Source: an uncultured Candidatus Rokubacteria bacterium (GTDB lineage Bacteria > Methylomirabilota > Methylomirabilia > Rokubacteriales > DASRDR01). Taken from it: a stretch of DNA of 48,869 nt. Positions within the stretch are counted from its first letter, which is position 1. Each line of letters starts with the position of its first letter. Below the pieces are notes generated by a model. That model did no database searches and was not told where the DNA came from. It saw only the letters and a program-made list of their open reading frames with translations. Positions 1 through 48,869 of the stretch are shown here, piece by piece. The stretch spans positions 1 to 48,869 of the forward strand of contig CAVPSB010000038.1 in assembly GCA_963708025.1 (NCBI GenBank). The letters are read 5' to 3'. The translations under genes were made by a program, and so were the position numbers.

Positions 1-379
1 GGTCGTTTCCCAGGGGGGCCGGCGGACAAAGTCAGCCCTGACCCACTCGACCTCGATACTGCGCGGCCGACGCGGCCGGCGTCAAGGACGGTACCGGCCG
101 GCACCCGCCGTACCCCGAGCTTTGGGAGTCCCCAGGCGAGGGGGCAGGGAGGCGCGGCGGGCCCCGATCCGCCGCGGCGGATCGAGAGGCCTGGTTCCCC
201 TCGTGGAGATCAGGAGGCCGGCCGCTGCAGTTCGCGACGGGATGCTATGTTTCGCAGCGATCAGCACTCCCGGAGGTCGGTGACGGCGGGCTGCGATGCG
301 CGGCTCATTCATATGATTCGATGGCGAGTTGCAAGGCGCATCGACATCGTGATCGGCACTGGCACGCGACCCGGCCTGG

Positions 380-592
380 ATGCTGGCCAAGCTCGAGCGC
401 CTCGACGACCTCCTGCGGCCGGAGCCGGCCCCGGGCCAACGCCGAGATCGCCAAGCACCTGGACGGGGAGCTGACCGTGCGACCCCTGCCCACGACGGGA
501 CGCGAGCGTCGGGCCGACATCCGCGGGCGGGCCAAACTGAACAGCCTCCTGGAGGGCCAGGAGGCTGTTTGCGGTGGTTGCGGGGGCTGGAT
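380..592 (+). pseudogene. Probable C-terminal remnant of a recombinase, frameshifted, reading into a tRNA-derived att site
   Basis: Two frames join near 430 (LAKLERLDDLLR / RANAEIAKHLDGELTVRPLP...LNSLLEGQEAVCGGCGG). The tail is read from the antisense of a tRNA 3' end, a pattern typical of element-terminal recombinase ORFs. No catalytic motif is visible. Confidence 0.35.
575..592 (-). other. 3'-terminal fragment of initiator tRNA-Met (att-like site)
   Basis: Minus strand reads ATCCAGCCCCCGCAACCA, matching the tRNA-fMet T-stem/acceptor 3' end with CCA. The rest of the tRNA is absent. Confidence 0.6.
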
Positions 593-702
593 ATGCAGAA
601 TGTCACACGACTCCCACTACATACTGGATTGATCTTATACGACGGTGACTTACGGAAGCCACCGCCGAACGACAGGGTGCCTGCACGCCCGCACGTCCGG
701 GG

Positions 703-738
703 CACGGGTTCGAATCCCCAACGGGATTCGAACCCGTG
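703..738. repeat. Perfect 16-bp inverted repeat with a 4-nt spacer
   Basis: CACGGGTTCGAATCCC-caac-GGGATTCGAACCCGTG. Confidence 0.9.
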
Positions 739-746
739 TTTCAGCC
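715..746 (-). other. 3'-half fragment of tRNA-Glu (att-like site)
   Basis: Minus strand reads GGCTGAAACACGGGTTCGAATCCCGTTGGGGA: variable loop, T-arm GGTTCGAATCC and an acceptor strand of tRNA-Glu type. No D-arm or anticodon loop. Confidence 0.7.
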
Positions 747-881
747 GCGATCACATTTTCGCCAATTTCCAAGCCATCTTCGGCCTTGTTGAGTTCCGAC
801 GAAACGATCGAGGCTAAAACCGCGCCGCGTCGCGTCGTAGCGCACCGAAGCCGAGACTGGCGGCGGGCGCACAGCATCAGG

Positions 882-1253
882 ATGGCCGCCGCGATCGACG
901 CCGCCATCCGGGCTGAGGACTGGCAGGCCCCGGTGAAAGTCGTCCCCTTCGACCTCGACGCCGGGATCGCGCGGCCGGAGCGGCAGCACCCCGGCTTTGG
1001 CTGGCGGGTCGAGGTGCTAGTTGCCATGATGCGGCTCGAACAGGATCTCATCGGACTCCGGGAGGCGCGTGGCCTCTCACCGGCCCAGCTCGCCCACCGG
1101 ATAGGCGTGACGCGCCAGGCGGTCCAGGCGGCCGAATGAGGCGGCGCGGCTCGCCTCACTGTGCAGTGGCTGCTCCGGCAGATCCTGGCGCTCGGCGGCC
1201 GACTCGCGGTGCGGAAAGCCGCCGGAGCGCGGTGGGGAAAGCGGCGGCCGTAG
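882..1253 (+). pseudogene. XRE-family HTH protein (antitoxin-like) with an internal stop
   Basis: LREARGLSPAQLAHRIGVTRQAVQAAE*GGAARLTVQWLLRQILALGGRLAV. The HTH_3 pattern continues in frame past the TGA at 1137-1139 to TAG at 1251-1253. Confidence 0.6.
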
Positions 1254-1744
1254 GGAGGTGGCGGTGGTGGAGCTGAAGGCGCATGTGCTGGACCCGCGCT
1301 GGTTCGCGCGCTCGAAACGCGCCGGGCCGATGGCCAAGGCCACCTCACGGTCCGGCCGATCTTCGACGACGCCCCCATCGACCTCACTGCGGTCGACCGC
1401 GTCGTCGGAGTTCTCCCGGCGATTCCCGGGACGGTTAAGGTCTCTGGCTTGATAACGACCGAGCCGACAACCATGGGCAACTCCCGCAGGGTGTCACTGA
1501 CTACGCCTCGCTGGGCATCGCCGTGCCTGGTAACGTGGAGCCGGATTGGGAAGAGGAGCGGCTCCGCATAGCTCGCGGCCGGGAGCCTCGCACGCCCCTG
1601 CTGGGCCCCGCCCCCCGCCAGTCGGCACGACGCGGCGGGCCTCACGAGAGGTAGGCGCTCCGGGCCACGCGCCGCTCGGGCGGACGGGAGGGTTGGCGGT
1701 GACGTCAGCGCCGGACTCGAGACGGGCGCCAGTGGCGTGTACGT

Positions 1745-1950
1745 TCCGAGATCTCGCGCCAGCTGGAGCAAGTTCGGCCGGAGCAGATGGAGCGCCGCCA
1801 GGGCGAGCACCGCGCAGTCGAGGGCATTGGTTCTCAGCGCGGACCTGCACCCAGACCTGGTAGGCGATTCCAGCCTTGGTGCGGCGGGTGACGGACTGCT
1901 CCGCGGTGAGCTGCGCGACGAGAGCTTCGTCGACCGCGTCAACATCCGGC
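1745..1950 (-). pseudogene. Phage terminase large subunit (GpA-like) C-terminal remnant
   Basis: DEALVAQLTAEQSVTRRTKAGIAYQVWVQVRAEN, then a 1-nt frameshift near 1828, then ALDCAVLALAALHLL. This matches the GpA C-terminal QLTAE...W...N(E/H)ALDC.V.A.AA pattern. Confidence 0.65.
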
Positions 1951-2828
1951 TTCGACGCCGACTTCGTCAGCCCGACCTGGAAATCGACGGATGGTTGGCG
2001 GACTGTAGGGTGCCAACCTTCCCGCGTGCGCTGGGTCCACATCTCGGCGACGACGCAGGTCTCGGGCCCGTCGTCGGCCTGGTGAACCTTGTTCCTGGCG
2101 GGCGACTGGCTCCGGACCGGAAATCGACGCGGGCTGCATGGAGGCCGGCCTGCATCGGGGGGCTCCAGGCAGGGCGAGCCATCTGCGGCACGGACGAGCC
2201 GATTCCCGGCGGGACCGACCTCTGATCGGCCCCGGACGCACTACCACAGCGAGGCGAGGCTCGCGGCGGTAGGGCTGGACTACCGAGAGTGAGGCGTCCA
2301 GACGATGGCCGGGGCCCGCCGGCCGGCTGCCAATCACCCCCGAGGGCAGGCCAGGGGCGTCGGTCGTTGACAGTGGCATGTCGCCCCGATCGCTTCCGAG
2401 TGTTTGAGGACCCTGCTAGGCTGAGAATCTGGCATGCCGCTACGAGCCGATGATCCGTGCCGTGATGACTTGCCGATCGGCGTTGGCAGCATTGCCAGGT
2501 GAGTTATCCAGCGGGCGGCCCTTGGATCCAGACTGATCCAGGAGGGGAGGGGGGCTCATGACACTTGATCTCGAGGATGCCGAGACGCTCCTTCCCGGAG
2601 AGCCCGCCCGGCTCGGCCGCATAGGCGTCCGGCATTTCACTTCCTCCGCCATGCACGCGCATCGGCGAGGTCGAGGAAGCGCTACGCTCGTTCGGCGTGC
2701 GCCTGAGCCGGACACGGATCAGTCAGAGCAACCTTCTCGCGTCGCTAGCTCGGGCGCCGTGGGTCGCGGGTAAAGTAAAGTGCCCCGAGCCGTGTTCGCG
2801 CCGGTGGTGACCTGAATGAGTAGGTAGG

Positions 2829-5546
2829 ATGGACGACGCCCTGCCGCCCGAGCTCAAGAGCGCCAGTTCCTATCGAATCGACCATCTTTCCGAAGCGGAC
2901 GCTCTGGCGAGCCTGAACAGTACGCCGCAGGGCTTGTCCACCGCTGAAGCCCGCCGCCGGCTTCGAGAATTCGGTCCCAACCGTGTAGAAGAGGTGCGTC
3001 ACGAGCATCCGCTGCTGCGCTTCTTCAACGGGCTCACCCACTTCTTCGCGCTGATCTTGTGGGTGGCCGCCGCGCTGGCGTTCTTTGCCGAATGGAGCGC
3101 GCCCGGCGAAGGGATGGCGAAGGTCGGGTACGCCATCGTCGTCGTGATCTTGGTCAGCGCCGTATTCTCGTTCTGGCAGGAGTACCGGGCCGAGCAGACT
3201 CTCGCGGCGTTACGCCAGCTGCTGCCGCAACAGGCCGCGATTGTCCGTGAGGGCAAGGTGGTCGAGCTGCCCATCGAGCAGCTCGTCCCCGGGGACATCG
3301 TATTGCTCGAGCAAGGCGATCACATTTCGGCGGACTGCCGGCTCATCGAGGCGTTCAGCGTCCGTGTCAACAACGCGATCATCACCGGCGAGTCGCTGCC
3401 GCAGGTCCGTGAGGCGGGTCCCTGTACCGACGACGAGCTGCTCTACGCCCGGAACATACTCCTCGCCGGCACATCGATGGTGTCGGGCCAGGGGAGAGCC
3501 GTTGTCTTCGCCACCGGGATGCAGACCCAAATTGGCAAGATCGCCTATCTCACCCAGACCGCCGCCGAGCCCGTGTCTCCGCTACGCACGGAAATCGAGC
3601 ATCTGAGTCGATGGATCGGGATCCTTGCGGTGCTGATCGGCGTGCTCTTTTTCGTGGTCGGTCGGTTCAGCGGCGTGCCGTTCTGGAACGCCTTCATCTT
3701 CGCGATCGGCATCATCGTCGCCATGGTGCCGGAAGGGCTGCTGCCGACACTGACGCTGGCCTTGGTGCTGGCCACCCAGCGCATGGCCCGGCGGAACGTG
3801 CTCATCCGGAGGTTGCCCTCGATCGGAACCCTCGGGGCGACGACCGTGATCTGCACCGACAAGACCGGCACGTTGACGCAGAACCGCATGGTGGTGGAAC
3901 AGATCCTCCTCGGAGAGCGACGCTACGCCGCGGCCGCGGTCGCGGCAGAGCAGACGTTGGCTCAGCGTTACTTGCCGTTCTTCTTGATCGCGCGACTCTG
4001 TCACGACCTCAAAGAAGGCGAGCAAGGGGGAGCGCCGATCTTCATGGGGGACCCCATGGAGATCGCGCTCGTCGAGATGGCGCAGATGGTCTTGCCGACC
4101 ATGGTCGAGCCCCCTCGTGCGGACGAGGTCCCGTTCGACGCCGACCGCATGCGGATGTCCACCGTCCACATATTGCGCGACGGCCCACTGCTGTGTTGCA
4201 AGGGAGCGCCCGAGACCGTCACCCCGCTGTGCAATCGCCTTCTGGTCGATGGCGAACCCCTCCCGTTCACGCCCGAGCTACGCGGCAAGATCCTGGCCGC
4301 GCAGGAGGCGATGGGGGAGCGGGGCCTGCGTGTGCTGGCCTTCGCCTATCGCCCGCTGGAGTCGGGGTGGAAGCACGAATCACTGGAGCAGGATCTCGTG
4401 TGTGCTGGATTGGTCGCCTTGCAGGATCCGCCGCGGCCGGAGGTCCCGAACGCGCTCGGCAAATGCCGCGAGGCCGGCGTCCGCGTGATCATGACGACCG
4501 GGGACAATCCCCGGACCGCGCTCGCGATCGCCCGGGACGTCGGCCTGGCCCATTCCGCAGACACGCGGGTGATTACGGGCGACCAGCTGCGGGGTCTCTC
4601 CGACATCCAGCTACGCGTGGCGCTGGATTCGCCCGAGGTCATCTTCGCTCGGGTCGGCGCCGATCAGAAGATGCGTATCGTCAACGCCCTGAAGCAGAAG
4701 GACCAAGTTGTCGCGGTGACGGGCGATGGCGTGAACGACGCTCCGGCGCTGAAGAGCGCCGACGTCGGTATCGCCATGGGCATCATGGGGACCGACGTGG
4801 CGAAAGAAGCGGCCGACATGGTGTTGCTGGACGACAACTTCGCCAGCATCGTCAACGCCATCGAGGAAGGGCGCGCGGTGTTCGAGAACATCCGGAAGTT
4901 TCTCACGTACATCCTGGCGCACAATGTTCCCGAGCTGGTCCCCTACCTCGCCTTTTCGCTGCTTCCGATCCCATTGCCGCTCACGCCGATCCAGATCCTT
5001 ACGATCGACATGGGCACCGATTCGCTGACGGCTCTCGGACTCGGCGTGGAAGCGCCGGCTCCCCACGTCATGCAGCGACCGCCGCGTTCACGAAGCGAGC
5101 GGCTGTTCAACTGGCCGCTGGCCATGCGGGCGTATCTGTTCCTGGGTCTGATTGAAGCCGGAGCGGCCATGGCGACGTTCTTCTTCGTACTCCATCGCGG
5201 GGGGTGGTCGTACGGTGAGCCGTTGGCGCACAATCATCCGCTCTATCTGCAAGCGACCACGGCGTGCTTGAGCGCCGTCATCGTCATGCAGATCGTGAAC
5301 GTGTTCTCGTGCCGCAGCGCGAACCGGTCGGTGTTCTCGACAGGGCTGCTGGGAAATCCGTTGATCCTCTGGGGGGTCTTGTTGGAGATTGTCCTGATTC
5401 TGCTGATCGACTACACGTCCTGGGCGAATCGCCTCCTCGCGACCGCGCCCATCGGAGGGCACGTGTGGCTGTTCATCGCGCCGTTCGGCGTCGGTCTCCT
5501 GGTGCTGGAGGAGCTGCGGAAGTACCTTGTAGACCGCAAACGTTGA
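2829..5546 (+). CDS. Cation-transporting P-type ATPase (type II, Na,K/H,K-like P2C features)
   Basis: 905 aa. Motifs TGES, PEGLLPT, DKTGTLT (phospho-Asp), KGAPE, DPPR, TGDN, GDGVNDAPALK, and multiple hydrophobic segments. Confidence 0.95.
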   Translation: MDDALPPELKSASSYRIDHLSEADALASLNSTPQGLSTAEARRRLREFGPNRVEEVRHEHPLLRFFNGLTHFFALILWVAAALAFFAEWSAPGEGMAKVGYAIVVVILVSAVFSFWQEYRAEQTLAALRQLLPQQAAIVREGKVVELPIEQLVPGDIVLLEQGDHISADCRLIEAFSVRVNNAIITGESLPQVREAGPCTDDELLYARNILLAGTSMVSGQGRAVVFATGMQTQIGKIAYLTQTAAEPVSPLRTEIEHLSRWIGILAVLIGVLFFVVGRFSGVPFWNAFIFAIGIIVAMVPEGLLPTLTLALVLATQRMARRNVLIRRLPSIGTLGATTVICTDKTGTLTQNRMVVEQILLGERRYAAAAVAAEQTLAQRYLPFFLIARLCHDLKEGEQGGAPIFMGDPMEIALVEMAQMVLPTMVEPPRADEVPFDADRMRMSTVHILRDGPLLCCKGAPETVTPLCNRLLVDGEPLPFTPELRGKILAAQEAMGERGLRVLAFAYRPLESGWKHESLEQDLVCAGLVALQDPPRPEVPNALGKCREAGVRVIMTTGDNPRTALAIARDVGLAHSADTRVITGDQLRGLSDIQLRVALDSPEVIFARVGADQKMRIVNALKQKDQVVAVTGDGVNDAPALKSADVGIAMGIMGTDVAKEAADMVLLDDNFASIVNAIEEGRAVFENIRKFLTYILAHNVPELVPYLAFSLLPIPLPLTPIQILTIDMGTDSLTALGLGVEAPAPHVMQRPPRSRSERLFNWPLAMRAYLFLGLIEAGAAMATFFFVLHRGGWSYGEPLAHNHPLYLQATTACLSAVIVMQIVNVFSCRSANRSVFSTGLLGNPLILWGVLLEIVLILLIDYTSWANRLLATAPIGGHVWLFIAPFGVGLLVLEELRKYLVDRKR

Positions 5547-6306
5547 GCGATCGCGCGAGCGGCGCGGGCCTCCGGTCGGTACAAAGGCCGAGCGAGGCTC
5601 TCCCGTTGGTTGAATCCCGCCGGCCTTGCAGAGTCGCGGGCTCTACTTTCCCGTCAGGGCCCGACGCGACTAAAACCTGCAGCCTAAATTCCCTGACACC
5701 TGGGCAGGGTAAGGTGGTCGATGTCAGTGTCGGGAGGTCCTTCGGTCGCTGGTTTGTTGCGGGGGGGCGCTTTGGACGGCCTGTAAACCGAGTCTCGAGT
5801 TTCGGTTTGAAGTTGCCGTCCCGTTCCGATCGCCCTGAGCCCCTCGCTGGCGGCCCCGAAGTGCCTCATGCCTTCGGCTACTGGCTGCAACGGGCGAACC
5901 CGCGTACATCCGGCCACCACTGGCCACCACCGCCCTTGCCGGTCCGCCCCAAGACGCGCTACACTTCCGGTCACGCTGGCGATTCGCCGATGGATCAGCT
6001 GGCATCACGCGGGCGCGGAGTGGTGTCCGCAGAGATGTGCTTTGCGCCGCCTAGCTTCCGTCAAGTCTGCCAACGGCGCCATAACGCCTCAGACGGTGAA
6101 CTCCTACACTTGCTGGAACGCCGATCAGGGATGCACTCTTGCTGGGTCCCAACACCCGAGGCGCCGATGGCGCCGGCGGCAAGAGGAGCGTCCCCGATGG
6201 GGTCGAGGATACCTGGGTCCGCGGCTGGAGGCGTTGCTGAAGGAGGGCGTGGCCGACGGCGATGCGCGGACCCAGTTGTTCAAGCTGGCCGTTCGCAAGA
6301 TCGGCT

Positions 6307-6575
6307 CGAGCACCCACAAGACGCCCCTCATTCACCGCTGGCTGCTGCGGCGTCCGCGCTTTTATCTCCACTTCACGCCGACCGGTGCGTCCTGACTGAA
6401 CCTCGTCGAGCGCTGCTTCGCTGAATTGACAGAGAAGCAGCTGCGCCGCAGCACCCATTCCAGCACCCGTGCCTTGGTCACCGCAATCCGCCAGTACCTT
6501 GCGCTGACCAACGGCGCGCCCAAGCCCTTCCGGTGGACCAAGGCCGCCGACGAGATCCTGGCGAGCGTGGCCTGA
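6307..6575 (+). pseudogene. IS630-family transposase C-terminal remnant
   Basis: STHKTPLIHRWLLRRPRFYLHFTPTGAS*LNLVERCFAELTEKQLRR...PKPFRWTKAADEILAS. Classic IS630 HFTPT.ASWLN.VERWF motif, with Trp replaced by TGA at 6393. Confidence 0.85.
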
Positions 6576-7752
6576 AGGGTACACTTTATTCGTGATCGGC
6601 GTGGCGGTCAGTAGGCGGGTAGGGTTGGACAGCATCTCAGGAGCTGGAGGGCCTGCATGGGGCGGTCTGTTTTGGTCCTGGTCCTGCAGCGCGTCCTCGC
6701 GCTACTCGTGCGGAGGAGCGAGGACGCGAAGGATCTGGAGATCGTAGTCCTTCGTCACCAACTTCAAATACTGCGGCGGCAAGTCGGCCGTCCTCGGTTT
6801 CGGTGGAGCGATCGCCTCTTCCTCGCCGCGGCGAGCCGCCACTTGGCGCGGGAGACTTGGCGCCCCTTCCTCGTGACGCCCCAGACCGTGCTCCGTTGGC
6901 ACCGTGAGCTCGTCCGACGCAAGTGGTCCCACGGCATCGGCCGCCCGTCGGGCCGACCGTCCCTCGACGAAGCGACGCGGGCGTTGATTCTCAGGTTGGC
7001 TCGCGAGAACCCGCGGTGGGGCTATCAGCGGATTCGAGGGGAACTGGCGAAGCTGGGTCTCCGAGTATCGGCTACCGCGATCCGGACCCTCTTGGGCCGC
7101 CACGGGCTCGGGCCGGCTCCCCGCCAAGGCGGGCCGAGTTGGCGGGCGTTCCTGCACCAGCAGGCGGCGAGCGTCCTGGCCTGTGACTTCTTGACGGTCG
7201 AGACGATGTGGCTCAAAACGCTCTACGTGCTGTTCTTCATCGAGCTGGGGAGCCGGCGGGTGCTCCTCGGGGGCTGCACGGCGAACCCCGACGCCGCCTG
7301 GGTCACCCAGCAGGCGCGGAATCTCGCTCGGGAGCGGCCCGACGCTGAGGGCCCGGTGCGGTTCCTGGTACGCGACCGGGATAGCAAGTTCACCCGGGCG
7401 TTTGATGAGGTCTTCCGGAGCGAGGCCGTCCGGGTTCTCCGCACACCCGTGCGAGCACCCCGGGCCAATGCGTACGCCGAACGCTGGGTCCGGACGGTGC
7501 GGACGGAGTGTCTCGACTGGCTCCTCATCCTGAATCGGACGCATCTGGAACGGGTGCTCCGAATCTACGTCCGCCATTACAACCACCAACGACCTCACCG
7601 AGGGCTCGGGATGGTCACACCCGAGGGACGGCGCCAGCCGGCGCCGATCGCCTCCGCGGCGCGCGTGAAGGTGTGTCGGCGCGATCTCCTCGGTGGTCTA
7701 CTGCACGAATATTACTCGGCCGCCGCATGAACCGGGGTTTGTGCACCCTTCA
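6573..7752 (+). mobile_element. Insertion sequence (IS3/IS481-like DDE integrase-core element), about 1180 bp
   Basis: Terminal inverted repeats TGAAGGGTACAC (6573) and GTGCACCCTTCA (7741-7752), 11/12 matched, with 5'-TG..CA-3' ends around a single transposase ORF. No clear target-site duplication. Confidence 0.85.
6657..7730 (+). CDS. Integrase core domain (rve) DDE transposase
   Basis: ENPRWGYQRIRGEL, ACDFLTV, LVRDRDSKF, NAYAERWVRTVRTECLD, HYNHQRPHRGL. Confidence 0.92.
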   Translation: MGRSVLVLVLQRVLALLVRRSEDAKDLEIVVLRHQLQILRRQVGRPRFRWSDRLFLAAASRHLARETWRPFLVTPQTVLRWHRELVRRKWSHGIGRPSGRPSLDEATRALILRLARENPRWGYQRIRGELAKLGLRVSATAIRTLLGRHGLGPAPRQGGPSWRAFLHQQAASVLACDFLTVETMWLKTLYVLFFIELGSRRVLLGGCTANPDAAWVTQQARNLARERPDAEGPVRFLVRDRDSKFTRAFDEVFRSEAVRVLRTPVRAPRANAYAERWVRTVRTECLDWLLILNRTHLERVLRIYVRHYNHQRPHRGLGMVTPEGRRQPAPIASAARVKVCRRDLLGGLLHEYYSAAA

Positions 7753-7836
7753 CCCCGCCGGCGAAAGTGGTAGCAAAACGGTAGCAGCGGCCGCCAGCCG
7801 GCCCGAAACTCCTGGAAAGATTGGGCGCTCGGCGGC

Positions 7837-8940
7837 TCAGCCGCCGAGGAGCTTCTTCAGCGAGTCCAGGAAGCCGCCGACGAGCGGGCCCTGATCGGCG
7901 CCGCTCGTGGTCCGGTCGAACTCCTCGAGCAGCTCGCGCTGGCGGGCGGTGAGCTTGCTCGGCACCTCGACGACCACCCGGTAGCAGGCATCGCCCCGGC
8001 CGCGCGCCTGGAGCAGGGGCATGCCCCTGCCGGTGAGCCGGAGGATCTCGCCGTTCTGCGTGCCCCCCGGCACCTTCAGCTTCGCGGTCCCGTCGAGCGC
8101 CGGCACGTCCACGTCGGCGCCGAGGGCGGCCTGGGTGAAGGTCAGCGGCAGGGTGCAGAGGAGATCCTGGCCGTGGCGGGTGAAGAACGCGTGCTCGCGG
8201 ACGTGGACGGCCACGTAGAGATCGCCCGGCGGCGCCCCCCGCAGTCCCCCCTCGCCCTCGCCGGTGAGGCGGAGGCGCATGCCGTCCTCGATGCCGGGCG
8301 GGATCGTCACCTTGAGCGCGCGCTCGTGCGCCACCCGCCCCTCGCCTCGGCACGCCTTGCACGGATTCTTCGTGATCTGCCCCTCGCCCGCGCACTGGGG
8401 GCAGGTGCGGGCGACCGTCAGGAAGCCCTGCTGGTAGCGGAGCTGACCGTGTCCCTTGCACGTCGGGCACGGAACCCGCTTCGTGCCCGGCTCCACGCCC
8501 GACCCCTTGCACGCCTCGCAGCTCTCCGATCGCGGGATCTGGAGCCGCGTCTCGAGGCCCCCGGCCGCCTCCTCGAGGGTGATCTCGAGGTCGTACTGGA
8601 GGTCGTCCCCGCGCCGCCCGCGAGCCCGGCCACCGCCGCGGGCGCCGCCGGTGAAGAACCCCTCGAAGAGATCCTCGAAGAGACCGCCGAACCCGCCGAA
8701 GTCGACGCCGCCGGGCGGGAGATCGACCCGGCCGAAGCGGTCATACTGGGACCGCTTGTCGGGATCGGAGAGGACCGCGTACGCCTCGTTGATCGTCTTG
8801 AAGCGCTCCTCGGCCCCGCTGTCCCCGGGGTTCTTGTCGGGGTGGTGCTTCAGCGCGAGCTGGCGGAAGGCCTTCTTGATCTCGGCGTCGCTCGCATCGC
8901 GGGCCACGCCGAGAAGCTCGTAGTAGTCGGAGGTGGCCAC
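7837..8940 (-). CDS. dnaJ: Molecular chaperone DnaJ
   Basis: J-domain with HPD, G/F-rich region, four CxxCxGxG-type repeats, C-terminal domain. Confidence 0.97.
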
Positions 8941-9005
8941 GGCCGATCAGCCCTCCACGCCCGCGCCGGTCGTGGCGCTCCGCGGGCCTCGCCCTCCGCG
9001 GGGAC

Positions 9006-9554
9006 TCAGGAGTCGGCCCCGTGGGGCTCCGGCGGCTCCACCGCAACCACCACGCGCGCCGGGCGAAGGACCCGATCGTGGAGCAGGTAGCCGCGCTGCA
9101 CTTCGTCCACGACGGTGTGGTCCGGGACATCCTCCCGCTCGACCCGGGCGACGGCCTCGTGGCGCTGGGGATCGAAAACCTCCCCGATGGCGCTGAAGGA
9201 GCGTACGCCGACGCGCTCGAGGGCCTTCAGGAACTCGCGGTGGATCAGCTCCACCCCGGCCCGGAAGCCACCCTCCCCGCCCGAGCCCGCCCCGGCGCCC
9301 AGGGCCCGGTCGAAGTTGTCGAGGGCGGGGAGGATCTCGCGGAGCAGCTCTTCCTGGGCCTGGCGGCGCCATTCCTCGCGCTCGCGCGCCACCCGCCGGC
9401 GGAAGTTGTCGAAGTCGGCGAGGGTCCGCAGGTAGCGGTCCTGGGCCTCGGCCGCCTGCCGGGCCTTGGCGTCGATCTCGGCCCGGAGGGACTCCAGTGT
9501 GTCCTCGGTGGAGGCGGGGCCGCCGGTGTCGGAGGCGAAGCGATCGTCTGCCAT
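9006..9554 (-). CDS. grpE: Nucleotide exchange factor GrpE
   Basis: YLRTLADFDNFRRR, FDPQRHEAV, QRGYLLHDRVLRPARVVV. ATG at 9554, just after the hrcA stop. Confidence 0.95.
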   Translation of the reverse strand: MADDRFASDTGGPASTEDTLESLRAEIDAKARQAAEAQDRYLRTLADFDNFRRRVAREREEWRRQAQEELLREILPALDNFDRALGAGAGSGGEGGFRAGVELIHREFLKALERVGVRSFSAIGEVFDPQRHEAVARVEREDVPDHTVVDEVQRGYLLHDRVLRPARVVVAVEPPEPHGADS

Positions 9555-9558
9555 GGGG

Positions 9559-10611
9559 CTAGGCCAGCGGCTCCCGGTTGAGCCGCGCCAGCCGGCGCGA
9601 GACCAGCCGGGCGGTGTAGTCGACCAGCGGCACGATCTTGGCGTACGGCATGCGGCGGGGGCCGACCACGCCGAGGACGCCGAGGACGCGGTCACCGTAC
9701 TTGTACGAGGCGGCGACCAAGCTGGTCTCCTGCATCTCCTGGTACGGCATCTCGGAGCCGATGATCACCTGGACGCCGTCGCTCCCGCTCGCGCGGGCGG
9801 TCAAGAGCTCGATGAGCTGGCGCTTCTCCTCGAAGGTGCGCAGGATGGCCCGCATCGCGGAGATGTCCGAGAACTCGGGCTGGTCCAGGATGTTCATGGC
9901 GCCGCTGTAGAAGAGATTCTTGTCCCAGAGCGAGGCGAAGGCCTTCCGGGCGAGGATCGCCGAGAGCCGGGCGATGCGGTCCGGATCGACCGGCGCCGTG
10001 GTGTCTCCGAGGCGGGCCCGGATCTCCTGGAAGGAGAGGCCGCCGTACCGCTCGGTCAGGACGCGAGCGATCTCGCCCAGCTCGGCGGGCGACACCGGCT
10101 CGTCGAGGGTCAGGATGCGGCTCGTCCCCCAGCCGGTCTCGGTGGCGAGGACAACCAGCGCCCGGTCGCCCTCGACCGGGATCAGGTCGATCCGCTCGAG
10201 CCGGGTCTGCCGGAGCGGAGGGGCCAGGATGACGGCGGCGTAGTGGGACAGGGTGGAGAGCTGGGCGGAGGTCGACTCCATCAGCTCGTCGATGTCCGAG
10301 CGGGTCCCCGCCACCTGCCGCTGGAGCCGGATGGCGTCCGGCCGCCCGATCTGGGCCGTGCCCATGAGGAAGTCGACGTAGAAGCGGTACGCCGTGTCCG
10401 TCGGCACGCGCCCGGCCGAGGTGTGGGGGTGGGTCAGGTAGCCCATCTCCTCCAGATCGGCCATGGTGTTCCGGATGGTGGCCGGCGACAGGCCCAGGGC
10501 GTACTTCTTCGCGAGCTGGCGGGAGCCCACCGGCTCGGCGGTCACGATGTATTCGAATATGACAGCCTGCAGGACCTGCCGGCCCCGCTCGCCCAGTTCG
10601 TCCCAGGTCAC
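9559..10611 (-). CDS. hrcA: Heat-inducible transcription repressor HrcA
   Basis: EPVGSRQL, SPATIRNTMADLEEMGYLTHPHTSAGRVPT, GVVGPRRMPY. GTG at 10611 has a GGGAGG RBS (alternative start 10650). Confidence 0.96.
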   Translation of the reverse strand: MTWDELGERGRQVLQAVIFEYIVTAEPVGSRQLAKKYALGLSPATIRNTMADLEEMGYLTHPHTSAGRVPTDTAYRFYVDFLMGTAQIGRPDAIRLQRQVAGTRSDIDELMESTSAQLSTLSHYAAVILAPPLRQTRLERIDLIPVEGDRALVVLATETGWGTSRILTLDEPVSPAELGEIARVLTERYGGLSFQEIRARLGDTTAPVDPDRIARLSAILARKAFASLWDKNLFYSGAMNILDQPEFSDISAMRAILRTFEEKRQLIELLTARASGSDGVQVIIGSEMPYQEMQETSLVAASYKYGDRVLGVLGVVGPRRMPYAKIVPLVDYTARLVSRRLARLNREPLA

Positions 10612-10655
10612 CGATACCCTCCCGGCGTCAGCGGTTCGCGTCGTCGCCACTCCTA

Positions 10656-10684
10656 AATATCCAGCCCTGACGCGGAGTTGTCAA
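10656..10684 (-). promoter_or_regulatory. Putative sigma70 promoter of hrcA-grpE-dnaJ
   Basis: Minus strand TTGACA-N17-GATATT in the short hemW-hrcA spacer. Confidence 0.55.
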
Positions 10685-10706
10685 GGAAGGCGGCACGCCG
10701 ACCCGG

Positions 10707-11987
10707 TCAGATCAGCTCGGCGAACAGGCTGTCCGAGAGGAGAACCCCGCGTGGAGTCAGGGCGAGCCGGCCGTTCCGCTCGGTCAGCACACCCGCCGCC
10801 CGGTAGCGGTCGAGGATCCCGTCGAGCCGCTCGGGCGCGCCGGCGAAGTGAGACTCCAGCCAGGCCAGGGGGATCCCCTCCGCCAGGCGCAGGCCGAGCA
10901 CGATGCGCTCGCCGCGGACCTGGGCCGGGATCAGCCGCTCGGCCCAGGTGATCGGCCAGCGGCCGGCGGCGAGCAGCTCGCGGTATCGCACGTGGCTCCG
11001 CTCGTTCCCGAACCGGGTGGCGCCCAGGGCGGCGTGGGCGCCCGGGCCGAGGCCCAGATAGTCCTCGCGGTGCCAGTAGAGCAGGTTGTGTCGCGAGCCG
11101 AAGCCCGGGTGGGCGAAGTTCGAGATCTCGTAGCGCTCGAGTCCGGTCGCCGCCGCCCGCTCGCAGAGCTGCTCGAACTGGTCCACCGCGACCTCCTCGT
11201 CCGGGAGGTCCGTCGGGGGCCGCCGTCCGAACGCCGTGCCCGGCTCGAGGGTCAAGGCATAGGCCGACAGGTGCTCGGGCCCCCACCCCAGCACCTCGTC
11301 GAGGGTCGCGCGCCACGTCGCCCGGTCCTGCCCCGGGCAGCCGTACAGGAGATCGACGCTCACGTTGGTGAAGCCGGCCCTCCGGGCCGCCGCGTAGGCT
11401 CGCCGGGCGGTGGCCGCGGAGTGCTCCCGCCCCAGGCGCCGGAGGAGGGCGTCGTCGAGCGACTGGACGCCGAGCGACAGCCGGGTCACCCCGGCCGCCC
11501 GGAAGGCGGCCAGACGGGCGGCTTCGAGGTCCTCGGGATTGGCCTCGAGGGTGACCTCGGCGTCGGCCCGGAGCCCGAGCCCGCCGCGCGCCGCCGCGAT
11601 CAGCTCGCCGATGGCGTCGGGCGGCAGGAGCGAGGGCGTCCCACCCCCGAAGAAGAGGCTGACGGCGGGCAGCCGGCCAGCCCAGGGGAGCGCCGCGTAG
11701 CGGGCCAGCTCGTCGGCGAGCGCGGCGACGAAGGGAGCGACCCGGTCCTCGCGGTAGATGGCGACGTTGAAGTCGCAGTACGGGCAGCGCCGGAGGCAGA
11801 ACAGACAGTGGACGTAGATCCCGTACCGCTCGCCGCCGGGCCCCGCCTCCAGCTCGGCAACCGGCGCGGCCGGCCTCTGCCGTCTCGCCTCTGACGCGCT
11901 GTGCCGGGTGAGAGGGCTGGCCGGGTGAGGGCGGCGCCACCGGAGGCGTACGCGTGGCACGCCGGGATGGGCGTCACCCTGGCGCAC
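10707..11987 (-). CDS. hemW: Radical SAM heme chaperone HemW (HemN-like); start uncertain
   Basis: YVHCLFCLRRCPYCDFN (CxxxCxxC), FFGGGTPS, EVTLEANP, YEISNFA, HNLLYW, YLGLGPGAH. Conserved lepA-hemW-hrcA synteny. Confidence 0.9.
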   Translation of the reverse strand: MRQGDAHPGVPRVRLRWRRPHPASPLTRHSASEARRQRPAAPVAELEAGPGGERYGIYVHCLFCLRRCPYCDFNVAIYREDRVAPFVAALADELARYAALPWAGRLPAVSLFFGGGTPSLLPPDAIGELIAAARGGLGLRADAEVTLEANPEDLEAARLAAFRAAGVTRLSLGVQSLDDALLRRLGREHSAATARRAYAAARRAGFTNVSVDLLYGCPGQDRATWRATLDEVLGWGPEHLSAYALTLEPGTAFGRRPPTDLPDEEVAVDQFEQLCERAAATGLERYEISNFAHPGFGSRHNLLYWHREDYLGLGPGAHAALGATRFGNERSHVRYRELLAAGRWPITWAERLIPAQVRGERIVLGLRLAEGIPLAWLESHFAGAPERLDGILDRYRAAGVLTERNGRLALTPRGVLLSDSLFAELI

Positions 11988-12044
11988 GGCGCGAGGTCGC
12001 AGTCCGAGCGCGTTGTCGCCGAGATGAGGAGAGGCATGCGAAGG

Positions 12045-12716
12045 TTATCGGCCCGGCGCGGCTAGTAGATGATCTTCCCGAGCCGTCCCCAGCGTCACGC
12101 GCTCCCACAACGCCTTGTCTTCCCGCTCCGAGTCCCAGGACCAGTAGATGATGAACGCCTGGCCCTTGATCTTGTCGACCTTGACAAACCCCCAGTACCG
12201 GCTGTCCTGGCTGTTGTTCCGGTTGTCCCCCATCACGAAGTAGGAGGCGGGGGGGATGTGGACCGGTCCGAACGCCTCCCCGCCCACGCCCATCCGGTCC
12301 TCGTAGAAGCCCCAGGGGTCCTTGATGGGCTGGCAGCTCGGATCTGGCGGGCGGCAGTTGATGAAGATCTGGCGGTCCTTGATGAAGACGTCCTCGTTGG
12401 GGAGCCCGATCACGCGCTTGATGAAGTCGCGATGCTCGTCCACCGGGTACTTGAAGACCACGACGTCGCCGCGGGCCGGGTCGCGGAACCGGTAGATGAA
12501 CTTGTTGACCAGGATGTGGTCACCGACCAGGAGGGTCGGGATCATGGACCCCGACGGGATCTTGAACGCCTGGACGACGAAGGTGCGGATCAGGAGCGCC
12601 AGGAGGACGGCGATCAGGATCGCCTCGGCGTACTCCCGGACGACGGACTTCCGGCGGACCGGCGCCATCGGCTGGGGGACGCTCTCCGGCTCGGTGTGGT
12701 TGAGGGGCTGCGCCAT
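12045..12716 (-). CDS. lepB: Signal peptidase I (apparent +1 frameshift in the last ~10 codons)
   Basis: IPSGSMIPTL (catalytic Ser), FIKRVIG (Lys), MGDNRNNSQDSRYWG. Directly downstream of lepA. Confidence 0.95.
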   Translation of the reverse strand: MAQPLNHTEPESVPQPMAPVRRKSVVREYAEAILIAVLLALLIRTFVVQAFKIPSGSMIPTLLVGDHILVNKFIYRFRDPARGDVVVFKYPVDEHRDFIKRVIGLPNEDVFIKDRQIFINCRPPDPSCQPIKDPWGFYEDRMGVGGEAFGPVHIPPASYFVMGDNRNNSQDSRYWGFVKVDKIKGQAFIIYWSWDSEREDKALWERVTLGTAREDHLLAAPGR

Positions 12717-12724
12717 CGCGGCCC

Positions 12725-14515
12725 CTACGACCGGAGCACGGTGAGGAAGGCCTCCTGGGGGATCTCCACCCGACCGATCTGCTTCATCCGCTTCTTCCCT
12801 TCCTTCTGCCGTTCGAGGAGCTTCCGCTTGCGCGTGATGTCGCCCCCGTAGCACTTGGCGGTCACGTTCTTCCGGAGCGGGCGGACGGTCTCCCGCGCGA
12901 TGACCCGGCTGCCGATCGCCGCCTGGATCACCACCTCGAACATCTGGCGCGGGATCACCGCCTTCAGCTTCTCGGCCAGCATCTTCCCCCGCTCGTAGGC
13001 CTTGTCGCGGTGGACGATCACCGACAGCGCGTCGACCGGGTCGCCGTTCAGCAGGATGTCGAGCTTGACCAGGTCGGAGGCCCGGAATTCCAGGAAGTCG
13101 TAGTCGAACGAGGCGTAGCCCCTCGACAGCGACTTCAGCTTGTCGTAGAAGTCGACGATGACCTCGGCCAGCGGGAAGTCGAACGTCAGGTGCACGCGCT
13201 TGCCGATGTGCTCGACCGCCTTGTGCTCGCCGCGAGCGTCCTGGGCCAGCTTGTAGACCGCGCCCATGAACTCGGTCGGCAGGAAGATCGAGCCGCGGAC
13301 GTACGGCTCCTGGAGCTCCTCGATGTTCCCGACCGGCGGCAGCTTGGCCGGATTGTCGATCTCGATCGTCTCCTTCTCGATCGACACCACCCGGTAGCGG
13401 ACCGAGGGCGCGGTGGCGATCAGGCCCAGGCCGAACTCTCGCTCGAGCCGCTCCTGGATGATCTCCAGGTGGAGGAGCCCGAGGAAGCCGCAGCGGAAGC
13501 CGAAGCCGAGGGCGATCGAGGACTCCGGCTCGAAGGTGAACGCCGAGTCGTTGAGCCGGAGCTTCTCCAGCGCGTCCCGGAGGGCCTGGTACTCGGTGTC
13601 CTCCAGCGGGTAGAGGCCGGAGAACACCATGGGCTTGGCCTCGCGGAAGCCCGGCAGGGCGACCGCGGTCGGGTTGGCGGCCTCGGTGATGGTCTCGCCG
13701 ACCCGGGAGTCGGCCACCCGCTTGATGCCGGCGGTCAGGAAGCCGACCTGGCCGGCCGTCAGCTCGTCCACCTTCAGCATGCGGGGCGTGAACACCCCGA
13801 CCTGCTGGACCTCGTAGACCTTGCCGTTGGACATCAGTAAGATACGGGTGCCGGCCGTGACCCGCCCGTCGAGAACGCGGACGTACACGACGACCCCCTG
13901 GTAGGAGTCGTAGAAGGAGTCGAAGACGAGCGCCTTGAGCGGTGCCGCGGGATCGCCCTTCGGCGGGGGGATCCGCCGCACGACCGCCTCCAGGAGCTCC
14001 TCCACCCCGGTCCCCGCCTTGGCGCTGATCAGCAGCGCCTCGTCGGGATCGAGGCCCAGGACGTCGGCGAGCTGCCGCTTGGTCCCCTCGACGTCGGCCT
14101 GGGGCAGGTCGATCTTGTTGATGACCGGCACGATGGTCAGGTCCGACTCGAGCGCCAGGTAGTAGTTGGCGAGGGTCTGGGCCTCCACCCCCTGGGCGGC
14201 GTCGACCACCAGGATGGCGCCGTCACAGGCGGCCAGGCTCCGCGACACCTCGTACGAGAAGTCCACGTGGCCGGGGGTGTCGATCAGGTTCAGCGTGTAG
14301 GTCCGGCCGTCCCGCGCCCGGTAGAGGAGCCGGACGGAGTGGGCTTTGATGGTGATCCCGCGCTCCCGCTCGAGATCCATCGAATCGAGCATCTGGTCCA
14401 CGGCCTTCCGCGGGTCCATCGAGCCGGTCAGCTCGAGAAGCCGGTCGGCAAGCGTGGACTTGCCGTGGTCGATGTGGGCGATGATGGAGAAGTTGCGGAT
14501 CAGATCGAGGCTCAT
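12725..14515 (-). CDS. lepA: Elongation factor 4 (LepA)
   Basis: [33 protein letters not shown]-terminal [25 protein letters not shown]. Confidence 0.98.
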
Positions 14516-14572
14516 GTCGGGAAGGATGGAGGCTGGCTCAGAGTCTCGCGGCGGCGACGGCCGGCGTCGCCT

Positions 14573-15997
14573 TCACCGCACTCCGGCGTCGTTCGTCAGT
14601 CGCTCCACCAGTGCCTCCGCGTCGCGGTGCAGCTCGTCGACCTCGGCCTCCGTCGGCGCTTCGATGTAGATGCGCAGGAGCGGCTCGGTTCCCGAGACCC
14701 GCACCAGCACCCACGACCCGTCCTCTAGCCAGTACTTCCGCCCGTCCAGCGTCTCGATCCGCTCCACCCGCCAGCGCCCCAGGAGCTCGGGGGGTGCGGC
14801 GTCCAGCCGCGCGACGAGCCGGCGGCCGAGGTCCGGGTGCAGGGTGTAGTCCCGGCGCCGGTACACCGTGGCGCCCGCCTCGGCTTCCAGGCTCCGCACG
14901 AGGTCGTCGAGGCTCGCGTCCGAGGCCACCACCGCCTCCAGGACCAGGAGCGCGCTCAGGAGACCGTCCCGCTCGGGCAAGTGATCGCGGAAGCCGATGC
15001 CACCCGACTCCTCGCCCCCAATGAGGATATCACGGGTCAGCATGAGGGGCGCGATGTGCTTGAAGCCGATCGGCGTGACGTGGAGCGGCAAACCGTACCG
15101 CTCGCAGATGCGGTCGAGCTGCACGCCGACGGCGAAGCCCTTCACGACCTCGCCCCGCCAGCCGCGCACGCGCACCAGGTGGCGGGTGAGCAGTGCCAGC
15201 ACCTCGTGGGGGGTGATCCAGCGCCCGTCCGGGCCAACGACCCCGAGCCGGTCGCCGTCGCCGTCCATCGCCACCCCGATGTCGGCGCCGGAGCGCCGGA
15301 CCTCGGCGGCGAGCTGGTCGAGGTGGGGAGGGATGGGCTCGGGGTGCAGCCCGCCGAAGCTCGGGTCCGGCTCGGCGTGGAGGAGCCGCACCTCCCCCCA
15401 CGCCGGCGGGACCAGCGATCGCATCAGCCCGCCGGTCGCCCCGTGGAGCGCGTCGGCCACGATCCGGAGCGGGCGGGCTGGCCGGCGGTCGGCGAGCACG
15501 CGCGTGCGGATCCGCTCGAGGTAAGGCGGCACCAGGTCCACCCGCGTGACGCGGCGGTCGCCACCGGCGCCGGACGGGGGCGGGGTGGCGCCGATCGCGG
15601 CCTCGACCTTCGCGGTGAACTCCGGCGGCACCGAGCCGCCGAATGGGGCCTTCAGCTTGATGCCGTTGAAGCGGGCCGGGTTGTGGCTGGCCGTCACCAC
15701 CAGCCCGCCGGCGGCGCCCTCGCGGACGACCGAGAACGAGACGACGGGGGTGGGAACCGGCCGGTCGGCCAGGAGGACCTGCCACCCGTTGGCGGCCAGG
15801 ATGCCGGCCGCCAGGTCGGCCACCGCCCGGGAGTTGCGGCGGGTGTCGTAGCCGACGACGATCGGGCGCGTCCGGTCCGCCTCGGCCGCCCAGACCTCGG
15901 CGGCGGCCTGGACCACCCGGGCGGCGCTCGCCTCGGTGAAGTCCTCGTCGATGACGCCCCGCCAGCCGTCCGTCCCGAACTTGATCGGCTCAGTCAC
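14573..15997 (-). CDS. Phosphoglucomutase/phosphomannomutase family protein
   Basis: FGTDGWRG, TASHNP (phospho-Ser), DGDGDR, GEESGG, RVSGTEP. Confidence 0.95.
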   Translation of the reverse strand: MTEPIKFGTDGWRGVIDEDFTEASAARVVQAAAEVWAAEADRTRPIVVGYDTRRNSRAVADLAAGILAANGWQVLLADRPVPTPVVSFSVVREGAAGGLVVTASHNPARFNGIKLKAPFGGSVPPEFTAKVEAAIGATPPPSGAGGDRRVTRVDLVPPYLERIRTRVLADRRPARPLRIVADALHGATGGLMRSLVPPAWGEVRLLHAEPDPSFGGLHPEPIPPHLDQLAAEVRRSGADIGVAMDGDGDRLGVVGPDGRWITPHEVLALLTRHLVRVRGWRGEVVKGFAVGVQLDRICERYGLPLHVTPIGFKHIAPLMLTRDILIGGEESGGIGFRDHLPERDGLLSALLVLEAVVASDASLDDLVRSLEAEAGATVYRRRDYTLHPDLGRRLVARLDAAPPELLGRWRVERIETLDGRKYWLEDGSWVLVRVSGTEPLLRIYIEAPTEAEVDELHRDAEALVERLTNDAGVR

Positions 15998-16012
15998 GCG
16001 TTTCGGCCACGC

Positions 16013-17089
16013 CTAGGCCGAGACGACCACGCGGGAGTAGTCCGACATGACCGAGCCGTCGCCGAGCACGGTCCCCGGCCCCAGCTCGGCGTGGGCGCCG
16101 ATCCGGCATCCGCTCCCCACCAGGCACCCGTGGAGGCGGGCGCCGGCACCGACGCCGACCCCGTCCCAGAGCACCGCGGTCTCGACGAGGGCGCCGGCGC
16201 CGAGGCGACAGCCCGGTCCCAGCACCGCCCCCGGCCCGATGACGACGTCCGGCTCGAGGCGGCAGTCGGCGCCGATGACGACCGGAGCCCGCAGCCGGAC
16301 GGTCGAGTGCAGGTCGGCGCTCGGGTCGAGCCACCCTTCCTGCACGCGCCGCCCGGGCGGGGTCACCGACGTCTGGACCAGGCGGCCCAGGAGATCCTGG
16401 TGGGCCTGGAGGTACTTGAACGCCGTGCCGATGTCGAGCCAGTAGGCGCGCGGGACGTGGCCCACGAAGGCGATCTCGCGCTCGAGGAGCATCGGGAAGA
16501 ACTCGCGCTCCATCGAGTGGGCGTGCCCCTTGGGGATCAGATCGAGCAGCTCTCGCTCGAGGACGTAGATGCCGGCGTTGATCGTGTTGGTGGTGACCTC
16601 GTCCCAGCCCGGCTTCTCCAGGAACCGGCGCACCCGACCGTCGGGCTCGAGCTCGACGAGGCCGTAGGCGGTCGGGTTCTCGACCGGCGTGAGGAAGATC
16701 GAGGCCTTGGCCCGCCGCGCCTCGTGGGCGGCCAGCATGGCGCCGACATCGAGGTCGGTCAGGATGTCCCCGTTCAGCACGACCACCCGTCCCTCCACCA
16801 GGTCGGCGGCGTTCCGCACGCCGCCCGCGGTGCCCAGCGGCTCGTCCTCGACGACGTAGCGGAGGCGGACGCCGGCCGCCCGGCCGTCGCCCATGACCTC
16901 CCGGATCACGGCCGGCATGTGCGAGACGGAGAGGATGACGTCGGTGATGCCGTGCGCCGCAAGCAGGGCAAGCTGGTGGTGGAGAAAGGGCACATTGATC
17001 AGCGGCACCACCGGCTTCGGCCGGTTGAGGGTGAGCGGCCGGAGCCGCGTCCCCATCCCGCCCGCCAGGATGACCGCCTGGACCGCCAT
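16013..17089 (-). CDS. NDP-sugar pyrophosphorylase (mannose-1-phosphate guanylyltransferase-like) with hexapeptide repeats
   Basis: ILAGGMGTRLRPLT, PKP, EPLGTAG, NGD, FLEKP, WLDIG, and a C-terminal left-handed beta-helix. Confidence 0.92.
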   Translation of the reverse strand: MAVQAVILAGGMGTRLRPLTLNRPKPVVPLINVPFLHHQLALLAAHGITDVILSVSHMPAVIREVMGDGRAAGVRLRYVVEDEPLGTAGGVRNAADLVEGRVVVLNGDILTDLDVGAMLAAHEARRAKASIFLTPVENPTAYGLVELEPDGRVRRFLEKPGWDEVTTNTINAGIYVLERELLDLIPKGHAHSMEREFFPMLLEREIAFVGHVPRAYWLDIGTAFKYLQAHQDLLGRLVQTSVTPPGRRVQEGWLDPSADLHSTVRLRAPVVIGADCRLEPDVVIGPGAVLGPGCRLGAGALVETAVLWDGVGVGAGARLHGCLVGSGCRIGAHAELGPGTVLGDGSVMSDYSRVVVSA

Positions 17090-17122
17090 GATCAGTTCAG
17101 AGCCTCCCGCCTACCCGATCCT

Positions 17123-17217
17123 TCGGACGGCCTTCGGCCTGTGGCGACGGCCTCCGGCCTTTGGCCCCCCTCCCCCAGCCGTTGGACGCCTTCGGCCTTT
17201 GGCCGGGGGGAGGGGGG
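17123..17217. repeat. Intergenic REP-like cluster: three GGCCTTCGGCC-type units inside a C-rich/G-rich hairpin
   Basis: Units at 17123-17144, 17146-17164 and 17184-17202. The first is the exact reverse complement of 28216-28237. Confidence 0.75.
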
Positions 17218-17246
17218 AGCCGGAGGACCGATTCGTTCACACGCTC

Positions 17247-17450
17247 TCAGCGCGAGGACGCCCCCGCCCCGCCGGGGGCGCCCGCTGGGGGCGTCCAGTC
17301 CTCGGCCTCGGAGATCAGCATCACCGGGATGTCGTCTCGGATGGGGTAGGCCTTCCGGCACGCCGGGCAGATGATCCGCGTCTCCTCGAACAGGAGGTTC
17401 CCCTTGCAGGCGGGGCAGGCCAGGATGGACTTCAGCTCCTCGTCGATCAT
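17247..17450 (-). CDS. Trm112/YcaR-family small protein
   Basis: LKSILACPACKGNL...ICPACRKAYPIRDDIPVMLISEA, with a GGAGG RBS. Confidence 0.92.
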   Translation of the reverse strand: MIDEELKSILACPACKGNLLFEETRIICPACRKAYPIRDDIPVMLISEAEDWTPPAGAPGGAGASSR

Positions 17451-17501
17451 GACACCTCCGGTGCCGGGCCGGCACGTTGCAGCGCGGGAGTCACGGGGTG
17501 T

Positions 17502-19817
<2,316 letters not shown>

Positions 19818-19822
19818 GGCGG

Positions 19823-21133
19823 TCAGGCGGGGTAGGCCGGCTTGCGGCCGATCGAGTGGTACTCGAACCCGAGCCTCCGCATGCGGTCCGGCTCGTAGAT
19901 GTTGCGCCCGTCGAAGATCAGCGGGCGGCGCATCACCCCCCGGAGCCGCTCCAGGTTCAGGAGCTTGAACTCGTTCCACTCGGTCACGATCGCGACGGCG
20001 TCGGCGCCTTCGGCGGCCTCGTAGGAGGAGGGACAGTACTCCACGGTGTTCGGGAGCAGGCTCCGGGCGTTCGCCATGGCGGCCGGATCGTAGGCGCGGA
20101 CCCGGGCGCCGCCCTCCAGGAGCCCGGTGATCACCTCGACGCTCCGGGCCTCCCGCATGTCGTCGGTCTTCGCCTTGAAGGCCAGCCCCAGGACGGCGAC
20201 GACACGGTCCTCCAGCGGGTCGAGGACCTTTCGCACGAGCGCGACGAAACGCTGCGCTCGCTCGCGGTTGACCTCCACCACCGAGCGGAGGAGCCGGAAG
20301 TCGTAGCCGCGGCTGGCCGCCGTCTGGACCAGCGAGTCGGTGTCCTTGGGGAAGCAGGAGCCGCCGTAGCCGAGGCCGGGCTGGAGGAACTCCCGGCCGA
20401 TCCGGGGGTCCAGCCCCATCCCCTTCACCACGTGGGTCACGTCGGCGCCGGACAGCTCGCAGAGGTTGGCGATCGCGTTGATGAACGAGATCTTGGTGGC
20501 CAGGAACGCGTTCGACGCGTACTTGATCATCTCGGCCGACGGCACGTCGGTGATGATCATCGGCCGCTCGAGAGGCGCGTAGAGCTCGAGCAGCGTCATC
20601 GCGACCTGCTGGTTCGGCGCGCCGATCACGATGCGGTCGGGGCGGAGGGTGTCCTCGATGGCCGACCCCTCCCGCAGGAACTCGGGATTGGAGACGACGT
20701 CGAAGTCCACCGGACGGCGGCGGTTGCGGGTGATGATGTCCCGGACGAGGTCGCCGGTCCCCACCGGGACCGTGGACTTGTTGACGATCACCTTGTACCG
20801 ATCGAGCGCCCGGGCGATGCCGAGGGCGACCTCCTCCACCGCCGAGAGATCGGACTCGCCGCTGGCCTTGGACGGCGTGCCGACCGCGATGAAGACAATG
20901 TCGGAGCGCCGGACCGCCTGGGCCAGGTCGGTCGTGAAGGCCAGCCGGTGGTCGTCCGCGTTCCGGTGGACCAGCTCCTCCAGGCCGGGCTCGTAGATCG
21001 GCATCTGCCCGGACCGGAGCATCTCCACCTTGGCGGCGTCCTTGTCCACGCAGACCACGTCATTGCCGAGGTCCGCGAAGACAGCGCCGGTGACGAGCCC
21101 GACGTAGCCGGTCCCCACCACCGCGATGTTCAT
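19823..21133 (-). CDS. ugd: UDP-glucose 6-dehydrogenase
   Basis: GTGYVGL, NKSTVPVGT, SNPEFLREG, KYASNAFLATKISFIN, GYGGSCFPKD, FDGRN. Confidence 0.96.
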   Translation of the reverse strand: MNIAVVGTGYVGLVTGAVFADLGNDVVCVDKDAAKVEMLRSGQMPIYEPGLEELVHRNADDHRLAFTTDLAQAVRRSDIVFIAVGTPSKASGESDLSAVEEVALGIARALDRYKVIVNKSTVPVGTGDLVRDIITRNRRRPVDFDVVSNPEFLREGSAIEDTLRPDRIVIGAPNQQVAMTLLELYAPLERPMIITDVPSAEMIKYASNAFLATKISFINAIANLCELSGADVTHVVKGMGLDPRIGREFLQPGLGYGGSCFPKDTDSLVQTAASRGYDFRLLRSVVEVNRERAQRFVALVRKVLDPLEDRVVAVLGLAFKAKTDDMREARSVEVITGLLEGGARVRAYDPAAMANARSLLPNTVEYCPSSYEAAEGADAVAIVTEWNEFKLLNLERLRGVMRRPLIFDGRNIYEPDRMRRLGFEYHSIGRKPAYPA

Positions 21134-21292
21134 GTCGATCGCCTCGCCAGAGAGATCACGCTCCGGTCATGATACTGGAACGGACCGTGCCGCAGCAACA
21201 TCGGCGCTCCCGGGCCGATAACCTTCGCAGCCCGGCGTCCTCGGCCCGGGAGCACGTCAGGCCATGGCGTTCATCGGTGGGCCGCCGGAGAG

Positions 21293-22762
21293 TCAGCCGG
21301 GCAACTCCTCCGCAGCGGTCGCCCCGGCGAGCGGCGACCCGTCGGGCAGGAACCAGGCCGCCACCAGACCCAGGAGGGTGGCGACCGTGCCGAGCCAGAA
21401 CACGACACCGATCTCGGCGACGAACGCCGCCGCCAGCGCCGGAGGCAGCCCCCCGGCCCCGCGGCCCAGCTCCGTCACCTGGACGCCGAGCCGCCCGGTC
21501 AGGACGGCGCCCATCACCGCCACCCCGAGGGTCGAGCCGACGTTCCGGAAGAAGAGGACGGCGGCGGTGGCCACCCCCCGCTGCTCGCGGGGGATCAGCG
21601 TCTGCACCGCCACGATGAGGGTGACCGACGCCAGGCCCATGCCGACTCCCAGCGCTCCCCCGACGGTCAGCAGGTACGTCCACGAACCGTCTGGCCGTAT
21701 CGCGAGGGCCAGTTGGCCGGCCGCCATGACCGCCATGCCGAGGAGAGAGAGCCGCCAGAACCCGAGGGTGTTCATGAGCTGGCCGGCCACCAGCCCGCCG
21801 AGCGACCAGCCGGTGCTCATGGTCATGAGCGACACGCCGGCGGTGGTGGCGTCGGCGCCCCGGCCCCACTGCATCAGGAGCGGCACGTGCACGAGGGCGC
21901 CGAACATGGCGGCCCCCGCGAAGAACCCGGTCAGGGAGGCCACCGTGAACGGGGCCTCCCGGAACAGCCCGAGGGCGAGGAGCGGGTCCGGCGAGGCGCG
22001 CTCGATGCGGACGAAAAGGACGAGACACCCGAGGCCGACGAGCACGGCCAGCAGCCGGCCAGGCGCGAGAAGGCCCGGGTGAGCGCCCCCGGCGGGCTGA
22101 CCGGACTCCAGGATGGCGAACAGGATGGCCGTGACGCCCACCAGGAACACCGTCGCGCCCGTGAGATCGAGCCGCCGGCCCGCTCGGCCGAGCAGCCCGG
22201 GCGCGGTCTCGCGCAGCCCGGCCACGATGAGCCCGGCCACCACCAGACCGAGCGGCAGGTTCATGTAGAAGACCCAGCGCCAGCTCGCGTGGTCCACGAT
22301 GACGCCGCCGAGCAAGGGCCCCGCGATGCTGGCGAACCCCCAGACGGCCGTAATGAGCGCCTGCATCTGGCCGCGGCGGGGACCGGGAAACAGGTCGCCG
22401 AAGATGATGAGCGCCAGGGCCAGGATGCCCCCGGCGCCGATCCCCTGAATGCCCCGCCCCACGATCAGGACCAGCATCGACGGGGCCGCCCCGGCGACGA
22501 GCGAGCCCACCCCGAAGACGGCGACCGCGGTCAGGAACGGGCCCCGGCGTCCCAGCCGATCCGAGATGCCCCCGAACACCGGCATGACGACGGTCGAGGC
22601 CAGCATGTACGCCGAGAACACCCACGGGTACAGGGCGACGCCGCCCAGGGTGGCGACGACGGTGGGCATGGCGGTGCCGACGATCGTCGCGTCGAGGGCG
22701 GCCAGGAGGACCCCGAGCTGGACAGCCACGACCACAGGCCACACCCGGGGGACGGCAGCCAC
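21293..22762 (-). CDS. MFS drug-resistance transporter (EmrB/QacA, DHA2-like)
   Basis: ALDATIVGTAMP, motif A GGISDRLGRR, GRGIQGIGAG, WRWVFYMNLPLG, many TM segments. Confidence 0.92.
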   Translation of the reverse strand: MAAVPRVWPVVVAVQLGVLLAALDATIVGTAMPTVVATLGGVALYPWVFSAYMLASTVVMPVFGGISDRLGRRGPFLTAVAVFGVGSLVAGAAPSMLVLIVGRGIQGIGAGGILALALIIFGDLFPGPRRGQMQALITAVWGFASIAGPLLGGVIVDHASWRWVFYMNLPLGLVVAGLIVAGLRETAPGLLGRAGRRLDLTGATVFLVGVTAILFAILESGQPAGGAHPGLLAPGRLLAVLVGLGCLVLFVRIERASPDPLLALGLFREAPFTVASLTGFFAGAAMFGALVHVPLLMQWGRGADATTAGVSLMTMSTGWSLGGLVAGQLMNTLGFWRLSLLGMAVMAAGQLALAIRPDGSWTYLLTVGGALGVGMGLASVTLIVAVQTLIPREQRGVATAAVLFFRNVGSTLGVAVMGAVLTGRLGVQVTELGRGAGGLPPALAAAFVAEIGVVFWLGTVATLLGLVAAWFLPDGSPLAGATAAEELPG

Positions 22763-23051
22763 GGCGGGAGTATAACGGCCCGACCAGAGCCACTCAACCC
22801 GCGGCCGGGCGCCTCGGCGATGCCATCGCAAAACTGGCGCCGGTCGCGGTCGGCGCGGTACACTTTGCGCTCCACCCCCCGAGGGGGAGACGAGTGGTCG
22901 CAGGCACCGAACCCCGGGTTCGCAGCCTCGGAGGCGGCCGTCACGGTGGATTCGCCGTCAACGGTGGGGGGCCGTCCGCCAACCGACCGACCCGTGCCAT
23001 CCCGTCAGGCTGCGAGGGCCCGCGCTGAAAAGCCGGCACGGAGAGCAAGTC

Positions 23052-23210
23052 GTGTCGAGGCCCCTGCGTGTCCTGATCCTGGAAGACAACCCGGCCGACG
23101 CCGAGCTGATCCTCCGCGAGCTGCGCCGGGCGGGCTTCGATCCCCGGGTCCAGCGGGCGGAGACGGAGGCCGAGTACCTGACCGCCCTGGAGTCGCCGCC
23201 CGACGTCATC
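23052..23210 (+). pseudogene. Truncated response-regulator receiver fragment
   Basis: MSRPLRVLILEDNPADAELILRELRRAGF...PPDVI. Similarity stops just before the phospho-Asp. Confidence 0.7.
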
Positions 23211-23312
23211 GGCGGCCGGAGGACTCGTCGCGACGTCGCTGGGCGCCTGCGCTATACTGGACCTGCCGGTCGAGCGGTCCCGAGTGACGGCCGTCCGCCC
23301 CTAGGAGGATCC

Positions 23313-24503
23313 GTGGATTTCACGCTGAGCCCCGAGCAGGAGGCCTTCCGGGACGAAGTGCGCGCCTGGCTGCGCGCGAACCTCCCCCCCGACTGGGCGT
23401 CGCGGCCCACCACCGACATCCCCCGCGCCGAGATGTACGACTTCGGTCGCCGCTGGCAGCGGAAGATGTACGACGCCGGGCTGCTCGGCATCACGTGGCC
23501 CAAGGAGTACGGGGGCCGCGGGCTCACCTGGATGGAGGAGCTGATCTTCCACGAGCAGCTCACGCTGCACAAGGCGCCTCCGCCGCTCAACATTCTGGGG
23601 ATCGGCATGGCCGGGCCCACGATCATCGCCTACGGCACCGAGGAGCAGAAGAAGCGCTACCTGCAGAAGATCCTGACCGGCGAGGAGATCTGGTGCCAGG
23701 GCTACTCCGAGCCGAACGCGGGCTCGGACCTGGCCTCGCTCCAGACCCGGGCGGTCCGCGACGGGGACCACTACGTCGTCAACGGCCAGAAGGTCTGGAC
23801 GAGCCTGGCCCACATCGCGGACTGGATGATGCTCCTGGCCCGGACCGACCCGAGCGCGTCCAAGCACAAGGGGATCACCTACTTCCTGCTCGACATGCAC
23901 GCGCCGGGCGTCACCGTGCGCCCGCTCCGGCAGATCACCGGGGACGCCGAGTTCAACGAGGTCTTCTTCGAGAACGTGCGGGTGCCGGCCGCCAACATCC
24001 TGGGCGAGCTGAACCAGGGCTGGTCGGTGGGCATCACCACGCTCATGTACGAGCGGCTGGCCCTCGGCTTCGGCCTTCAGGCTCGCTTCCAGATCGCGCT
24101 CGACTCGACGCTGGGCCTGGCCCGGCGGATGCGCCGGAACGGCGGGACGGCGGCCCAGGACCCGGTGATGCGCCAGAAGCTCGCCCAGCTCGTCATCGAC
24201 AACGCCGTCTTCAAGTACACGGCGGCCCGCGCGATCACGAAGCTCCTCAAGGGGGAGCTGCCCGGGCCCGAGGCCTCGGCCGGCAAGATCTGGTGGTGCG
24301 ACCGCCACCAGGCGCTGCAGGACGTCGGCCAGGAGCTGCTCGGCATGTACGGCCAGCTCGCCAAGGGGTCCCCGTGGGCGGTCGACGACGGCCTCTGGCT
24401 GTACTCGTTCCTGAGATCGCGGGCGAACTCCATCGAGGGCGGCACCACCGACATCCAGCGGAACATCATCGGCGAGCGGGTCCTCGGCCTCCCCAAGGAT
24501 TGA
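23313..24503 (+). CDS. Acyl-CoA dehydrogenase
   Basis: GTG with AGGAGG RBS. WCQGYSEPNAGSDLASL, NGQKVWTS, EFNEVFF, SIEGGTTDIQRNIIGERVLGLP. Confidence 0.95.
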   Translation: MDFTLSPEQEAFRDEVRAWLRANLPPDWASRPTTDIPRAEMYDFGRRWQRKMYDAGLLGITWPKEYGGRGLTWMEELIFHEQLTLHKAPPPLNILGIGMAGPTIIAYGTEEQKKRYLQKILTGEEIWCQGYSEPNAGSDLASLQTRAVRDGDHYVVNGQKVWTSLAHIADWMMLLARTDPSASKHKGITYFLLDMHAPGVTVRPLRQITGDAEFNEVFFENVRVPAANILGELNQGWSVGITTLMYERLALGFGLQARFQIALDSTLGLARRMRRNGGTAAQDPVMRQKLAQLVIDNAVFKYTAARAITKLLKGELPGPEASAGKIWWCDRHQALQDVGQELLGMYGQLAKGSPWAVDDGLWLYSFLRSRANSIEGGTTDIQRNIIGERVLGLPKD

Positions 24504-24516
24504 TGGCCTCGTCACC

Positions 24517-24547
24517 GGTCCCTCTCCCCCCGAGGGGGAGAGGGACC
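24517..24547. repeat. Perfect intergenic hairpin (REP-like CCCTCTCCC...GGGAGAGGG)
   Basis: GGTCCCTCTCCCCC-cga-GGGGGAGAGGGACC, a 14-bp stem between the two ACAD genes. Confidence 0.8.
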
Positions 24548-24568
24548 CAGTAAGGAACGGGTTCACCA

Positions 24569-25720
24569 GTGGACTTCGGATTCAGCCAGGAGCAGGACCT
24601 CCTCCGCCAGACCGCCCGCAGCTTCCTCGAGAAGGAGTGCCCCTCCGCCTTCGTGCGGCGGATGATGGACGACCCGGCCGGCATCACCGACGAGCTCTGG
24701 CAGAAGCTGGCCGAGCTGGGGTGGCTCGGCTTGATCTATCCCGAGGCGTACGGCGGCGTCGGCCTCGGGCTCGTCGATCTGACGGTGATCCTGGAGGAGA
24801 TGGGCCGGGTCGTCATGCCCGGGCCCTTCTTCTCCACGGTGCTCCTCGGCGGCCGGGCGCTGCTCGAGGCCGGCTCGGAGTCGCAGAAGAGCGCGTGGCT
24901 GCCCAAGATCGCCGCCGGGGAGGCCCGCGCCACCCTTGCGATCGCGGAGGAGCTCCCCGGCTGGGACGCCGGGGCGATCCAGCTCGCGGCGAAGCCCGGG
25001 AAGAAGGCGGGCCGCTTCGTGCTCTCGGGCACGAAGCTCTTCGTACCGGATGCCCACACGGCCGACTTCCTCGTCGTCGCCGCCCGCACCGCCCGGCCGA
25101 CCAAGGAGGACGCCCGTCACGGCGTCAGCCTGTTCCTGGTGCCGGCGGGCGCCGATGGGGTCCGGACGACCGTGCTGCCGACGATGGACCAGACGCGGAA
25201 GCTGTGCGAGGTCACCCTGTCCCGGGTCGAGGTGGGGCCGGAGGCCCTCCTCGGCGCCCTCCATCAGGGCTGGGGTCCGCTGGCGCGGGTCCTCGACCGG
25301 GCCACCGTCGGCCTGTGCGCCGAGATGTGCGGCGGCGCCCAGCGCGTCCTCGACATGTGCACCGAGTACGCGAAGATCCGCGTCGCGTTCGGCAAGCCGA
25401 TCGGCACCTATCAGGCGGTCAAGCACAAGTGTGCCGACATGCTCGTCGCCGTGGAGAACGCCAAGTCCATCACCTACTACGCGGCGTGGGCGGTGGACGA
25501 GAACGTGCCCGAGGCGCCGCTGGCCGCCTCGATGGCCAAGGCCTACGTCTCGGATGCCTTCCGCAAGGCGGCCGGCGACGGGATCCAGATCCACGGCGGC
25601 ATCGGCTTCACCTGGGAGCACGACCTCCATCTCTACTTCAAGCGGGCGAAGGGCTCCGAGGTGACGTTCGGCGACGCGACGGCCCACCGGGAGCGAGTGG
25701 CCCAGCTCGTTGCGTTGTAA
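24569..25720 (+). CDS. Acyl-CoA dehydrogenase (partner subunit type)
   Basis: RVAFGKPIGTYQAVKHKCADM, QIHGGIGFTWEHDLHLYFKRA. Confidence 0.93.
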   Translation: MDFGFSQEQDLLRQTARSFLEKECPSAFVRRMMDDPAGITDELWQKLAELGWLGLIYPEAYGGVGLGLVDLTVILEEMGRVVMPGPFFSTVLLGGRALLEAGSESQKSAWLPKIAAGEARATLAIAEELPGWDAGAIQLAAKPGKKAGRFVLSGTKLFVPDAHTADFLVVAARTARPTKEDARHGVSLFLVPAGADGVRTTVLPTMDQTRKLCEVTLSRVEVGPEALLGALHQGWGPLARVLDRATVGLCAEMCGGAQRVLDMCTEYAKIRVAFGKPIGTYQAVKHKCADMLVAVENAKSITYYAAWAVDENVPEAPLAASMAKAYVSDAFRKAAGDGIQIHGGIGFTWEHDLHLYFKRAKGSEVTFGDATAHRERVAQLVAL

Positions 25721-25778
25721 GCGACCCCGCCGGGCCCGTCCGCGGGCCCTGGTGGCCCCTCCGGAGCAGTCCCATTTC

Positions 25779-25808
25779 TTGACTGGCCGGCCGGAACCTC
25801 GCTATGCT
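25779..25808 (+). promoter_or_regulatory. Putative sigma70 promoter of the amidase-MamK operon
   Basis: TTGACT-N18-TATGCT about 45 bp upstream of ATG 25851. Confidence 0.6.
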
Positions 25809-25850
25809 CCAGGGGTCATGTGAGCCGAAGTCGGCTCATCCGGGGCCGGG

Positions 25851-26870
25851 ATGCCGCAACTGGACCGAGTCAAGCGTCAACTCGTCAGCGAAGTGGTGCG
25901 GGAGAACGTCGAGACTCTTCGCGGCCTCCCGCCCCGACAGCTTCGCCGTCCCCGCCGCCGCTTTCCCCGGTTCGCGCTGCGAGGGGTCGGGCTCGTGCTC
26001 GCGCCCAGCCTCCTCTTCGTCGTGATCAGCGTGATGGCAACGGGCCAGGCCGAGCGCCCCGCCGCCCTCGCCCGGCCGGCGTCCGCGCCGTCCGCGCCGT
26101 CCGCGCCGGAGCCGATCGCGCCGACCGCCGAGAGCCTCCCGGTCCCGCAGGCCATGAGCCCGGTCGCGTTTCCGCTCGAGGTGCGGAAGATCATCCTCGA
26201 TCCCGGCCACGGGGGGGTCGACCCCGGGGCACCGGCCACGGGAGGGCTGTGGGAGAAGGACGTCACCCTCGACGTCGCGCGTCGCCTGAAGGCGCTCCTC
26301 TCCGAGGCGGGGTTCGCGGTCCTGATGACCCGCGAGAAGGACGAGACCGTCTCGCTCCGGGAGCGCGCCCAGTTCGCCAACGACCAGAAAGGCGATCTCT
26401 TCATCTCGATCCACTTCAATGCGCTCCCGACCCGGAGCTACCGGGGCCTGGAGACGTACTATCTGGGGGCCACCAAGGAGAAGCACATCGAGCGCCTGGC
26501 CGGCGCCGAGAACCAGGCGTCGGGTTACTCGATGGCCGACTTCCGGCGCCTCCTCGAGGGCGTCTACACCCACGTGCGGCAGAAGGAGTCCAAGCAGCTC
26601 GCCGAGGCCGTCCACCAGGGGCTGGCCACGTCCCTGGTGAAGGGCAACCCGGCGATCCGTGACAGCGGCGTCAAGCCGGCCCCGTTCCTCGTCCTGGTCG
26701 CCACCGAGATGCCCGGCATCCTGGCCGAGGTGTCCTATCTGTCCAACGACGAGGACGCGCGGCTGCTCGCCCAGCCCGGCTACCGGGCGGAGATCGCCCG
26801 GGTCCTGTTCCAGGGCATCCGCGCCTACGCGGATGCGCGGAACAAGCCCCGGCCCCAAGGGAGTGCATAG
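25851..26870 (+). CDS. N-acetylmuramoyl-L-alanine amidase (Amidase_3), N-terminally membrane-anchored
   Basis: IILDPGHGG, EKDVTL, ISIHFNA, LAEVSYLSN (Zn ligands and catalytic Glu). Basic N-terminus, hydrophobic segment GVGLVLAPSLLFVVISVMA, Pro/Ala linker. Confidence 0.93.
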   Translation: MPQLDRVKRQLVSEVVRENVETLRGLPPRQLRRPRRRFPRFALRGVGLVLAPSLLFVVISVMATGQAERPAALARPASAPSAPSAPEPIAPTAESLPVPQAMSPVAFPLEVRKIILDPGHGGVDPGAPATGGLWEKDVTLDVARRLKALLSEAGFAVLMTREKDETVSLRERAQFANDQKGDLFISIHFNALPTRSYRGLETYYLGATKEKHIERLAGAENQASGYSMADFRRLLEGVYTHVRQKESKQLAEAVHQGLATSLVKGNPAIRDSGVKPAPFLVLVATEMPGILAEVSYLSNDEDARLLAQPGYRAEIARVLFQGIRAYADARNKPRPQGSA

Positions 26871-26871
26871 G

Positions 26872-27894
26872 ATGAGCACGAAGAAGAACGAGACGCTGCG
26901 CGTCGGCATCGATCTCGGCACCTCGCGCAGCTCGATCTCGGCCTCGAACGGGGCCCGCCACGTGGTGGACAGCTACGTCGGCTGGCCCGTCGACACCGTG
27001 GCCCGCAAGATCGTGAAGAAGCCGATCCTGTTCGGCCGCGAGGCGCTCGACAACCGGCCGATGCTGGAGCTGCACCGGCCGCTGGAGCGGGGCCTCATCA
27101 AGGAAGGCTCGGAGAAAGACGAGGCGGCGGTGCGCGAGCTGCTGCGGCACCTGATCTCGCTGGCCGGCGAGCCCGAAGGCGAGAAGGTGTTCGCGGTGGT
27201 CGGCGTCCCGGCCGAGGCCCTCCGGGTGTCCAAGCAGCACCTGCGGAACGCCGTGAAGGGCATCGCCGATGCCCTGATGATCGTGTCCGAGCCCTTCGCG
27301 GTGGCCTACGGGATGGACTCGCTGCTCCACACCATGATCGTCGACATCGGCGCCGGCACCACCGACTTCTGCGTCATGAACGGCCGCTATCCGAACGACG
27401 AGGACCAGCGGACCCTGACCCACGCCGGCGACTGGGTCGACGAGCAGCTGGTCACCCTCATCCGGGGCCGCCAGTCCGACGCCCAGTTCTCGGTCCACAT
27501 GGTGCGGGACTGGAAGGAGCGCTGGAGCTTCGTCGGCGAGCCGAAGGGGCCGGTCATGGTGACGGTCCAGGTGGGCGCGAAGGCGACGCCGCTCGACATC
27601 ACCAACGAGATGCGGCGGGCCTGCGAAGGCCTGGTGGCGCCGATTTCCGAGACGATGCTCGACCTGATCGCCCGCGTGGACCCGGAGTACCAGGAGCGGG
27701 TGCGGAACAACGTCGTCCTGGCCGGCGGCGGGTCGCAGATCCCGGGCCTGGCCGAGGCCCTCGAGCGCGCGCTCATGGAGGTCGGCGGCGGGAAGGTGCG
27801 CGCCGTGGAGGACCCCATCTTCGCCGGCTCGAACGGCAGCCTGGCCCTGGCCCTGGATGCGGCGGAGTCCGACTGGGAGCAGCTTCCCGGCTAG
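26872..27894 (+). CDS. mamK: MamK-like bacterial actin
   Basis: 340 aa. GIDLGTS, VVGVPA, VSEPFAVAYG, IVDIGAGTTD, EDQRTLTHAGDWVDEQL, KERWSFVG, DPEYQ...NVVLAGGGSQIPGL, DPIFAG...DWEQL. These follow MamK-specific rather than MreB motifs. Confidence 0.85.
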   Translation: MSTKKNETLRVGIDLGTSRSSISASNGARHVVDSYVGWPVDTVARKIVKKPILFGREALDNRPMLELHRPLERGLIKEGSEKDEAAVRELLRHLISLAGEPEGEKVFAVVGVPAEALRVSKQHLRNAVKGIADALMIVSEPFAVAYGMDSLLHTMIVDIGAGTTDFCVMNGRYPNDEDQRTLTHAGDWVDEQLVTLIRGRQSDAQFSVHMVRDWKERWSFVGEPKGPVMVTVQVGAKATPLDITNEMRRACEGLVAPISETMLDLIARVDPEYQERVRNNVVLAGGGSQIPGLAEALERALMEVGGGKVRAVEDPIFAGSNGSLALALDAAESDWEQLPG

Positions 27895-27899
27895 TTCTT

Positions 27900-27926
27900 T
27901 CGGGGAGGTCTCGGAAGACCCCCCGA
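27900..27926 (+). terminator. Hairpin immediately after the MamK-like stop (possible terminator or repeat unit)
   Basis: TCGGGGAGGTCT-cgga-AGACCCCCCGA, with no strong U-tract. Confidence 0.4.
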
Positions 27927-28084
27927 TTCCCCCCTTCGGTCGCGCCGGCCGGACTCCCCACGCCAGAGGCGCAAAGCGCCTCCGCGTGGAATGGGCGCTC
28001 GGAGTGCTGTTCGATGCGCGACTCCCCGGGCAACCTTCCCGAGGGTGAAGCTCTCGGGGGCGGGGTCGAGGAGCGAGCAGCGCC

Positions 28085-28237
28085 CCAAGGCCGAAGGCCG
28101 TCTGTAGGACGCAGGGAGTCGCCGACCGCAGGCGTACTCCGAGTACGCCGAGGATCGGCGACGACCCCAAAGGCCGAAGGCCGTCCGAACGACGACCATA
28201 GGTCGGGACGGACGCCCACAGGCCGAAGGCCGTCCGA
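28085..28237. repeat. Three direct copies of AGGCCGAAGGCCGTC
   Basis: Copies within 28085-28102, 28167-28188 and 28216-28237, separated by unrelated hairpin-forming spacers. Confidence 0.85.
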
Positions 28238-28467
28238 TCGACGTAGGCCGAGCGCGTCCCGACCGAGATGGACGTTGCGACGCTCATCGGCCCCGCCCGC
28301 TAGCGGCAGCGTAGGTCCGTGTCGGGTCGAGCGGTCCGGGGCCCGGCGGGGCCGAGCGGGGACGAGGCGGCGCCCACCGCGAAGCACTCGGTCAGCGAGT
28401 CCAGCGCATGATGCCCCCTTCCCCCTCCCGACTCCCTTCCCTTCGTCAGCGTCTGCTGCCTGGTTTA

Positions 28468-28603
28468 TCAGGCCGACATGAGGAGACGGTGAATCCGGGA
28501 TGAGAAGTGCTCGGCCGGGCGACCGTCTTCTACCAGAAGAGTAGGACCCCGCCGGTATGCGGCCGCCATTCCTCCTTCTCACTTCCGTCTCACATCGCTT
28601 TCA
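28468..28603. promoter_or_regulatory. Two oppositely oriented 11-bp-periodic TGA/TCA repeat clusters (putative OmpR-family boxes)
   Basis: TGA at 28479, 28490, 28501. TCA at 28579, 28590, 28601. Confidence 0.6.
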
Positions 28604-28630
28604 TCTGCGGCTATTGACGAGCTGGCCTTC

Positions 28631-29386
28631 CTCGACCTGGAACGCTATCGGGTGTTGTGGGCGCAGGATTCCATCCCCAAGCAGCAGCTGGACACCCGGG
28701 AGTCCCTGGTGCGCCAGTACGAGGGCGCGGTCAAGAACGATCAGGGTCTGATCGAGTCCATCAAGGTGCAGCTCGTCTACTGCCGCATCACCTCGCCGAT
28801 CGGCGGGCGAGTCGGACTGCGCCTCGTGGACGAGGGAAACATCATCCACGCGGCAAACACCAACGGGATCGTCGTGATCACGCAGCTCCAGCCGATCGCG
28901 GTGCTCTTCACGATCCCCGAGGACAGCATTCCGTCGGTGCTCGACCGGCTGCAGCACGGCCTCCGCCTGCCCGTCGAGGCCTTCGACCGCGAGCAGCGGC
29001 GAAAGTTGTCGGCGGGGTCGCTGCTGACCATCGACAACCAGGTCGACCCGGCCACGGGGACGGTCCGACTCAAGGCCGTGTTCGGCAACGCCGACAATCG
29101 GCTCTTCCCCAGCCAGTTCGTGAACGCGCGCCTTCAGCTCGACGTCAAGCGCGGGGCGACGGTGGTGCCGGCCGCCGCCATCCAGCGCAGTCCGCGCGGG
29201 CCCTTCGTGTACGTGGTGAAGCCCGACCAGACGGTCGAGGCGCGACCGGTCACCGTCGGCGTGACCGATGGCGACAACGTCTCGATCGACACCGGTCTGC
29301 GCGTCGGCGAGCCGGTCGTGGTGGATGGCGCGGAGAGGCTTCGCGACCGCAGCAAGGTGGAGCTCCAGACCCGGGGCGGCGCGTGA
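28631..29386 (+). pseudogene. mdtA: MdtA-family RND membrane fusion protein, 5'-truncated
   Basis: [48 protein letters not shown]. The N-terminal anchor and first domains are missing. Confidence 0.85.
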
Positions 29387-31150
29387 ACCCGTCGCGGCTG
29401 TTCATCCTGCGGCCGGTGGCGACGACTCTGCTGATGGCCGCCCTCCTGCTCGGCGGCGCCCTCGCCTACCGCCTGTTGCCGGTCTCCGCCCTGCCCCAGG
29501 TGGACTACCCCACGATCCAGGTCCTGACCGCCTATCCGGGGGCGAGTCCCGAGGTCATGGCGTCATCGGTCTCCGCGCCGCTGGAGCGCCAGCTCGGGCA
29601 GATGCCGGGGCTCAACCAGATGACCTCGACGAGCTCCGGTGGCAGCTCGGTCATCGTCCTGCAGTTCGCCCTGAACCTCGGGCTCGACGTGGCCGAGCAG
29701 GAGGTCCAGGCGGCGATCAACGCGGCCTACACGCTGCTGCCACCCGATCTGCCGAATCCTCCCGTGTACAGCAAGGTGAACCCGGCCGACACGCCGATCC
29801 TCGCGCTGGGACTGACGTCGACCACCCTGCCGCTGCCCCAGGTCGAGGATCTGGCGGACACCCGGCTCGCTCAGAAGATCGCCCAGTTCCCGGGGGTGGG
29901 GCTGGTCAGCATCAGCGGCGGCCAGAGGCCGGCCGTGCGCGTGCAGGCCAACCCCACCGCGCTCGCGGCCTACGGCCTGACCCTCGAAGACCTGCGAACG
30001 GCCCTGGCCGCCGCCAACGTCAACCAGGCCAAGGGCAGCTTCGACGGTCCCCGGCAGTCCTCGGTGTCGCTCACGATCTCGCTCATCGCCGTGCTCATCC
30101 CGCTCTTGTTCATGGCCGACGTGGTGGGCCGCCTCTTCCGCGAGTTCGCCATCACGCTCGGCATCACCATCCTCATCTCGGCCGTCGTTCTCTCACCCTG
30201 ACGCCGATGATGTGTGCCCGGCTGCTGCACCCCACGCCACCGGACCGGCAGGGGGGACTCTACCGCTGGTCGGAGCGGACGTACGACCGGATCATCGAGG
30301 GCTACGGCACGACCCTCTCCTGGGTGCTCGGCCACCAACCCGCGACCCTCCTGGTGGCGGCGACCACGCTGGTTCTCACGGTCATCCTGTACATCGTGGT
30401 GCCGAAGGGCTTCTTCCCGGTCCAGGACACCGGGGTCATCCAGGGCATCTCCGAAGCGCCGCAATCGATCTCGTTCCCGGCGATGGCCGCGCGGCAGCAA
30501 GCCCTGGCCGCCGTGATCTTCCGGGATCCGGCCGTCGAGAGCCTGTCGTCGTTCATCGGTGTCGACGGCACCAACGTCACGCTCAACAGCGGGCGGATCC
30601 TCATCAACCTGAAGCCCCGGGCCCAGCGCAAGCTGAGCACGACCGACGTCATCCGGCGGCTCCGGCCGGCGCTGGCGAAGGTCGAGGGCGTCACGCTGTT
30701 CATGCAGCCGGTCCAGGACCTCATCGTCGAGGACCGGGTGAGCCGCACGCAGTACCAGCTGAGCCTCGAGGATCCGGACGGAGCCGAGCTCGGCGCCTGG
30801 GCGCCGAGGCTGGTCGGCGCGCTCCACGCGCTGCCGGAGCTCTCGGACGTGAGCAGCGACCAGCAGGATCGGGGGCTCGAGATCGCCCTGGCGATCGACC
30901 GCGGCACGGCGTCACGACTGGGCATCACTTCCCAGCTCATCGACGACACGCTCTACGACGCATTCGGCCAGCGGCAGGTCTCGACGATGTTCACGCAGCT
31001 GAACCAGTACCGGGTCGTCCTGGAGGTCAAGCCCGATTTCCGGCGGAACCCCGGCGGGCTCCAGGACATCTACGTTCGCGGCGCGGTCGGCTCGCCCTCC
31101 TCCCCCGCCTCCCCAGGACCCGGGCCGGTGCCGCTCAGCGCGGTGACGCG
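29383..31150 (+). pseudogene. mdtB: MdtB RND permease with an internal deletion, a frameshift and 3' truncation
   Basis: [34 protein letters not shown]. Jumps at ~30060 from SFDGPRQS to [16 protein letters not shown], frameshifts at ~30190, includes [11 protein letters not shown], ends at VPLSAVTR. Confidence 0.88.
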
Positions 31151-31153
31151 GGC

Positions 31154-31723
31154 GTGGAGCTGAACCCGAACGCGTTGAGCAAGTACGGGCTCGGGCTCGA
31201 AGACGTGCGCACCGTGCTGAGCGCGACTAACGTGAATCGACCCAAGGGACAGCTGGCCGACGGCACTCGGGCCTGGGAGATCCAGACCAACGACCAGCTC
31301 CGCAAGGCCGCGGAGTACGCTCCGCTCATCGTCGCCTATCGATCCGGGCAGGCGGTGCGGCTCGCCGACGTGGCCAGCGTCGACGACGCGGTCGAGGACC
31401 TCCGGACGGCCGGGCTCGTCAACGGCCGGCCCGCGGTGATGCTGGTCATCTTCCGGCAGCCCGGCGCCAATATCATCGGCACCGTCGATCGCGTCCGCGC
31501 TCTGATCCCGCAGCTCCAGGCGTCGATTCCCGGCGCCATCGATCTGGCGGTGGTCCTCGATCGCAGCACGACGACCCGGACGTCCCTGCACGAGGTCGAG
31601 CGGACCCTCGTGACCTCGGCCGTGCTGGTGACGCTCGTGGTGTTCGTCTTCCTGCGAAGCGTCCGGACCACGATCATCCCCGCCGTGGCGGTGCCCGTCT
31701 CGCTCGCCGGCACCTTCGGCGTG
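31154..31723 (+). pseudogene. mdtC: Internal fragment of MdtC RND permease
   Basis: [19 protein letters not shown]...[13 protein letters not shown]...[17 protein letters not shown]. Confidence 0.8.
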
Positions 31724-32933
31724 ACCCGCGCCGGCTACTTTCCGACGGCCGCGGCCGGGGCCTCCGTGAACCGCTCGCGTCAATCCTCGAACGTGGGCGG
31801 AGTGTCGGGCGCCGGCGGAAGCGTCTCGGCGCCGGGCCGCACCACGACGGAGTACGCGTTGCCCCTCGACGTGGCCTGGGAGCTCGATCTGTGGGGGCGG
31901 ATCCGGCGGACGGTCGAGTCCAGCCGGGCGAGCGCGCAGGCCGGCGCGGCCGACCTCGAAGCGGCTCGCCTGAGCGCCCAGGCCGAGCTGGCCCAGGACT
32001 ACTTCGAGCTGCGCGCGCTCGATCGGCAGAAGCAGTTGCTGGACGCGACGGTCTCGGCCTACGAGAAAGTCCCTCGAGCTGACCCGCAACCGGTACGCGG
32101 GCGGCGTGGCGTCCCGGGTAGACGTGGCCCAGGCGGAGACGCAGCTCGAGACCGCCCGGGCGCAGGCGATCGACGTCGGCGTCCAGCGCGCCCTGCTGGA
32201 GCACGCGATCGCGGTGCTCGTCGGAGCCCCCCCGGCGGGCCTCTCGATTCCGGTGGCCCCGCTGGCCACGGTGCCGCCCCCCATCCCCGCCGGCGTGCCC
32301 TCGGTGCTCCTCGATCGCCGCCCCGACATCGCGGGCGCCGAGCGTCGGGTCGCGGCGGCGAACGCCCAGATCGGGGTCGCCCAGGCCGCCTTCTATCCGA
32401 CCATCACGCTGAGCGCCTCGGGCGGCCTCGTCAGCTCGGCGCTGTCCACGCTGTTCGCGTGGCCCAGTCGCGTCTGGGCGATCGGGGCGGCGATCTCGGC
32501 CACCGTGTTCGACGGGGGCTTGCGGCGGGCGCAGACCGACCAGGCGCGGGCGGTCCATGACGCGACGGTGGCGTCCTATCGGCAGACGGTGCTGACCGGA
32601 TTTCAAGAGGTGGAGGACAATCTCGCCACGCTCCGCATCCTCGCGGAAGAGGCGCAGGTGCAGGACGACGCGGTGAAGTCCGCCCAGGAGTCCGTGACGC
32701 TGACCACGAACCAGTACAAGGCCGGGACCGTGAGCTACCTCAACGTGATCACGGCGCAGACGATCGCCCTGACCAACCAGATCACCGCGGTCGAGATCCT
32801 GGGCCGGCGGATGACGGCGGGCGTCCTCCTGATCAGGGCGCTGGGCGGCGGCTGGGATGCCTCACGCCTCCCCTCCGCCCAGGAGGTGACTCGCGACGAC
32901 TCGCGCCGGGGAGCCGCCCGGGACCGTCGGTGA
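31724..32933 (+). pseudogene. Outer membrane efflux factor (NodT/OprM family), 5'-truncated and frameshifted
   Basis: [11 protein letters not shown], frameshift at ~32070, [36 protein letters not shown]. Confidence 0.85.
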
Positions 32934-32966
32934 GAAAGGTTTCATGCTGGTCTCATCACTCTCTCA
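32931..32966 (+). promoter_or_regulatory. TGA-N8-TCA-N8-TCA-N8-TCA box
   Basis: Triplets start at 32931, 32942, 32953 and 32964. Confidence 0.6.
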
Positions 32967-33032
32967 TTCAGCCGGTGTACCGTCTCGACAGGATCGGGAA
33001 GAGGCGGCGAGAGGTTCGGCGACACGGGCGAT

Positions 33033-33332
33033 CATGACGGTCCCACCCACGGGATACACTCCGGCGGCAGCGCCGTCGAGGCGGCCGAGCGACCCGGGAA
33101 TCCCCCGCGTCCGACCGGTGGCCCGGGGCGCGCGTCTCGATCCGCCCTGGACCAGAGTGGCCCGGGGCCTCGGACTGGCCGTCGTCCTCCTGGTGGCGCG
33201 GAGACCGGCCCGGTGAGCCGAGCGTGCCGGTGCAACCCGAACCTCACGATCAGCGGCATCGCCGGCTACGCCATCCCCGACCAGGGCGACGCCGCCTGGG
33301 CGGCGACGTTCCGGACTCAGTTCGCCTTCTAG
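33033..33332 (+). pseudogene. Probable collapsed outer-membrane beta-barrel gene (leader plus last beta-strands)
   Basis: A hydrophobic leader RVARGLGLAVVLLVA is followed by NPNLTISGIAGYAIPDQGDAAWAATFRTQFAF* (33234-33332), ending in a beta-signal-like F-x-F. Confidence 0.45.
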
Positions 33333-33366
33333 TCATGCGCCGCTCGCGAAGGCGCCCCGGGAGGTC

Positions 33367-34125
33367 TTGGTGGTGCGAGGGCCCGCGCGATTCTGGGTCC
33401 CCGAGCCGGGCGCGGGCACGAAGCTGAGCGGCTCCGAGCGGCGGCGCGCCGCGGCGTACGTCGTGGCCGCGGTCGCCGTCGTGATGCTCGTGGCTGGCTA
33501 CGGCGCCTGGCGCTGGCACGGGCGCGGGGCTCCCGAGGCCGCCGCCCGGCTCGTCGCGGAAGGCCAGTATCGGGCCGCGATCCGCGTCTTGCAGGCGCGT
33601 CTGGCCATGGCGCCGGGCGACGCCCGGCTTCACTACTACCTCGGGCTGGCCTACGCGGGGGCGGATGTCCGGGACGGCGCGATCAACCAGCTCCGCGAGG
33701 CGGTTGACCTGGCACCCCACGAGGCGCCCTACCATCAGGCGCTCGGTCAAGCCTACCGGGAGGCCGGGGATCTGGAGCGAGCGCGGGGAGAGCTGGAGGA
33801 GGCGGTCCGACTGGACCCGGCCGACCCGGGGTACGAGGCGAGCCTCGCGAGCCTGATGCTCGACCAGGGGGAGACCGACGCCGCGCTGGCACGTCTCCGC
33901 CATGCGGTCGAACAGCACTCCCGGGAGCCGGAGCTGCGATTTCTCCTGGCCGAGGCGCTCGGACAGGCCGGGGACCGCGATGGAATGCTCCACGAGTACC
34001 GCGAGGTCACCCGGCTGGCCGCGGGGCGTCCGCTCGCCGAGGCTGCCCGCCAGGAGCTGCGCGCCGCGGTCAGGACCGAGCGGAGCCAGACGGGGGCCGG
34101 GTCCCTTCACCACCACATACCCTAG
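33367..34125 (+). CDS. Membrane-anchored tetratricopeptide repeat protein
   Basis: One TM segment, then TPR units (LHYYLGLAY, YHQALGQAYREAGDLERA, LRFLLAEAL). Start uncertain. Confidence 0.8.
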   Translation: MVVRGPARFWVPEPGAGTKLSGSERRRAAAYVVAAVAVVMLVAGYGAWRWHGRGAPEAAARLVAEGQYRAAIRVLQARLAMAPGDARLHYYLGLAYAGADVRDGAINQLREAVDLAPHEAPYHQALGQAYREAGDLERARGELEEAVRLDPADPGYEASLASLMLDQGETDAALARLRHAVEQHSREPELRFLLAEALGQAGDRDGMLHEYREVTRLAAGRPLAEAARQELRAAVRTERSQTGAGSLHHHIP

Positions 34126-34135
34126 CGAAGGCCCA

Positions 34136-34273
34136 TGAAAGTCGCATGAGAGGACGGTGAGACTTTCCTCAGTTCGACGGAAGGCCGCCGATCGAAGAGG
34201 GGGGCGCCGGTCCGATGCGGGGCGAGTCGTCCAGCGGTGAGAGCTTTCTCATCTGCGGCTCATCTCGCGCTCA
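34136..34273. promoter_or_regulatory. Two divergent 11-bp-periodic boxes
   Basis: TGA at 34136/34147/34158 plus TCA at 34169. TGA at 34238 plus TCA at 34249/34260/34271. Confidence 0.6.
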
Positions 34274-34346
34274 CCTTCGGCCGGCAATCTGCTGGAGGGC
34301 CCCGCGCCGGCGTTCCAGGGCGTCCGGGCCGGCGCGGAGAGACGCG

Positions 34347-34637
34347 ATGATACCTGGCTGGCTCGACGAGATCGAGCGAGAAGTCGTGAGCTGTCTCGGC
34401 GGAGGGAGCCTGCACCCTCATGATCTGGCAGGCCGCCTGGGAGTGTCGGAGCGGTGCGCGATCGGTTACATCACGATGCTGGCGCTGGCGGGTCGGCTCG
34501 TCATCGAGCTGGTGGCACCGCCACCCGGCGGGGGAACGGAGGAGCCGCCATCGTCCACGGTGGGGTCACCCCGGCCGGCAGCCGAGCCCACGTCGCGCCC
34601 GGTCCCCGAGGAGGGCCCGCTCGACCACGGCGCCTGA
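34347..34637 (+). CDS. Small winged-HTH-like hypothetical protein
   Basis: WLDEIEREVVSCLGGGSLHPHDLAGRLGVSERCAIGYITMLALAGRLVI, with a GGAG RBS. Confidence 0.6.
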   Translation: MIPGWLDEIEREVVSCLGGGSLHPHDLAGRLGVSERCAIGYITMLALAGRLVIELVAPPPGGGTEEPPSSTVGSPRPAAEPTSRPVPEEGPLDHGA

Positions 34638-34768
34638 GGCCGGCGCGGGCCTGGCCGTGTCTCGATCGGCGCCGGTGGCCCCAGGCGGTCCATCCACGCC
34701 GGCCGGTGATGCTATCATGAACCCGGCGGAAAATACCGGCGCACTCCTTCACGCCGTCGCCGCCTGAC

Positions 34769-35446
34769 ATGCGCATTCTGGTGGTCGAGGACGAGCGCAA
34801 GGTCGCCAGCTTCATCCGGCAGGGGCTGGAGGAGGAAGGGCACGCGGTCGAGGTGGCCGGAGACGGGGACGCGGCCCTCGAGCTGATCCTCGACGATCGT
34901 CCCTACGATCTCATCGTGCTCGACGTCATGCTCCCCCGCCGCGACGGCTTCAAGGTGCTGAAGGCGCTGCGCGAGCAGAGCGTCCGGAGCCCGGTCCTCC
35001 TGCTCACCGCCCGCGACACCGTGCACGACAAGGTCATGGGGCTCGACCTCGGCGCCGACGACTACCTGACGAAGCCTTTCGCGTTCGAGGAGTTCCTGGC
35101 ACGCGTCCGGGCCCTGCTCCGCCGCGCGACGGCCGCCCGGGCGCCGGTGCTGCGGCTCGCCGATCTCACGCTCGATCCCGCCACCCGCGAGGTCGTCCGG
35201 GGCGGCCGGCGCATCACGCTCACCGCCCGCGAGTACGCCCTGCTCGAGTACTTCCTGCGCAACGTCGGGCGAGTCCTGACCCGCCCGATGATCTCGGAGC
35301 ACGTCTGGGGTCTCGACTTCGACACCGAGACCAACATCATCGACGTTTACGTCGGCTACCTGCGGCGGAAGATCGACACCGAGAGGGAGCCGCCGCTCCT
35401 GCACACGGTCCGGGGCGCCGGCTATCTCGTCAAGGCCGACCCGTGA
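34769..35446 (+). CDS. OmpR-family response regulator (CusR/CzcR-like)
   Basis: MRILVVEDE, LDVMLP, GADDYLTKPF, NIIDVYVGYLRRKID, HTVRGAGY. Confidence 0.96.
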   Translation: MRILVVEDERKVASFIRQGLEEEGHAVEVAGDGDAALELILDDRPYDLIVLDVMLPRRDGFKVLKALREQSVRSPVLLLTARDTVHDKVMGLDLGADDYLTKPFAFEEFLARVRALLRRATAARAPVLRLADLTLDPATREVVRGGRRITLTAREYALLEYFLRNVGRVLTRPMISEHVWGLDFDTETNIIDVYVGYLRRKIDTEREPPLLHTVRGAGYLVKADP

Positions 35447-36954
35447 GGTGGCGCCGGCGGCCGTTCACCATCCGAACCCGGCTCACGCTCTGGTACGCCG
35501 GCCTCCTGCTGGCGATCCTGCTGGTCGTGAGCGGGCTCTCGTACGCCCTGCTCCGCCGGAGCCTGCTGCGGGATGTCGACGCGTCGCTGCAGATCGTCGC
35601 GCACGTCATTCGCGACACGGGCTACTCGCCCACCGGCCAGACGGGGGCGGTACCCGAGGCCACCGTATACGAGCTCCTGGGGCTCGAGTTCTACGACACC
35701 TTTTTCCAGCTCCGGGACCCGCAGGGCAGCCCGGGGGTGGGGTCGAGCCAGCTTCGCGGCCGCTCGATGCCGCTCTCGGAGACGGCGGGGCGGAACGCGG
35801 CCGAGGGGCGGCCGACGTTCGAGACCGTTCAGCTCGCGGCCGGGGAGTCCGTCCGGCTCCTCACGATGCCCATCGCGCGGGACGGGCGCCTCGTCCAGCT
35901 CGTGCAGGTCGGGACCGGGCTCCAGGACACGGAGCAGACCCTGTTCCGGTACCTGGAGACGCTGCTGGTGCTGGTCCCGGTGGGACTCGCCCTGGCCACG
36001 GCCGGCGGGGCGGCGATCACGGGCGCCGCGCTGCGGCCCATCACGGAGATCTCGCGGACCGCGCGGCGCATCACCGCCGAAGACCTCAGCCTGCGCATCC
36101 GGACGCGCCTGACCGGGGACGAGCTCGACCACCTGGTCGAGACCCTCAACGCCATGCTCGCGCGGCTGGACGACGCCTTCGCCCAGATGCGGCGGTACGC
36201 CGCCGACGCGGCGCACGAGCTGCGGACGCCCCTCGCCGTGCTCAAGGGCGGCATCGAGGTGGCCCTGCGGGCGCCCCGGCCGGCCGAGGAGTACCGCCGA
36301 GTGCTCGAGTCGAGTCTCGAGGAGGTCGAACGGCTGATCCGCCTCGCCGAGGACCTGCTGCTCCTGTCCCGGATCTCCGCCGACATCGGGGTCGGCCTCC
36401 CGGCGGCGCGGCAGCGGGTCGAGCTGGAGCCGGTCGTGCTGGACGTGCTCGACGCCGGCACCCAGCTCGCGCACGGCACCGGCGTGATCCTGCGGCTCGG
36501 CGACTGCACGCCGGCGGTCGTCGTCGGAGATGCCGCGGACCTGCGGCGGGCCGCGCTCAACCTCGTGGACAACGCGGTGAAATACACGCCGGCCGGCGGG
36601 AGGGTCGAGCTGGCCCTCGCCGTCGCCGACGGGTGGGGCTCGATCGTGGTCCGGGACACCGGGCCGGGCATCGACCCGGCCGACGCCGAGCGGATCTTCC
36701 AGCCCTTCGTCCGGCTGGACGGGGCCCGGGGCGGGGCGACCGGGGGCAGCGGCCTGGGACTCTCGATCGCTCGCTCGATCGTGCTGGCCCACGGGGGCCG
36801 CCTCACCCTCGAGAGCGCGCCGGGGGCGGGCAGTCGGTTCCTCATCCACCTGCCGCTGGCCACCCCCGCCGGTCGGATGGCCCCGCTCCCGGGTCGCGTC
36901 GATCCGCCACCCGGCGGTCGCGGTCCCGGGCCGGTGGGCTCCTCCTCGACCTGA
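35443..36954 (+). CDS. HAMP-domain sensor histidine kinase
   Basis: Two TM segments, HAMP (DELDHLVETLNAML), H-box HELRTPL, NLVDNAVKY, DTGPGI, GSGLGLSI. Start overlaps the RR stop (GTGA). Confidence 0.95.
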   Translation: MRWRRRPFTIRTRLTLWYAGLLLAILLVVSGLSYALLRRSLLRDVDASLQIVAHVIRDTGYSPTGQTGAVPEATVYELLGLEFYDTFFQLRDPQGSPGVGSSQLRGRSMPLSETAGRNAAEGRPTFETVQLAAGESVRLLTMPIARDGRLVQLVQVGTGLQDTEQTLFRYLETLLVLVPVGLALATAGGAAITGAALRPITEISRTARRITAEDLSLRIRTRLTGDELDHLVETLNAMLARLDDAFAQMRRYAADAAHELRTPLAVLKGGIEVALRAPRPAEEYRRVLESSLEEVERLIRLAEDLLLLSRISADIGVGLPAARQRVELEPVVLDVLDAGTQLAHGTGVILRLGDCTPAVVVGDAADLRRAALNLVDNAVKYTPAGGRVELALAVADGWGSIVVRDTGPGIDPADAERIFQPFVRLDGARGGATGGSGLGLSIARSIVLAHGGRLTLESAPGAGSRFLIHLPLATPAGRMAPLPGRVDPPPGGRGPGPVGSSST

Positions 36955-37048
36955 CCGGGCCGTCAGGCCCCGGCTGGACCTCCCCACCCGAGCGCCCGCC
37001 GGAGCATGTTCACCCATACCAGCCCGAGCGGCACGGACAGAGCCGGGA

Positions 37049-37084
37049 TGAGTCCATTTTCATGCGCCTCTCACCCTCCTCTCA
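37049..37084 (+). promoter_or_regulatory. TGA-N8-TCA-N8-TCA-N8-TCA box
   Basis: Triplets start at 37049, 37060, 37071 and 37082. Confidence 0.6.
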
Positions 37085-37209
37085 TCTCGTTCCGTTAGGC
37101 TCCGTGGTTGATAGATCCCGTCACCGCGTCATGGCATCCAGTACTCCTCCCCGCCGTCATCATGGCGTAGCACGCGACGTGTACGCTCCGCTTCGCTGAG
37201 GACCCGGAC

Positions 37210-37524
37210 ATGAAGACCCTCTTGATCGCGCTGCAGGCCAGCCCAACCGATCTCGCCCGGCTGATTGAGCACGTCGTGAGCCACCGCCGGCCCGCGCTGT
37301 GGGTTGACCAGGCGACGGTGACCACTTGGCAGACGCGCGCCCCTGAAGCCTGGCGTGAGGCATCCGCCTGGCTGGCCCAGCGCGGGATCCCGATCGTCGT
37401 CATTTCCGCTTCGGGGGCAAGGGCCGAAGAGCCGCTTCGGCACGCGGGCGAGACGCCGGGACGCGTCTCATGTTTGTTACACTGCACGGCGTGCCCGTCG
37501 AGCCCCGCCCCGCCGCCTCCGTGA
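37210..37524 (+). CDS. Hypothetical protein
   Basis: ATG with a GAGG RBS. The first ~65 aa look globular. The 3' end overlaps the next gene. Confidence 0.45.
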   Translation: MKTLLIALQASPTDLARLIEHVVSHRRPALWVDQATVTTWQTRAPEAWREASAWLAQRGIPIVVISASGARAEEPLRHAGETPGRVSCLLHCTACPSSPAPPPP

Positions 37525-38291
37525 TCCTCGTCCGTCCCGGCCACACGGCGCCCCTGGAGTGCTACCTGATCCGCCGCGCCGCCGCGATGCGCTTCCTCGG
37601 CGGCTACTACGCCTTCCCGGGCGGCAAGGTGGACCTCGCCGACCAGCGGGCCGAGGCCCTGGCCCGGGTGCGCGGGCTCGCCACCGAGGCCGCCACCGCC
37701 CGGGTCGGCGACGCCGACGACGCCGTGCCCGCGCTCGCCTACTGGCTGACCGCGGTTCGCGAGCTCTTCGAGGAGACGGGGCTGCTCCTCGCCGTGGACG
37801 GCGCCGGCCGCCCGGTCGAGCCGGCGGCCCCCGGGGTCGCCGACCGGCTCGAGGGCCATCGCCGGGCGCTGGTCCGCGGCGAGCGGTCCTTCACCGCCAT
37901 CCTGGGCGCCGAGGGCTGGCTCGCCGACGTCACGCCTCTCGCCTATCTCTCGCACTTCATCACCCCGCCATCGAGCCCGATCCGCTTCAGCGCGCGCTTC
38001 TTCCTCTGTCCGCTCCCGGCCGGGCAGACCCCCCGGGTCATCCTGGAAGAGGCTTCAGAGGGGCTGTGGGCGACACCGGCTGACGCCTACGCTCGCTTCC
38101 GGGCTGGGGAGTGGCCGATGGCCGAGCCGGCCGAGTACGGCACCCAGTACCTCGCCCAGTTCCCGTCGTACCAGGCGCTCTGGGCGAACCACGACGACGG
38201 CCGCCACAAGTTTCACGGGATCATCCATCGGCCCGGCGCCGCGCTTCCCGCCCCGGCCGACCGGGACACGGTGGCCCAGCCCCGTGCCTGA
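37470..38291 (+). CDS. NUDIX hydrolase (NUDT19-like)
   Basis: PRPAASVILVR, FPGGKVD...AVRELFEETG, HFITP, RFSARFF. True start may be GTG 37491. Confidence 0.9.
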   Translation: MFVTLHGVPVEPRPAASVILVRPGHTAPLECYLIRRAAAMRFLGGYYAFPGGKVDLADQRAEALARVRGLATEAATARVGDADDAVPALAYWLTAVRELFEETGLLLAVDGAGRPVEPAAPGVADRLEGHRRALVRGERSFTAILGAEGWLADVTPLAYLSHFITPPSSPIRFSARFFLCPLPAGQTPRVILEEASEGLWATPADAYARFRAGEWPMAEPAEYGTQYLAQFPSYQALWANHDDGRHKFHGIIHRPGAALPAPADRDTVAQPRA

Positions 38292-39132
38292 GTTCCGCCC
38301 GCCCGACTTCCCGACGACCGCCCGGCTCACCCCGCGGGTGCGCCGCGTCCTCGGGCTCAATCCCGGGCTCATGACCGGCCCCGGCACCAACACCTACCTG
38401 GTCGGCGAGCGCCGGCCCATCCTCCTCGACACCGGCGCCGGCCTGCCGGAGTACCTGCCGCTCCTCGGCGGGTTTCTCGCGAGCGAGCGCCTCGACGAGG
38501 TCACGCGCGTCGTCCTGACGCATCGGCATCGGGACCACATGGGCGGGGTCCTCGACGTCCGCCGACTCTACCCGCGAATCCCCGTGGGCAAGCTCGTCGT
38601 CAACGACGCGACCCTCCCCGTCCCGATGGAGCCGATCCAGGAGGGCACGGTGATCCGCGGGGACGGCGTGACGCTGCGCGCGCTCCACACCCCGGGGCAC
38701 GCCTCCGACCACGTGAGCTACTACCTGGAGGAGGAGCGCGCCCTCTTCACCGGCGATCTCATCCTGGGCGGCTCCACCACCGTCATCCCGCCCGACGACG
38801 GCGACCTCGGGGTCTACCTGGCCTCGCTGCGGCGGCTCCTCGACGTGGACATCCAGCGCATCTATCCGGGCCACGGGCCGGTCCTGGAGCCGGCGCGGCC
38901 GGTCATCGAGCAGTACATCGCGCACCGCCTCGACCGGGAGCGGCAGATCCTGGCGGCCCTGGGCGCGGGGGCGGAGACGGTCGGCGAGATCGTGGCGCGC
39001 GTCTACCGGGAGGTGGCGCCGGCGCTCCACCCGGTGGCCCGGCTGTCGGTCGAGTCACACCTGGTGAAGCTCGAGCGCGAGGAGCGCGTGACCCGCCTCC
39101 CGGGCGACCCCGGGCGCTACCGCGTGACCTGA
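38284..39132 (+). CDS. MBL-fold metallo-hydrolase (LACTB2-like) with C-terminal winged helix
   Basis: NPGLMTGPGTNTYL, THRHRDH, TPGHASDH, FTGD, PGHG, YIAHRLDRERQI. Confidence 0.93.
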   Translation: MPEFRPPDFPTTARLTPRVRRVLGLNPGLMTGPGTNTYLVGERRPILLDTGAGLPEYLPLLGGFLASERLDEVTRVVLTHRHRDHMGGVLDVRRLYPRIPVGKLVVNDATLPVPMEPIQEGTVIRGDGVTLRALHTPGHASDHVSYYLEEERALFTGDLILGGSTTVIPPDDGDLGVYLASLRRLLDVDIQRIYPGHGPVLEPARPVIEQYIAHRLDRERQILAALGAGAETVGEIVARVYREVAPALHPVARLSVESHLVKLEREERVTRLPGDPGRYRVT

Positions 39133-39145
39133 GGATCGGTCTCCG

Positions 39146-39544
39146 TCACGCCTCCCGCTTGCCCGGAGACATGAGCGGCTGGCTGGCCTGCTCGGCCCGC
39201 TCGACCGCCTCGCGCATGGTCGCCACCGCCTGGGCCAGCTGCTCGTTCACCTGCTGGAGGGATGACAGCAGGTCCCCTGGAACCGGCACGGCGTAAGCCT
39301 GGCCCGCGCCTGTCTCCTGGGGCACGAGCAAGACATCGAGAGTCGGCCCCGGAGCCCGCCGGCGCTCCGGGGTCGTGTCGGGTTGACTCGACGGGACGCC
39401 CCCGCCTCGGCGATCCCAGATGACCTGGACCAGCTCGGCGAGCGCCGCGAAGTGCCCCTGGAGTGCGTGGAACGCGTGAGTCTTGTCTCGCGGCACCACG
39501 ACCAGGTAGGAGGGCCTGGCAGTCGTCACCACCGATCGGGTCAT
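39146..39544 (-). CDS. Hypothetical protein with a VIWDRR...ERR motif
   Basis: YLVVVPRD...VQVIWDRR...PERRR with a coiled C-terminus. Starts 1 nt after the upstream gene's stop. Confidence 0.6.
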   Translation of the reverse strand: MTRSVVTTARPSYLVVVPRDKTHAFHALQGHFAALAELVQVIWDRRGGGVPSSQPDTTPERRRAPGPTLDVLLVPQETGAGQAYAVPVPGDLLSSLQQVNEQLAQAVATMREAVERAEQASQPLMSPGKREA

Positions 39545-39545
39545 T

Positions 39546-39845
39546 TCACGTGGAGCCCGGGCCCGGCTCGCCGATCGTGGTGTCGAGCAGGACGGCCTGG
39601 ATCGGGACCCCCATCGTCTCTGCCACCGTGAAGCCGTGGGTGTGCCACGCGACGTCTGGCTCGGCTCGACGCTGGTGGTGCCGGCGCTCGAGCGGGACCT
39701 GCCGGAGGAGCACACGTCGCTCACGCCCCCGGCGATCGAACATGACGGAGGTTCCCGGCGGCCAGCGATCCGGGGCAGCCAGGATTCTCTTGAAGGTGTC
39801 ACCGTCGCCACGCCGGATGACGATCAGCCGGGCAGGCAGTCGCAT
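39546..39845 (-). CDS. Hypothetical protein with a DRR..ERR...ERR..QRR motif
   Basis: LIVIRRGD...VMFDRRGRERR...LERRHHQRR...WHTHGFTV. Confidence 0.65.
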   Translation of the reverse strand: MRLPARLIVIRRGDGDTFKRILAAPDRWPPGTSVMFDRRGRERRVLLRQVPLERRHHQRRAEPDVAWHTHGFTVAETMGVPIQAVLLDTTIGEPGPGST

Positions 39846-40114
39846 GGCCAGCGGCCAGCGTGAAGCCTCTGCCGGCGTGGCGTCAAGCTGAAAGTATTTG
39901 CACATCCGGGGCCGGGCGGCGTGAACGCCTGCGGCACGGGACAGGAGGTATCCCGAGCGCGACCCGCGGGTGTGGGTGCGCCCGCCGAGACTCATCGACT
40001 CACCCCGTATCGCTTCGCTGACACGAGCGCATGGCCCGTTGCGCCAACCCCGCGATCTTCCGTGTGAGCGCGCGTGTCGCAGCCCTGGCATTCCCATTGC
40101 TCTGTCCCCTCGCC

Positions 40115-40579
40115 ATGTGGACTCGGACGGCGGGATCCGGCGAGCGCGGCGTCACCCTGGTCGAACTAGCCACCGTACTGGCCGTCCTGGCCGTCGGCGC
40201 CGGGCTCATCGCTCCCGAAGCCGGGCGGGCCCTCTCGAGCTACCACGCGACCGGGGCCGCCCGCGACCTGTACGGCGCCCTCCACCTGACACGCGCCCGG
40301 GCCCGGACCACCGGCGTCATGCACGCGCTCGTCATCGAGCGAGACGGCCGCACCGTGCGGATCGTGGAGGATCCCACCGGCGACGCCCGGACGGTGGCCG
40401 GGCCCTGGCGCATGCTGGAGGGCGTGGTCGTCTCCGGCAACACGACGATCCGCTTCTCGCCGAAGGGGTTCGCGGTGCCCTTCGGGACCATCACCGTGCG
40501 GGCAGGCGACGAGACCCGCCGCCTCGTCGTGAACCTGCTGGGCCGCGTGCGAATGGACGACGGTCGGATACCCCGATGA
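40115..40579 (+). CDS. GspH/FimT-family prepilin (type IV N-methylation motif)
   Basis: ERG|VTLVEL cleavage site with Glu+5, a hydrophobic helix, AARDL...L..TRARA, IRFSPKG, VNLLGRVR. Confidence 0.85.
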   Translation: MWTRTAGSGERGVTLVELATVLAVLAVGAGLIAPEAGRALSSYHATGAARDLYGALHLTRARARTTGVMHALVIERDGRTVRIVEDPTGDARTVAGPWRMLEGVVVSGNTTIRFSPKGFAVPFGTITVRAGDETRRLVVNLLGRVRMDDGRIPR

Positions 40580-40596
40580 CCCGGGAGGACAGGGAC

Positions 40597-40866
40597 ATGG
40601 CAACGACGGAGATGCGACGGAGCCGCAACGGCCGGCTGGACGTGGGCGCGGCGTGGGAGAAGACCGGGGCCAGCGGCCAGTTCCTGGCCATGGAGATCGA
40701 CGCCGGCGCCCTGATCGCCGACGGGCTCACCGCGCTCCTGCGCGGGGAGGACCGCGTCACCTACCTCGCGTTCGTCAACGAGAAGAAGCCCGACGGCCGC
40801 GAGGGCCAGCCGGACCACCGGATCGTGCGGCCGCTGCGGCGCCCGGGCCGGGACGACGCCGCCTGA
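40597..40866 (+). CDS. DUF736-like small protein
   Basis: VGAAWEKTG..GQFLAMEID...FVNEKK....QPDHRI, with a GGAGG RBS. Confidence 0.6.
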   Translation: MATTEMRRSRNGRLDVGAAWEKTGASGQFLAMEIDAGALIADGLTALLRGEDRVTYLAFVNEKKPDGREGQPDHRIVRPLRRPGRDDAA

Positions 40867-41006
40867 CGGGTCGCCAGCCTGGTGGCCGGGCCAGGCGGAC
40901 ACGTGGGCTGACGCGGGCCACGGGTCATTTCCTCACGATCAGCTCGTCGGGAGGGCCCGTAGACGTAGCAGCGCCCCGGCGCAATGGCCGGGGGAGGTGT
41001 CCACCG

Positions 41007-41309
41007 ATGATCACGATGATCTGCCACGCCATGGAGGAAGGCGGATTCCTACTGGCCGACCCACTGTGCGAGGCGTGTGAGCGTCCAGTGGCCCAGGACG
41101 GCGTGCTCCGGTGTCATCGCCGGAAGCACGGGCCTGCCTGGCAGCCCACAACAATCGAGACCCGCGTGCGGCTCGTTTGTCTCTGTGCCGACTGCAGGGA
41201 TGATCCGCGCTGGGAGCACTGGCCGCGCATCAGCGTGGAGAAAGAGACGGTCCTCGAACTCATGGGGCAGATCGGCCTCTGCGCGTTCACGGAGGCCGAG
41301 GCTCGCTAA
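41007..41309 (+). CDS. Small Cys-rich (putative Zn-binding) hypothetical protein
   Basis: GGAGGT RBS, with CEAC and CADC pairs. Confidence 0.6.
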   Translation: MITMICHAMEEGGFLLADPLCEACERPVAQDGVLRCHRRKHGPAWQPTTIETRVRLVCLCADCRDDPRWEHWPRISVEKETVLELMGQIGLCAFTEAEAR

Positions 41310-41588
41310 CCCCGAAGCGAAGCGCCCGGCGCCGCTCGGGAACGCGGCCCGGGCTTGGCCCACCAACCCGCACCCGTCGGCAGCGCCGCCAGATAGGCGT
41401 CGAACCCTCCGCGCATACCGTTCGTAGTCGTGGTTGTGGCACGAGCGGTGATGATGCAGGGCCTCCGCTCGAGGAGGTCGTCCGAGGGGTTCCCGCCGAG
41501 CGCCCGGCGCAACCCGCGGGCCGCCGCTTCGGCGGCGCTGGCCGCGGGTTGCCGTGCCCCGATTTTCGGCGCGATGTGACGGCCGATG

Positions 41589-42098
41589 CTACACGGGCGG
41601 CCGCCGCGCCAGCGCCGCCCGGACGGCCTGTACCACGGCATGGAGCGACTGGGGCTTCGGGAGGCGGCCGACGATGTAGAGCCCGTGGTCGAGCACCGGC
41701 TCCTCGTCGAGAAAACCCGAGATGATCAGCACGGGGATCTGCGCGAGGGCCGGGCGCTGGCGGACCAGCTCCAGCACCGCGGTGCCGCCGAGCTCGGGCA
41801 TGCGGAGGTCGAGGATCATCAGGTCGGGGAGCAGCATCCGCAGGCGATCGAGCGCCTCCCCGCCGTCGCGGGCGGACGCGGTCCGATACCCGGCCCGGCG
41901 GAGCGCGGTCGTCCACACGTCGCGGATGACGGGGTCGTCGTCGGCGATCAGGATCCAGGGTGGCGGCAGCGTGAGAGGGGCCCGGCCCGCGACCAAGCCC
42001 GCGGGCGTCGGCGGCGTGGGTCGGGCCTCTATTGGGGCACGGGGTGGGCGCTCGCCAGGCTCGCGATCGACGGGGGCGACGGACCCGGCGGCCATCAT
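41589..42098 (-). CDS. Single-domain response regulator (receiver)
   Basis: ILIADDD, PDLMILDLRMP, ISG, LPKP. Start uncertain. Confidence 0.85.
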   Translation of the reverse strand: MMAAGSVAPVDREPGERPPRAPIEARPTPPTPAGLVAGRAPLTLPPPWILIADDDPVIRDVWTTALRRAGYRTASARDGGEALDRLRMLLPDLMILDLRMPELGGTAVLELVRQRPALAQIPVLIISGFLDEEPVLDHGLYIVGRLPKPQSLHAVVQAVRAALARRPPV

Positions 42099-42295
42099 GG
42101 GGTACGTAGAGGTCACGGTACTGGGTTTCACCGCGGCCCACAAGCGGGGTTCCCCCCGATGAGGAGGGCACATCATCCTCGGGCTTCTGGCGGCGTGGGA
42201 GGCGCTGCGAAAAGCGGGAGGGGGAGGGCCGACCCGGAGTGCTTGCTGGAGTAACTTCCCATGTAGGAATTGGCGGGTCCCGGTCAGTGGTTTGC

Positions 42296-42709
42296 ATGCG
42301 ATCCACAGACCCACACCGCCGGCCCCTCGATGAGGTGGGACGGTCCCTCATGGCGTCAGCGCAGGCCATCCAGCAGACGACCAGTGCGGACCGGGATCGG
42401 CTCGTGGGCCTCCTCCATCAGGCCCGGGCGGCGCTCTCAACGGCCGCCGCGGCGGTGGCCGGGCCCGCCGGCGGGACGGCCCCCGCCGCCCTCGCCGCCT
42501 GGCTCCACGACCTGGGTTCGCCCGTCACCGCGATCGTGGGATGGGCGCGGATGCTCGAGCCGGCAGGCGACCCGGCGATCCAGGCCCGCGCCGTCGAGGC
42601 GATCGACCGGAACGCGAAGCTGCTGACGGAACTCCTGGGCAATCCGCCGGTCTGGCCGGGCGGCGTGCGCAGCGGGGAGCCAGAAGCCGGGGAGCCAGAA
42701 GCCGCGTAA
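42296..42709 (+). CDS. HisKA (dimerisation/phospho-acceptor) domain-only protein
   Basis: LHDLGSPVTAIVGWARML...AVEAIDRNAKLLTELL, with no HATPase domain. Confidence 0.65.
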   Translation: MRSTDPHRRPLDEVGRSLMASAQAIQQTTSADRDRLVGLLHQARAALSTAAAAVAGPAGGTAPAALAAWLHDLGSPVTAIVGWARMLEPAGDPAIQARAVEAIDRNAKLLTELLGNPPVWPGGVRSGEPEAGEPEAA

Positions 42710-42975
42710 CGGAGGCGTCCGACGCCGCCATCAGAGCCCGGCCGTCATCCTGACGACCTTTCGCTGAGAGGCTCGCACGGCGCCCAACGCCGCGCGTCGA
42801 GACACCGTCAGGCGAGCCGCGGCGGCGGCCGAGTTGTCGCGGCACCGATGGCGTGAGCGGGGAGGATGCCGAGCGCCTGACGGTACGGTCCAAGACCACA
42901 GAATGGTCCGTCTGGCTGAAGAAGTACGTCGCGGTCTTCGGCCCGGGTCCGCTGAGGTATTGCGGAGGGATCTCG

Positions 42976-44520
42976 ATGAGCCGACCGGCCCGGATTCTCG
43001 TGATCGACGACGACGCTGAGATGTGCGAGGCCTTGAGCGTCGTGCTGCAGACGGCCGGATACGCGGTGGAGACGGCGACGTCGGGGCGAGCCGGCCTGGG
43101 AGCCTTTCGTCACCACCCCTGTGATGCCGCGCTCGTCGATCTCCGGCTCCCGGATGTGTCGGGGTTGGACGTGCTGCGGGCGATCAAGAGCATGGCCTCC
43201 ACGACCGACGTCATCCTCATGACCGGCTATGGCACGCTGCCGACGGCCGTCCAGGCACTGGACCACGAGGCGGCGGGCTATCTGCAGAAGCCGGTGACCA
43301 TGGATCACCTGTTGGCAACGCTGGATCGGGTCCTGGCGCGGCGACGGGCGGAGGCGGCCGCGACCGCGTTGGCCGAGGTGGGACATGAGCTCGTGGGCAC
43401 CTTGGAACTGGCCCAGGTGACCGATCGGATCGCGGCCATCGTGCTGCGGCTCTTCGAGGGGCGGCGAGCCGCCGTGTACCGATACGATGCCGCCAAGCGG
43501 GAGCTGCAGTGCGTCGCGATCGCGGGGGAAGGGGTGTCGGCCGCCTGGGTCGGGCGGGCGCTCCGACTAGGGCAAGGCCTGGCGGGGCGCGCCATCGAGG
43601 CAGGGCAGCCGGTCTGGAGCGGCGACGTGCTCACCGACGCGCGAGTCACCCTGCCAGCCTGGTTGCGGCAGCAACTGGAGGAGGAAGGGCTCCGAGCCGC
43701 GATGGCGGTGCCGGTGGTCGATCACGGCGAGGCGCTCGGCGCGCTGACGGTCGCGGACGTCGCGGGCCGGCAGTTCACGGCCGAGGAGCTGCGGCTGATC
43801 GTCGCCTTTGCGGATCAAGCCGCACTGGCCATCCGAAACGCCAAGCTCTACGAAGATGTCCGCCACACCCGGGATTTCCTGCAGTCCATCGCCGAGAATT
43901 CCGCGGATGCGATTGTCACGACCGACCTGCGCGGACGTCTCACCTACGTGAGCCCGGGTGCGGAGGCCACGTTCGGGTATCCGGCGGATGAGGTCATCGG
44001 TCGGCCCGTCGCCCAGTTTTACCGATCTGGGCGCGGAGAGGCCCGGGCAGTGGCGGCACGGCTTCGCGTGGAGGGCCACCTACAAAACTATGAGACCACC
44101 CTCCAGGCCAAGGATGGCCGATGGGTGCCGGTGAGTGCCTCGCTGTCCTTACTCCGGGATGTGGACCGGCGGGTCATCGGCACGTTGGGGGTCCTCAAAG
44201 ACATGACGACCCGGGAGGCGGCGGAGATGGCGCGGCAGGAAGCGCGCGAGCTTCGGGCGGTGACGCTCCTCGCGGCAGGGGTGGCGCACGAGGTCAACAA
44301 CCCGCTCGCCGTCATCGTCGGACAGCTCGAACTCCTGGCCTTAGATCTCCCGAAGGACGGGGAGGCGGCGCGGCGGATCGGGCGGGCCGTGGCGGCGGCG
44401 GAGGACATTCGGACGATCGTCACGCGGATGAGACACATTACCCGCATCCAGGCCGCGCCGGCGGACGCGCAGATTCCTCCGATTCTGGACATTCAGCGGT
44501 CGAGTGAGACGATCATGTGA
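42976..44520 (+). CDS. REC-GAF-PAS-HisKA signalling protein lacking the ATPase domain
   Basis: ILVIDDD/VDLRLPD/QKP, a GAF ending FADQAALAIRNAKLY, PAS (ADAIVTTD..G...YVSPGAE..FGY), H-box AHEVNNPL, then a short tail and stop. GGAGG RBS. Confidence 0.9.
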   Translation: MSRPARILVIDDDAEMCEALSVVLQTAGYAVETATSGRAGLGAFRHHPCDAALVDLRLPDVSGLDVLRAIKSMASTTDVILMTGYGTLPTAVQALDHEAAGYLQKPVTMDHLLATLDRVLARRRAEAAATALAEVGHELVGTLELAQVTDRIAAIVLRLFEGRRAAVYRYDAAKRELQCVAIAGEGVSAAWVGRALRLGQGLAGRAIEAGQPVWSGDVLTDARVTLPAWLRQQLEEEGLRAAMAVPVVDHGEALGALTVADVAGRQFTAEELRLIVAFADQAALAIRNAKLYEDVRHTRDFLQSIAENSADAIVTTDLRGRLTYVSPGAEATFGYPADEVIGRPVAQFYRSGRGEARAVAARLRVEGHLQNYETTLQAKDGRWVPVSASLSLLRDVDRRVIGTLGVLKDMTTREAAEMARQEARELRAVTLLAAGVAHEVNNPLAVIVGQLELLALDLPKDGEAARRIGRAVAAAEDIRTIVTRMRHITRIQAAPADAQIPPILDIQRSSETIM

Positions 44521-44887
44521 GCTCGAAGGGTCTTCTTACTGGGGCGGAGCACATCCAACCTCGGCGGGAGCCGATTGTCATCGCCCTGAATTTGCCAGTC
44601 GGTATCCATTCCTCAAGCCCCGACCGGAGGCGAAGGGGTGCGCCCGAGTGTTGCTGAACCGGCGGGTCAACGCCGTCTTACGGACGATCCCGACGCCGAT
44701 TGATACTTCTATGGGGAGGCCTCAAAACTTGCGGCCGGCCAAACTGAGAGATATCCGAAGGGCCGGCCTGAATCTCACCGGCGCTTGCTCAGCGCACCCT
44801 GACAACGAGGACGAGAACGAACGGTGAAGACGACGCCTGATCCAGTGACCCCGCGAGCTCGCCCAGCGTCCCCGCATCCTCTTCACC

Positions 44888-45170
44888 ATGCTCACGGCGC
44901 TCGCCTTCCGCCACCCGCCCGGCCACGAGCCGCCGCTGATCCGTCGCCCTCCGCCAGTGGCTCGGCGGCTGGCCCGGGATCGGCCGCATCACGCCGGCAT
45001 GGCGCGCCAGCAGTAGACCTCCAGCTCACGCGGTACGGCCAGGAGGGGTGGCGGGCGACGTTCTACCCGGCCGGGATCGCCCATTCGCTGACGCCGATGG
45101 TGGGGTCGGCCTGGACGCGAGAGCCGTGGACGGCGGTCCAGCGGGCGGCGTGAGAGGCGTCGCGGCGGCG
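44888..45170 (+). pseudogene. Degraded copy of a small hypothetical-protein family (W..W.GIG...DLQLTRY...GWRATFY)
   Basis: QWLGGWPGIGRI / GMARQ / DLQLTRYGQEGWRATFY...SAWTREPWTAVQRAA*, spread across frameshifts. Confidence 0.55.
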
Positions 45171-45187
45171 GAGGGGGAAGGGGGGAC

Positions 45188-45397
45188 ATCGAGGCGCTGT
45201 CGAAGGACTTCGACCCGGAGCAGTACAAGGACGAGTATCGGGAGACTCTCGGGACCATCATCCGGGCGAAGGCGGAGGGACAGGACATTCAGGTACCCGA
45301 GGCGGCGCCCGCCCCGCCAAAGACGGCTGACCTGATGGAGGCTCTCCGGCGGTCGGTCGAGCAGGCCCGCAAGCCGCCGGCCAGGGTGGAGCCTTAG
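45188..45397 (+). pseudogene. ku: C-terminal fragment of NHEJ Ku protein (not in the ORF track)
   Basis: IEALSKDFDPEQYKDEYRETLGTIIRAKAEG...ADLMEALRRSVEQ, with no start or N-terminal region. Confidence 0.85.
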
Positions 45398-45575
45398 GCC
45401 ACCCGTCCCGCGGTGGCAATCACGCGATTGGACGAGCGGAAGCGGGCGGCAGTCAGAAGGCGGCGGGGCGCGGGCTAGTCCAGCGCCGCAGGCTCAGCTC
45501 GGTCGCAGGACACCAAGGACCTACCGGGCGGTCGGCCACGATGGCGTCGTGATAGGTCCATCGCGGACTGAGCCG

Positions 45576-45836
45576 TTACTTCTTGACCGTGAAAGACTCC
45601 TTGATGTTCTCGCCGCTGAACTTGGCACCTTCCACGATGGTGTGGCCGATGCCCGTGAACATTTCCTTGAACCCGGGACCGACCTGACCCTGGCCGATCT
45701 GTTTGGCGCCCCGTTCGACCCGCTTGGTCGCCTGGTCCACCTTAGTTCTGTCGGCGGCGCTGGCGGTCCCGCAGAAAAGAGCCAGGGCTGCGAGGACCCC
45801 GGGAGCGATCCACATTAGGCGAAGTCTCCGTGTCAT
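45576..45836 (-). CDS. Small exported hypothetical protein
   Basis: Signal peptide ending ASA|AD, a GGAGG RBS and an amphipathic mature part. Confidence 0.75.
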   Translation of the reverse strand: MTRRLRLMWIAPGVLAALALFCGTASAADRTKVDQATKRVERGAKQIGQGQVGPGFKEMFTGIGHTIVEGAKFSGENIKESFTVKK

Positions 45837-45983
45837 GACGCACCTCCGTCAGTGCGTTTGGCTCACAGATCTGTGCTACCACGAGCTTGGTCCAGCGGCG
45901 CGATTACGACAAACGCCCTGCCCGCGCCCAGAGTCTCCCGCTCTGGCTCGGGCAGCGGCGAGTGAACCAAGGGGACGGCTGCG

Positions 45984-46505
45984 CTACGCGGCGCGCCGAG
46001 CTGCGATGGACGGGAGGACGGACAACCGATCCTCGACTTCCACGTCCCGCGCATACTGGGCGAACCGCGTGGCCTCCTGCCGGACGATGTGGAGGGCTCG
46101 CTCCCTCATTTCGGGGCTCGGCACGCTGCCCATGACCTCGACCTTCACGGGCGACCCCTTCCGCATGGGCACGCGAACCGTTGGGATGACGGCCGCGCCG
46201 CGGAGCAGCGGATCCGTCAACAGCGCGTCTCCAAGCCAGGCTTGGAGGGTCAGACCTGCCTCTTCTCTCCGGCGCCGCACGTCGTGCACCTTGACGATGG
46301 CGCCGAAGATGACGAGCACCGCGACGAAGACCCCGACCATGATCAGGGCCCCGCTGCCGCCGTCCGCCGGCGGTGTCCCGGATGGGAGCGGGGCCGGGCT
46401 CGGGATGCCCTGCGCCAGGGCCGGGGTGACGAAAAGATCGCGCAGGAGCACCGAAAGCCCGTTCAGGAACGCGACGATCCCGAGGCCAGACCCTCCTGTT
46501 ATCAC
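45984..46505 (-). CDS. Membrane protein with a BON-like C-terminal domain
   Basis: AAGGAGGT RBS before GTG 46505, a TM segment, DALLTDPLL...VEVMGSVPSPEMRERALHIV...VEDRLSV. Confidence 0.7.
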   Translation of the reverse strand: MITGGSGLGIVAFLNGLSVLLRDLFVTPALAQGIPSPAPLPSGTPPADGGSGALIMVGVFVAVLVIFGAIVKVHDVRRRREEAGLTLQAWLGDALLTDPLLRGAAVIPTVRVPMRKGSPVKVEVMGSVPSPEMRERALHIVRQEATRFAQYARDVEVEDRLSVLPSIAARRAA

Positions 46506-46549
46506 TCCGACACCTCCTTCCCTCCCCGGAGAGTGCAAAGCATGTAGTC

Positions 46550-46951
46550 ATGCAAAGAACGTTCCGGCAGTTGACCGCCACCGGGTTTATCGTGACGGCC
46601 ATGGAAGGCCTGGCGGCCGAGCACTACCGGCGGGTGATCAGCGAGAAGACCCGGGACGCGCTGGCTCAGCTCCGGGCCAAGGGCCGGCACGTGTCGCGGT
46701 GGGCACCCTACGGGTGGCGCTTTGGATCGGGTGGACGGTTGGTGGCCGTTCCCCCGGAGGGCGCTACGCTGGTCAGGATCGGGGAGTTGGCCGCGTCAGG
46801 TCTCTCGCTCCGTGGTATCTCCCGGACCCTCGCGGCGGAGGGGATTGCCGCCCGAAATGGATCTCCCTTTCGCGCCAAGGTGCTCCTCGGCATCATTCGC
46901 AGGCAGCCAGTCATCGAGAGGATGGTGGCATTGGCTCGACCGCGACATTGA
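46550..46951 (+). pseudogene. Serine recombinase fragment lacking the catalytic N-terminus
   Basis: AAEHYRRVISEKTRDALAQLRAKG...APYGW...GLSLRGISRTLAAEG. Confidence 0.8.
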
Positions 46952-47257
46952 TGAGCCGATACGTAACTTCGCTTTCAGTGCGGTCCGACGGCATCCTGAG
47001 CGAGTCTTTCGACACGAAGACCAAGTAGCGATACTGAGTCAGCTCCAGGCCGCCTAGAACGCCCAACGAGTATCGAGACGCCTGCTCTAGGGCCTGCTCG
47101 ATCCTGGCATCCAGGTCTGTGGGCTTGGGAACGAGCTTTCATTCAGTGAGCACGAGGGCCTCGGCGGTTCTCTCGACGTCTGGCAGGTTCAGCGGCTCGC
47201 CGAGTATGAGGTCGGTCCGTTCACCTTCCCCGCAAACTTGAAGGCCCATATTCCATG
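46911..47257 (-). pseudogene. Fragment of a putative PD-(D/E)XK-like protein (not in the ORF track)
   Basis: HGIWAFK / GERTDLILGEP...LVLTE*KLV...QASRYSLG...YRYLVFVS. In-frame TGA at 47141-47139, stop at 46913-46911. Confidence 0.5.
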
Positions 47258-47600
47258 CTATGCGTTCGCCGCGACCGTCTCGTAGAGCGCGTCGAGCTCG
47301 GGCTGAAACGCGAGCAAGGCAGCCAGGCGTTGGACCATGGATCGAAAATGGTTGGCTTCAGCCAGTGTCAAGGGGCGGCCCTCGCGTCTGCTCGCCTGCC
47401 GGTAGCCCAGCCACTTCTTTAGCACGGGGTAGCCGCCCAGCTCGAAACGCCACACCGACTGCGGCACGTTCGCAAAGCAGATCTCGGGATTGATGTACAG
47501 GTCGCCCGTGGCCGGGCCCCACTGCCGAAGCGCGGGCTCTCTCTCGGCGTGCGCCCGCGGCCGGTAGTCACCCTTCGCGGCACCGTAGTAGCTCGCCGTG
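47258..47600 (-). pseudogene. Type ISP restriction-modification enzyme C-terminal specificity-domain fragment
   Basis: TGDLYINPEICFANVPQSVWRFELGGYPVLKKWLGYR...GRPLT..E..HF..MVQRLAALL. Confidence 0.75.
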
Positions 47601-47794
47601 ACCACGAGGTCCCGCTCCGCGACCGTTGCGCCCCCGTCCCGCCGCAGGGCGCCGAGCGTCGCATGGAGGATGGCCATGGCGCTCCGGAAGAGCTGCCCGA
47701 CCAACGCCAGCGCCGCCTCATCGGTGAGGTCGCCGCGCAGGTCCCAGGCCCCGGCCAACGCCCGCCACGCAGCCTCGTGTAAATTCGCCCGCGG

Positions 47795-47905
47795 CGCGGA
47801 CAGCAGAAGTCCGATCCGGTAGACCCGGCCCGCCTGTTGCGCCTCGGCGGCAAGCGGCGTGGTGAGCAGGGCAAGGGAGACAAGGGCGACGGCCAGGCGC
47901 CTCAT
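47795..47905 (-). pseudogene. N-terminal fragment of an ABC-transporter substrate-binding protein
   Basis: MRRLAVALVSLALLTTPLAAEAQQAGRVYRIGLL, with a GGAGGT RBS. Similarity ends after ~37 codons. Confidence 0.75.
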
Positions 47906-47964
47906 GGGTCACCTCCCGATGGCCGGGATGCTACGCCGGGCGGCCCAGCGGGTCAACGGCGCGG

Positions 47965-48303
47965 TCACTTCCCCTTCGCCCCGAGCACCCGCTCCACCAG
48001 CCCCGCCCGCGCCCGCGCCACCGAGTTCCGCGCCAGCAGCCCCACCATGGCGTCCACAAGGTCGTCCAGCTCCGTCGGCGGATCCGCCCGCAGCGTGCCG
48101 CTCCCCGCCACGACGCGCGCCACCACGGACTCGAGGAGCTCGTCGAGCTGGCCCTCGGTCGCGATCGCGCCGTCGCCGGCGGGGAGGACCGCGGCGAGCA
48201 ACCGGGCGACGTGGGCGTGGACGGCGGACGCCAGGCCGGGGAAGCGGGTGACAATCGTGCCGAGGGTGGCGCGCTCGGCGGGGGTCAGGGGGGAGTCGAT
48301 CAT
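47965..48303 (-). CDS. Hypothetical protein
   Basis: 112-aa helical ORF MIDSPLTPAERATL..., with GC-rich third codon positions. Confidence 0.5.
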   Translation of the reverse strand: MIDSPLTPAERATLGTIVTRFPGLASAVHAHVARLLAAVLPAGDGAIATEGQLDELLESVVARVVAGSGTLRADPPTELDDLVDAMVGLLARNSVARARAGLVERVLGAKGK

Positions 48304-48343
48304 GGAAGCCGGACGAACACGGTGTGGTGGCGTTGGGCGAGGC

Positions 48344-48690
48344 TCACACCAGCGACCGGAGCAGGCGCAGCACGAGCGCCCGACGGCTGGCGTCCCGCCA
48401 CACGGCGCGCAGCAGAGCCGCGGCCTCCTCCCACGCCGTCCTGGAGCCAGTGCGGCGCGGGGCCATCGCGCAGGGCCTCGACGCTCACCCCGCCGGCGGC
48501 CGCGATGCGCCGGAGGGTGGCCGCTCGCGGGAGACGTGTGGCCGCGCTCGTAGGCGATGACCGTGTTCCGGCTGACGCCGATCCGGGTCGCGAAGGCGCC
48601 TTGGGCCAGGCCGAGATGGACGCGGATCAGCGCGATGCGGTCGGGCAGTCCGAGGGCGCCGCTTCTCCGGGCGTTCCGCTGGGCCCCCAT
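48344..48690 (-). pseudogene. XRE-family HTH transcriptional regulator, frameshifted
   Basis: RIALIRVHLGLAQGAFATRIGVSRNTVIAYERG, continuing in other frames as ATLRRIAAAGGVSVEAL and AWEEAAALLRAVW. Confidence 0.7.
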
Positions 48691-48869
48691 CGCCGGTCCC
48701 GCCTGTCAGGGCGCACGCGGTGGGCTGCGCCTCTCGGTCAACGGCCATGTCAGTCGGATCACGGTGCGAGCTCTTCGAGAGCTTTACGCTTGCACCAATC
48801 CGGTGCTCTAGCCCCGGCACTCCCCCCGAAGCTGCTCACGCGGCTGATCGAGAGTGTCGGTCGCGCCCT

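What the first reader, a model, noticed from the sequence alone, without database searches (positions are those of the whole stretch)
25779..27926. Two-gene operon: peptidoglycan amidase coupled to a MamK-type actin, with no magnetosome genes
Seen: a promoter-like TTGACT-N18-TATGCT, the amidase stop (26870) one base from the actin ATG (26872), and a hairpin after the actin stop. No mamA/B/E/M/O/P/Q-like ORF is recognisable in the 49 kb window. Known: VSEPF.V.YG, DIGAGTTD, EDQ.TLT.AG..VDE.L, KE..SFVG, PEYQ...N.V.AGGGS and a terminal W.QL are motifs I recall from Magnetospirillum MamK. MreB instead has EEP.AAAIGAG and DIGGGT.EVA and usually sits with mreC/mreD, which are absent here. Inference: a non-magnetosome MamK filament system that positions a cell-wall hydrolase (division, shape or local wall remodelling). 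This would be an uncharacterised role for this actin clade.
Basis: partly seen in the sequence, partly recalled or inferred. Interest (0 to 1): 0.88.

Follow-up and report, generated by a model that had tools for sequence, protein, structure and literature searches.

The report
Actin-like filament gene paired with wall amidase
A soil bacterium carries a cytoskeletal gene related to the magnetosome actin MamK, always joined to a membrane-anchored cell-wall-cutting enzyme and never to magnetosome genes, which points to an undescribed way of steering cell-wall remodelling from inside the cell.

Summary
Window 25851-26870 encodes a membrane-anchored Amidase_3. One base after its stop, 26872-27894 encodes a 340-aa actin-like ATPase whose best matches are MamK (PDB 5ljw, 2.6e-74; NCBIfam MamK 376 bits, cut-off 400).

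It is not a magnetosome MamK. The genome has no MamI, MamP or MamQ over cut-off. It has its own mreBCD and ftsA. In a tree the protein falls in a clade (support 100) separate from the MamKs named from magnetotactic bacteria.

The amidase lies directly upstream in 78 of 78 genome loci with room to tell (Methylomirabilota, Acidobacteriota, Binatia, Myxococcota-labelled MAGs). The same is true in 67 of 67 metagenome loci of a sister subfamily only 50-55% identical. No other neighbour is conserved throughout. In 49 Acidobacteriota loci, however, a third gene overlaps the actin stop and encodes a membrane protein with a SPOR domain.

The amidase has a conserved cytoplasmic N-terminal helix (core E-N, N19 invariant). 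A controlled complex prediction docks this helix on the actin (0.83 against 0.00 for controls).

Best reading: a cytoplasmic filament that positions or gates a periplasmic peptidoglycan amidase. I found no publication describing this.

The parts
25779..25808 (+). sigma-70-like promoter site TTGACT-N18-TATGCT, 43 nt upstream of the amidase ATG
   Evidence: 1 site found in 25650-28150, 0.1 expected in shuffles. It is a consensus match only; function is not shown.
25851..26870 (+). gene for a bitopic N-acetylmuramoyl-L-alanine amidase (339 aa), the only Amidase_3 in this genome
   Evidence: Amidase_3 3.9e-50; sole Amidase_3 match in G000; closest solved structures AmiB 3ne8, AmiC 4bin, AmiA 8c2o
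25851..25982 (+). cytoplasmic N-terminal tail (residues 1-44): conserved helix residues 2-23 (motif RLKRxxLRDAVRENxxxIEG; N19 invariant, E18 in at least 90% of rows), then a basic stretch
   Evidence: 13 K+R against 4 D+E; column identity 0.66 in residues 6-26 against 0.42 in the linker; helix 2-23, block-mean pLDDT 81-87; core motif kept in the sister subfamily; predicted to dock on the actin
25983..26039 (+). single transmembrane helix (residues 45-63)
   Evidence: highest 19-residue hydropathy, 2.37, at 45-63; helix 41-63
26040..26189 (+). Pro/Ala-rich, poorly conserved periplasmic linker (residues 64-113)
   Evidence: column identity 0.42 over residues 64-108; pLDDT below 50 at 64-79, no secondary structure over 64-103
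26190..26822 (+). Amidase_3 catalytic domain (residues 114-324). H120, E135, H188 and E293 are invariant. It carries a conserved insert (about residues 206-262) that aligns with the insert of AmiA/B/C-type division amidases
   Evidence: full-domain alignment only to AmiB/AmiC/AmiA; CwlD/LytH/CwlV types align to 114-206 only
26857..26863 (+). Shine-Dalgarno-like AAGGGAG inside the end of the amidase gene, 8 nt before the actin ATG
   Evidence: read from the sequence. The gap between the two genes is -4 to +6 nt in 61 of 78 related loci.
26872..27894 (+). gene for a MamK-family actin-like ATPase (340 aa) of the amidase-linked clade
   Evidence: nucleotide-binding motifs and E140 invariant in 64 sequences; clade support 100
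27901..27925 (+). G+C-rich stem-loop after the actin stop, with no T-run
   Evidence: z -0.62, not better than shuffles. The scan instead picked a weaker stem at 27873-27890 that overlaps the stop codon.

Best explanation
This is a conserved two-gene module linking a cytoskeletal filament to a wall hydrolase. It is unrelated to magnetosomes. The second gene encodes a cytoplasmic actin-like ATPase of the wider MamK/BeeR family, which presumably polymerises under the inner membrane. The first gene encodes a single-pass inner-membrane protein. Its about 40-residue N-terminal tail faces the cytoplasm, and its AmiA/B/C-type amidase domain faces the periplasm. The conserved amphipathic helix of the tail (core E18-N19) binds the groove between subdomains IA and IIA of the actin, next to its C-terminal W-x-x-L helix. 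The filament would therefore decide where, or when, stem peptides are cut from peptidoglycan. In many Acidobacteriota a third, translationally coupled gene adds a single-pass membrane protein with a periplasmic SPOR domain. That domain type binds the peptide-free glycan that amidases produce. The three-gene form thus resembles the FtsA-FtsN-amidase circuit of the E. coli septum, built on a different actin. The likely process is daughter-cell separation or another local wall remodelling. Shown here: gene order, conservation, domain content, family placement and absence of magnetosome genes. Inferred: polymerisation, membrane topology, binding, and the cellular process.
For: Family. PDB MamK 5ljw/5jyg/5ljv 2.6e-74 to 6.9e-74, BeeR 8r2n 1.8e-45, MreB 1jce 5e-10. 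NCBIfam MamK 376.3, BeeR 214.6, MreB 58.4 bits. D14, G16, T17, E140, D158, G160, G162, T163, D165, G285 and G286 are invariant in 64 sequences. Coupling. The amidase is directly upstream on the same strand in 78 of 80 genome loci; the other 2 have under 140 nt upstream. The gap is -4 nt in 22 loci and +1 nt in 22, and -4 to +6 nt in 61 of 78. The same holds in 67 of 67 metagenome loci with at least 700 nt upstream, from a subfamily 50-55% identical in the actin and 31-44% in the amidase. No other neighbour is shared across the loci. Tail. The helix motif is conserved while the linker is not and persists in the sister subfamily. An HMM of the tail hits only this gene in the genome. Binding. The complex prediction scored 0.83, with the best of 3 controls at 0.00. 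That mark was reached by 116 of 157 solved complexes and 2 of 215 mismatched pairs, and these counts hold only roughly because my own alignments were used. The runs agree in at least 96% of contacts, and the partner's pLDDT is at least 67. Contacts are actin 121-125, 135-138, 146-152, 171-173 and 326-339 with tail residues 4-25; N19 touches 135-137. Amidase competence. H120, E135, H188 and E293 are invariant. The nearest structures are AmiA, AmiC and AmiB. SPOR third gene. It is present in 49 of 69 loci with at least about 1.7 kb downstream and overlaps the actin stop by 4 nt in 35. Pfam SPOR was found in 5 of 5 tested. Not magnetosome, not MreB. The clade has support 100 and is separate from the clade (support 98) holding the MamKs named from magnetotactic bacteria.
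Against: There is no experiment. Polymerisation, topology and binding are all predictions. The pass in the complex prediction could reflect remembered complexes in which a helix sits in the same groove of an actin-like protein; ParM with the ParR tail is one I recall, not checked here. The same groove is used for subunit contacts in actin-like filaments (recalled), so the tail might bind only monomers or filament ends. In that case it would regulate assembly and not serve as cargo. The SPOR gene is missing from the window's own lineage, and its N-terminal domain has no match in this genome. The three-gene analogy therefore does not apply directly here. In the 5 other genomes tested, a second, longer Amidase_3 gene exists, so the linked amidase is not generally the housekeeping one. 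Nothing in the data tells which cellular process is served. RNA-library contigs match parts of both genes, but none bridges the junction, and such libraries can hold DNA.
Confidence: 0.62

Rival explanations
1. The two genes are co-inherited and co-expressed, but the actin does not position the enzyme. Instead the amidase tail regulates the filament. It could act as a membrane nucleator or anchor, or as a capping or sequestering factor for a filament whose real job is something else, such as organising another organelle, DNA or the membrane.
For: The predicted contact is in the IA/IIA groove and on the C-terminal helix, a site that in other actin-like proteins takes part in subunit contacts (recalled). 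The actin is far more conserved than the amidase: mean column identity 77% against 47%. This would fit a filament with further partners.
Against: No other conserved neighbour that could be cargo was found in 160 loci, apart from the SPOR protein, which is again a peptidoglycan-binding membrane protein. The catalytic residues of the amidase are invariant, so enzyme activity is under selection in this pairing.
Confidence: 0.2
2. It is a true magnetosome MamK, left over from or belonging to a magnetosome gene cluster elsewhere in the genome.
For: MamK is the best sequence and HMM match, at 376 bits, close to the 400-bit cut-off.
Against: MamI has no match, MamP scores at best 40.5 bits (cut-off 300) and MamQ at best 91.5 (cut-off 250) in a 99.67%-complete genome. 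Only 3 Mam families were searched. No mam-like ORF was found among the 14 window ORFs scanned. The protein lies in a separate clade from the MamKs named from magnetotactic bacteria. All 145 informative loci carry the amidase instead of mam genes.
Confidence: 0.02
3. It is an MreB paralogue (Mbl/MreBH-like) that takes part in ordinary rod elongation, and the amidase neighbour is incidental.
For: Public annotations call the homologues 'rod shape-determining protein MreB'. Pfam MreB_Mbl passes its low cut-off (64 bits against 27).
Against: NCBIfam MreB models score 43-58 bits against cut-offs of 293-515. The genome has a real MreB (509 bits) with mreC and mreD, as do 5 of 5 other carriers tested (482-503 bits). 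The tree places the protein with MamK and BeeR relatives. Adjacency is conserved across about 50% sequence divergence.
Confidence: 0.03
4. The pair is a mobile or phage-derived cassette: a membrane-tethered lysin plus a segregation actin, like ParM or AlfA.
For: The distribution is patchy: 19 of 201 genomes of the window's phylum, nearly all in one family, and 25 of 301 in the phylum of G201. The window's clade nests inside Acidobacteriota sequences in the tree, which suggests transfer between phyla. Amidase_3 also occurs in phage endolysins (ranks 28-33).
Against: The flanks are ordinary chromosomal genes that differ from lineage to lineage. I noticed no integrase, parC-like repeat or phage gene there, but the flanks were not scanned against phage libraries. 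Each carrier genome had one match. The nearest structures are division amidases AmiA, AmiB and AmiC with their regulatory insert, not lysins.
Confidence: 0.05

Closest known systems
MamK, the magnetosome actin of magnetotactic bacteria (PDB 5ljw, 5jyg, 5ljv; NCBIfam NF040964)
   Same: Same fold family and same length. All quoted motifs are shared, including the Glu of VSEPF (E140 here) and the C-terminal W-x-x-L. It is the best sequence match among solved structures.
   Different: The score is below the family cut-off (376 against 400). The protein lies in a separate clade. There is no magnetosome gene cluster. The constant partner is a peptidoglycan amidase, not magnetosome proteins.
BeeR, the tubular three-stranded actin of Verrucomicrobiota (PDB 8r2n; PMC11929497, passages read)
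   Same: It is a MamK relative in non-magnetotactic bacteria whose cellular function is unknown, and it is the second-best HMM and PDB match. In the tree it is a weakly supported (84) sister to the amidase-linked group.
   Different: BeeR scores 214.6 here against a cut-off of 530. BeeR has a 30-50-residue disordered N-terminal extension (paper); this protein starts 8 residues before the first phosphate-binding motif. Whether BeeR genes have an amidase neighbour was not tested.
Saltatorellin, the MamK-like actin of Saltatorellota (bioRxiv 10.1101/817700, passages read)
   Same: It is a MamK relative that exists beside MreB in a non-magnetotactic bacterium, and it forms filaments when expressed in E. 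coli (paper).
   Different: I could not obtain its sequence or its gene neighbourhood. The paper does not use the word amidase (0 occurrences). Membership of the amidase-linked clade is open.
The FtsA - FtsN - AmiA/B/C circuit of the E. coli septum (textbook knowledge, recalled)
   Same: A cytoplasmic actin-like protein contacts the short cytoplasmic N-terminal tail of a single-pass membrane protein. That protein has a periplasmic SPOR domain that reads the peptide-free glycan made by Amidase_3 enzymes carrying an inhibitory insert. The three-gene Acidobacteriota form has all three kinds of part.
   Different: Here the actin is MamK-like, not FtsA, and FtsA is present separately. The amidase itself is membrane-anchored and carries the tail, instead of being a soluble periplasmic enzyme with an AMIN domain. 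The genes form one operon.
ParM-ParR (plasmid segregation) and other helices bound in the IA/IIA groove of actins (recalled)
   Same: A short amphipathic helix of the partner is predicted to lie in the groove between subdomains IA and IIA.
   Different: The partner is a wall enzyme, not a DNA-binding adaptor. No centromere was seen. The locus is chromosomal and single-copy in each genome where it was found.
MreB-RodZ and the elongasome
   Same: The logic is the same: a cytoplasmic actin-like filament is coupled through a single-pass membrane protein to peptidoglycan enzymes outside.
   Different: The actin family differs, the enzyme is a hydrolase and not a synthase, and mreBCD exists separately.

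Membership tests
MamK (NCBIfam NF040964, magnetosome actin) | Whole-protein score at or above the curated cut-off (400 bits) | tested here: not met
   376.3 bits. Among 77 full-length representatives, scores form a continuum from about 210 to 508 bits.
MamK (NCBIfam NF040964, magnetosome actin) | Gene lies in a magnetosome gene cluster, and the genome has mamI, mamP, mamQ and the like | tested here: not met
   The 14 window ORFs scanned are unrelated. MamI has no match, MamP scores at best 40.5 of 300 and MamQ at best 91.5 of 250. MamA/B/E/M/O models were not searched.
MamK (NCBIfam NF040964, magnetosome actin) | Groups in a tree with MamK of magnetotactic bacteria | tested here: not met
   The amidase-linked clade has support 100. 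The rows named from magnetotactic bacteria (P0206, P0191, P0160) and the top-scoring P0158 sit in another clade with support 98. This was a quick LG+G4 tree with few named anchors.
MamK (NCBIfam NF040964, magnetosome actin) | Actin-fold ATPase motifs, including the Glu of VSEPF | tested here: met
   Alignment to 5ljw; the residues are invariant in 64 homologues.
MamK (NCBIfam NF040964, magnetosome actin) | ATP-dependent assembly into filaments | not testable with these tools
   Needs purified protein.
MreB | Score over the NCBIfam MreB cut-offs, and the mreC/mreD neighbourhood | tested here: not met
   58.4 of 293, 46.6 of 365.75 and 42.7 of 515. The real mreB-mreC-mreD is at contig C2.
BeeR (NF053558) | Score over 530 bits and a 30-50-residue disordered N-terminal extension | tested here: not met
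   214.6 bits. The match starts at residue 9 of 340, so there is no extension.
Amidase_3 of the AmiA/B/C (cell-division) type | Amidase_3 domain with its metal-binding His, Glu and His and the catalytic Glu | tested here: met
   Pfam 3.9e-50. H120, E135, H188 and E293 are invariant in 64 sequences. Their assignment as ligands is by homology and recalled.
Amidase_3 of the AmiA/B/C (cell-division) type | Regulatory insert within the domain that blocks the active site until a LytM-type activator acts | tested here: inconclusive
   An insert at about residues 206-262 is conserved (column identity 0.70). It aligns through the insert of AmiB 3ne8 and AmiC 4bin, whereas insert-less CwlD/LytH types align only to 114-206. 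Occlusion of the site in the model was not measured. Six Peptidase_M23 genes over cut-off exist in the genome.
Amidase_3 of the AmiA/B/C (cell-division) type | Soluble periplasmic enzyme with an export signal and, for AmiB/C, an AMIN targeting domain | tested here: not met
   Scores to AmiC, AmiB and AmiA models are 105, 91 and 91 bits against cut-offs of 700, 532 and 400. The N-terminus is a basic tail plus one transmembrane helix. Pfam found no AMIN domain.
FtsA-FtsN-amidase type circuit (works-like comparison, not a family) | An actin-like protein, a single-pass SPOR protein and an Amidase_3 acting together | tested here: inconclusive
   All three kinds of gene sit in one operon in 49 Acidobacteriota loci. 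In the window's lineage only two of the three are linked. Function is untested.

The most novel reading that the evidence does not exclude
The amidase-linked actins are a large, old family of cytomotive filaments that carry or gate a peptidoglycan amidase through its cytoplasmic tail. In this reading the amidase rides at the filament end, as ParR does on ParM. The result would be a wall-cutting machine steered from the cytoplasm and independent of MreB and FtsA. The magnetosome MamK would then be a later offshoot of this wall-associated family, recruited to organise an organelle.
Probability: 0.25. Interest if true: 0.88.

Novelty: new variant of a known kind. Interest (0 to 1): 0.76.

Why it matters
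Bacterial actins are known to guide wall synthesis (MreB), anchor the division ring (FtsA), push plasmids (ParM) and line up magnetosomes (MamK). None is known to be wired directly to a wall hydrolase. Two MamK relatives outside magnetotactic bacteria have been reported, BeeR and saltatorellin, and neither has an assigned function. Strict pairing with an amidase that carries a conserved cytoplasmic docking helix gives this branch of the family its first testable function. It also gives a defined peptide-groove interface to mutate. The module is common in soil and sediment lineages that are abundant but rarely cultured (Thermoanaerobaculia, Holophagales, Methylomirabilota, Binatia), whose cell biology is almost unknown. 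It also bears on where MamK came from. Finally, public annotation calls these genes 'MreB', which hides the family.

Tried and rejected
- **All-against-all clustering of flank ORFs:** I replaced it with reference-locus tblastn.
- **SPOR third gene in the window's genome:** tblastn with the L017 protein found nothing. An HMM of its N-terminal domain gave a best E-value of 1.2. SPOR proteins exist elsewhere in the genome, but I did not link any of them to the module.
- **Rosetta-stone fusions:** 22 long representatives were scanned. Those of 700-1232 aa have a C-terminal MamK-like domain, but no Pfam domain in the N-terminal part, and none carries an amidase. One is an FtsZ-MamK fusion from an uncultured magnetotactic bacterium.
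- **Placing saltatorellin:** no protein in my set starts or ends like the primers in the preprint, so its relation is open.
- **NF040962:** this accession was guessed as a Mam model. It is an unrelated family, and the result is not used.
- **Expression:** RNA-library contigs from 4 runs of 4 studies lie on parts of both genes. X16 record 12 covers 27118-27269 with 0 differences, and X19 record 26 covers 26513-26663 with 0 differences. None bridges 26870/26872, many are from relatives, and DNA may be present in such libraries. This is at most a weak hint of transcription.
- **Terminator reading of the hairpin:** rejected.
- **Literature:** five full-text searches found no paper that links a MamK-like or other actin-like protein to an amidase or a SPOR protein. 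Supplements of the BeeR and Saltatorellota papers were not seen and could hold neighbourhood data.
Full report
**What is there.** The window (contig C38 of an 8.17-Mb, 49-contig genome; 70% G+C; completeness 99.67%, contamination 8.18%) holds two tightly packed genes on the + strand.
- ORF 25851-26870 encodes a 339-aa protein with a Pfam Amidase_3 domain (3.9e-50, residues 114-324).
- ORF 26872-27894 encodes a 340-aa actin-fold protein.
- The amidase stop (TAG, 26868-26870) is one base from the actin ATG, and AAGGGAG lies 8 nt before that ATG.
- The hairpin after the actin stop exists, but it lacks a T-run and folds no better than shuffles.

**Which actin.** Three solved MamK entries are the best matches (2.6e-74 to 6.9e-74, aligned over residues 8-338). 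BeeR 8r2n follows (1.8e-45), and MreB is far behind (5e-10). NCBIfam gives MamK 376.3 bits (cut-off 400), BeeR 214.6 (530) and MreB 58.4 (293). A search of 1.84 billion representatives found 190 proteins at E of 1e-30 or better. Their MamK-model scores run continuously from about 210 to 508 bits, so the curated cut-off does not mark a natural gap.

I built a tree of 88 rows: the window protein, 18 amidase-linked relatives, 68 representatives cut to the actin domain, and the genome's own MreB as root. Representatives shorter than 325 aa or only partly matched were left out. The method was LG+G4 with a quick search and SH-aLRT support.
- The amidase-linked proteins form one clade with support 100. 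It holds 19 such rows plus two representatives of unknown context.
- The rows that sources name as MamK or MamK-like of magnetotactic bacteria (P0206, P0191, P0160), together with the top-scoring P0158, lie in a different clade with support 98.
- BeeR-like rows form their own clade (support 100) and are weakly (84) sister to the amidase-linked group.

The protein is therefore a member of the wider MamK/BeeR family, not an orthologue of magnetosome MamK.

**No magnetosome, and not a substitute for MreB or FtsA.** In the whole genome MamI has no match. MamP reaches 40.5 bits (cut-off 300, over a short internal part of the model). MamQ reaches 91.5 bits (cut-off 250). Only these three Mam models were searched. 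The 14 window ORFs I scanned encode sugar-nucleotide enzymes, LepA, an MFS transporter, two acyl-CoA dehydrogenases, a degraded RND efflux operon and a two-component system. A canonical MreB (509 bits) followed by MreC and MreD sits on contig C2. FtsA (444.9 bits) sits on C15. Five other carriers of the module also have a canonical MreB (482-503 bits).

**The pairing is strictly conserved.** A scan of one genome per species returned 80 loci with 61-87% identical actins. They come from MAGs labelled Rokuibacteriota/Methylomirabilota, Thermoanaerobaculia, Holophagales, other Acidobacteriota, Binatia and 'Deltaproteobacteria'.
- A full-length homologue of the amidase lies immediately upstream on the same strand in 78 loci. 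The other two contigs end less than 140 nt upstream.
- The genes overlap by 4 nt in 22 loci and are 1 nt apart in 22. The gap is -4 to +6 nt in 61 of 78.

I then took P0126, the nearest outgroup in the tree. It is 52% identical to the window actin, and its cluster includes a Nitrospira MAG protein. With it I scanned metagenome contigs. All 67 loci with at least 700 nt upstream again have the amidase directly upstream. This holds although the actins there are only 49-55% identical to the window's and the amidases 31-44%. No other gene is shared across either set.

**The amidase is built to reach the cytoplasm.**
- Residues 1-44 carry 13 Lys+Arg against 4 Asp+Glu.
- Residues 45-63 are the only strongly hydrophobic stretch.
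- A poorly conserved Pro/Ala-rich linker (residues 64-108) follows, and then the catalytic domain.
- By the positive-inside rule the tail is cytoplasmic and the enzyme periplasmic. This is an inference.
- Within the tail, residues 6-26 form a predicted helix (block-mean pLDDT 81-87). Its column identity is 0.66, against 0.42 in the linker. N19 is invariant and E18 is present in at least 90% of rows.
- The core of this motif (for example ILRGVYEENL or LQCVYEDNL) survives in the distant sister subfamily.
- An HMM of the tail finds nothing else in the genome.
- The catalytic domain keeps H120, E135, H188 and E293 in all 64 sequences.
- Its nearest solved relatives are AmiB, AmiC and AmiA. The alignment runs through their internal insert. 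Insert-less CwlD/LytH-type enzymes align only to the first half.
- This is the only Amidase_3 gene in the window's genome. The five other carriers tested each have a second, longer Amidase_3 gene.

**Predicted contact.** I folded the actin (alignment of 64) with amidase residues 1-40 (alignment of 64), alongside controls.
- The score was 0.83 (runs 0.82-0.84), and the best of 3 controls was 0.00.
- That mark was reached by 116 of 157 solved complexes and 2 of 215 mismatched pairs. These counts hold only roughly here, because my own alignments were used.
- The runs agree in at least 96% of contacts, and the partner's pLDDT is at least 67.
- Tail residues 4-25 touch actin residues 121-125, 135-138, 146-152, 171-173 and 326-339. 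From the actin fold I read these as the groove between subdomains IA and IIA plus the C-terminal helix that ends in W335-x-x-L338.
- The invariant N19 touches residues 135-137.

The model supports binding but does not show it. A helix in this groove is known from other actin-like systems (ParM-ParR, recalled), so the pass may owe something to memory. Because that groove also takes part in subunit contacts (recalled), the tail could bind filament ends or monomers. I cannot decide this here.

**A third gene in Acidobacteriota.** In 49 of 69 loci with at least about 1.7 kb downstream, a further gene follows the actin. It overlaps the actin stop by 4 nt in 35 loci. It encodes a conserved, roughly 70-residue N-terminal region, a long low-complexity stretch, a hydrophobic helix, a Pro-rich linker and a C-terminal SPOR domain. 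Pfam found SPOR in 5 of 5 tested, at 2e-6 to 9e-12. SPOR domains bind glycan strands stripped of peptides, which is the product of amidases (established knowledge, recalled). The other 20 loci, including the three Methylomirabilota-type ones, have unrelated downstream genes. The window's genome has no homologue of the N-terminal region.

**Distribution.** The actin was found in 19 of 201 sampled genomes of the window's phylum. That is 15 of 16 in its own family but only 1 of 125 in the largest other family. It was found in 25 of 301 sampled genomes in the phylum of G201. In the tree the window's clade nests within Acidobacteriota sequences with support 99. Transfer of the pair between phyla is therefore likely. 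At least 120 clusters at 90% identity are 76% or more identical to the query, and sources mostly name them 'MreB'.

**Reading.** The simplest account of all this is a functional module. A cytoplasmic MamK-family filament engages the tail of a single-pass amidase and so controls where or when peptidoglycan is stripped of peptides. In many Acidobacteriota it also engages a SPOR protein. The process could be cell separation or another local remodelling. The data do not say which.

**Prior knowledge.** MamK relatives outside magnetotactic bacteria are on record:
- BeeR (PMC11929497, passages read): function unknown, and the words 'operon' and 'gene cluster' do not occur in the main text.
- Saltatorellin (bioRxiv 10.1101/817700, passages read): the word 'amidase' does not occur.

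Five full-text searches found no paper that links such an actin to an amidase or a SPOR protein. Supplements were not seen.

**Verdict.** I rate this a new variant of a known kind: an actin-like cytoskeleton with a new, defined partner.

Noticed in passing
window 17502-19979 (-): An NAD-dependent epimerase/dehydratase gene (GDP_Man_Dehyd, Epimerase) is interrupted by an intein with a LAGLIDADG homing-endonuclease domain (Intein_splicing 1.7e-19, LAGLIDADG_3 1.8e-10).
   Followed up: no
window 27895-32933 (+): About 750 nt after the actin gene have no credible ORF. Then comes an N-terminally short membrane-fusion protein fragment (28652-29386, partial HlyD_D23). Next is an RND transporter read in three overlapping frames (28657-30201, 29268-31163, 30212-32560), and then an outer-membrane factor (32106-32933, OEP). 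This looks like a decayed efflux operon or assembly frameshifts.
   Followed up: partly
L015-L081, downstream of the actin (for example L017:5058-6194, L030:5017-6465): Third gene of the module in Acidobacteriota: a conserved N-terminal region (consensus like RMLPSVxEVxxEL...LFKAARxVxAEELxKVKQG), a long low-complexity middle, one hydrophobic helix and a C-terminal SPOR domain. The N-terminal region has no Pfam match.
   Followed up: partly
proteins P0131, P0135-P0137, P0140, P0141, P0143, P0145, P0147, P0149, P0155, P0157, P0159: A well-supported clade (99) of 700-1232-aa proteins with a MamK-like domain at the C-terminus and 370-900 N-terminal residues without any Pfam domain. Their organisms and contexts are unknown.
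   Followed up: no
protein P0191 (768 aa; source accession CAX83788): A fusion of a full FtsZ (TIGR00065, 351.5 bits) with a MamK domain (446 bits), named 'Magnetosome protein MamK' from an uncultured bacterium.
   Followed up: no
tree; L011, L012 and the window against L016, L017: The Methylomirabilota-type actins nest inside Acidobacteriota sequences (support 99), and the gene is nearly confined to one family of the window's phylum. This suggests the pair crossed phyla by horizontal transfer.
   Followed up: partly
window 23052-24503 (+): The longest ORF of the first acyl-CoA dehydrogenase starts 92 residues before the first Pfam domain. Its first about 45 residues look to me like the start of a response-regulator receiver domain (recalled likeness; Pfam reported none). 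It may be a wrong start or a gene remnant.
   Followed up: no
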